Shown here: positions 1-43,907 of the stretch, piece by piece
How the letters are laid out: every line of letters starts with the position of its first letter
Position numbering within the stretch: the first letter of the stretch is position 1
Sequence record: SRR20825010_2819
Direction: 5' to 3' (one strand)
Length of the DNA: 43,907 bases
Translations under genes and position numbers: made by a program
Notes under the pieces: model-generated
Database searches by the model: none
Told to the model about the DNA's origin: nothing
What the model saw: only the letters and a program-made list of their open reading frames with translations

Positions 1-321
1 GTTGTTGGTGATGGTGCCGGTCTGGTCGCCTACCATGAAGTAGTTGATCTTGCCGATAGTCTCGGAGCTGCTGTGCCACGCCTTGTGGGTAAAGTGCGTA
101 TCGGTGGATACGGAGAATACTTCCACACCCAGCTTCTGCAGCTCTTCATACTTGTCGGCAACGTCGCCCAGCTCGGTCGGGCATACGAAAGTGAAGTCGG
201 CCGGGTAGAAGAAGAAGACAGACCACTTACCTTTTACGTCGGCTTCAGAAATTTCAACGAACTCGCCGCCTTTAAAGGCGGTGGCGTTGAACGGTTTAAT
301 TTCGCTGTTAATCATACCCAT
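1..321 (-). CDS. ahpC: Alkyl hydroperoxide reductase C (2-Cys peroxiredoxin), 5' part; runs off the left edge
   Basis: Manual minus-strand translation from ATG at 321: [53 protein letters not shown]...; contains the [13 protein letters not shown] peroxidatic motif. Absent from the ORF track because it is truncated. Confidence 0.97.
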
Positions 322-373
322 AGTAGATATCTCCCGTTGGTTGAGTTTAGGCATTGGCTAACTTGAGTTGGCT

Positions 374-439
374 AAAGTATTGATTTGATCAAAAACATTC
401 AAATTGATTGTTTTTAGCCGTTCGATAGGAAACCGCTAT
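374..439 (-). promoter_or_regulatory. OxyR-type site and sigma70 promoter of ahpC
   Basis: Minus strand reads ATAG-N7-CTAT-N7-CTAA-N7-CAAT (439-403), matching the OxyR four-tetramer pattern. It abuts TTGAAT-N17-TACTTT (402-374). Confidence 0.8.
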
Positions 440-468
440 TTTATTTTTGGGAAGGCTGCAGAGAAGGA

Positions 469-1575
469 CTAATCCGTGTTATCGGGCTCGAAGGCGCCCT
501 TATGAAAATCGATGGCAGTGTCCACTTCTTCCATGCCGCAGACCCTTGGTTCCGCCAACGTGCCACCGGCCAGTGCCCGAAGCACTGCGTGCACGCCATG
601 AGACAATGATTCGGTATTGTAACCGCCCTCCAGCACCATGACCAGCCGGCCGTTACAGTGCTTGTCCGCAATTTCCTGCACAATGCCCGTCATGGCTGAG
701 AAGCCTTCGTAGGACACATTGAGCGCCAGGTCGTACCAATGGGCATCAAAGCCGGCGGAAACCAGTACCAGGTCCGGTTTGAAGTAGTCTGCGGCGGGTA
801 CCAGTATCTCCCGCAGCGCTTTCAGGTAAGCGACATCGCCCGCGCCACCGGGCATGGGCACGTTAATGGTGGTGCCCTCGCCCAGGCCGGCGCCTACGTC
901 GGTTAACGCGCCACTGCCTGGGTAAAACGGTGCGGCCCGGTGAATATCAAAAAACATGGTGTCCGGATCCGCCCAGAAGATGTCCTGGGTACCATTGCCA
1001 TGGTGGGCGTCCCAGTCGACGATCAATACCCGTTCACAGCCCAGCTCCGCCTGCGCGTGTGCAGCCGCAACGGCAACATTATTGAAGAGGCAGAACCCCC
1101 TTGCGCGTACTGGCTCAGCATGGTGACCAGGCGGCCTGACCATTGCGAAGGCGCTGTTCGTTCGGCCCTCAACCACCGCTTCCACGGCTGCGATGGCCGT
1201 GCCTGCAGCCACTTCGGCAGCTTCAACACTGCCCGGTGAAACGGCTGTGGTATCCACATCCAGCCACGCACTTTCGTCCCGCAATGAGAATATGTCGTCC
1301 AGGAACGAAGTCGTATGAACCCGGCTCAACTGATCCGGCGTTGCCGCCTTACCAGGCTCGATCCGGACACCGGGAACGGGATCACGGGCGAGCAAGTCCA
1401 TGATCGCGGTAATACGGCCTGGATGCTCGGGGTACTTCCACTGCACATTGAGGCCTGAAAGAATGGAACGTACCCGTTTGTCCAGGCGGCCGGGCAGGAA
1501 ATCCATGTTGGTATCGGGGTGATGGGCCAATACCCGTTCATCGTAAAAGACCGTGACGTCCCGTTGTTGTGCCAA
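469..1575 (-). CDS. Zn-dependent histone deacetylase family protein (class II HDAC / acetylpolyamine amidohydrolase-like)
   Basis: Motifs HPEHPGR, RPPGHHA, GFCLFNN, DWDAHHGNGTQ, SAGFDAH and LEGGY are all present; TTG start preceded by GAGGAG. Confidence 0.93.
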   Translation of the reverse strand: MAQQRDVTVFYDERVLAHHPDTNMDFLPGRLDKRVRSILSGLNVQWKYPEHPGRITAIMDLLARDPVPGVRIEPGKAATPDQLSRVHTTSFLDDIFSLRDESAWLDVDTTAVSPGSVEAAEVAAGTAIAAVEAVVEGRTNSAFAMVRPPGHHAEPVRARGFCLFNNVAVAAAHAQAELGCERVLIVDWDAHHGNGTQDIFWADPDTMFFDIHRAAPFYPGSGALTDVGAGLGEGTTINVPMPGGAGDVAYLKALREILVPAADYFKPDLVLVSAGFDAHWYDLALNVSYEGFSAMTGIVQEIADKHCNGRLVMVLEGGYNTESLSHGVHAVLRALAGGTLAEPRVCGMEEVDTAIDFHKGAFEPDNTD

Positions 1576-1641
1576 GGCGATGCTCTCCTCTGCCGGGCCT
1601 TAGCTCAAGCATAGTCTTCTCAGGGCAAATCACAACGTTGC

Positions 1642-2391
1642 TCACAACCGCCAACGCGTCGGATTCGAGTGTTTGAGCACTCCGGCATCGTCCCAGTCAT
1701 TCCAGCCAGTAAAGGGAATTGGCGCGTCCTGTTCAATCCCCGACAACCGGTGCGCCCACTGGTCTTTCAGTGCCTCCAGATGGTCCCGGAACGCGCCTTC
1801 CTCCTGATAGCGGATGCCGCCACCCTGCACCCCATAGCTTATGTGCGGTGCCAGCACGTCATAGCCCACGTAATACAGTGAAGAATGAACCGGCCACAGC
1901 CATTCCACCATATTGCCGGCGCGGCCAAATGGCATGAACGCCTGCTCCGGCGAACCTGTGGTCACGGAACACATCGCCTGTTTACCGCGAAAATAGCCAC
2001 GATCATAGCGCATGCTTCCCGAGTAAAGTCCGCCATAGACCAACACACGATCAAACCAGCCCTTCAATATGGCGGGTTGAGAATGCCACCATAGCGGAAA
2101 CTGGAAAATCACCAGATCGGCCCAATTCAGCCTGGCTATCTCACGCTGCACGTCTTGAGGTAATGCATTGGCATCATAGTGAGCCCGCTGCTCCGTCAGC
2201 GGAGCAAAATAGCACTCATCCTGACGCTTGCCATACCACGACGAACGCTCCACCGGATCAAAACCTTCCCCATAGAGATCGTCTATTTCTACCTCGTGCC
2301 CCGCCAGATTCAGGGTTTCCGTAGCCACATCCACCAAACCCCCACTGAATGACCGCCTTTCCGGGTGGGCCAGTACAATCAGTACCTTCAT
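1642..2391 (-). CDS. NAD(P)H:quinone oxidoreductase, flavodoxin-like fold (NQO/MdaB family)
   Basis: MKVLIVLAHPE...DLY, ADLVIFQFPLWWHSQPAILKGWFDRV, SVTTG; AGGAG RBS. Confidence 0.9.
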   Translation of the reverse strand: MKVLIVLAHPERRSFSGGLVDVATETLNLAGHEVEIDDLYGEGFDPVERSSWYGKRQDECYFAPLTEQRAHYDANALPQDVQREIARLNWADLVIFQFPLWWHSQPAILKGWFDRVLVYGGLYSGSMRYDRGYFRGKQAMCSVTTGSPEQAFMPFGRAGNMVEWLWPVHSSLYYVGYDVLAPHISYGVQGGGIRYQEEGAFRDHLEALKDQWAHRLSGIEQDAPIPFTGWNDWDDAGVLKHSNPTRWRL

Positions 2392-2676
2392 GTCTGAATT
2401 CTCCTTCGTGTTTCAGTGAATTCAGACTACCCCTTTCAAAAACGAACAGATATTCCACAAATGTGATAGCTGTATTTGCATGAATGAACAGAACCTTCAG
2501 TGGAGAATCAACAGACTGGGGTTTCCCCAATGAGACATCTATCAAGTTAATGCCGCGGATGATTAACTATCCTTAATCAATTAACATCATACCGTGCACG
2601 ACGCACGTGATGTGTGTGAAGAACGCCTGATCCGCGTTCAGTATCGTTGTCCAGTCACTTAAACAGGGAACGTTGT

Positions 2677-5600
2677 ATGCGACATTCTCCAAAGGCGCTG
2701 AAAGCGTTCTTTCTGGTGTGTTTTTGCTTTTTTTCGACCGTTTCTCACGCTGCGCTGGTTGATATCGACCAGGACGATGGTGTGATTTATTTCACTTTCG
2801 CTGCCCCGAATAAAGTCGTCCGCTACGACATGGTGTCGCAATCCATGTTGTCGGATATTCCCCTCAATAACGTACCAACAGCCGCAGAAATTCAGGGTAA
2901 CAATCTGTATGTGGCCTATCGGCGCAGTGCCTACGCAATAGATCTCGATTCGCAGACACCGACTTTCATTGCCAACACCGGCGAAGACATGACGGCACTC
3001 CATGCGGTAGGAAACGCCCTTTATCTGGTACAGGGTTTCAACCGGGTCATGGCTCGGAACCTGTCAGATTACACACTCATAGAAGAAAAAACGGTTTTCT
3101 ACAGGGGGACCGGATCTGTGGGATCACCAGCACAGTCAGCGCTGTACTATCGGTCAGACGGCACTTCACCGTCCGATATTGTTAAAATCCCACTCAATGC
3201 GGATGGCACAATGGGGAGCGATATGGACAGCCCCGCCCACGGAGATTATCCCAGTGCCAGTCAACTTTACCTGTTCCCGGATGAAAGTCGCGTACTCGAC
3301 AATCAGGGCATCCTTTATTTCGCCAACGACCTGACCTACGCCGGCAGCCTTGCTGGCGCGTTTGACGATATGACTTTCTGGCAGGGCGACCTGCTGGTGC
3401 TCCGTGGCAATACCGTTCATCAATACAACAACGCCATGCTGGAAGTGGCTCAGATGGGCCTCAACCAGCAACCTCTGAAAATTGCCAGCTACGGTGACGC
3501 TGTCTTTGCTTTCTACGAGAACAGCAGTCAGATCGGTGTTGAAGTATTGGACCTCGACAGTCTTGCCACGCCATCACCAGGCGAGCCCCCCAATCCGGAA
3601 ACTTCGGATTTCATCCCGGATTTCATCGAGTTCGACAGCCAGGAAGGCCTGTTGTATCTGGCCGACCGGGAGACACTGGCCATTCACATCTGGTCGGCGG
3701 AAACGCAAACCTATGTTGACAGCATCGGCCTGCTGAACCCACCCACGTGGATGACGTATTCCCCAGCCCATGGGCGACTTTACCTGGGCTACACTGGTGG
3801 AAAGATCAGCCAGATAGTCATGTCCACCGGGACACTTCAGGAAACTCCGTTCACCAACCTGCCACAAAGTGTTCTGGGTCTGGAATCCGCAGGCGATTAT
3901 CTCTTTGCGGTGGATGCCTCCGGTGCCTGGGAGCGGTTCTACAGCTTTGACGCATCCGGAACAATGGTGGACTCCGTTGAATGGCGGCACGCCAGCTCAG
4001 AATACCTATGGAATCCTGTCACCGAGCGTATCTATCACTTCCGGTCCGGAACATCGCCCAATGACATTGAATGGTCCGAGCTGAGCTCAACCACCGGGCT
4101 TTTGGGCAGCAAGGGCGACTCCCCCTATCACAGCAGCGGCTACGCAGCCGCACCTTTGCACTTCGACCCTGCAGGCCAATTGCTGCTGACCGGCGGAGGC
4201 AAGCTCCACGACGCCTATTCCCTCGCCGAACTCAACTATCTGTCCAATGAAATAACAGACGCCGCCTGGACGGGAGGTACCCTCCACACCATTGCAGCAG
4301 TTGATGGCAATGCCGTGCTGCAAACCTGGTCCGACAACTACGAGCTCCTTGAAGAGAACTCTATATTCGATGCCCTGGACACCCGTATTCTGGCCTATGG
4401 CGCCCACCTGGTGGCGATTGAAATGGCCGCAAGCGGGGGGCCTGACATCTCAGTACTCGATTTCACAGCGGACACTGACGACGACGGGCTGTTTGACCTC
4501 GAAGATAACTGCCCCAACACCGCCAATGCCAATCAAGACAATCATGATGGCGATGAGTTTGGCGACGCCTGTGACAATGATTCCGACAACGACGGCATCC
4601 CCGACACAGACGAACTCGCAGTGGGACTGGATCCCTTTGACAGTGCCGATGCCCAGGAAGACCTGGACGCAGACGGTTACAGCAATCTGAGCGAGTACCT
4701 CAACGGTACATCCATGATCGATGAAGAGGATTATCCTGCGGACACACCCTATCGCGAAGGATTTGAACTGGGTGTCGTACCCGACGATTTCAACGTTTCT
4801 GTTTCCAGCAACGCCGATTGGAGCGTTGACTCCCAGCAGGCCTCCGAAGGTCAGTTCAGCCTGCGTTCAGGCGCTATTGATGACAATCAGGAAAGCAGTA
4901 TCGAATGGGTCTTTGAAACGCCCTTGCCTGCGGGAACCCTGGAACTGGACTACCGCGAGTCAACAGAGCGCTGCTGCGATTACCTGCGGATATACACCAA
5001 TGGCAGCCAACAATTCTTTAGCCGAAGCCATTCCGGCTCTACCCCGGAGTGGCGTAGGGTGAGCATTTCGGTGCCTGCCGGTACCACCGTAATTCGATTC
5101 TCTTACGACAAGGACAGCTCCGTCTCCTCCTACGACGATGCCATCTGGATTGATAACCTGGCATTTACTGCAGGTGCTCATCCGGAGCCGGATCCAGACG
5201 ATCCCAACCGCGATTCCGATGGAGACGGCCTGCCAGACTCGCTGGAAGACCAGTATCTGGCGCTCGACCCATACAATCCCGATGATGCGTCCCAGGACTA
5301 TGACGGTGACGGCGCCACGAACGCCTCAGAAGTCGCCTCCGGTTACAATCCCGACGTTTCTGACGACTTTCCCACCCACAATACGATGGACTTTTTCCCC
5401 TTGGGGGACATCACCTGGGTTTTCTCCGACCCATCGGATGGCTACCAGTTCCGAAGCGAATCCATAAGCGGCGCAGGTATGTTCAAGTTCATTTTCCCAA
5501 ATGGCGATGACCGCCTGGTACGTCGTACTACTGGCGTCTATCTGCTTGAAAGCCGGTTTGTTGATTCGGAAGGAGATCGGATTCGAATCACCTACGGGGA

Positions 5601-6051
5601 TGGTCTGCTAATGATCCCCAGCTCGCTTGAGCTGGGCACGAATGTCACTTCACGTGCCACCCTCTCCAGCTACATCAATGGCCGGCAGGGCAATCAGGTC
5701 AATTTCACCACGACCATTGAATTGATTGAGGAGTCCACAACCAGCGTAGACGGCGAGCCGCGTGCCGTGTTGGTCACACTCAGACAAACCCGTATCACCA
5801 TGGATGGACAGCTTCTGGACAATACTTTTGAAATTGAGGCCTTTGCGGAGGGTGTGGGGCGGATCTACAGCTCCCTTGATCCGGACGCCGAGCTGTCGGC
5901 CTACAACGTCCAGCAAGTGGACAACTCCATTTCCTCCGGCTCGGCCTCTGACGACTCATCGTCAGGCGGTGGCGGCGGTAGCATGTCCTGGCCGTTATTG
6001 GCCCTGCTGTTTATGATGGGATGGGGTCGGCGCCGGTTCAGCACCAACTAG
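2677..6051 (+). CDS. Large secreted surface protein: duplicated beta-propeller-like N-region, TSP3-like DxDxDG Ca-binding repeats, beta-sandwich domain, C-terminal GlyGly-CTERM
   Basis: Signal peptide MRHSPKALKAFFLVCFCFFSTVSHA (ATG 2677; the ORF track starts at 2647). DTDDDG...DNCP...NQDNHDGDEFGDACDNDSDNDG repeats. Ends SSGGGGGSMSWPLLALLFMMGWGRRR. Confidence 0.85.
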   Translation: MRHSPKALKAFFLVCFCFFSTVSHAALVDIDQDDGVIYFTFAAPNKVVRYDMVSQSMLSDIPLNNVPTAAEIQGNNLYVAYRRSAYAIDLDSQTPTFIANTGEDMTALHAVGNALYLVQGFNRVMARNLSDYTLIEEKTVFYRGTGSVGSPAQSALYYRSDGTSPSDIVKIPLNADGTMGSDMDSPAHGDYPSASQLYLFPDESRVLDNQGILYFANDLTYAGSLAGAFDDMTFWQGDLLVLRGNTVHQYNNAMLEVAQMGLNQQPLKIASYGDAVFAFYENSSQIGVEVLDLDSLATPSPGEPPNPETSDFIPDFIEFDSQEGLLYLADRETLAIHIWSAETQTYVDSIGLLNPPTWMTYSPAHGRLYLGYTGGKISQIVMSTGTLQETPFTNLPQSVLGLESAGDYLFAVDASGAWERFYSFDASGTMVDSVEWRHASSEYLWNPVTERIYHFRSGTSPNDIEWSELSSTTGLLGSKGDSPYHSSGYAAAPLHFDPAGQLLLTGGGKLHDAYSLAELNYLSNEITDAAWTGGTLHTIAAVDGNAVLQTWSDNYELLEENSIFDALDTRILAYGAHLVAIEMAASGGPDISVLDFTADTDDDGLFDLEDNCPNTANANQDNHDGDEFGDACDNDSDNDGIPDTDELAVGLDPFDSADAQEDLDADGYSNLSEYLNGTSMIDEEDYPADTPYREGFELGVVPDDFNVSVSSNADWSVDSQQASEGQFSLRSGAIDDNQESSIEWVFETPLPAGTLELDYRESTERCCDYLRIYTNGSQQFFSRSHSGSTPEWRRVSISVPAGTTVIRFSYDKDSSVSSYDDAIWIDNLAFTAGAHPEPDPDDPNRDSDGDGLPDSLEDQYLALDPYNPDDASQDYDGDGATNASEVASGYNPDVSDDFPTHNTMDFFPLGDITWVFSDPSDGYQFRSESISGAGMFKFIFPNGDDRLVRRTTGVYLLESRFVDSEGDRIRITYGDGLLMIPSSLELGTNVTSRATLSSYINGRQGNQVNFTTTIELIEESTTSVDGEPRAVLVTLRQTRITMDGQLLDNTFEIEAFAEGVGRIYSSLDPDAELSAYNVQQVDNSISSGSASDDSSSGGGGGSMSWPLLALLFMMGWGRRRFSTN

Positions 6052-6063
6052 CCATCGCAAACA

Positions 6064-7953
6064 TCACTCGTCCGTTTTAGGAGGTGACCACAAGGGCACC
6101 TCCTCACGGCTGGGCGGTTCCCAGTCCTGCTGCATCACGTCACTCAGGGTGTCCTCCAGCTTCATGAACAGCTCACCATAACGGGGGCTAAAGCGGATAC
6201 CCTCTTCGATTTCCTTCCAAGCGTCGAACAGTTCGTCCTCGTGGGACTTCTCATTATTGATAAATGCCCAGGTCATCTGCCGCGACCGCAATGGGTGAAC
6301 GCCAAATGCGGTCAGTGCATGGCCACCCAGCTCCACCGCAGAATGGTAGGTTTCGCTCACGACGTCGTCAGCGCCGGCCTGGCGCAACTGATAGCCATGG
6401 CCCCGATCGAACGCCCGTGCCAGTACCCAGACGCCGGGGTAGTGTTGTTTTACATGGTGCACCAGGGCCACGGCTCTATCCCGGTCGTCAATCGCAACCA
6501 CGAGCAAGCGCGCGTGGGCGATGCCCGCCGTTTCCAGTAACCCCGTATGGCTGGCGTCACCGAAATAGCTTTTGATGTTGATACGTCGCAGGTTTTCGAT
6601 CTGATCCAGGGCCAGATCCAGCGCGACAATGGGAATCTTGTTGGCGCGCAACAACCGGCACACAATCTGGCCAAATCGTCCAACCCCGGCCACAATCACT
6701 GGCGCCTGCTCCTCGATCACATCGGCTTCCCGCTGCTCATTGCGGGCTTCACGATACCGCGGCAAGATCAGCCGGTCGTAGGCAATAAACAACAGCGGCG
6801 TCAGGAACATGGACAGTGCCACCACCAATCCCAGAAGCTGGGCGATGTCCGCCGGGATCACACTGTTCTGCATGCTGTAGGTCAGCAGCACGAAGCCGAA
6901 TTCGCCGGCCTGGGCCAGCCCGAGGGTGAACAGCCAGCCATCACGGCCCCGCAGCCCGAATAACAATGCCAGGAGCAGCAGAATTGCTGCCTTGACCAGG
7001 ATAACCACCAGCGCCAATGTGATCACTGTGCCCCATTGCGCCGCCAGCACCTCAAAGTTGATACCGGCACCCACCGTGATGAAAAACAATCCGAGCAGTA
7101 GCCCTTTGAAGGGCTCGATGTTGGCCACGAGTTCGTGACGGAACTCGCTGTTGGCCAGCACCACACCGGCGAGGAAAGCCCCGAGCGCCGGCGACAGATT
7201 GACAACGCTCATCAGCGCGGCAATACCGATCACCAGCATTAACGCGGTGGCCGTAAAAACCTCCCGCATACCGGACTGAACCACGTAACGAAACAGGGGC
7301 CGGCTCAGGTAATGACCGCCGACGATCACCGTAGTCACAGAGCCGATCACCACCAGGGCGTGAGCCCAGCCCGGTAGATGTGCCACCAGGCTGAAACCGC
7401 CCTGGTGCCCGGGGTCCGTCGCCCCAACGCCCGCCAACTCCGATATCGCCAGCAGGGGAATCACCGCCAGCATGGGAATGACCGCAATATCCTGGAACAA
7501 CAGCACCGAGAAAGCGCCCCGGCCCCCTTCGGTTTTGCTAAGCCCCTTCTCGTTCAGGGTCTGCAGCACAATGGCGGTGGAAGACAATGAGAAGATAAGG
7601 CCAACGGCGACGGTGGTCTGCCATTGCAGCCCCATCCACCAGGCAATCGCCATTCCGGCAGCGGAGGTGAGCACCACTTGCAGGCCGCCCAGGCCCAGCA
7701 AACGAATCCGCATGGCCCAGAGGGATTTCGGGTCCAGCTCCATGCCCACCAGAAACAGCATCATGACCACACCAAACTCGGCAAAATGCTGAATGGTTGC
7801 GGTTTCCTGGCCCACCAGCCCCGTCACCGGACCGATGACGACACCGGCCACCAGATACCCCAAAACCGACCCCAAACCCAGGCGCTTCGCCAATGGCACC
7901 GCCACAACAGCGGCGGTCAGATAGATAAACGCCTGGATAAAGTATTCGGTCAT
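6064..7953 (-). CDS. kefC: Glutathione-regulated K+/H+ antiporter, KefB/KefC (CPA2) family
   Basis: LGLGSVLGYL, HFAEFGVVMMLF, LLFQDIAVIP, SEFRHEL..IEPFKGLLLGLFF, and a C-terminal KTN domain (VAGVGRFGQ, YFGDAS). Confidence 0.9.
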   Translation of the reverse strand: MTEYFIQAFIYLTAAVVAVPLAKRLGLGSVLGYLVAGVVIGPVTGLVGQETATIQHFAEFGVVMMLFLVGMELDPKSLWAMRIRLLGLGGLQVVLTSAAGMAIAWWMGLQWQTTVAVGLIFSLSSTAIVLQTLNEKGLSKTEGGRGAFSVLLFQDIAVIPMLAVIPLLAISELAGVGATDPGHQGGFSLVAHLPGWAHALVVIGSVTTVIVGGHYLSRPLFRYVVQSGMREVFTATALMLVIGIAALMSVVNLSPALGAFLAGVVLANSEFRHELVANIEPFKGLLLGLFFITVGAGINFEVLAAQWGTVITLALVVILVKAAILLLLALLFGLRGRDGWLFTLGLAQAGEFGFVLLTYSMQNSVIPADIAQLLGLVVALSMFLTPLLFIAYDRLILPRYREARNEQREADVIEEQAPVIVAGVGRFGQIVCRLLRANKIPIVALDLALDQIENLRRINIKSYFGDASHTGLLETAGIAHARLLVVAIDDRDRAVALVHHVKQHYPGVWVLARAFDRGHGYQLRQAGADDVVSETYHSAVELGGHALTAFGVHPLRSRQMTWAFINNEKSHEDELFDAWKEIEEGIRFSPRYGELFMKLEDTLSDVMQQDWEPPSREEVPLWSPPKTDE

Positions 7954-8054
7954 TACGGCCCCATCAGGTCAGCGAAGGATAAACACCTTGATACTAGCTG
8001 GATTCCCCCGTGTTGCCATCCACCGGAACCGCAAACCGCTGGGACGCAGGACTG

Positions 8055-8780
8055 TTAATTACGCCTCCACTGCTGTTCAAGCAACGCACGCTCCTGGTTC
8101 GGCCCAACGGGGGGCGTGGCCATCATCCGGTCCAGTTCCTCGTCAAGCACACTGCCACCGCTCGCTGTCTGGTATACATCAGGTGCCAGGGAAGGCTCTG
8201 CTTCGGCAGTGGCCACCTGTTCCCAGGAACCCTCGCCAGTGCGACAGGCAATTTGCTCCGACGCGGACGTTTGCGTCTCCAGGCGGAACTGACGGCACCA
8301 TTGGCCGGCCTGGCTCTGGAACGTCAGTCTCGGCGTCAGGCTTGTCTGGTCATTAACCTGGTAAACCTCGCCACTGAGCTGGCTATCCAGAACGTTCGCT
8401 ACCGCGGGCGACATCGGATCGCCGTCCGTTGCTACCGTCAGCCATTGTGTCAGCGCCACCCCCGCGATGATAGCGGCGGCGATCGCTTTACCCGTGTGGC
8501 CGGGCAGCCTGCGCCACCACGGAAAAGTGACCACATTGTCCTGCGCGGGCGCAGCACTCCGGGAGGCCTTTTCCTCCAGCATTCGGGTAATTGATGCCGG
8601 CATGGGACGGTCATCGATCGAGCCGTAATGCGCCTGTAGTTCGGCATCCACGGACGCCATCTCGGCCAGTCGATCTGCCAGCGTTGGATCCTTCTCAATC
8701 TGGTCCCGAACCGCTTCCATTTCCGCGTCGGTCAGTTCGTTATCGAGGAAAGCCGACAGGGTTTCATCAGTCATCTTCAT
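8055..8780 (-). CDS. Transmembrane anti-sigma factor
   Basis: N-terminal DETLSAFLDNEL anti-sigma domain, one TM helix, and a periplasmic domain with a Cys pair (WCRQF...IACR); 4-nt ATGA overlap with the upstream ECF sigma. Confidence 0.85.
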   Translation of the reverse strand: MKMTDETLSAFLDNELTDAEMEAVRDQIEKDPTLADRLAEMASVDAELQAHYGSIDDRPMPASITRMLEEKASRSAAPAQDNVVTFPWWRRLPGHTGKAIAAAIIAGVALTQWLTVATDGDPMSPAVANVLDSQLSGEVYQVNDQTSLTPRLTFQSQAGQWCRQFRLETQTSASEQIACRTGEGSWEQVATAEAEPSLAPDVYQTASGGSVLDEELDRMMATPPVGPNQERALLEQQWRRN

Positions 8781-9268
8781 GAATCGGTCCTCATGGTTAC
8801 AGGCGCCAGGGCCTCGCTTAATGCCACCCTGGCTCGGGCCAGCCGGCTCATCACCGTACCCTTGGGCACTTCCAGAATCTCAGCCACGATTTTGTAGGGC
8901 ATGCCCTGGATTGCCACCAGGGAGATAATCTGGCGTTGGTCCTGTGGCAATCTTGCCATCGCAGCGTCCACTCGGTGCCATTCGATCTCTTTGGTGGTCT
9001 GGTGCTCGCCATTGATCACCTGGCCATCCGTCAACTCCGGATGTTCCGCGGCGTCCCGCCGAACCTTACGCGCGCGACACTCGTCTATCCAGACGTTACG
9101 GCAAACCCGGAATGCCCACTTGGTAAGGTCGGCGTCGTCCGGCATGTCCCGGGTCAACAAACGCTCCACCGTATTCTGTAGCAGGTCGTCGGCGTCTGAC
9201 AGGGAGCCGGTCAACGAGTAGGCGAATCGTCGGAGCCTTGGTAATAGTTCGGTGATTTCCTCTTTCAT
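8777..9268 (-). CDS. ECF RNA polymerase sigma factor
   Basis: Region 2 (LPRLRRFAYSL...DADDLLQ...W.FRVCRN.WID) and region 4 (LP..QR...GMPYK.VAEILEVPKGTVMSRLARAR). Confidence 0.95.
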   Translation of the reverse strand: MKEEITELLPRLRRFAYSLTGSLSDADDLLQNTVERLLTRDMPDDADLTKWAFRVCRNVWIDECRARKVRRDAAEHPELTDGQVINGEHQTTKEIEWHRVDAAMARLPQDQRQIISLVAIQGMPYKIVAEILEVPKGTVMSRLARARVALSEALAPVTMRTDS

Positions 9269-9299
9269 AGCCTTCCATTTCCAAAGGTGTTATCGGTAA

Positions 9300-9324
9300 A
9301 ACGGTCGTGAAACCGATTTATTCC
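9300..9324 (-). promoter_or_regulatory. ECF promoter for sigma/anti-sigma (autoregulatory)
   Basis: GGAATAAA-N13-CGTT on the minus strand, 31 nt upstream of the sigma ATG. Confidence 0.75.
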
Positions 9325-9333
9325 ATGAACGAA

Positions 9334-9358
9334 GGAATTTTTTTTCCGCCGGGCCGTT
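9334..9358 (+). promoter_or_regulatory. ECF promoter for the S8 protease
   Basis: GGAATTTT-N13-CGTT, back-to-back with the sigma promoter and with identical spacing. Confidence 0.7.
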
Positions 9359-9395
9359 GTATCGTATGACACACATCTTTAATCGGACGGGCACG

Positions 9396-10730
9396 ATGAA
9401 ACCTTTTCTCTTGAGACACTTGTTCCCTGCAATCGCTCTTTGCACGCTTTCCGCACCGGCCTTGTCCATCGGTGTCGGTGACGTAACCAGCGGCCAGATA
9501 GATCCGATAACCCGCCAGGTTGAACAGAAGACACAGCGCATGGTGGAGCAGGCCATGGACCGTCGCCTTGAGAAGCAGATCAACACACAGGCCACAGAGC
9601 TCATGGAACAGCTCGAAGCGTTACCGTCAGTCCTTCCCATTCTCACGCGTCAGGGACAGAAAGCGTTCAATGATATCCAACTGGACGACGGTTTCCGTGC
9701 CGTGGAAGGTCAGTGGCTGGTGACCGGTACCGCTGCGGAACTCGCCCGCCTTGACCAGCCGGGGATCACAGTTCTCGAACGCCGAGAGCTGACCGGCCTG
9801 GGTATGACCGTGGTGCGGTTCCGGGTCACTGCCGAGCTGGATTCCCATAATGCCCTACAGGACGCCCTACCAGAACTCGCGGATCGGCTGGACCGCAACC
9901 ATATCTATGCTCCGCAAACGGGTGCGAAAGAGCCCCTGTCAGAGACCAAAGTGCCACAGTGGCGTAGCCTCTGCACCGCCCCGGTTCGCGTTGGAATGGT
10001 GGATACGTCCATTGCCACAGACCATCGGGTATTTGAAAATGCACAGGTTGTGCAGGAGCGTTTTCTGGCATTGGCGGAAGTGGACGGAACACTGACTGAG
10101 CCGGCAATTCACGGCACGGCCGTCGCCAGCCTGCTGGTGGGAAACCGGCCTGGGCAATGGCCTGCCCGGCTGCCGCAGGCTACGATCTTCAATGCCTCGG
10201 TGTTCTATGACCGGGATCGCACCCTCTCAGGCGCCACACTTGGTCATTTACTGGAAGGCCTGAACTGGCTGGCCGGTCAGGATTTGTCGGTTATCAACAT
10301 CAGCCTGACCGGCCCGGACAACCAGCTTCTCGCCGCGGCGGTGAGCCGCCTCAGGGAGCGCGGCGTGCTGATGGTTGCGGCGGTAGGCAATCAAGGGCCC
10401 TCTGCCCCGCCACTATATCCGGCCGCCTACACGGAAGTGATCGGTGTGACGGCGGCTGATAGTTCCGGGAAGCTCTACCGCTGGGCCAATCGGGGTGAAC
10501 AGGTGATGTTTGCCAGCAACGGCGTCACCGTTCCGGTAGCACACCCTGATGCCGGCATGGTTGCAGACAGCGGCACCTCGCTGGCGTCGCCAGTGGTTGC
10601 CGCTGCATTGGCCTGCCAACGTAATGAACTTTCGGAAGACAAGGCCATTGGTGCCCTGATCAATGCAGCGAAGGATCTTGGCCGTCCTGGCCGGGACACC
10701 GAATTCGGTCACGGCTTTCTGGATTTCTGA
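9396..10730 (+). CDS. Secreted S8 (subtilisin-like) serine peptidase
   Basis: Signal peptide from ATG 9396 (MKPFLLRHLFPAIALCTLSAPALS). Triad motifs VGMVDTSI, HGTAVASLL and SGTSLASPVVA, oxyanion AVGN, and C-terminal DLGRPGRDTEFGHG. Confidence 0.92.
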   Translation: MKPFLLRHLFPAIALCTLSAPALSIGVGDVTSGQIDPITRQVEQKTQRMVEQAMDRRLEKQINTQATELMEQLEALPSVLPILTRQGQKAFNDIQLDDGFRAVEGQWLVTGTAAELARLDQPGITVLERRELTGLGMTVVRFRVTAELDSHNALQDALPELADRLDRNHIYAPQTGAKEPLSETKVPQWRSLCTAPVRVGMVDTSIATDHRVFENAQVVQERFLALAEVDGTLTEPAIHGTAVASLLVGNRPGQWPARLPQATIFNASVFYDRDRTLSGATLGHLLEGLNWLAGQDLSVINISLTGPDNQLLAAAVSRLRERGVLMVAAVGNQGPSAPPLYPAAYTEVIGVTAADSSGKLYRWANRGEQVMFASNGVTVPVAHPDAGMVADSGTSLASPVVAAALACQRNELSEDKAIGALINAAKDLGRPGRDTEFGHGFLDF

Positions 10731-10740
10731 CTGTCGGGTT

Positions 10741-11709
10741 TCAGAAATCCGCCCTGAGCGTCACCCCCGCCACCGTCTTGTCGTAATCCGCAGAATCCAC
10801 GTTCGAGGTGTACTGGCCCCAGGAAACACTGGGCTCAACACTAAACACCTCGTTGAGTCCAATCCGCCAGCTGGCCTCCAGAATACGGGCTTTGTCCGCC
10901 CGCTCATTGCTTGAGCGTTCGGTAAGGTCACCGGTCAGAGGGTCCGTCAGAACCGGGCTGGTACTGGTGACGGTCACCTCTTCATACTCCCTGTCCTCGT
11001 AACGCCAGCCAAACCGCAGGCGGTTTTCCTCGCCGGCCAGGATAAACCGATGCACCAACGCTACCCGAACGCGAAGCAGGTCATTGTCGTAGGCTTTCGC
11101 CTCCGCATCTTCGCGATCACCGTCAAGGCCGAGTAGAAAGTGGCTCTGGGCCTGGTTGAAAAAGAAGAACGCATCCAGACTGGCGCCTTTTATCTCGGCA
11201 TCCCGCGCATCACTGTCATCAAATTCCTTGCGCTTGTCCTGCAGGCTGCCACGCAGATAAACGTCCTCCGCGAGCAGGCTGCCCAGATAGACACTGGCAC
11301 GCCGGAAATCGAGGAACGGGTCTGACCCCAGGGTTGCGTGGGAATAGTAGTAACTGGTGCCAACGGTGACCGGGTCGAAGTCATAACTGACATCGGCCGA
11401 CAGCAGGTGAATGTCCTGATCGAATTCATCAAGGTTCTGGTACCGTCTGCCCGAGAGCGAATAGCCGAGCGTCACGTTTAACCGCTCGGTGGGTTTCAGG
11501 ATGCCTTCCAGACCGGCGTCGAAAACCCAGGCCTGATCGCTCTCATCGGCGGACGTGTTCAGTTCATCCACGGTCACGTTGCTGTCGTGCTCGTAACCGC
11601 CTTCAAGATATCCGTTCGCTGACGCTTTCTCCTGCGCCTGAACCATTAATACCGGTGACGCCAGGCCAATGGCCAGGGGCAAGGTCAAAATACGTTGAAT
11701 CAACTGCAT
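10741..11709 (-). CDS. Outer-membrane beta-barrel protein (Slam/DUF560-barrel-like, no TPR region)
   Basis: Signal peptide (ATG 11709, AAGGAG RBS), GYEHDSNV first strand, alternating amphipathic strands and a terminal beta-signal VAGVTLRADF. The family assignment is tentative. Confidence 0.75.
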   Translation of the reverse strand: MQLIQRILTLPLAIGLASPVLMVQAQEKASANGYLEGGYEHDSNVTVDELNTSADESDQAWVFDAGLEGILKPTERLNVTLGYSLSGRRYQNLDEFDQDIHLLSADVSYDFDPVTVGTSYYYSHATLGSDPFLDFRRASVYLGSLLAEDVYLRGSLQDKRKEFDDSDARDAEIKGASLDAFFFFNQAQSHFLLGLDGDREDAEAKAYDNDLLRVRVALVHRFILAGEENRLRFGWRYEDREYEEVTVTSTSPVLTDPLTGDLTERSSNERADKARILEASWRIGLNEVFSVEPSVSWGQYTSNVDSADYDKTVAGVTLRADF

Positions 11710-11734
11710 GTCTGCTCCTTTCACTTGGGCGTCC

Positions 11735-11762
11735 AAAAGAAAGCCGGGCCCTATGGCCCGGC
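11735..11762 (-). terminator. Intrinsic terminator between the small secreted protein gene and the barrel gene
   Basis: Minus strand GCCGGGCC-ATAG-GGCCCGGC followed by TTTCTTTT. Confidence 0.8.
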
Positions 11763-11778
11763 GAGTCTGGAGGAGTGG

Positions 11779-12291
11779 TTATAGCAGGCCACCACTGCCG
11801 GACCCTTTCACGGTCCCCTTGACGGAGTTCTGCACTTCACTCCGGACGCTCTCAGATACAGACGTTCCGATCTGCTGATTGGTTTCAGCGCGAATTTCAG
11901 CATTTCGGGTCTCGTTCATGCGCTCTTGCGCCTGTTCGCGCTTCTCACCAGCTTCATCGCGAGCCGTGTCCGCTGTAGCATCGGCGGTTGCTCGCACCTT
12001 CTGGCCGGTTTCAACGCCAGCGCTGACCGCCTGATCGGCCCTTCCGCGGGCTTCTTCACTGGCCGCCTGGCGTTGGTCGGCAGCTTCGTCTCGAGCGGCT
12101 TCGCCGTTGACACTGCCCTCTGCGCTTGCAGAGGCACCACCATTCGCGGAAACACCGTTGCGGGTGCTAGCTTCCGCACTCATGTTGGTTTCAGCCTGCG
12201 CGTTTGCATTGGCCGCGCCAGACCCTCCTGCGGCGAAAACGCCGGTGGAAAGAATGGAACAGATTGCGAGTGTCAGTACATGCTTTTTCAT
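11779..12291 (-). CDS. Secreted low-complexity Ala/Gly/Ser/Glu-rich protein of unknown function
   Basis: Signal peptide MKKHVLTLAICSILSTGVFA, strong AGGAGG RBS, and no aromatic residues in the mature part. Confidence 0.85.
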   Translation of the reverse strand: MKKHVLTLAICSILSTGVFAAGGSGAANANAQAETNMSAEASTRNGVSANGGASASAEGSVNGEAARDEAADQRQAASEEARGRADQAVSAGVETGQKVRATADATADTARDEAGEKREQAQERMNETRNAEIRAETNQQIGTSVSESVRSEVQNSVKGTVKGSGSGGLL

Positions 12292-12338
12292 GGTTACGTC
12301 CTCCTGATTTACCCGTTTCGGGTGGCTTTCATCAGGGA

Positions 12339-12363
12339 GACGGCTGAGCCTGGCGTTTATTCC
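12339..12363 (-). promoter_or_regulatory. ECF promoter for the small secreted protein and barrel genes
   Basis: GGAATAAA-N13-CGTC; the -35 octamer is identical to that of the sigma promoter. Confidence 0.75.
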
Positions 12364-12379
12364 AAAAAAATTTCACCGC

Positions 12380-13252
12380 CTAGGTTTTTGGCACGTAGGG
12401 TCGAACATCCCAGCAGAAATAGCGTTTCAATGCACTGTTTGCCTCGTGGTCTTTCTGGCGCCAGCCATAGACCTTGGGTTTGCTGGTTTCAATGGCGAGG
12501 GTGCCAAACACCAGCCAATCGTAAATCGCCAGCGTGGAGGTCACATTCTTGGCTGAATTGGGCCCGCGGGCGTGATGATGGTGGTGCTGAGTGGGAAAGA
12601 CCAGAATATGCGCCAGTGCCCACATGGTCTTGCGAACCCAGGCCCAGCGGTGGTTGTGGAAATACAGGTCATAATTCCAGTTCACATGAGTATGGGCCGC
12701 CCATAGTCCCTTGAAGGCGGTGGCAATCAGGAACACCTCTACCAGCCCCAGATAAAGACACAGCAACTGGAAGGTGTAGTTGGGCATGATCAGCCACCAG
12801 GCCCAGCCATTGACGAAGGTCTGCGTTACCGTCAATTGGCCCTTGTTGTCCTGGCCGCCCGACATGTGGTGCGGGCGGTGGCTCATCTTGTAAAACGCCT
12901 GAACCCATTGCAGAACACGGTTATTGGGTCGGCGCCGGTGGGCAAACAGGTGGAAACTGCCGTGGATAAACTCTTCCACGCAGAAAAACACGATCAACGT
13001 GGGCCAGAAATACGCCTGTTCGAGCCAGGCCAGTGAACCGGCGCTGCCAGGAATCAGCGTTGACAGACCCAGCGTCAGCAACAGCAACACCAACGGCCTT
13101 TGCACCGCCACCATCATGAACGTGGCAAGAAATGCCATGCGCCAGTCCTGCGTGTTCTTGCGACCTTCACGGGTACGGCCGCTGACTACCTCCCAAAGGG
13201 CGGTAACCACAATAAAAGCCGTAACCAGCATCGTCAGTTTCTGATCGTCCAT
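12380..13252 (-). CDS. Fatty acid hydroxylase / sterol desaturase family membrane di-iron enzyme
   Basis: TM helices with His boxes HGSFHLFAH, HRPHH, HTH and HHHHH; C-terminal IYDWLVFGT. Confidence 0.85.
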   Translation of the reverse strand: MDDQKLTMLVTAFIVVTALWEVVSGRTREGRKNTQDWRMAFLATFMMVAVQRPLVLLLLTLGLSTLIPGSAGSLAWLEQAYFWPTLIVFFCVEEFIHGSFHLFAHRRRPNNRVLQWVQAFYKMSHRPHHMSGGQDNKGQLTVTQTFVNGWAWWLIMPNYTFQLLCLYLGLVEVFLIATAFKGLWAAHTHVNWNYDLYFHNHRWAWVRKTMWALAHILVFPTQHHHHHARGPNSAKNVTSTLAIYDWLVFGTLAIETSKPKVYGWRQKDHEANSALKRYFCWDVRPYVPKT

Positions 13253-13343
13253 TATTGTTCTCCGAGACGAGGGTTTGTACGTCTTCTGACGCTACTGGGG
13301 AGAGCTATATCTTTCTATTCAATATTTGGTATAAGTATTATCC

Positions 13344-14246
13344 ATGAAACTGAACTTACGAAGCGTCGACCTCAACCTACTGCCGGTGTTCGACGCCATT
13401 ATGGAAGCCGGGCAACTCTCCCGTGCCGCAGACACCCTGGGCATGAGCCAGCCCGCCATCAGTGCCGCATTGCAGCGCCTGCGTCATACCCTGGGTGATC
13501 CACTGTTTGTGCGTACCCATCAGGGTATGGTGCCGACGCCCCGCGCCCGTGAGCTGCACAGAAGCCTCAGCCAGCAACTCGGCGCCATGCGCGACACACT
13601 GGACCCGGCCAATCGCTTTGTGCCCGGCACCAGCCAGCGACGCTTTCGCGTGCTAAGCAACGACTATTTCGAAATGGTGGTGTTACCAACGTTACTGACA
13701 CGCCTGAGAAGCGAGGCGCCCAATGTGGTGGTGGAGGTCGCCCTGGCCGGCGATGACATGCCCCAGAGGCTGTATACCGCCGAAGCGGATCTTGCCGTGG
13801 ATGCCTTTGCAACAGAGAACGATCGACTACGGCGGCAAGTGCTTCTCGCGGAGAGGCTTGCGGTGGTGGCACGACAGGACCACCCAGACCTGCAGGGCGA
13901 TTGCAGCAAACAGCAGTTTCTGGACGCCGAACACGTCGTACTGCCGGATCGGAACCGGCGCTTGCCTCTGGACCAGATCCTCAACGAACCGGGTTGGCAG
14001 CGGCGAACCGGGGCCCGGGTCACCCAGTTCGCCAGTATGCTGGCCACCTGCAGCCGCTCCGACATGATTGCCACGGTGCCCGAACGTCTGGCCCAGCAGT
14101 ACGCCCGGGCATTCGGGCTGAAGACCCTGCCGTTTCCGGTAGAGGTACCCTCGTTGCCGGTCTACCTGCTGTGGGCACCGATGATGGACAATGACCCGGC
14201 CCATATTTGGTTCCGCCAGCGCCTGATGGACAGTGTCACGGGCTAA
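13344..14246 (+). CDS. LysR family regulator (NodD/NahR-like), divergent from the hydroxylase
   Basis: VDLNLLPVFDAIM...SRAADTLGMSQPAISAALQRLR..LGDPLFVR; C-terminal DPAHIWFRQ. Confidence 0.93.
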   Translation: MKLNLRSVDLNLLPVFDAIMEAGQLSRAADTLGMSQPAISAALQRLRHTLGDPLFVRTHQGMVPTPRARELHRSLSQQLGAMRDTLDPANRFVPGTSQRRFRVLSNDYFEMVVLPTLLTRLRSEAPNVVVEVALAGDDMPQRLYTAEADLAVDAFATENDRLRRQVLLAERLAVVARQDHPDLQGDCSKQQFLDAEHVVLPDRNRRLPLDQILNEPGWQRRTGARVTQFASMLATCSRSDMIATVPERLAQQYARAFGLKTLPFPVEVPSLPVYLLWAPMMDNDPAHIWFRQRLMDSVTG

Positions 14247-15180
14247 TGGGCCGATTTTCACGGTCGATGTCATCAAGAGTCTCAAACAACCACACACCGG
14301 CAAGAGCCTCCAGCGCCTCTGCAATCACCAGCTCCTCCTCACGGTCCTTGCGCCAGATAAAACTCAGGGCACAGGGGATACGCACGCCTTCCACAACGAC
14401 CAGCCCCCGTTCCTGTCGCTCTGCCATCGCCAGGGCATCCCGGGCCAGGCTGAGCCCGACGCCCGCCCTGACCAGGTCCAGCATGCAGGCTTCCTGGTCG
14501 ACCTGTGCAACGCCATTTGGAACCAATCCATGAGGCTCCATTGCGTCAGCCAATAACCGATTGTGCACTGAATCCGGCGGTGTCACGATCCACGGGAGCC
14601 CGGCGAGGCTCGACCAGCGACTGTCCGCCACCCGTGACGCCCATCCCGCCGGTGCAATAACGTGATAGTCAAACCGGGTCAGCTCTCTGTACATTAACTC
14701 TGGCGATGACTGTCCAGCGCCCAGACCTGGCGGGGCAAGAAAAAAACCAACGTCCAGGCTGCCATTACGAACCTGTTCCAGAACCCGGCCACTCATTCCC
14801 TGATGCAGCTCGGTTTCAAGTTGGGGCGCGCGAGCCACCAATTGGTGTAGAAACGACCCCAGACGGATAAATTCCGGATCCACGATGGTGCCAATCTTAA
14901 GGCGTCCACGAACAGTGCTGTGCAATGCCTGGGCGCTTTGCTCAAATGCAGCTATCCCCGCCAACGCCTTTTCGGCCACCGGCAACAGGTTGTGACCATC
15001 AGCACTCAGCACCAAACCCTGCGGCTTACGCCGAAAAAGCCTGAGGCCAAGATCATCTTGTAACTGTTTCAGCTTCAGGCTCACGGCCGGCTGTGTCAGA
15101 TGCAGTCGCTCGGCAGCCCTGGAAACACTCCCCTCACGAGCCACAGACACAAAGGCACGTAATCCCTGCAAGTGTTGCAT
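14236..15180 (-). CDS. LysR family regulator, divergent from mmsA (HpdR-like)
   Basis: LRAFVSVAREGSVSRAAERLHLTQPAVSLKLKQLQDDLG HTH. Confidence 0.92.
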   Translation of the reverse strand: MQHLQGLRAFVSVAREGSVSRAAERLHLTQPAVSLKLKQLQDDLGLRLFRRKPQGLVLSADGHNLLPVAEKALAGIAAFEQSAQALHSTVRGRLKIGTIVDPEFIRLGSFLHQLVARAPQLETELHQGMSGRVLEQVRNGSLDVGFFLAPPGLGAGQSSPELMYRELTRFDYHVIAPAGWASRVADSRWSSLAGLPWIVTPPDSVHNRLLADAMEPHGLVPNGVAQVDQEACMLDLVRAGVGLSLARDALAMAERQERGLVVVEGVRIPCALSFIWRKDREEELVIAEALEALAGVWLFETLDDIDRENRPISP

Positions 15181-15205
15181 AGCCGTCGTTCCCTCCTGAG
15201 CTTCA

Positions 15206-15224
15206 ATATAAGCATTACTTATAT
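15206..15224. promoter_or_regulatory. LysR recognition palindrome
   Basis: ATATAAG-CATTA-CTTATAT, a perfect 7-bp inverted repeat with a T-N11-A core, in the divergent spacer. Confidence 0.7.
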
Positions 15225-15368
15225 CATGATTTAAAATAACTCAATTGCTTCGGTACCTGACCAACCGTAAATTATCTGTTCAATTCTTATTCAATGGCGA
15301 CGAATGCCCCGATTAATGGCTTCCAGAGCCCTTACAACAAACTGAATCAAAAACAGGAAAAGACAACC

Positions 15369-16880
15369 ATGAGCAATCCAGCGATCCAGCATTATATCAA
15401 TGGGCGAATTTCAGAAGGCAGCTCCGGCCAAACTCAGGACGTATTCAATCCCGCTACCGGCAAGGTCTCAGGCCAGACCGCTCTTGCCAACCGCTATGAT
15501 GTTGATCAGGCCGTGGCCGCTGCGTCTGCTGCCTTCCCAAGCTGGGCGGACACCCCGCCGATTCGTCGCGCACGTGTCATGTTCAGGTTTCTGGAACTGC
15601 TTAACCAGCACAAAGACGAACTGGCCGAAACGATTACTCGCGAACATGGCAAGGTCTTTACCGACGCTCAGGGGGAAGTTGCCCGGGGGATTGATATCGT
15701 GGAGTTTGCCTGCGGTATTCCCCAGCTTCTCAAAGGCGACTATACCGAACAGGTCAGTACCGGTATCGATAACTGGACGACCCGCCAGCCCCTGGGCGTG
15801 GTCGCTGGTATTACGCCGTTTAACTTCCCGGTGATGGTGCCCATGTGGATGTTCCCGGTGGCGATCGCTGCCGGCAATACCTTTGTGCTCAAGCCCAGCC
15901 CAATCGACCCCAGTGCATCTCTGATGCTCGCTGATTTGCTCAAACAGGCTGGCCTGCCCGACGGCGTCTTCAATGTGGTGCAGGGTGACAAGGGTGCGGT
16001 GGAAGCGCTCATTGACCACCCGGACGTCATGGCGCTGAGTTTTGTCGGCTCCACTCCGATTGCCAATCTGATCTATGAAAATGGCGCCCGTCACGGCAAG
16101 CGCATTCAGGCCCTCGGCGGCGCCAAGAACCACATGGTGGTTATGCCCGATGCCGATCTGGACAAAGCCGTGGATGCACTCATTGGCGCTGGTTACGGCA
16201 GTGCCGGCGAACGTTGCATGGCCATCAGCGTGGCGGTTCTGGTCGGTGATGTCGCTGACAAACTCATCCCCAGGCTGGCCGAGAGGGCACGCAGCCTGAA
16301 GGTCAGGAACGGCATGGACCTGGACGCCGAAATGGGTCCGATTGTCAGTGCCAGCGCTCACCAGCGCATTACCGGTTATATTGATAAAGGTGTGGCTGAA
16401 GGCGCTGAACTGGTGGTCGACGGCCGCGACTTCGATGCAGCGTCAACGGGTGAAGGCTGCGGCGAAGGTTTCTGGATGGGTGGTACGCTGTTCGATCATG
16501 TCACACCGGAGATGACAATTTACCGGGAAGAGATCTTCGGCCCGGTGCTGGCCTGTGTGCGGGTTCCCGATGTTGCGACCGCCATCCGTCTGATCAATGA
16601 TCATGAATTCGGCAACGGTGTCAGCTGTTTCACCGAGAGCGGCAGCGTCGCCCGTGAATTTGGCCGTCGCATTCAGATTGGCATGGTCGGTATCAACGTG
16701 CCCATTCCGGTTCCCATGGCCTGGCACGGATTCGGTGGCTGGAAACGCTCAATGTTTGGCGACACCCATGCCTACGGTGAAGAGGGCGTTAAATTCTATA
16801 CTCGGCAGAAATCCATTATGCAGCGCTGGTCAGACTCCATCGATGCCGGTGCCGAGTTTGTGATGCCAACCGCCAAGTAA
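15369..16880 (+). CDS. mmsA: CoA-acylating (methyl)malonate-semialdehyde dehydrogenase
   Basis: [53 protein letters not shown]; likely ATG 15369 (MSNPAIQH) after AGGAAAG. Confidence 0.93.
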
Positions 16881-16907
16881 CACGCAAACCAGTCCTGGAG
16901 ACAGACC

Positions 16908-18575
16908 ATGTCCAATAACAACAATGCACACGGGCAGCACGAGTTTGATTACATCGTCGTCGGGGCCGGCTCTGCCGGCTGCCTGCTGGCTAACCGTCTG
17001 AGTGCCGACCCGGCCAACCGGGTGCTGCTGATCGAGGCGGGCGGTCGTGACAATTACCACTGGATCCATATTCCAGTGGGCTACCTTTATTGCATCGACA
17101 ATCCGCGCACGGACTGGCGCTTTCGCACCGAGCCGGACCCCGGCCTGAATGGTCGATCACTGATCTACCCCAGGGGGAAAACCCTGGGTGGCTGCTCCAG
17201 CATCAATGGCATGCTCTACATTCGTGGCCAGGCCCGGGATTACAACCACTGGGCCGATGTTACCGGAGAGCAGGCGTGGTCATGGGATAACTGCCTACCC
17301 GACTTTATGCGTCATGAAGATCACTACCGGTTGGACGAAGAAGGCGACGCCGATCCGGAACACGGGAATTACCACGGCCACGGCGGTGAGTGGCGGATCG
17401 AGCATCAGCGGCTGAAATGGACCGTTCTGGAGGATTTTGCCAGCGCCTGCGTTCAGGCTGGCATTCCCCGAACCCGGGACTTCAACCGCGGCGACAACGA
17501 AGGCGTTGACTACTTCGAAGTCAACCAGCGCTCCGGCTGGCGCTGGAGCACCTCGAAGGCGTTCCTGCGGCCGGCCAAGACGCGCCCTAACCTGACACTG
17601 TGGCATTCCACCCATGTCATGGCGCTGGACATGGCGGCCGGTGAAATGCCCCGATGCACCGGCGTACGTGTGGAGCGACCGGGAGAGGGAGAAATCACCG
17701 CCCACGCACGCCGCGAAGTCATCCTCTCAGCCGGCGCTATCGGATCCCCCCAGTTGCTGCAGCTGTCGGGCATTGGCCCCGCGGATCTGCTTCGGGAACA
17801 CGATATCCCGGTTGTTGCCGACTTACCCGGCGTCGGCGAGAATCTTCAGGATCACCTGCAGATTCGATCGGTCTACAAGGTTCGGGGCGCGAAGACCCTG
17901 AACACCATGGCCAACTCACTGATTGGCAAGGCACGAATTGGGCTGGAGTATCTGCTTACCCGCTCCGGCCCCATGAGCATGGCTCCCTCCCAACTCTGTC
18001 TGTTTACCCGCAGTTCCGAAGAATATGAGTACGCCAACATCCAGTACCACGTTCAGCCATTGAGTCTGGAGGCATTTGGCCAGCCTTTGCATGACTTTCC
18101 AGCCATTACCGCCAGTGTTTGTAACCTCAACCCGACGAGCCGCGGTACCGTGCGTATTCGTAGCCGGGACTCCAGAATCAAGCCCGCCATTGCCCCCAAC
18201 TACCTGAACACCGAGGAAGACCGCAAGGTCGCAGCGGATTCCCTTAGGGTAACGCGCCGCATTGCAGAGCAACAGGCATTGGCCAAGTATGAGCCGGAAG
18301 AGTTCAAGCCGGGCCTTCAGTACCAGACCGATGAGGAACTTACCCGGTTGGCGGGAGACATTGGCACCACGATTTTTCACCCTGTGGGAACCACCCGCAT
18401 GGGGCGGGCAGACGATGACATGGCAGTCGTCGACCCTCACCTCAGAGTTCGTGGCGTCGCCGGCCTGCGCGTGGTGGATGCCGGTGTCATGCCGACCATC
18501 ACCAGCGGTAATACCAATTCCCCCACACTGATGATTGCGGAGAAGGCGGCAGGCTGGATTCTGAACGGCACGTAA
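16908..18575 (+). CDS. GMC family flavin dehydrogenase (choline dehydrogenase-like; probable 3-hydroxypropionate dehydrogenase HpdH/DddA)
   Basis: FDYIVVGAGSAGC, PRGKTLGGCSSINGMLY.RG, GVGENLQDH, FHPVGT, SGNTNSPT. Confidence 0.88.
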   Translation: MSNNNNAHGQHEFDYIVVGAGSAGCLLANRLSADPANRVLLIEAGGRDNYHWIHIPVGYLYCIDNPRTDWRFRTEPDPGLNGRSLIYPRGKTLGGCSSINGMLYIRGQARDYNHWADVTGEQAWSWDNCLPDFMRHEDHYRLDEEGDADPEHGNYHGHGGEWRIEHQRLKWTVLEDFASACVQAGIPRTRDFNRGDNEGVDYFEVNQRSGWRWSTSKAFLRPAKTRPNLTLWHSTHVMALDMAAGEMPRCTGVRVERPGEGEITAHARREVILSAGAIGSPQLLQLSGIGPADLLREHDIPVVADLPGVGENLQDHLQIRSVYKVRGAKTLNTMANSLIGKARIGLEYLLTRSGPMSMAPSQLCLFTRSSEEYEYANIQYHVQPLSLEAFGQPLHDFPAITASVCNLNPTSRGTVRIRSRDSRIKPAIAPNYLNTEEDRKVAADSLRVTRRIAEQQALAKYEPEEFKPGLQYQTDEELTRLAGDIGTTIFHPVGTTRMGRADDDMAVVDPHLRVRGVAGLRVVDAGVMPTITSGNTNSPTLMIAEKAAGWILNGT

Positions 18576-18613
18576 GTGCCGGCCAGCCCGCCGGACTGAA
18601 GGTCAGTACGTTG

Positions 18614-19672
18614 CTACCACTCCAACTGCGCGCCGGTCTGATACTCGATGACCCGGGTTTCAAAGAAGTTTTTCTCTTTACGCAGGGTGGCCTGCTCATC
18701 CAGCCAGGGTGAGACGTTCTTCGCGCCCGGGAACGGTTCGTCCAGGCCAACGGTTCTGGCCCGGCGATTGGCCACAAAACGGAACTGCTCGCTGTGGTAC
18801 TCGGCGGAATAGCCCAGGATCGGGTCCCGCAGGATGTAGTTGGCGTAGGCGGTTTCAGCGGCTTCGGACTCGTCCCACATATCGCGCACGGCTTTGGGGT
18901 CCAGCGTGATGTTTTCCTCTTCCAGGATCTGGTTCACCACTTTCAGCCCGAACGAGAAGTGCATGGCTTCGTCCCGCAGGATGTACTGCAGTTGCTCACC
19001 GGTGCCCCGCATCAGGCCCCGACGCTGCAGGGCGAAGATGGGGCTGAAACCGTTGTAGAACCAGGCACCCTCAAAGACCGCTGCGAAGAACAGGTAGGAC
19101 ATAATGAATTCCTGCAGGTCGTCCTTGTTGCGCAGGTTCATGTCAGAGCGCATGGCGGCATCCAGCCGGCGGTTGGCCATCTGGATCTTGCCGTTGATCG
19201 CGGGGACCACCCGATAGCGATTGTAGATCTCGCTCTGGTCCAGGTTGAGGGTTTCAATGCAGTGCTGGTAGGCCCAGGTGTGCATGGCTTCCTCGTACAC
19301 CTGCCGCGCTTGGTAAATCTGCAATTCCGGGGCACTCATCTTCTCCATCACCGCCAGGCCGATATTGCGCATCGCCAGGATGTCGGAGGTGGTGAGGTAG
19401 GCCAGCACGTTCTCATACACGTGCTTTTCCGGCGCGGACAGGCGGTGGTGGTAGTCGTGAACGTCCTGAGCCATGTTCACATCCAGCGGCGTCCAGTGGT
19501 TCTTGTTGGCATTCATGAAGTATTCCCAGGCCCAGGGGTACTTGAAGGGTGCCAGCTGATTGATGTCGGTTTCGCCGTTGATAACGCGCTTGTCATCGAC
19601 ATTGACCGGTGCCGGGCCCTCCTGGGCAGCCGGGCGGGTTAGGGTGTTTGGTTCGTCGTCCCAGTTAAGCAT
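18614..19672 (-). CDS. nrdB: Ribonucleotide reductase class Ia beta subunit
   Basis: Metal ligands in TSD, EEAMH, FEG and RDEAMH; radical Tyr in HTWAY; C-terminal KEKNFFETRV.EYQ. Likely start MLNWDD at 19672. Confidence 0.93.
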   Translation of the reverse strand: MLNWDDEPNTLTRPAAQEGPAPVNVDDKRVINGETDINQLAPFKYPWAWEYFMNANKNHWTPLDVNMAQDVHDYHHRLSAPEKHVYENVLAYLTTSDILAMRNIGLAVMEKMSAPELQIYQARQVYEEAMHTWAYQHCIETLNLDQSEIYNRYRVVPAINGKIQMANRRLDAAMRSDMNLRNKDDLQEFIMSYLFFAAVFEGAWFYNGFSPIFALQRRGLMRGTGEQLQYILRDEAMHFSFGLKVVNQILEEENITLDPKAVRDMWDESEAAETAYANYILRDPILGYSAEYHSEQFRFVANRRARTVGLDEPFPGAKNVSPWLDEQATLRKEKNFFETRVIEYQTGAQLEW

Positions 19673-19706
19673 CTGTTTACCTCTAGAATCTTGGTGGCGG
19701 TCGGAT

Positions 19707-22472
19707 CTACTGGCAGGCTTCGCAGTCCGGCTCATCAATGCTGCATACCTGTGGTTGCGGTGCTGCTACCGGCGCGGTTTTCTCGGCACCCGTGGCCCCC
19801 AGCGAGCGCAGGTAATAGGTGGTTTTCAGCCCCCGTTCCCAGGCCAGCTGGTACAACTCATCCAGCTTTTTGCCGCTGGGTTCCGCCATGTAAAGGTTCA
19901 GGCTCTGGGCCTGGTCCAGCCATTTCTGGCGTCTGGCCGCCGCCTCCACCAGCCAGCGGGCATCGATCTCAAAGGCGGTGGCATAGCGGGCCTTCAGTTC
20001 CGCCGGAATGCGATCAATCTGCTGCACGCTGCCATCGAAGTACTTGAGATCGTTCACCATCACGTTGTCCCACAGACCCTCTGCTTTCAGATCACGAACC
20101 AGAGATGGATTAACCACCGTGAACTCGCCGGAGAGATTCGATTTCACGAACAGGTTCTGGTACGCCGGTTCGATGGATTGGGAGACACCGACGATGTTGG
20201 AGATGGTCGCCGTTGGCGCAATGGCCATCACATTGCTGTTACGCATGCCATTGCGGGCGATGAGTTCCCGCACCGCCGTCCAGTCCAGGCGGCTGCTGAT
20301 ATTCAGGCTCAGGTCGCCGTCCTGACGGGCCTCTTTCAACAGGTTGATGGAGTCAATGGGCAGAATACCCTGATGCCACAATGAGCCTTCGTAGGTCTCG
20401 TAGGCACCGCGTTCACCGGCCAGGGCAGCCGAGGCCCGGATCGCGAAATAACTGATCTGCTCCATCGCCACATCGGCAAACTCCACCGCTTCCGCGCTGG
20501 TGTAGGGCAGATTGAGTCGATACAACGCATCCTGAAAGCCCATCAGGCCCAGACCAACGGGCCGATGCTTGAAATTGGAACTCTTCGCCTGGGGCACTGC
20601 GTAGTAATTGATGTCGACCACGTTATCGAGCATGCGGACCGCAGTATTGACCGTGCGTTCTAGGCGCTGGACATCCAGCTCACCGTTGTGGACATGGGCG
20701 GCCAGGTTGATGGACCCCAGGTTGCACACGGCGATCTCATCCGCACTGGTGTTCAGGGTGATCTCGGTACACAGGTTGGAGCTGTGCACCACGCCCCGAT
20801 GCTGCTGCGGTGAGCGCAGGTTGCAGGGGTCCTTGAAGGTGATCCACGGATGACCGGTCTCGAACAGCACGGTCAGCATCTTGCGCCAGAGCAGTTTGGC
20901 GGACACCGTCTTGAACAGAGTAATCTCGCCCCTGGCCGCCATCGCCTCGTATTCCTGGTACCGCTCCCGGAATGCGTTGCCATAGAGGTCATGCAGGTCC
21001 GGAGCGTCGTTTGGCGAGAACAGGGTCCAGTCCTGATCACTGCGCATGCGTTCGATCAGCAGGTCCGGTACCCAGTTGGCGGTGTTCATGTCGTGGGTAC
21101 GACGACGCTCATCGCCGGTGTTCTTGCGTAGCTCCAGGAACTCCTCAATATCCAGGTGCCAGCTTTCCAGGTAAGCGCACACGGCGCCCTTGCGCTTGCC
21201 GCCCTGATTCACCGCCACCGCCGTGTCGTTCACCACTTTCAGGAATGGCACCACACCCTGGCTGCTGCCGTTGGTACCCTTGATGTGGGAGCCCAAAGCC
21301 CTGACTGGCGTCCAGTCGTTACCCAGGCCGCCGGCCCACTTGGACAGCATGGCGTTGTCGCGGATGGCACCATAGATACCCTCCAGATCATCCTGAACGG
21401 TGGTGAGGTAGCAGGATGAAAGCTGGGAATGTCGGGTACCACTGTTGAACAGGGTTGGCGTGGAGGCCATGTAGTCGAAGGATGACAACAGGTCGTAGAA
21501 CTCAATGGCCCGGGCATTGGGGTCGTCTTCCTGCAACGCCAGACCCATGGACACGCGCATGAAGAAGACCTGGGGCAACTCCAGCCGGTCACCTTTCCAG
21601 TTGAGGAAATAGCGGTCGTAGAGAGTCTGCAGGCCGAGGAACCCAAACTGGTGGTCCCGCTCCGGCTTGAGGGCAGCACCCAGGCGTTCCAGGTCGAACG
21701 CCGCCATGGCGTCGTCCAGCAGCTCGTAGTGGATACCCTGCTCAATGAAGGTGCTCAGGGCCTGCGGGTATATTTCCGCCAGCGGCAAACTTAGGGGCAG
21801 GCTCAAGGCGGCCGCGGTTTCCAGCCTGAGTTGTTCCAGCAGCAGACGAGCGGTTACGGCACTGTAGTCCGGTTCCTGCTCGATGCGGCCGCGGGCGGTC
21901 ATGATCAGCGCAGACAGCACCTCTTCCTCTGCAATACCGTCGTACAGGTTCCGCAGCGCCCCTTCCACCAGGGACTCGCCATCGATGCCCTCCAATTCCT
22001 GGCTGGCTCGCTCCACCTGGACTTTCATCAGCCCCAGATCCAGCGGTGCAGCCTCACCGTTGGCTTTTTTCACCGTGAGTGTGGGATGGGCCTCCACCGG
22101 CGCCAGGCTGGCTCGCTCCTGGGCATGGGCCTCCCGGTAGAGTACATAGGCGCGGGCCACTTTCTGCTCCTCCGCCCGCATCAGCGCCAGTTCCACCTGG
22201 TCCTGGATATCTTCAATGTGCACCTTGCCGCCAGCTTTCAGGCGTCGGCTGATGGCCTGCATGACCTGATGGGTAACCTGTTCCACGGAATCGTGAATAC
22301 GGGCCGAGCCTGCTGCTTCATCGCCTTCGACGGCAAGAAACGCTTTGGTCACGGCAACACTGATTTTGCTGGCGTCGAATCCAACCAGGGCGCCATTACG
22401 TTTAATAACCTGTAGGGAGGCAGTGCTGGTTGAGGCAGATTGGCCGGGCTCGGCCAGGGTGGCAGTGGACAT
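19707..22472 (-). CDS. nrdA: Ribonucleotide reductase class Ia alpha subunit with N-terminal ATP-cone(s)
   Basis: VIKRNG ATP-cone plus a second VKKANG cone-like segment; TPTLFNSG, QLSSCY, SSNLCTEI, AIAPTATIS, GLKTTYYLR and terminal CEACQ. Start MSTAT at 22472 with AGGAG RBS (the ORF track extends into the riboswitch). Confidence 0.96.
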   Translation of the reverse strand: MSTATLAEPGQSASTSTASLQVIKRNGALVGFDASKISVAVTKAFLAVEGDEAAGSARIHDSVEQVTHQVMQAISRRLKAGGKVHIEDIQDQVELALMRAEEQKVARAYVLYREAHAQERASLAPVEAHPTLTVKKANGEAAPLDLGLMKVQVERASQELEGIDGESLVEGALRNLYDGIAEEEVLSALIMTARGRIEQEPDYSAVTARLLLEQLRLETAAALSLPLSLPLAEIYPQALSTFIEQGIHYELLDDAMAAFDLERLGAALKPERDHQFGFLGLQTLYDRYFLNWKGDRLELPQVFFMRVSMGLALQEDDPNARAIEFYDLLSSFDYMASTPTLFNSGTRHSQLSSCYLTTVQDDLEGIYGAIRDNAMLSKWAGGLGNDWTPVRALGSHIKGTNGSSQGVVPFLKVVNDTAVAVNQGGKRKGAVCAYLESWHLDIEEFLELRKNTGDERRRTHDMNTANWVPDLLIERMRSDQDWTLFSPNDAPDLHDLYGNAFRERYQEYEAMAARGEITLFKTVSAKLLWRKMLTVLFETGHPWITFKDPCNLRSPQQHRGVVHSSNLCTEITLNTSADEIAVCNLGSINLAAHVHNGELDVQRLERTVNTAVRMLDNVVDINYYAVPQAKSSNFKHRPVGLGLMGFQDALYRLNLPYTSAEAVEFADVAMEQISYFAIRASAALAGERGAYETYEGSLWHQGILPIDSINLLKEARQDGDLSLNISSRLDWTAVRELIARNGMRNSNVMAIAPTATISNIVGVSQSIEPAYQNLFVKSNLSGEFTVVNPSLVRDLKAEGLWDNVMVNDLKYFDGSVQQIDRIPAELKARYATAFEIDARWLVEAAARRQKWLDQAQSLNLYMAEPSGKKLDELYQLAWERGLKTTYYLRSLGATGAEKTAPVAAPQPQVCSIDEPDCEACQ

Positions 22473-22595
22473 GTCGGTTCTCCTGAGTACGCGTTTATGC
22501 CAAGACCTTCGCGTACGCAGGGGCGAGCATTGCTCTGAACAGAGACAACGCAAAACCGATCTGCTCACCTTGATACGCGAAGGTGCAGTTGTATT

Positions 22596-22765
22596 CCCTG
22601 GCAGGTCTTCGGACTCAGGGGCGTGAACCTGTTGGCTCGGCCTTGCGTGGCGACTTCCCGGCATTCGCCAGTGTCTTTATGCCACGCTCGTTCCCCAATA
22701 CCGCTGCGCGTCAGTTCCGGAGTCTCACCGGATTCCCGGTACCACGATCATCGTGACGAGGGCGA
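22596..22765 (-). ncRNA. Cobalamin (AdoCbl) riboswitch upstream of nrdAB
   Basis: Minus strand GGGAATCCGGTGAGACTCCGGAACTGACGCGCAGCGGTA...CACTG...CGGGAAG...B12 box GAGTCCGAAGACCTGCC. Confidence 0.93.
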
Positions 22766-22787
22766 TCTGTGATTGATCAGCCTTTGA

Positions 22788-22835
22788 TCACTATATCTGG
22801 TACTAAGCCAAGGATATAAACACTATATAGACTAA
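22788..22835. promoter_or_regulatory. Tandem NrdR boxes
   Basis: TCACTATATCTGGTAC (22788-22803) and a weaker ACACTATATAGACTAA (22820-22835), 32 bp apart, resembling acaCwAtATaTwGtgt. Confidence 0.75.
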
Positions 22836-22901
22836 GGTAAATCGCAACAAGGCACTTTTTCGACGGTTACCGGTCAGTAAACGAACCCATAGGAGCATTC
22901 C

Positions 22902-23636
22902 ATGACACCGCTACCGAGATACCTGACGGCCGCCCTCGCCCTTTCGTTGATGGCCACTTCGGCCCAGGCTGACAGCACGGAAAACTCACTGATCACCGCG
23001 TTTTCGACCATAACGTCCCTGGAAGATGGCTGGGAACCGATGGAGTTTCCGAAGATAGACCGCCACAGCCGCTATCAGTTGACGGACGACAACGGCGAGC
23101 AGGTGGTCATGGCCACCACGGACAACAGCGCCTCCGGGCTGATAGCCAGGGTGTCCGTCGAACCCGGGGATTCACTGATCCTGCGCTGGCGGTGGAAAGT
23201 GTCGAACGTCTATGAGCAGGGAAACGCCCGTAAAAAGGAGGGCGATGACTACCCTGCGCGAATCTACGTGGCCTTTGAGTTCGAGCCGGACGAAGCCGGC
23301 TTTTTCGAGCGCGCCAAACGCAAGACCGTGGAAGTGGTGTTCGGGGAGGAACTGCCGGGCAATGCGCTGAACTACATCTGGGCCAACCGGCTGCCGGTTG
23401 GCGAAATCATTGCCAACCCGTTCACCGATACCACGATGATGGTAGCAGTGAACTCCGGGACGGCGAACACAGGCGAATGGGTCACGGTGGAGCGGGATAT
23501 CGTTGCGGACTACCGCAAGGCCTTTGGCCGAGAGCCGCCGAAGCTGGTGGGCGTCGCCATCATGTCGGATTCCGACAACACCGGAGCATCTGCCACCGCC
23601 TGGTATGGCGATGTCAGCTTGGTCAAACCAGATTGA
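22902..23636 (+). CDS. Exported DUF3047-like protein
   Basis: Signal peptide; [47 protein letters not shown] and [10 protein letters not shown] motifs. Confidence 0.85.
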
Positions 23637-25128
23637 TGACGCAAAACAGACCTACCGCGCCCATCACGATGGTATAGGGAAACGCCATCACAACCATCCG
23701 CCCGTAGGACAATCGCACCAGCGGAGCGATTGCAGACGTCAGCAGGAACAGAAACGCGGCCTGGCCATTGGGGGTAGCCACACTGGGCAGGTTGGTGCCG
23801 GTGTTAATGGCGATGGCCAACTCCTGGAAATGCTCGTAGTCGATACTGCCGGCGTCCAGCGCCTGTTTGATTTCACTGATGTAAACGGTGGCTACGAACA
23901 CATTGTCGCTGATCATCGACAACAACCCGTTGGCAATAAAGAACATGCCCGGCTGCTGGTCCTGAGGCAGGCTGAGCACAAAATCGATGATCGGCTTGAA
24001 CAGGTGTTGCTCGTGAATCACCGCGACGATAGCGAAAAACACCACCAACAGCGAGGTAAATGGCAGCGATTCCTGGAAGGCCTTACCGATCTGGTGCTCG
24101 TCAGTAACGCCAGTGAACGAGGTGATCAGGATAATCACCAGAAGGCCGATCAATCCCACCTCTGCCAGGTGAAACGCCAGCCCAACAACCAGCACCAGGG
24201 CCGCCATTGCCTGCACCCACAGGGCAGCCTGGTCGGCTTTCGTGCGCTTGGTGCGCTCGTTGTCGGCGAACTCTTCCAGTACCTGGCGGACAGGCTTGGG
24301 CAGGCGAGCGCCATACCCAAACCAGCGCAGCTTTTCCAGCAGCCAGCAGGTGGTCAGGCCGGCCACCAGCACCGGCAGGCTCACCGGCGCCATACGCAGG
24401 AAGAAACTGACAAAGTCCCACCCTACTACCTTGGCGATCAGCAGGTTCTGGGGTTCGCCCACCATGGTGGACACTCCCCCCAAGGCCGTTCCAATGGCGC
24501 CGTGCATCAGCAGGCTACGCAGAAAGGCCCGGAACTTGTCCAGGTCTTCCCGGTGCAACTCAATCACGTGTTCGTCGCTGTTGGCGTTGTGATCAGAGTG
24601 ATGATAACCCTTGCCGGAGGCTACCTTGTGGTACACCGAGTAAAAACCGACAGCGACACTGATGATGACTGCGGTGACGGTAAGCGCGTCCAGGAACGCA
24701 GATAGAACGGCCGCAGCAGCACAGAACAGCAGTGACAACGCGGACTTTGACCGCACACCCACCAGGATCTGGGTAAACGTCACCAGCAGCAGCTCTTTCA
24801 TGAAGTAGATGCCAGCCACCATGAACATCAGCAGCAGGATGACCGGGAAGTTCACCAACACCTCGTGGTACACCGCGTCCGCTGACGTCATACCCACCAA
24901 CAGGGCTTCAATCGCCAGCAACCCACCCGGCAACAGTGGATAACACTTCAACGCCATGGCCAGGGTAAAAATAAACTCTCCCACCAACGCCCAACCGGCC
25001 ACGGCCGGGCCAAGGGTCCAGACAATCAGCGGGTTGGCAATCAGGAAAAGCAGGATGACCTGTTTGTACCAGGCGGGTGCATTACCCAGGAAGTTGTGGG
25101 TAAAGCCGGAGAGAACGGTTGTGGGCAT
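23623..25128 (-). CDS. nhaB: Na+/H+ antiporter NhaB
   Basis: [69 protein letters not shown]. Confidence 0.96.
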
Positions 25129-25263
25129 TGCGGGAATCTTCTGAGTAAACGGTTTGTTGGAATTGTGTGGCAGAAGGCCCGCATCTTCCTTGATATTTGT
25201 GTAACCGGTAATCCCCCAAAGGTACAGGGTGAGTGCCTATTTGGTCTTACATGAAACAAGGAA

Positions 25264-25283
25264 GAGTGGCCGGACGACCACTC
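25264..25283 (-). terminator. Possible hairpin terminator after gcdH
   Basis: Minus strand GAGTGGTC-GTCC-GGCCACTC followed by a weak TTCCTTGTTT tail. Confidence 0.35.
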
Positions 25284-25386
25284 AAAAAAGTTTCGTAATA
25301 TTACTAAAAAACAGGACGGAGAGCGACTGCGTTCTGTACTAAAATGGGTAAAACGCAATCAACTCCTTTCCGTGCTGCCCGGTTCA

Positions 25387-26568
25387 TCAGAAAAAGGCCT
25401 GGATCCCCGTCTGTGCACGCCCCAGTATCAGCGCGTGCACATCGTGCGTACCTTCATAAGTATTGACCACTTCCAGGTTCACCAGATGACGGGCGACACC
25501 AAATTCGTCACTGATACCGTTGCCGCCCAGCATGTCCCGGGCCAGGCGGGCAATATCCAGTGCCTTGCCGCAGGAATTCCGCTTCATCAGCGAGGTGATT
25601 TCCGCGGCCGCCGTACCGTCATCCTTCATGCGCCCCAGGCGCAGACAACCCTGCAACGCCAGGGTAATGTCAGTCTGCATGTCCGCCAGCTTCTTCTGGA
25701 TCAATTGGTTGGCAGCCAGAGGCCGCCCAAACTGCTTGCGATCCAGCACGTACTGACGCGCCGTGTGCCAGCAATCCTCGGCAGCCCCCATTGCACCCCA
25801 GGAAATGCCGTAACGGGCGGAATTCAGACAGGTAAACGGGCCTTTCAGTCCACGCACCTCCGGAAACGCGTTCTCTTCCGGAACAAACACCTCATCCATC
25901 ACAATTTCACCGGTGATAGACGCACGCAGGCCCACCTTGCCATGAATGGCGGGGGCACTGAGGCCGTCCCAGTTTTTTTCCAGTACAAAGCCGCGAATCT
26001 CGCCGTTATCATCCTTGCCCCAGACCACGAACACGTCCGCAATCGGGCTGTTGGTTATCCACATTTTGTTACCGGTCAGTCGAAAACCGCCGTCGACCTT
26101 GCGGGCGCGGGTGATCATCGCACCGGGATCAGAACCGTGATTCGGCTCGGTGAGCCCGAAACAGCCGATCCATTCACCGCTGGCCAGCTTTGGCAGGTAT
26201 TTCTGACGGGTTTTCTCGTTGCCAAACTCGTAGATGGGTACCATCACCAGTGACGACTGCACGCTCATCATCGAACGGTACCCTGAGTCCACCCGCTCCA
26301 CTTCCCTGGCAATCAGGCCGTAACACACATTGTTGAGACCACTGCCACCGTACTCGGTTGGTATGGTGGCGCCCAGCAGACCGGTTGCCCCCATTTCCCG
26401 GAAAATCTCCGGGTCCGTCTGCTCATGCCGAAAGGCCTCAAGAACCCGCGGCGCGAGCTGATTCTGAGCAAACTGGTACGCGCTCTCACGCACCATACGT
26501 TCTTCTTCGGTCAGTTGCTGATCCAGCAACAGGGGATCTTCCCAGTTAAAGCTTGCGTTGTTAGCCAT
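25387..26568 (-). CDS. gcdH: Glutaryl-CoA dehydrogenase
   Basis: [67 protein letters not shown]. Confidence 0.95.
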
Positions 26569-26616
26569 GATGTCTTCTCCGCTAGTGTGTCTTGGTGGGC
26601 GTGTCCCGTTCGCCCT

Positions 26617-27768
26617 TTAAACGGCAACCGACTGCTGATTCCCTGCTGGGGTTTCCAGCAATGCCGAGTAGTGACTGAGATGGAAATCGTCGTCCCCGAA
26701 CTGGTGCGCCAACATCACCAGACGCTTGGCATGGTGAGCGAGCACATACTCCCACGTCATACCTATACCGCCGTGGAGCTGGATGGCCGCCTCGGCCATC
26801 ATTTGTGACGCTCTGGCGGTTATGAACTTTGCCGCCGCCAGCTTGCGACTGCGGTCTTCAGAGTCCGGGTCATCGGCAACACAGGCTGCCAGCACCGCCA
26901 TTGACGTCGCCAGCTCCAGTTCGCCGCGCATATCCGCCATGCGGTGCTGCAGCACCTGAAAGCGACCAATCGGGCTGCCAAACTGCTGCCGGGATTTCAG
27001 ATACTCCAGGGTCAGGCCAAACGCCGCTTCCATACTGCCCAGAGCTTCCGAGCACTGGGCCGCCAGGGCCCTGCCGCGCTGGTACTGCAAGGCCGACAAG
27101 GCTCTACCGGGTTGTCCCAACAGGTCATCCGGCTCGATATAGACATCGTCCAGCACCAGATCACAGGCTCGTGGGCCATCGACACAGGCATACCCGATTC
27201 GCCTGACTCCTTCGGCATCCGGATCGACCATAAACAGGCTTAGTCCGTCTTCGGTTCGCGCGGTCACCAACAGGTAATGGGCGGAATCGCCGCCAATGAC
27301 CACCCGCTTGCGGCCATTGAGGCGCCAGCCACGCTCACAGGCAACCGCACGGCAGCGAGCCTGATCAGGTTGATAGTGAGTGCCTGCTTCCTCGTCAGCG
27401 ACCGCCAGCCGACATTCACCGGCCGACACCTTGGGCAACAATCGCTGGCGCTGCTCGGGAGAACCCAGTTGCTGTACCAGTCCGGCGGCGTATATCTGTG
27501 AATGGAGGAAGGGCTCCAGGCACAGACCACGGCCCAGCTCCTTCATCACCAGCATGTTTTCCACACCGGTCCCGTCGAAACCCTCGTATCGGCCGGCTAT
27601 CGGCACCGAGGTGATACCCAGTTCCGCCATTTGCTGCCAGAATTCCGGGCTTTCCCCGGCATCGCTCTGATAGCCGGCAAGCCTGTGCTCAAAGGTGTAG
27701 ATGTCCCGTACCAGACGCTGAACGGTTTCCGCCAACATCTGCTGCTCGTCGCTCAAGTTGAAGTCCAT
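26617..27768 (-). CDS. pimD: Acyl-CoA dehydrogenase small subunit (PimD-like)
   Basis: MDFNLSDEQQML; R.QFG.PIG.FQVLQHRMADM; AIQLHGGIGMTWE; adjacent to a PimC-like gene. Confidence 0.75.
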   Translation of the reverse strand: MDFNLSDEQQMLAETVQRLVRDIYTFEHRLAGYQSDAGESPEFWQQMAELGITSVPIAGRYEGFDGTGVENMLVMKELGRGLCLEPFLHSQIYAAGLVQQLGSPEQRQRLLPKVSAGECRLAVADEEAGTHYQPDQARCRAVACERGWRLNGRKRVVIGGDSAHYLLVTARTEDGLSLFMVDPDAEGVRRIGYACVDGPRACDLVLDDVYIEPDDLLGQPGRALSALQYQRGRALAAQCSEALGSMEAAFGLTLEYLKSRQQFGSPIGRFQVLQHRMADMRGELELATSMAVLAACVADDPDSEDRSRKLAAAKFITARASQMMAEAAIQLHGGIGMTWEYVLAHHAKRLVMLAHQFGDDDFHLSHYSALLETPAGNQQSVAV

Positions 27769-27776
27769 AATGCCTC

Positions 27777-28973
27777 CTAAAGCTCCAGAACCAGTTTGGC
27801 GATGATGTTTTTCTGAATCTCGTTTGAGCCGCCATAGATCGACAGTTTGCGCAAATTGAAGTACTGGCCTGCCGGCGCAGCGCTGTAATCGCGGTACAGG
27901 GGCTCGTCATCAAACCCGGGATTGAGCTCTTCCTCCAGAAACGGCAGGGCATTGGGCCCAAGCGCCTTGCGCATCAGATCACTGATGGCCTGGCGGATTT
28001 CCGAACCCTGGATTTTCAACAACGAGCTTTCCGCCCCGGGCACCCCACCGTCACGGCTGGCGGCCAGAATCCGCAGCGTGCTCATTTCCACCGCCAGCAA
28101 GCGCATTTCCAGCTCGGCAATCCGCACCCGGAACAATGGATCGTCCACGAGCGGCTGGCCACCTGCGGTTTCCTGTGCCGCAATGGCCTTCAGGTGCGTT
28201 AGCGCCGCCTTGGACAAACCGATGCCCGCCTGCCCGGTACGCTCGTGAGTTAACAGGTACTTGGCACAGGTCCAACCCTTGTTTTCCTCACCCACCAGGT
28301 TTTCCACAGGCACCCGGACATCATCGAAGAACACCTCGTTCACTTCATGCTCACCGTCCAGGGTGATGATTGGTCGCACCGTGATGCCCGGGGTGTCCAT
28401 GTCGATCAGCAGGAAGGAAATGCCCTCCTGCTTCTTGGCCGACGGGTCGGTGCGGACCAGACAGAAGATCTTGTTGGCGTGCTGCCCCAGCGTGGTCCAG
28501 GTTTTCTGGCCGTTGACCACATAGTGGTCGCCCTCACGTTCGGCCCTGGTTTTCAGGCCGGCCAGATCGGAACCGGCAGCCGGCTCGGAGTAGCCCTGAC
28601 ACCACCAGTCCTCGCCGGAAAGAATACGCGGCAGGTACCAGGCCTTCTGAGCTTCCGTGCCAAACCGGATAATCACCGGCGCCACCATGTTAACGCCGAA
28701 GGAAATAACCCGCGGCGCGCCAAAGGCAGCGCATTCTTCCTCAAAGATGTGTTTCTGTACCACGGTCCAGCCGGTACCACCGTATTCTTCGGGCCAGTTG
28801 ATCGCATACCAGCCCTGCTTGTTCAGTATCGCCTGCCAGCGCTGATGATCCCGTTTCGACAGCGCCCGGCCGAGGCGGACATTGTTGGCGATATCCGCGG
28901 GTAGTTGCTGTTTCAGAAAGGCCCGCACTTCGTCACGGAAGGCCTGCTCTTCGGGGGTAAAGTGAATATTCAT
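27777..28973 (-). CDS. pimC: Acyl-CoA dehydrogenase large subunit (PimC-like)
   Basis: WWCQGYSEPAAGSDLA, NGQKTWTTLGQHA, GWTCAKYLLTHER, RKLSIYGGSNEIQKNIIAK. Confidence 0.78.
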   Translation of the reverse strand: MNIHFTPEEQAFRDEVRAFLKQQLPADIANNVRLGRALSKRDHQRWQAILNKQGWYAINWPEEYGGTGWTVVQKHIFEEECAAFGAPRVISFGVNMVAPVIIRFGTEAQKAWYLPRILSGEDWWCQGYSEPAAGSDLAGLKTRAEREGDHYVVNGQKTWTTLGQHANKIFCLVRTDPSAKKQEGISFLLIDMDTPGITVRPIITLDGEHEVNEVFFDDVRVPVENLVGEENKGWTCAKYLLTHERTGQAGIGLSKAALTHLKAIAAQETAGGQPLVDDPLFRVRIAELEMRLLAVEMSTLRILAASRDGGVPGAESSLLKIQGSEIRQAISDLMRKALGPNALPFLEEELNPGFDDEPLYRDYSAAPAGQYFNLRKLSIYGGSNEIQKNIIAKLVLEL

Positions 28974-28997
28974 AACCTGTCCTCCGATCGACCACCG

Positions 28998-29774
28998 TTA
29001 GCGGTGTTTCCACTGTGGTTTGCGCTTCTCCAGAAAGGCGTTCATGCCTTCACTGCTGTCGTCTGTTGAGAAGCTGGCCCACAGCAAACGGCGTTCGTAA
29101 TCAATACCTGCCCGCAGGGTAGTTTCAAATGCCTGGTTCACGGCCTCCTTGTTCACCATCGTCGCCATAAGGGAATAGCCGGCGATTTCGCGGGCTACGG
29201 CCATCGCGGCATCCAGAAGCCCATCAGCGGGCACAACCCGGCTCACCAGGCCACAGCGCTCAGCTTCATCAGCACTCATCGTTCGGCCGGTAAGGCACAA
29301 GTCCATCGCCTTGGCTTTGCCCACCGCTCTCGTCAGGCGCTGGCTACCGCCGGCGCCAGGCAGAAGACCCAGTTTCACTTCAGGTTGACCAAAGCGTGCC
29401 GTATCAGCGGCGATCAGCAAGTCGCACATCATTGCCAGCTCACAACCACCGCCTACGGCAACACCGGCAACTGCGGCAATGACCGGCTTGCGGCAGCGGG
29501 TCACCTGCTCCCAGTTGGCGGTAATAAATTCATTCCGGTACGCGCGGGAAAAATCCAGCGCTTGCGCCTCGGAGATATCCGCGCCTGCGGCAAACGCGTT
29601 GTCATTACCGGTAACCACTATCGCACGCACCTCACCATCGGCTTCCAGTGCTTTGAGGGCATCTGAAAGCTCAGACATCAGCGCGTTGTTCAGGGCGTTG
29701 TGCACCTCCGGACGGTTGAGCCGAATCAATGCGACGGGATCGTGCCTTTCAAGCAATATGTTTCCGTATATCAT
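28998..29774 (-). CDS. badK: Enoyl-CoA hydratase (probable cyclohex-1-enecarboxyl-CoA hydratase, BadK)
   Basis: Crotonase motifs [18 protein letters not shown] and [18 protein letters not shown]; divergent from aliA-badH-badI. ATG 29774 has a GGAG RBS. Confidence 0.7.
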
Positions 29775-29860
29775 AACGATCTCCACTAAAAATCTAGCTT
29801 TTATGCACTTATAAGCTGACCAAAACTACACACAAGTCTAGATCTGTTATTTTTTTAAAG

Positions 29861-29897
29861 CAACATGTTGACATATTATTTTAATCAGGCGTATTTT
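29861..29897 (+). promoter_or_regulatory. BadR-type operator CAA-N4-TTG overlapping the -35 of the aliA promoter
   Basis: The perfect palindrome CAACATGTTG (29861-29870) overlaps TTGACA (29868-29873), which is followed by N18-TATTTT. Confidence 0.72.
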
Positions 29898-29968
29898 GAA
29901 ATAGACGATACGGCCTGCGTTTTGACCAGGCCGCCAACAACAACAAACCAATGCAACAGGTGAATCAA

Positions 29969-31633
29969 ATGGAAACAGGCATTACTCCCCAACCGGAACG
30001 CCGCTCAGCCATGATTCAGAGCGGTGCCTGGAACGACACACTCATTACCGACTATCTCGACCGCGCCGTCGCCGCCACGCCGGACCGCGAAGCCATTGTT
30101 GGCTACCGTGTCAGCGAAGACACCCGCACGGCGCTGACCTACCGGGAACTGAACAACAACGTCACCCGCATTGCCGCTGGATTGGTTGGTATGGACATCA
30201 AGCCAGGAGATGTTGTGGCGTGCCAGTTGCCCAACTGGTGGCAAACCATCGCTCTGCACCTGGCCTGCATGCGTGTCGGCGCTGTGCTGAACCCGCTGAT
30301 GCCGATCTTTCGTGAGCGCGAACTCCGCTTCATGCTCGCGCACGGTGAAGCCAAACTGCTGGTCATCCCCAAGGTGTTCCGCAATTTTGACTACCAGGCC
30401 ATGGTCGACGGCTTGCTTGGTGATCTGCCTGAGCTGAAAACCGTGCTGGTGATCGGCGGCGATGGCGAGCGCAGTTTCGAAAAACAGCTGCTCGAAAAGC
30501 CCTGGGAGCAGGAGGTGGACACGGCAGCAGTGTTCGAGGAGCGTAAGCCGTCCGCCGATGATGTCATTCAGGTGCTGTACACCTCAGGCACCACCGGCGA
30601 ACCCAAGGGGGTTATGCACACCTCCAACACCCTGTTCGCCAACGTCCGCCCGTACGCCGATCGTTTGCACCTGACGTCTGACGACACGGTGCTGATGGCG
30701 TCACCGCTGGCGCACCAGACCGGTTTCCTCTACGGCATCATGATGCCGGTATACCTGGGCACTACTGCGATCCTGCAGGACATCTGGGACGCCGAGTTTG
30801 TCTGCAAGGTGATTGCGGCGGAGAAACCGGCGTTCACCATGGCAGCAACCCCGTTCCTGGCCGATCTGGTGAAAACCGCGCCAAAACACGAAGGCGAGTT
30901 GGATTCGCTGCGTATTTTTGTCTCCGCAGGCGCCCCGATTCCCAGCGCGCTGGTGGAACAGGCCGGCCAGAACCTGAAGGCCAGTATCGTGTCCGCCTGG
31001 GGTATGACCGAAAACGGCGCTGTAACCATGACTTGCCCCGAAGACCCCGCCGAGCGTGCCAGTCAGTCAGACGGCAAGACACTGCCCTACATGGACGTCA
31101 AGGTGACCGACTTCAAGGGCAACAGCCTGGCCACCGGAGAGGAAGGCAATCTGATGGTTCGAGGCGCCAGCCTGTTTGTCGGCTATCTCAAGCGCCCCGA
31201 GCTGTACGGCGTGGACGAAGACGGCTGGTTCGGCACCGGCGATCTCGCTCGCATGGATGAGAACGGCTATATCCGCATTACCGGCCGCACCAAAGACGTT
31301 GTCATTCGTGGCGGCGAAAACATTCCGGTGGTGGAAGTGGAGAACCTGCTCTACAAGATCCCCGGTATCGCTGACGTTGCACTGGTGGGCTGCCCGGACG
31401 ACCGACTTGGTGAACGTCTGTGCGCCTATATCACACTGGACGAGACTACCAATGGCCTGACCCTGGACGACGTCAAAAGCCATCTGCTCAAGCACCAGCT
31501 CTCCAAGAATTACCTGCCGGAATACCTGGAAGTGATCGAGGCCATGCCCCGCACGGCGTCCGGAAAGATCCAGAAGTTCAAACTCCGGGAGCAGGCGAAA
31601 GATCTCCGGCTCGCTCCGGCCAAGCGCGCCTGA
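29969..31633 (+). CDS. aliA: Cyclohexanecarboxylate-CoA ligase
   Basis: Adenylate-forming motifs YTSGTTGEPKG, SAWGMTE, TGDL, GRTKD..IRGGENIP and SGKIQKF; QLPNWWQ; context with badH and badI. Start is 29969 or 29951. Confidence 0.85.
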   Translation: METGITPQPERRSAMIQSGAWNDTLITDYLDRAVAATPDREAIVGYRVSEDTRTALTYRELNNNVTRIAAGLVGMDIKPGDVVACQLPNWWQTIALHLACMRVGAVLNPLMPIFRERELRFMLAHGEAKLLVIPKVFRNFDYQAMVDGLLGDLPELKTVLVIGGDGERSFEKQLLEKPWEQEVDTAAVFEERKPSADDVIQVLYTSGTTGEPKGVMHTSNTLFANVRPYADRLHLTSDDTVLMASPLAHQTGFLYGIMMPVYLGTTAILQDIWDAEFVCKVIAAEKPAFTMAATPFLADLVKTAPKHEGELDSLRIFVSAGAPIPSALVEQAGQNLKASIVSAWGMTENGAVTMTCPEDPAERASQSDGKTLPYMDVKVTDFKGNSLATGEEGNLMVRGASLFVGYLKRPELYGVDEDGWFGTGDLARMDENGYIRITGRTKDVVIRGGENIPVVEVENLLYKIPGIADVALVGCPDDRLGERLCAYITLDETTNGLTLDDVKSHLLKHQLSKNYLPEYLEVIEAMPRTASGKIQKFKLREQAKDLRLAPAKRA

Positions 31634-31668
31634 CCCGGGCAATCTATCTCAGCAACAGGAGTACAACG

Positions 31669-32436
31669 ATGAAAGGTCTCAACGGAAAAACCGTCATTAT
31701 CACCGGTGGTGGGGGCGGTATCGGCCGCGCGGTCTCCCTGCGCTTTGCCGAGGAAGGCAGCCTGGTGGCTGTGCTCGACCGCGATGAAGCCGCCGCCCAG
31801 GCCACGGTGGATCTGATCAACGAGGCCGGTGGCAAGGCCAGGGCCTACGCAGCGGATATTACCGATTACGCCGCCATTACCAGCACCGTCGAGGCCATCG
31901 AAGGCGATTTGGGGGTGCCAACGGTGCTAGTGAACAACGCCGGCTTCGACCGCTTCATGCCATTTCTGAAAACCGAACCCAAGCTCTGGGACCAGTTAAT
32001 CGCGGTCAACCTCACCGGTGCACTGAATATGCACCATGTGGTGCTGCCCAAGATGGTCGCCGCCGGTGGCGGTAAGGTCATCAACGTCGCCTCGGATGCT
32101 GCCCGCGTCGGCTCCTCCGGAGAATCTGTCTACGCCGCCTGCAAGGCTGGCCTGGTGGGTTTCAGCAAGACCGTTGCCCGTGAACTAGCAACCAAGAACG
32201 TGTGCCTGAATGTGGTTTGCCCGGGGCCGACGGATACCGCACTTCTCAAGGGCGTGGCGGAAACCTCCAGCAACCCGGAAAAGCTGCTGGAAGCCTTCCG
32301 TAACGCCGTGCCCATGAAGCGTCTGGCCCAGCCGGACGACTACCCAGGCATCGTCGCCCTGCTTGCCAGCGATGACGCCAACTTTATTACCGGACAGGTG
32401 ATCAGCGTGTCCGGCGGCCTGACCATGGCCGGCTAA
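31669..32436 (+). CDS. badH: 2-hydroxycyclohexanecarboxyl-CoA dehydrogenase (SDR)
   Basis: TGGGGGIG, NNAG, ASDAARVGSSGESVYAACKAG, VCPGPTDT and SVSGGLTMAG; ATG 31669 with AGGAG. Confidence 0.9.
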   Translation: MKGLNGKTVIITGGGGGIGRAVSLRFAEEGSLVAVLDRDEAAAQATVDLINEAGGKARAYAADITDYAAITSTVEAIEGDLGVPTVLVNNAGFDRFMPFLKTEPKLWDQLIAVNLTGALNMHHVVLPKMVAAGGGKVINVASDAARVGSSGESVYAACKAGLVGFSKTVARELATKNVCLNVVCPGPTDTALLKGVAETSSNPEKLLEAFRNAVPMKRLAQPDDYPGIVALLASDDANFITGQVISVSGGLTMAG

Positions 32437-32468
32437 GCGACTGATTGCACAACATTGGAGAACGCATC

Positions 32469-33251
32469 ATGACTTACGAAGACATCCTCTACGACGAAAC
32501 CGACGGCGTTGCCACCATTACCATCAACCGTCCTGACCGGTACAACGCCTTCCGCGGCCAGACCTGTATGGAACTGCTGGACGCTTTCCATACCGCCGGC
32601 TGGAACAAAGACATCGGCGTTATCGTACTCACCGGCGCCGGCGACAAGGCCTTTTGTACCGGCGGTGATCAGGGCGCCCATGAAGGACAGTACGACGGCC
32701 GCGGCCTGATCGGCCTGCCGGTGGAAGAGCTGCAACGCCTGATCCGGGAAGTACCCAAGCCGGTTATCGCCCGGGTCAACGGCTTTGCCATTGGCGGCGG
32801 CCATGTGCTTCATGTGGTCTGCGACCTGAGCATTGCCTCGGAAACGGCGGTTTTCGGACAGGTGGGCCCGAAAGTGGGCTCCGTAGACCCCGGGTTCGGC
32901 ACCGCCTACCTCTCACGGGTGGTGGGTGAGAAACGCGCCCGCGAAATTTGGTACCTGTGCCGCAAATACAGTGCGCAACAGGCTCAGGAGTGGGGGCTGG
33001 TAAATGCTGTGGTCCCGCCCGAGCAACTGGATGACGAAGTGCGCAGCTGGTGTGACGAAATTCTCGGAAAGAGCCCGACCGCGCTGACGATTGCCAAGCG
33101 TTCATTCAACGCTGACAGCGACAACATTGCCGGTATCGGCGCCCTCGGCATGCAGGCCCTGAGCCTTTACTACAACACCGAGGAATCCCAGGAAGGGGTA
33201 AACGCCTTCAAGGAAAAGCGCAAACCGGACTTCCGTAAATACCAGAAATAA
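32469..33251 (+). CDS. badI: 2-ketocyclohexanecarboxyl-CoA hydrolase (MenB-like crotonase)
   Basis: MTYEDILY, AFCTGGDQ, FGQVGPKVGSVDPGFGT, GEKRAREIWYLCR. Confidence 0.9.
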   Translation: MTYEDILYDETDGVATITINRPDRYNAFRGQTCMELLDAFHTAGWNKDIGVIVLTGAGDKAFCTGGDQGAHEGQYDGRGLIGLPVEELQRLIREVPKPVIARVNGFAIGGGHVLHVVCDLSIASETAVFGQVGPKVGSVDPGFGTAYLSRVVGEKRAREIWYLCRKYSAQQAQEWGLVNAVVPPEQLDDEVRSWCDEILGKSPTALTIAKRSFNADSDNIAGIGALGMQALSLYYNTEESQEGVNAFKEKRKPDFRKYQK

Positions 33252-33307
33252 CCGACTCGCCCGGTGGCGAGAAACCACCGGGCAGCAAACAACGCTCGGA
33301 GAACACC

Positions 33308-34447
33308 ATGAATTTCGCATTCAACGAAGAACAAAACGCCATCCGTGAGAACGTTGCCCGGTTCAGTGCTGATGTTTTGGCTCCGGGCTACCGCAAACGC
33401 GATCAGGAGGGCGTAATCGAGCGCTCGGTGATCCAGCAAATGGGGGACATGGGCCTGCTCGGCGGCGAGTTACCGGAAGCGTTCGGTGGCAGCGGCCTGG
33501 ACTGCGTGACCAGCGGCCTGATCATCGAAGAAATTGCCAAAGGCGATTTCAACGTGGGCTATATCCCGTTGCTCACCTCACTGAATGGCCAGATCATCGC
33601 CAGCCACGCCGCGCCGGACCTGGCAACAGAGTGGCTTGCCGGCATGACCTCCGGCCAGAAAGTGGCCTGTATCGCCTTGACCGAACCCCATGGCGGTTCC
33701 GATGCCGCCAATCTGCGACTGAAGGCCGAGAAGAAGGGCGATGTCTATGTACTCAATGGCGAGAAGACGTCGATTTCCATGGCAGACCAATCCGACGTCG
33801 CGGTGGTGTTTGCCCGCACCGGTAGTGTTGAGCAGCGGGCCTCCGGCATCAGCGCGTTTCTGGTGCCGATGGACAGTCCGGGCATTTCCACAACGCGCTT
33901 TGAAGACAACGGCCAGCGCGCCATCGGCCGCGGTTCCATCTTCTTCGACAACGTGGAAGTTCCTGCCCATAACATGATGGGCGACGAAGGCAAGGGCTTT
34001 AAACAGGTCATGCAGGGGTTTGATTACAGCCGCGCACTGATCGGCCTGCAATGTCTGGCGGTCGCCCAGCAGTCCCTGGACGAAACCTGGCAGTGGCTGA
34101 CCGAACGTACCGCCTTTGGCCAGAACCTGTCGGCCTTCCAGGGCCTGACTCACCCGCTGTCGGAATACCAGACTTACGTTCATGCCGCCCGCCTTCAGTG
34201 CTACCATGCCCTCTGGCTAAAGGATAACAACCTGCCCCACAATGCCGAAGCGGCGATGAATAAATGGTGGGGGCCAAAACTGGCGTTTGATGTGGTGAAA
34301 CAGTGTCTGCTCGCTCATGGTCACACCGGCTACGGCGAGGACTTACCCTTCGCCCAGCGGTTGCGCGACGTTCTGGGCCTGCAAATAGGTGACGGCACTG
34401 CACAGATCATGAAGAATATCATCACACGCGAGTACCTACCGGAGTGA
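33308..34447 (+). CDS. aliB: Cyclohexanecarboxyl-CoA dehydrogenase (AliB/BadJ)
   Basis: ALTEPHGGSDAA, LNGEKTSIS, QVMQGFDYSRALIGLQC, QRLRDVLGLQIGDGTAQIMK. Confidence 0.88.
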   Translation: MNFAFNEEQNAIRENVARFSADVLAPGYRKRDQEGVIERSVIQQMGDMGLLGGELPEAFGGSGLDCVTSGLIIEEIAKGDFNVGYIPLLTSLNGQIIASHAAPDLATEWLAGMTSGQKVACIALTEPHGGSDAANLRLKAEKKGDVYVLNGEKTSISMADQSDVAVVFARTGSVEQRASGISAFLVPMDSPGISTTRFEDNGQRAIGRGSIFFDNVEVPAHNMMGDEGKGFKQVMQGFDYSRALIGLQCLAVAQQSLDETWQWLTERTAFGQNLSAFQGLTHPLSEYQTYVHAARLQCYHALWLKDNNLPHNAEAAMNKWWGPKLAFDVVKQCLLAHGHTGYGEDLPFAQRLRDVLGLQIGDGTAQIMKNIITREYLPE

Positions 34448-34494
34448 TGCGCCCTCTTTCCTCTACGGTTCGGGGTGCAGATACAGGAGCACTG

Positions 34495-35001
34495 ATGATC
34501 GTTAACGAATCCGAAGGCATTCCGAATCGGCTGTTTTTCCGTCTGTTTCAGACGGGAAACATCCTCCAGCGACAGGTTCAGAATGAAATGGGCATCAGCG
34601 CCGTTCAGTGGGCGGTGCTTGGGGCCCTGTCACGGGACGGGTTTGAAGACGGTACATCGTTCAATCAGCTCAAGGAGTACCTCTATGTCAGTCGCCAAAA
34701 CCTGGATGGCGTACTCAAACGCATGGAGCGCGATGGGCATGTGGTGCGTGTTCCTGATCCCCAGGATCGTCGTGCCCGACTGGTCATACTGACGGATACA
34801 GGGCGGGTATTCTGGAACAACCTGCAGGACACGATTCAGGAGTTTTACCAGCAAGCCCTGGATGGAACCAGTTTTGACGACGGGGTCAGCCTGCTGCATC
34901 TGCTGAAAAAACTGCAGCAGGGCATGACCACCATATCGTTATCCCCCGAAGATCTGCCCGACGCTACCGAGTCGGCCAAACCCGCCGATCAGAACCGATA
35001 G
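34495..35001 (+). CDS. badR: MarR family regulator (BadR-like)
   Basis: NRLFFRLFQ..N, QWAVLGALSR, L.VSRQNLDGVLKRMERDG, DRRARLV; AGGAG RBS before ATG 34495 (the ORF track gives 34444). Confidence 0.8.
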   Translation: MIVNESEGIPNRLFFRLFQTGNILQRQVQNEMGISAVQWAVLGALSRDGFEDGTSFNQLKEYLYVSRQNLDGVLKRMERDGHVVRVPDPQDRRARLVILTDTGRVFWNNLQDTIQEFYQQALDGTSFDDGVSLLHLLKKLQQGMTTISLSPEDLPDATESAKPADQNR

Positions 35002-37091
35002 GAAACCGACGCCGTAACGTTACGTTCTGCCCCGAAGTAACAGAAGTCCAGACTGTTGTAGCAGGACGCCACGTATTCCTTGTCCAGCAGATTGTTCACG
35101 TTCAGCCGGGTAGAAACGCCTTCCAGGCCGAGCTTGCTGAAATCGTAGCCCAGTGCCAGATCCACCAGGGTGTAGTCCGGCACCTTTTTGGTGTTGGCAT
35201 CATCGGCGTATATGTCCGCGTTGTGACGGACACCCAATCCCGCGTTTGCCCCGTTAAGGACTCCCTGCGTGAACCGGTAACCGGCCCACAGGGTCAGCTG
35301 GTGTTCCGGCACCTGGCTGGCGGCATTGCCCTCGCGATAGGCCTCGGACTTCTCAAAGGTGACGTCCGTGAACGCATATCCGGCCTGGACATTCAGGTTC
35401 TCCGTCAGCTGCGCCTTGGCTTCCAGCTCCACACCCTGGGACTCAATCTCACCAATGCTGCGGTAGAAGGACTCCTGTGGCTGCTTGGTGGCCAGATTCT
35501 CCTGGTTGATGCGGAACAGAGAGAGCGTATACAGGTCCGTGGTTCCCACCGGCTGGTACCTAAGCCCGGTTTCTATCTGCTTGCCTTCACTCGGGGCCAG
35601 CAGGTCGCCGTTCTCGTCGGTATAGGCGCTGGGCGAAAACGACGTGGAGTGGGACACGTAGGGTGCAATGCCGTTGTCGAACAGGTAGAGCAGCCCGGCA
35701 CGGCCACTGAACTGGGTTTCGTCCAGCTCTGTCACTACACCGGTGTCACGATTGGTGTTCTCGATCTCCACCCAGTCGTAACGGCCACCCAACGTCAACC
35801 GCCAGCCACCGGTGGCCAGCTGGTCCTGCAGATAGACCCCGGTCTGTTTCTGCTTACGGAGATTGCGTTGCGGGGGGTATAGGGCAGAGGGATCGGCCCC
35901 GTACTCAGGATTGAAGGCATCGATGGCCGGAAAGGCGCCCGACGGCCAGACCACGTCGTTCTCACGCTGCTGATAGTCCACCCCCACCAATACGGTGTGA
36001 TCCACCGCGCCAGTCGTCAATTCCCCCTGAATCTGGTTATCAACGGTGAGTGCCTGCAGATCCTCATCGCCACCGGAGTAGTAGCGGTTAAGCTCAGTGG
36101 CCGAGGCCCAGCCGTAGGCATAGACCTGTTTCAACTCAACGTCCGAATCCAGGTAACGGGCTTTCTGCAAGGCGGACCAGTTACGGTTGATTCGATGCTC
36201 CAGATCGTACCCCACCATGGTCATGTCGCGCCGGAAAAGGTCGTAGTCCGGTTCGCCCTCAAAGAAGGTGTTGTCGATTTTCTGGCCGTTGCGGGACTCC
36301 ACCGTGCCCTCGTACGGCAAACCGCTGTGGTAGCCACCTTCCGGATCACGTTGAAGGTAGGCCAGCAGAGTCACGCTGGTCTCGTCGGTCATGTCCCAGG
36401 TCAGCGACGGGGCAATGGCGCGACGGTCCAGTTCCACGTGGTCCTGTTGCGCGTCAGCAGCGGAAGCAATGCCGGTCACGCGATAGGCAACCCGTTGCTC
36501 ATCATCCACCGGACCGGTGACATCAAAGGCAAAGCTGCGCTGGGCGTTGTTGCCGAGCGAGACACGGATTTCCCCCCCATCCCGGAACTCCGGACGCTTG
36601 CTGGTCAGGGCAACAATCCCACCAGGGGAGCCCTGGCCGTAGAGAACGGAGGTCGGGCCTTTGACAATCTCAATGCGCTCAAGGAACCAGGGATCAATGG
36701 CGAAGGAGCTGTAGGAGCCACCGTCGTTCATCACCCGCAGGCCATCCAGATAGGTGTTGTTGATACTGCCATCGGAAAAACCGCGGAGAATCAGATAATC
36801 GTAGCGGTTGGAAGATCCCACCTGGTTCGTACCCACACCCGGGGTATAGCTGGCGGCGCGCTGCACCGTGCGGGCGCCTTTTTCCTCCCAGTCTTCACGG
36901 CTGACAACGGATACTGATTGCGGGGTTTCAATCACCGGTGTATCGGTTTTCGTCGCGCTGCGGGTCGCTGTTACGTTTAACGCATCCAGCATTTTCGGTT
37001 CGCCCTGTTCCTGGGCAACGGCTAATGGCGCGCCGGTGACACCGACAAGAGCCACGGCAACCGCAAACGACAAACGGGAATGTCGGAACAT
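34989..37091 (-). CDS. TonB-dependent siderophore receptor (FhuA/FoxA-like)
   Basis: Signal peptide, TonB box DALNVTA, SATKTDTPVIETPQSVSVV plug, ERIEIVKGPTSVLYG, and NNLLDKEYVASC...CYFG.ERN....SYRF. Confidence 0.93.
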   Translation of the reverse strand: MFRHSRLSFAVAVALVGVTGAPLAVAQEQGEPKMLDALNVTATRSATKTDTPVIETPQSVSVVSREDWEEKGARTVQRAASYTPGVGTNQVGSSNRYDYLILRGFSDGSINNTYLDGLRVMNDGGSYSSFAIDPWFLERIEIVKGPTSVLYGQGSPGGIVALTSKRPEFRDGGEIRVSLGNNAQRSFAFDVTGPVDDEQRVAYRVTGIASAADAQQDHVELDRRAIAPSLTWDMTDETSVTLLAYLQRDPEGGYHSGLPYEGTVESRNGQKIDNTFFEGEPDYDLFRRDMTMVGYDLEHRINRNWSALQKARYLDSDVELKQVYAYGWASATELNRYYSGGDEDLQALTVDNQIQGELTTGAVDHTVLVGVDYQQRENDVVWPSGAFPAIDAFNPEYGADPSALYPPQRNLRKQKQTGVYLQDQLATGGWRLTLGGRYDWVEIENTNRDTGVVTELDETQFSGRAGLLYLFDNGIAPYVSHSTSFSPSAYTDENGDLLAPSEGKQIETGLRYQPVGTTDLYTLSLFRINQENLATKQPQESFYRSIGEIESQGVELEAKAQLTENLNVQAGYAFTDVTFEKSEAYREGNAASQVPEHQLTLWAGYRFTQGVLNGANAGLGVRHNADIYADDANTKKVPDYTLVDLALGYDFSKLGLEGVSTRLNVNNLLDKEYVASCYNSLDFCYFGAERNVTASVSYRF

Positions 37092-37121
37092 GAAAGCCTC
37101 ACTTGGGTCTAACGATAATTT

Positions 37122-37140
37122 AATGCGAATTATTCGCTTT
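37122..37140. promoter_or_regulatory. Fur box upstream of the TonB receptor
   Basis: 19-bp AATGCGAAT-T-ATTCGCTTT (9-1-9 near-palindrome), preceded by GATAAT. Confidence 0.7.
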
Positions 37141-37156
37141 TAGATCCAGTATTAGA

Positions 37157-37190
37157 TATGCCAAGTGACGGATTTTGTATGCGGAACGAC
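37157..37190 (-). promoter_or_regulatory. Putative AraC-type tandem direct repeats
   Basis: GTCGTTCCGCATA and GTCACTTGGCATA (GTCnnTnnGCATA) on the minus strand with a 21-bp period, just upstream of the Fur box. Confidence 0.55.
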
Positions 37191-37202
37191 AAATACCGTG
37201 AT

Positions 37203-38165
37203 TCAAACGACGGTTTTGGGAGAAACACCGAACTGGCGCCGGAACGCGGTCGCAAAGTTAGTGGCATGTCGATAGCCGGACCGGTGGGCAGCCTGCTGAA
37301 CGGAGTATCCCTGCTCCAGGTAGTGCCAGGCCAGATTCAGCCGGCACTTACGCAAATACCCGAACACCGACAACCCGTAGGTCGCACGGAATTTACTACG
37401 CAAACTGCTGGGGCTCATTGCGGCACGGCTGGCGAGATCCGTCAGGGCATATTCTTCCGTCGGGGCAAATGCCAGCAGCTGACGAATAGCTTCCAGGCGT
37501 TGGTGCTCCTGGGAAGAAGCACGACTTTTCCGCTCAATTGCCGGCACCTGCTCCGGTAGACCATAACCCACCAACTGCAGAGCCAGACCTTCCAGCACCA
37601 GTGTTTTCTGAAGCTCAGGCAGCCTGGCGCCAAGGGATTGCTCAAGAGCCGTCATGAGAACCGGTGGAACGTCCCACAGCACTACCGGATCCTGCACCCC
37701 CCTGAGCAGGGCTCGCAGGGAACCCTGTTCGGTCTGCGACGGCAACGGGCCACCGGGATCAAAGGCCAACACAATGGTTTCCAGACGTTGGCCAGCGGGC
37801 TGATAGGCTTCCAGCGCATACTCCGGTCGTAATTGCAGGCTGGCGGCCATGCCACTCCCCAGCTCCCGCTGGACCGCACCAATCGACAGGCGAATGCGCC
37901 CTTCGAGCACGATCACCATCAACAGGGGCGCGTGACCCAGCGACACTGATTCGTAGCTGTGGGAAATCGTCAGATCGGAATGGGTGAAGCGAAACCCGGA
38001 AGGTAGAGGGGTTTCATCAATCCGCCCCCGCGCGATGATTGAATCGTCATCGGGGGCGTCATGGCCGTCGACGTCAGGAAAGCGATAGCTGATTCCGTAT
38101 TCGCGGCCAAAAGCCAGGAAATCCTGCCGGCCGAATGACGTTAATTCGGCACGATCGCCCAACAC
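37203..38165 (-). CDS. AraC family regulator (PchR/YbtA-like)
   Basis: C-terminal LASRAAMSPSSLRSKFRATYG.SVFGYLR..RL...SVQQAAHRSGYRHATNFATAFRRQFGVSP; the start codon is uncertain. Confidence 0.88.
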   Translation of the reverse strand: MLGDRAELTSFGRQDFLAFGREYGISYRFPDVDGHDAPDDDSIIARGRIDETPLPSGFRFTHSDLTISHSYESVSLGHAPLLMVIVLEGRIRLSIGAVQRELGSGMAASLQLRPEYALEAYQPAGQRLETIVLAFDPGGPLPSQTEQGSLRALLRGVQDPVVLWDVPPVLMTALEQSLGARLPELQKTLVLEGLALQLVGYGLPEQVPAIERKSRASSQEHQRLEAIRQLLAFAPTEEYALTDLASRAAMSPSSLRSKFRATYGLSVFGYLRKCRLNLAWHYLEQGYSVQQAAHRSGYRHATNFATAFRRQFGVSPKTVV

Positions 38166-39409
38166 TAGCCAGCAGCGCTCACTGTCGTGCCTGACAACGC
38201 GGGCTCAATGGCATCCGCCAGCATTTCAGCGGTGATCGCAGACAGGGTCCAGCCCAAGTGACCATGCCCCGTGTTATAGAACACCGTGGGCAACCGGCCC
38301 GGACCAACTCGCGGCATCATATTGGGCAGCATGGGGCGCAATCCCGCCCAGGGTACGACGCGACGGGTGCAAACCCCCGGGAAACACTGCTCGACCCATC
38401 GGGTGAGCGGCCGGATTCGGTCATCCCGGATATCACGGTTATAGCCGCTGAATTCCGCCGTACCCGCAACCCGGAACCGATCATCTCCCAGCCGGCTGGT
38501 GACTATCTTGGTGGCATCGTCCAGCAAACTGACCGTCGGTGCCGCTTCCTGGGAGGCTTGGTCGTCCAGCTCAACGGTGATGGAATACCCCTTCACCGGG
38601 TAAATGTTGACTCGGTCCCCCAGCTTGGCGGCCAGTTCCCGGCTACCCACGCCCGCACAGATCACCACACCATCAAAGGTGTCACGAGTTTGCTCTTCAC
38701 CATCAAACGAGGTGACCCAGGCGTGGGACTGATCCGCACTCAGTTCCGTCACCGAGTGCTCATAACAGGTTTTGACGCCGAGGCGAAGAATGGCCTCCGC
38801 CAGGCCATTGGTGAACTTATGGATATCACCGGTTGAATCGCTTTCGGTGTAGAAACCGCCGTAATAGGTCCCCGCCAGCGTGGGTTCAATAGCCCGCATT
38901 TCCTCGGGAGTGACCGCCCGACGTTCCAGGCCGCCGGCAGCCAGCAACCTGGAAACATTCGCCGCATGGTCGAACCCGGCCTTGTCACGGTAGATATGGA
39001 GGATGCCCTGCTTCTTCAGATCAAAGTCGATCCCTTCGTTCTGCGCCCAGGCAAACAGGTGATCCCGGGCGGCAATCGCAAGGCGTGCGGTTTCCGTGGT
39101 GTTCTGTTCGTACTGCGGAATCGCGGCGATGAACTCGGCGAACCAGCTCAGTTTGTGCCAGGAAGGCTTGGGGTTAACCAGCAGCGGCGCATCCCTCCGG
39201 GACATCCACTTAAGGCCCTTGATGATGGTCTGCCAGTTGTTCCAGACCTCAGCGTTGGAGGCGGACAGTTGGCCACCATTGGCGAAAGAGGTTTCCATCG
39301 CCGCATAACGGTGTTTCTCGTAAACGGTGACATCCAGGCCGCGCTTGGCCAGGGTGTATGCGGTGGTGATACCCGTGATACCACCGCCAATAACTGCAAC
39401 TCGCTTCAT
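38165..39409 (-). CDS. dadA: D-amino acid dehydrogenase (FAD-dependent)
   Basis: VAVIGGGITG, ETSFANGGQLS, IYPVKGYSIT, RVAGTAEF, WAGLRPM and NTGHGHLGWT. Confidence 0.9.
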   Translation of the reverse strand: MKRVAVIGGGITGITTAYTLAKRGLDVTVYEKHRYAAMETSFANGGQLSASNAEVWNNWQTIIKGLKWMSRRDAPLLVNPKPSWHKLSWFAEFIAAIPQYEQNTTETARLAIAARDHLFAWAQNEGIDFDLKKQGILHIYRDKAGFDHAANVSRLLAAGGLERRAVTPEEMRAIEPTLAGTYYGGFYTESDSTGDIHKFTNGLAEAILRLGVKTCYEHSVTELSADQSHAWVTSFDGEEQTRDTFDGVVICAGVGSRELAAKLGDRVNIYPVKGYSITVELDDQASQEAAPTVSLLDDATKIVTSRLGDDRFRVAGTAEFSGYNRDIRDDRIRPLTRWVEQCFPGVCTRRVVPWAGLRPMLPNMMPRVGPGRLPTVFYNTGHGHLGWTLSAITAEMLADAIEPALSGTTVSAAG

Positions 39410-39464
39410 AATACTCTCCAGGGGCGTCCAGGGTTTCCTTTCTCCACAGCATGGTAGAAAGCAC

Positions 39465-39670
39465 CCCTTCCGTCACTGGACCTGAGAGATTCACGCACCG
39501 TTCCAACGGAACCGGCCGCTTGCTCCTTCGGTGTGCCAACGGACGCAGTCGTTGGCAACTCTTCGGAAAGTCTTCATGTCAGCGGTCCTTTTGCCTGAGA
39601 GTTTCCGGGGCAGTTGCTCCTTCGGCGCCGAGTGCATGGTTTGCGACTCGATCTCTCCCGCTGACACCTC
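39465..39670 (-). ncRNA. Tandem glycine riboswitch
   Basis: Aptamer 1: GTCAGCGGGAGAG...CGCCGAAGGAGCAA...GAAACTCTCAGGCAAAAGGACCGCTGAC. Aptamer 2: TTCCGAAGAG...CACCGAAGGAGCAA...GAATCTCTCAGGT...GACGGAA. Confidence 0.93.
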
Positions 39671-39739
39671 ATTGTTCGACGAATACTAGCGTAACAGGGA
39701 CGCAAAAGTTGAACTCGCCCTGCAGAATATTAGCATACT

Positions 39740-39830
39740 CCGGGCAGCAGGCTCCGAGTTTGTACCACGCTACTCGACCGTCACACTCTTCGCCAGGTTC
39801 CGCGGCTGATCCACATCGGTGCCCTTGAGG
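39740..39830 (-). other. attTn7 site at the glmS 3' end, apparently unoccupied
   Basis: The glmS 3' end encodes [13 protein letters not shown] (TnsD-binding region). The sequence downstream leads directly into the glycine riboswitch, with no recognisable Tn7 end. Confidence 0.6.
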
Positions 39831-41602
39831 ACCGCAACATGGTACGAGAGGAGCTGCAGCGGCACGGTATAGACGATCGGTGACGTGATCGGATGTACCG
39901 ACGGCAGCGGCATCACGTGGATACCTTCCTGTGGCCGCACGTCCGCTGCCTGGTCGGCAAATACAAACAACTCGCCACCGCGGGCGCGAACTTCTTCCAG
40001 GTTGGATTTCAGCTTTTCCAGCAACTCGTTGTTGGGTGCCACCGTAACCACCGGCATCTCGCCGTCCACCAAAGCAAGGGGGCCGTGCTTGAGCTCACCC
40101 GCCGGATAGGCTTCGGCATGGATGTAGGAAATTTCCTTGAGCTTCAGTGCACCTTCCAGAGCCACCGGGAACATGGCGCCACGACCCAGGAACAGACTGT
40201 GGTTCTTGTCCATGAACGACTTCGACATTTCGGCGATATCGCCATCCAGTGCCAATACCTGATCCACCTGGCTGGGTAGTAGGCGAATCGCCTCAACAAT
40301 TTCTGCTTCGCGCGACTCTTCCAGGCCGTTGTGGCGAGCCAGCGCCAGGGTGAAGATCAACAGCGCGGTCAACTGGGTGGTAAACGCCTTGGTGGACGCA
40401 ACCCCGATTTCCGGGCCGGCCTGGGTCATGATCACCAGGTCAGATTCCCGCACCAGGGAGCTGCCGGGCACGTTGCAGATGGCCATGGCGGCGCGGAAAC
40501 CGGCCTTTTTCGCCTGGCGCAGGGCAGCCAGAGTGTCGGCGGTTTCGCCGGACTGGGAGATACACAGGAACAGGGTGTCCGGCTGAATCACATGCTTGCG
40601 GTAGCGAAACTCGGAGGCCACTTCCACGGAACAGGGCACGCCCGCCAGGTCCTCTATCCAGTAGCGTGCCACCATGCCGGCATGGTAACTGGTGCCACAG
40701 GCGATGATCTGAACATGGCGAACGTCTTCCAGCAGGTTGCCAGCCTGGGTACCCAGTGCCTGTTCCAGCACACGGGTGTTGGTAACCCGGCCTTCCGTTG
40801 TGGCGCGGATGACCCTCGGCTGCTCATGGATTTCCTTGAGCATGAAGTGGCGATACTCGCCTTTTTCGGCAGCGTCCTGGCTGTGTTCAAAACGGTTAAC
40901 CGCGCGTTCCACCAGCTGCTTGTTACGATCATGAATCTCAATGTGATCACGACGGATATCGGCGATATCCCCTTCTTCGAGGAACATGAAACGGTCGGTG
41001 ACAGGCAGTAACGCGAGCTGGTCGGAAGCGATGAAATTTTCGCCTATGCCGACACCCACCACCAACGGACTGCCTTCACGGCACACCACCATATGGTCTG
41101 GCTCGTCGGCATGAATCACTGCCAGCGCAAAGGCACCGCGCAAACGTTCAATGGCGGTGCTCACGGCCTCGTAAAGGCTGTTGCTGAGGCGGAACTGCTT
41201 TTCGATAAGGTGCGCAACGACTTCGGTGTCCGTCTGGGAGGTGAACTCAAACCCCTCGGCTTTCAGTTCTTCCCGTAGCTCCTGGTAGTTCTCGATAATG
41301 CCGTTGTGGACAATGGCCAGGCGGTCACCGGACATATGCGGGTGGGCATTGATCTGGGACGGTTCACCGTGGGTCGCCCAGCGGGTATGGGCAATGCCGG
41401 CGGCTCCCTCAAGCCCGTTTCCAGTGATGGCATCGGCCAGGGCCGCAACCTTACCCACTTCGCGGGCCCGGTTGATGGCTTGTTTGCCGTCAATTACGGC
41501 CATGCCGGCGGAGTCGTAGCCCCGATATTCCAGACGGCGCAGGCCTTCGAGAAGAATTCCCTGAACATCCCTTTCTGATACCGCACCTACAATGCCACAC
41601 AT
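39770..41602 (-). CDS. glmS: Glutamine--fructose-6-phosphate aminotransferase
   Basis: MCGIVG start (catalytic Cys1) at 41602, [27 protein letters not shown], and [11 protein letters not shown] end. Confidence 0.98.
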
Positions 41603-41636
41603 GTCGCTCTCACCTGTCCGTTGTAAATCGTTTAAA

Positions 41637-43001
41637 TCACTTTTTCGTCGGCCGTTCCCAGCCGGAGATATTGCGCTGGCGAGCTCGTGCGACCGCCAGC
41701 TCACTCTCCGCTACATCACGGGTGATGGTAGAGCCCGCACCGATGGTGGACCCAGAGGCAACGCTGACCGGTGCCACCAGTGAAGTGTTGGACCCGACAA
41801 ACACGTCATCACCAATAACGGTTCTGGACTTGTTCACCCCATCATAATTACAGGTGATGGTTCCTGCACCCACATTTACGTTACGGCCAAGTGAGGTATC
41901 GCCAACGTAACTGAGGTGGTTGATCTTGCTGCCCTCGCCAACATCGGCTTTCTTGGTTTCGACAAAGTTGCCCACCTTGGTCCTGGCCGCCAGCCGGGTA
42001 CCCGGCCGGAGACGTGCAAACGGTCCGATACTGGCGCCTGCACCCACATCCGCACCCTCGATCACTGAATGCGCTTCAATTTTTGCACCAGCCGCAATCT
42101 GGCTGTCCCGTATCACACAACCCGGCCCGATACTGACGCCGTCCGCCAGGGACACCTTGCCTTCGAACACTACGTTAACATCGATCAGCACATCCTGGCC
42201 CACGGACACCTCGCCACGCACGTCAATACGGGCGGGGTCAGCCAGGGTGGCGCCCTCAGTCATCAAACGGTCCGCTTCCTGACGCTGCACCCAGCGCTCA
42301 AGTTCGGCAAGTTGAAGACGGTTGTTAACGCCCTGGACTTCGTATTCGCTGGCAGGCTGGGCAACGGCGATTTCCACACCGCGATCAGCCGCCATGGCAA
42401 TGATGTCGGTCAGGTAGTACTCACCCTGAGCATTACGATTGGAGAGCTGCGGCAACCAGTCCTTCAAGTGGCGTGACGAGACCGCCAGGATGCCGGTATT
42501 TACCTCCCGGATTTGTTTCTGGGCGTCAGTGGCATCCTTCTGTTCCACGATCGCACGCACCTTGCCACTGTCATCCCGCAGGATACGCCCGTAACCATCC
42601 GGCGTTTCCAGGTTCACGGTCAACAACGCGAGTGAACGATCACTTACTTGAGAGACCAGGTTCTGGAGCGTTTCAACGTTGGTTAGCGGTACGTCGCCAT
42701 AGAGAATCAACACCCGAGCCTCATCCGGCAGAGCCGGCAAGGCCTGAGCAACCGCGTGGCCAGTGCCCAGTTGCTGTTCCTGCAGTGCCCAGATGAGATC
42801 TTCGGCGGGGGTAATCTGCCGAACCTGCTCCGCACCATGTCCAATGACGCCATGGATACCGGAGGCGCCCAATTGGCGGGCGGTATCAATAACGTGATGG
42901 AGCATGGGCTTGCCAGCCACCCGGTGGAGAACTTTCGGCAGCGACGATTTCATTCTTGAACCCTGGCCGGCGGCCAGAATCACAACGTGAAGGGGAGTCA
43001 T
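41637..43001 (-). CDS. glmU: Bifunctional UDP-GlcNAc pyrophosphorylase / GlcN-1-P acetyltransferase
   Basis: [32 protein letters not shown], hexapeptide repeats and [11 protein letters not shown]; start MTPLH at 43001. Confidence 0.97.
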
Positions 43002-43048
43002 ACGATTACCACGCTCCGGATCGGTAGCCAGTTTCAATGCCTGAATAC

Positions 43049-43114
43049 AAAAAAACCGCACCCTTGGTTGCCTGACAACGTTTCGCTGTTCTCAGGCGAC
43101 TCAGGATGCGGTTT
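43049..43114 (-). terminator. Long-stem terminator of the atp operon
   Basis: Minus strand AAACCGCATCCTGAGTCGCCTGAGAACAGCGAAACGTTGTCAGGCAACCAAGGGTGCGG followed by a T run; an extended imperfect hairpin. Confidence 0.75.
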
Positions 43115-43143
43115 CGGTGATCGGCAGTCCCGAACAGAAATGC

Positions 43144-43566
43144 TTAACGCATCTTGTTGCGCAGCTGCTGGATGGTGCGAAGCTGGGCAACAGCTTCGGC
43201 CAACTCGGCAGCGGCACGGGAATACTCGAACTCACCCGTTTGGTTGGCGAGTGCCTTCTCAGCCTCACGCTGAGCTTCGATCGCCGCTGCTTCGTCCACA
43301 TCCTTGGCACGGACAGCTGTGTCCGCGAGCAGCGTTACCAGATTCGGCTGAACTTCCAGATAACCACCAGACACGTAGAGGATCTCCTCCTCTCCGCCCT
43401 GCTTGATTATCCGGATAGGACCCGGCTTAAGCTGGGTCAGCAGCGGCGTATGACCCGGGGCAATACCCAGGTCACCTTCAGAGCCCGCTGCGATCAGCAT
43501 TTCAACCAATCCGGAATAGATCTTTGTTTCGGCACTTACCACGTCACAATGCACGGTCATACCCAT
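43144..43566 (-). CDS. atpC: F1 ATP synthase epsilon subunit
   Basis: [52 protein letters not shown]. Confidence 0.97.
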
Positions 43567-43613
43567 GTTGTTGCCTCTCTGATCGATCCGGAAACAAGCG
43601 CTTTAGGCTCAGA

Positions 43614-43907
<294 letters not shown>

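Follow-up and report, generated by a model that had tools for sequence, protein, structure and literature searches.

Within the ECF26 group of σ factors, the subgroups associated with subtilases are s4, s10, s14 and s27, according to entries of the PMC7826278 supplement, which also place subtilases beside ECF33 σ factors. The one tested member of the ECF26-subtilase regulons, RpoE6 of S. meliloti, is encoded with EcfR6 alongside SMa0142, SMa0146 and SMa0148 (PMC6180224) and has no known role. Overexpression of RpoE6 induces the subtilase and neighboring genes, and Lang et al. term the activation mechanism of the S. meliloti ECF26 σ factors hypothetical. A separate literature concerns the DUF560 outer-membrane barrels of type XI secretion (T11SS). 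Those of network cluster 1 are demonstrated protein exporters (PMC8406197 and PMC12282271), whereas in the 2021 survey of Grossman et al. nine of the ten sequence clusters, i.e. all except cluster 1, lacked a characterized member. The predicted T11SS cargo architectures (PMC12282271) all include an 8-stranded barrel domain, and in a 2025 search for cargo, cluster 3, the one cluster examined besides cluster 1, yielded few of the barrel type.

The locus described here lies within a 43,907-nucleotide stretch of DNA (sequence record SRR20825010_2819; hereafter, the window) and comprises five genes in three transcription units served by three GGAAT-N16-CGT promoters (at 9324 and 12363 on the minus strand and 9334 on the plus strand; Table 1). 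The host is a marine bacterium. This arrangement and its shared ECF-type promoter had been proposed from the sequence alone (the original prediction), and both are upheld by the orthologous loci of the same genus: all three promoter sites recur in 11/11, and the order of the five genes is likewise identical in 11/11, which supports the proposed co-occurrence as well as the co-regulation. The pattern GGAATWWW-N13-CGTY has three matches in the window versus 0.04 in shuffled sequence; it was derived from the three sites themselves, and its independent support is their recurrence in the orthologous loci. In five relative genomes, the same pattern has 5–11 matches per genome compared with 0–2 for a control pattern. 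A few sites therefore lie outside the locus, which leaves the originally suggested self-contained regulon unsupported. RNA contigs from two studies cover the region; as contigs alone, they allow neither gene ranking nor induction to be read. Between the gene of the low-complexity protein (hereafter, the small protein) and the barrel gene, a crude test detects a hairpin followed by a T-run in 42 of the 51 orthologous intergenic regions, and this element is a probable attenuator yielding the small protein in excess.

Table 1. Genes and regulatory features of the locus (window coordinates).
Feature	Position	Strand	Remarks
Anti-σ factor gene	8055..8780	-	241 aa
ECF σ factor gene	8777..9268	-	163 aa; overlaps anti-σ start
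ECF26-type promoter, σ/anti-σ	9300..9324	-	GGAATAAA-N13-CGTT; kept in 11/11 orthologous loci
ECF26-type promoter, S8 protease	9334..9358	+	back to back with σ promoter; kept in 11/11 loci
S8 subtilase gene	9396..10730	+	ATG at 9396; 444 aa
Outer-membrane β-barrel gene	10741..11709	-	322 aa
Intrinsic-terminator-like hairpin, between small gene and barrel	11743..11762	-	
Low-complexity secreted protein gene (small protein)	11779..12291	-	170 aa
ECF26-type promoter, small gene and barrel	12339..12363	-	kept in 11/11 loci

From gene content and homology, the core of σ, anti-σ, divergent subtilase and low-complexity secreted protein appears to be the published ECF26-subtilase arrangement. The σ factor shares 39% identity with RpoE6 (E 3e-33), and its ECF26 placement is by proxy through this identity to an ECF26s14 member rather than by group HMM or tree; the anti-σ shares 26% identity with EcfR6 (E 2e-9) and the protease 37% with SMa0142. 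ECF26 traits that are present include an anti-σ at +1 with one TM helix (99–117), a divergent subtilase at -1, and an autoregulatory GGAATAAA / GTT promoter. The trait that is absent is the zinc finger of the anti-σ domain. The anti-σ N-terminus is RseA_N/zf-HC2-like, with a weak Pfam match to zf-HC2 below the cut-off, and its first 90 residues lack the zinc ligands, holding no Cys and a single His; the aligned N-terminal part of EcfR6 is similarly devoid of Cys. The periplasmic domain of the anti-σ contains two Cys (162 and 179). An ECF26-like σ factor is present at 67 of 71 S8 loci, and the subtilase is the most constant neighbor of these σ factors. The original prediction had regarded the composition of the locus as unlike that of any characterized system, which holds for the barrel-containing form only; the core itself corresponds to the ECF26 type that has its subtilase at -1, and induction of the subtilase and neighboring genes by σ overexpression has already been reported in S. 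meliloti.

The features originally ascribed to the three non-regulatory proteins are largely borne out. All three carry signal peptides according to visual inspection and a hydropathy script. In the protease, the signal peptide is followed by a tract of four-residue periodicity (approximately residues 36–70), a prodomain-like region and a catalytic domain with an intact triad, which, together with the oxyanion residue (D203, H239, S395 and N332, Met-based numbering), is invariant in 50/50 aligned orthologues. Its sole Pfam domain is PF00082 (E 2.6e-25), and there is no C-terminal export domain. The mature small protein is indeed free of F, W and Y, and it lacks H as well. It matches no Pfam family and consists of an alternating small-residue segment (21–62; strong periodicity of 2.0), a long helix predicted by AlphaFold2 (58–164), a V/I-x-x-x tract at 141–161 and a GGLL end. 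Its orthologues were taken by synteny because a word-based search gave only one relative, and in 50 of them V157 is the only invariant column. The first ESM Atlas match, possibly its own cluster, bears the automatic name “late embryogenesis abundant protein”. The third protein ends in the predicted Phe, invariant in 50/50 orthologues, and scores 34.3 bits against a Pfam cut-off of 22 for DUF560/SlipAM (PF04575), which agrees with the suggested Slam-type barrel, its gene being situated behind the attenuator after the small gene. The AlphaFold2 model of this barrel (pLDDT 86.5) has 14 long strands starting from residue 29, and neither Pfam nor the model reveals a TPR or plug domain, whereas TPR-bearing relatives do exist (L167). 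Of its best 150 representatives, 149 are no longer than 355 aa. Among solved structures, CymA (Z 22.5, rmsd 3.7, 275 aligned residues) and OmpG (Z 20.8, rmsd 3.1, 234 aligned) have the most similar folds; no Slam structure was among the matches in two fold searches, although a relation to Slam may still exist. The barrel probably belongs to cluster 4 of the network of Grossman et al., a cluster of 105 sequences with no characterized member, the assignment being made by organism (Wenzhouxiangella marina and Cellvibrio sp. 79 are listed there and also gave barrel matches here) rather than by alignment to cluster-4 entries. No TPR superfamily appears among the cluster-4 rows listed.

The distribution of the locus type was examined in two draws of genomes. 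In the first, order-wide and comprising 351 genomes, a barrel was found within ~6 kb in 20 of 21 fetched ECF26-type loci. The second was phylum-wide, with 401 genomes; here, all five strong barrel matches (E under 1e-50; seven weak matches in frames of 442–667 aa were left out) adjoin the S8 gene, and 21 of 25 fetched ECF26-type loci lack a barrel of the DUF560/SlipAM family; a low-complexity secreted neighbor, counted by eye, accompanies 16 of these 21. Genome-wide absence of the barrel was checked with positive controls in three genomes, two of them without a completeness figure, and there are genomes that have the small protein although no barrel is found in them. Conversely, ten loci (L113, L182, L183 and L185–L191) keep barrel and protease without the small protein, and a DUF5666 lipoprotein replaces it in seven loci. 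The small protein is thus not an obligate partner of the barrel, which weakens the proposal that it is the barrel's dedicated cargo or subunit. Of the ten loci lacking the small protein, seven have no ECF-like site near the barrel start, and the site of L182 alone is well placed. One further locus (L174) encodes σ, anti-σ and barrel, and its 12.9 kb contain neither an S8 gene nor a small gene. Fusion of the low-complexity partner to OmpA (E 1e-19) or to a PRC-like domain (below cut-off) can occur in alphaproteobacterial loci that lack the barrel, and it points to the periplasm. In five alphaproteobacterial loci, the same slot beside low-complexity proteins is filled by a second, unrelated barrel family (PF13557-like), to which the barrel described here has no BLAST match.

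What is new here is a strict four-residue V/I-x-x-x repeat located both on the C-terminus of the small protein and on the N-terminus of the protease. The protease tract is pronounced (power 8.8, 0/500 shuffles), the small-protein signal reaches p 0.024 at this locus, and 1 of 21 other proteins of the window gives p 0.02 or lower. Where the small protein is missing, 8 of 10 proteases carry 30–51 consecutive tetrads with a Fourier peak of 4.00–4.01, runs that are a structural oddity in themselves; the other two are L113, which has a short S8 tract (p 0.01), and L182, in which the S8 extension is absent. Some of the long tracts are acidic, such as the S8 extension of L189. We rejected the canonical coiled coil as their structure, a period of 4.0 lying past the limit of ~3.9 (PMC4786415), and an Atlas look-up with one long tract returned no match. 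The repeat is distributed with the barrel: the S8 extension has a period-4 signal in 22/32 barrel-positive versus 3/27 barrel-negative lineages, and the small protein in 8/9 versus 2/21. Ten of the 32 barrel-positive extensions fall short of p 0.02, one of them through a parsing failure. As only four changes of the barrel label suffice on the S8 tree, the association comes down to roughly three independent contrasts and is for the most part confounded with class. An alphaproteobacterial locus type with the barrel (L091) has the tract on S8, while a 100% complete genome in which the barrel is absent genome-wide (G1034) has it on neither protein; two barrel-less Halopseudomonas loci retain a weak tract (p 0.025–0.06). 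Three barrel homologues have no S8 or σ nearby, namely L165 and, both with TPR, L166 and L167; in each case the preceding gene is a low-complexity ORF that contains a period-4 tract (p 0.002, 0.000 and 0.006, respectively). Although a handful of loci seemed to display striking compositional mimicry between S8 extension and small protein, it is not claimed, because the matched-pair effect (z -3.7; 30 lineages, GC-stratified) is close to its controls (anti-σ versus small protein, z -3.3; catalytic domain versus small protein, -3.0). A complex prediction of barrel, S8 and small protein from single sequences, with alignments unused, gave S8 a score of 0.02, a value that we count neither for nor against binding.

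Based upon these features, our tentatively preferred reading is that the barrel exports or anchors tetrad-bearing chains, i.e. that the four-residue-repeat proteins accompanying it may be its clients. The membrane anti-σ would hold the σ factor of the ECF26 subtilase subgroup until an envelope signal frees it, presumably by anti-σ proteolysis. Freed σ would fire the three local promoters, raising its own supply along with that of the subtilase and the low-complexity protein, both exported by Sec, while terminator read-through would yield a smaller amount of the TPR-less barrel. In this branch, the barrel may serve as outer-membrane pore or anchor for chains with a strict V/I/L-x-x-x tract, placed ahead of the prodomain in the protease and at the C-terminal tail of the small protein. 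Since both bear the tract, the protease is probably a client itself, with the small protein as an abundant, dispensable second client (a co-exported filler, surface coat or bait) rather than a single cargo. Of the elements of this reading, the gene content, the promoters, the barrel architecture and the tracts with their co-distribution are observed, and induction by σ is known from the homologue, whereas the signal, the export and the role of the tract are proposed. In its favor are the conserved gene order, the frequent pairing of barrel and S8, the long protease tracts where the small protein is missing, the co-distribution of tract and barrel, the period-4 ORFs ahead of barrel homologues elsewhere and the export demonstrated for cluster 1. 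Counting against it are the small number of independent contrasts, the barrel-positive extensions without a clear signal, the weak tracts of Halopseudomonas, the loci L182 and L174, the scarcity of well-placed ECF-like sites where the small protein is missing, the lack of an 8-stranded cargo domain in either protein, the porin-like folds and the OmpA and PRC-like fusions. It follows from this reading that S8 is as likely cargo as maturase, and the comparative data appear to fit the former role at least as well.

A different explanation, possible though rather doubtful, is a periplasmic stress module in which the small protein remains in the periplasm as a mostly disordered, LEA-like protectant, the subtilase serves quality control or leaves through the general T2SS, and the barrel, riding along in one branch, acts as a porin for solutes or peptides in the manner of OmpG or CymA. 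The OmpA and PRC-like fusions, the many barrel-less loci that keep a low-complexity neighbor, the LEA-like automatic name, the fold matches to monomeric solute porins, and the barrels of L182 and L174 with no tetrad partner in view are all consistent with it. However, such a module leaves three things unexplained: the period-4 ORFs that precede barrel homologues in unrelated contexts, the tetrad tracts of 120–200 residues on proteases where the small protein is absent, and the unrelated PF13557-like barrels in the same slot next to low-complexity proteins. Whichever of these applies, the subtilase could additionally act in feedback, cutting the periplasmic domain of the anti-σ (positive) or destroying the inducing signal (negative), for which the low-complexity protein is one candidate. 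Such a role is compatible with the other readings and would suit the constancy of the ECF26-like σ factor at S8 loci and the subtilases flanking ECF33 σ factors, but it is improbable given the σ-anti-σ-barrel operon of L174 with no nearby S8 and an S. meliloti activation mechanism that is itself hypothetical.

The original prediction favored a structural, Fap-like fiber or amyloid subunit, with the barrel as its dedicated translocon and the protease as its maturase. A small gene and barrel sharing one promoter and a conserved attenuator would suit an abundant subunit and a scarce pore, residues 21–62 of the small protein alternate with a period of 2.0, and the slot is filled in five alphaproteobacterial loci by a PF13557-related barrel, a family that presumably covers the COG4313 channels. 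FapF resembles these channels (PMC6173800). Nevertheless, this model is unlikely. The small protein lacks CxxC and the curli consensus, has one Q/N-x10-Q/N pair versus 2.3 in shuffles, shows no internal repeat by self-BLAST and is predicted by AlphaFold2 to be mostly helical, while barrel and protease persist in ten loci without its gene.

For one of the uncharacterized T11SS clusters, the module offers specific proteins as candidate clients, the tetrad tract as a candidate signal and the σ factor as a switch that can be induced, so that the cargo of non-canonical T11SS barrels can be addressed with a few deletions. It also suggests an output for the ECF26-subtilase regulons. A bolder and distinctly less probable extension is that TPR-less cluster 4 barrels constitute a separate T11SS subtype, whose clients are marked by a strict tetrad repeat instead of an 8-stranded barrel, with subtilase and filler proteins exported or surface-tethered under ECF26 control and the 120–200-residue tracts of period 4.00, outside the α-helical coiled-coil range, forming an undescribed fiber or tether. 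Should the barrel be a plain porin, the finding reduces to an ordinary uncharacterized ECF26 regulon. Our literature search, which covered sources outside subscription journals (the original 2009 ECF classification being among the latter), turned up no description of the five-gene module or of tetrads in the proteins concerned.

Among known systems, RpoE6-EcfR6 shares homologous σ, anti-σ and subtilase, a one-TM anti-σ at +1, a divergent subtilase at -1, autoregulation and the same promoter type, and next to ecfR6 lies an ORF for a low-complexity secreted protein, served by a promoter of its own. As the S. meliloti record lacks annotation, we infer from position that this ORF is SMa0146. Unlike the present locus, that of S. 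meliloti has no barrel, and its low-complexity ORF carries a Ser/Asn (SSSN) repeat without a hydrophobic position. The Pseudomonas Fap locus similarly combines a secreted low-complexity subunit, a peptidase and an outer-membrane barrel, but the analogy fails for the barrel, the peptidase and the repeats alike: FapF forms a trimer of plugged barrels with 12 strands each and a coiled-coil domain, the peptidase FapD belongs to family C39 rather than S8, and FapC has three 37-residue Q/N repeats (PMC6173800), whereas here the barrel has 14 strands and coiled-coil domain, plug and such repeats are all absent. OmpG and CymA, the best solved-structure matches, are monomeric 14-stranded porins, although at 8–11% identity a common barrel size is uninformative on substrate. 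Type XI secretion (Slam/NilB/HrpB) has in common with this locus a 14-stranded PF04575 barrel whose gene adjoins those of secreted proteins. It differs in its N-terminal periplasmic TPR domain and its cargo with a TbpB-like 8-stranded barrel domain, neither of which is found here (the small protein is predicted to be helical or disordered, and S8 has PF00082 only), while the barrel of the present locus is linked to an ECF σ factor and a subtilase.

The five-gene module is real and conserved. All five predicted ORFs are present in the window, with the protease starting at the ATG at 9396, and Pfam matches identify sigma-70 regions 2 and 4 in the sigma factor, Peptidase_S8 in the protease, SlipAM (PF04575; 34.3 bits versus a cut-off of 22) in the barrel and, weakly, RseA_N/zf-HC2 in the anti-sigma; the 170-aa small protein matched no Pfam family. 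A protease orthologue is encoded by 11 of 37 same-genus genomes (E under 1e-100), and the proposed co-occurrence of the five families is borne out by an identical gene order at all 11 of these loci. The common ECF-type promoter was likewise upheld: GGAATWWW-N13-CGTY, a motif derived from the same three window sites that it then scored, occurs at 3 sites versus 0.04 by chance, and 3/3 sites recur in 11/11 orthologous loci. Between the small gene and the barrel there is a terminator-like hairpin, which a crude test also detected in 42 of 51 orthologous intergenic regions; barrel output is therefore probably a fraction of small-protein output. The original prediction also described the regulon as self-contained. 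A wholly local regulon is likely, although motif matches of this type number 5–11 per genome in five relatives versus 0–2 for the control. The desaturase-like gene beside the small gene, an arrangement confined to the closest relatives, stops 17 bases ahead of the small gene's promoter; no terminator was called between them, so read-through into the small gene and barrel is possible.

Features of the window and of comparison loci from other genomes (L-numbers)
Sequence	Position	Strand	Feature
Window	2647-6051	+	secreted protein, 1134 aa; thrombospondin type 3-like repeats, GlyGly-CTERM sorting tail
Window	8055-8780	-	anti-sigma
Window	8777-9268	-	sigma
Window	9396-10730	+	S8 protease
Window	10741-11709	-	barrel
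Window	11779-12291	-	small protein
Window	12380-13252	-	290-aa membrane protein, His-box motifs; desaturase/hydroxylase-like by eye; no Pfam match
L037	5959-8336		protease and barrel, each frameshift-split
L038	879-1385		second small-protein gene copy
L039	113-619		second small-protein gene copy
L101	3778-4488		PF13557-like barrel
L103	3084-3833		PF13557-like barrel
L110	2258-3250		PF13557-like barrel
L118	3137-4036		PF13557-like barrel, own ECF promoter
L121	7537-8310		PF13557-like barrel
L107	8326-8847		lipoprotein-like gene
L108	3739-4221		lipoprotein-like gene
L177, L179-L182			lipoprotein-like gene
L166	3865-6457		TPR-bearing barrel-family member 3' of acidic secreted protein with period-4 tail (in-frame stop in the acidic ORF, frameshift in the barrel)
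L167	3872-6401		TPR-bearing barrel-family member 3' of acidic secreted protein with period-4 tail
L184, L195-L199, L112, L135			DUF5666 lipoprotein
L127, L129, L132, L136-L140, L142-L145, L147-L151, L153-L161			same S8 subfamily, different ECF sigma

When examining the distribution of the module, a GTDB pattern scan yielded 71 loci, most of them with Marinobacter in the record title, 67 of which encode an ECF26-like sigma (55 with the barrel, 12 without). Two even draws carry less bias. In the order-wide one, matches came from 26 of 351 genomes, at 27 places, 24 of which enter the locus counts; 21 of these 24 were ECF26-type, and the barrel lies within ~6 kb in 20 of the 21. Phylum-wide, 55 of 401 genomes matched, and the 58 loci comprised 25 of ECF26-type (4 with the barrel, 21 without) and 33 with another arrangement or without such a sigma. 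The barrel profile gave five strong matches in this draw, all adjoining an S8 gene, with seven weak matches outside that neighbour count. From these counts, sigma, anti-sigma and subtilase form the core, and the barrel is the mark of a single branch, most of it gammaproteobacterial. A conserved lipoprotein-like gene of about 130–180 aa lies 3' of the anti-sigma in several gammaproteobacterial loci and is possibly a sixth module member; the two copies scanned matched no Pfam family. In another group of loci, the same S8 subfamily is co-directional with a different ECF sigma, an arrangement that matches the ECF33 context in the literature, where the subtilase is at +2. One complete genome (L037) has both protease and barrel split, through sequencing error or decay.

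The original prediction cast the small protein as cargo or a structural subunit, with the barrel as its translocon. A strict cargo model fails across the family, as each of the two occurs without the other. Upstream of the barrel in the 20 barrel-positive ECF26 loci of the order draw, we found the small protein in 4, a DUF5666 lipoprotein in 6 and neither in 9, with 1 not visible; the phylum draw added one barrel locus without the small protein (L113) and one with DUF5666 (L112). Conversely, L065, L069 and L086 encode the small protein where no barrel was found, and a genome-wide search with controls was negative for the barrel in three genomes, one of them 100% complete. In a distant subgroup of eight metagenome loci, the barrel lies 3' of the anti-sigma or sigma–anti-sigma pair in 7, where the contig extends that far, and a convergent S8 gene is present in 4; no small gene occurs within these mostly short contigs. 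The DUF5666 lipoprotein gene, which replaces the small gene upstream of the barrel, usually has its own ECF26-type promoter. The second small-gene copies of L038 and L039 lie about 3–4 kb past the anti-sigma, away from the barrel.

A strict four-residue repeat, or tetrad tract, may connect the barrel to both secreted proteins. In the window, the small protein ends in I-GTS-V-SES-V-RSE-V-QNS-V-KGT-V (period-4 versus shuffles, p 0.024) and the protease begins with I-TRQ-V-EQK-T-QRM-V-EQA-M-DRR-L-EKQ-I (p under 0.002), whereas p 0.02 was reached by 1 of 21 other window proteins. The tract is much clearer in homologues. In Cellvibrionaceae and relatives, small proteins have 14–30 tetrad units, the last of them no more than 4 residues from the C-terminus, and nine proteases from loci without the small protein (L183, L185-L191, L112) carry 30–51 units (peak 4.00–4.01) as perfect (V-E-x-x)n N-terminal tracts of 120–205 residues with net charge -49 to -88. 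With 109 loci dereplicated to 59, the signal is present in the S8 extension of 22/32 barrel-positive versus 3/27 barrel-negative lineages, although the S8 tree accounts for the barrel label with just 4 changes and thus affords few independent contrasts. For the small protein, the corresponding figures are 8/9 and 2/21 in a hand-picked set of 30. Furthermore, three barrel homologues without S8 or sigma nearby (L165, L166, L167) are each preceded by an ORF with a period-4 tract. Against the link, L182 encodes barrel and S8 without a tract, a weak tract persists in L065 and L069 despite the missing barrel, and the ECF site 5' of the barrel is absent in most loci without the small gene. AlphaFold2 predicts the window's tract as helix. 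For the long tracts, an ordinary coiled coil is ruled out by the period of 4.00, which exceeds the limit near 3.9 residues per turn given by Hartmann et al. (PMC4786415).

The AlphaFold2 barrel model (pLDDT 86.5) has 14 strands, the first directly after the signal peptide, and neither TPR domain nor plug; among solved structures, CymA and OmpG have the closest folds. The barrel belongs to a large subfamily, which comprises 465 clusters at E 1e-30 or better; 149 of the best 150 have barrel-only length, and TPR-bearing relatives exist. Subtilases lose their N-terminal pro-region by cleavage during maturation, so an N-terminal tract would be well placed as an export signal that is later discarded, or as a tether whose cutting frees the enzyme. 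Our preferred, still tentative reading of these sequences is that sigma turns on the subtilase together with an abundant protein that has a tetrad tail, and that the TPR-less barrel may pass or anchor chains bearing such tetrads, including the protease.

The main rival, only somewhat less likely, is a periplasmic stress module in which the barrel would be a solute porin. By eye, 16 of 21 barrel-less ECF26 loci in the phylum draw have a low-complexity secreted neighbour, and the fusion of some such neighbours to OmpA or PRC-like domains favours the periplasm as their location in the lineages concerned. A Fap-like system appears improbable: every Fap feature tested fails in the window's own proteins, and the analogy gains at one point only, a different, PF13557-like barrel family adjoining the low-complexity gene in five alphaproteobacterial ECF26-subtilase loci, as FapF is described as resembling COG4313 channels (PMC6173800). 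These five barrels match one another, two pass the PF13557 cut-off and none matches the window barrel; in three loci the adjoining proteins have RG/ADD-rich repeats. Because this slot can hold either of two unrelated barrels, the low-complexity proteins may often need an outer-membrane partner. Equally improbable is that the protease serves as a feedback regulator.

We take the barrel as DUF560 network cluster 4, placed by organism rather than direct alignment, because Wenzhouxiangella marina and Cellvibrio sp. 79, which also yielded barrel matches here, are listed in that cluster with Pseudohongiella and Halieaceae in Table S1 of Grossman et al. 2021, whose cluster descriptions give no characterised protein outside cluster 1 (PMC8406197). 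The 2025 follow-up describes an 8-stranded barrel domain in every predicted cargo architecture of the T11SS (PMC12282271), unlike the protease and small protein, which both lack it. Our literature search found neither the barrel branch nor the tetrad link described. The regulatory core is of an already known kind: the ECF26 entry in the supplement of Casas-Pastor et al. places a subtilase at position -1 in four subgroups and gives the promoter as GGAATAAA/GTT (PMC7826278). In S. meliloti, overexpression of RpoE6 (ECF26s14) by Lang et al. raised the divergent serine protease SMa0142 and also induced nearby SMa0146 and SMa0148, with no function emerging from that study's account of RpoE6 (PMC6180224). 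Unlike the window, this locus is without a barrel, but RpoE6, the anti-sigma EcfR6 and SMa0142 are homologous to the window's sigma, anti-sigma and protease (39%, 26% and 37% identity), and a signal-peptide ORF of SSSN repeats, by position SMa0146, adjoins ecfR6 with its own promoter.
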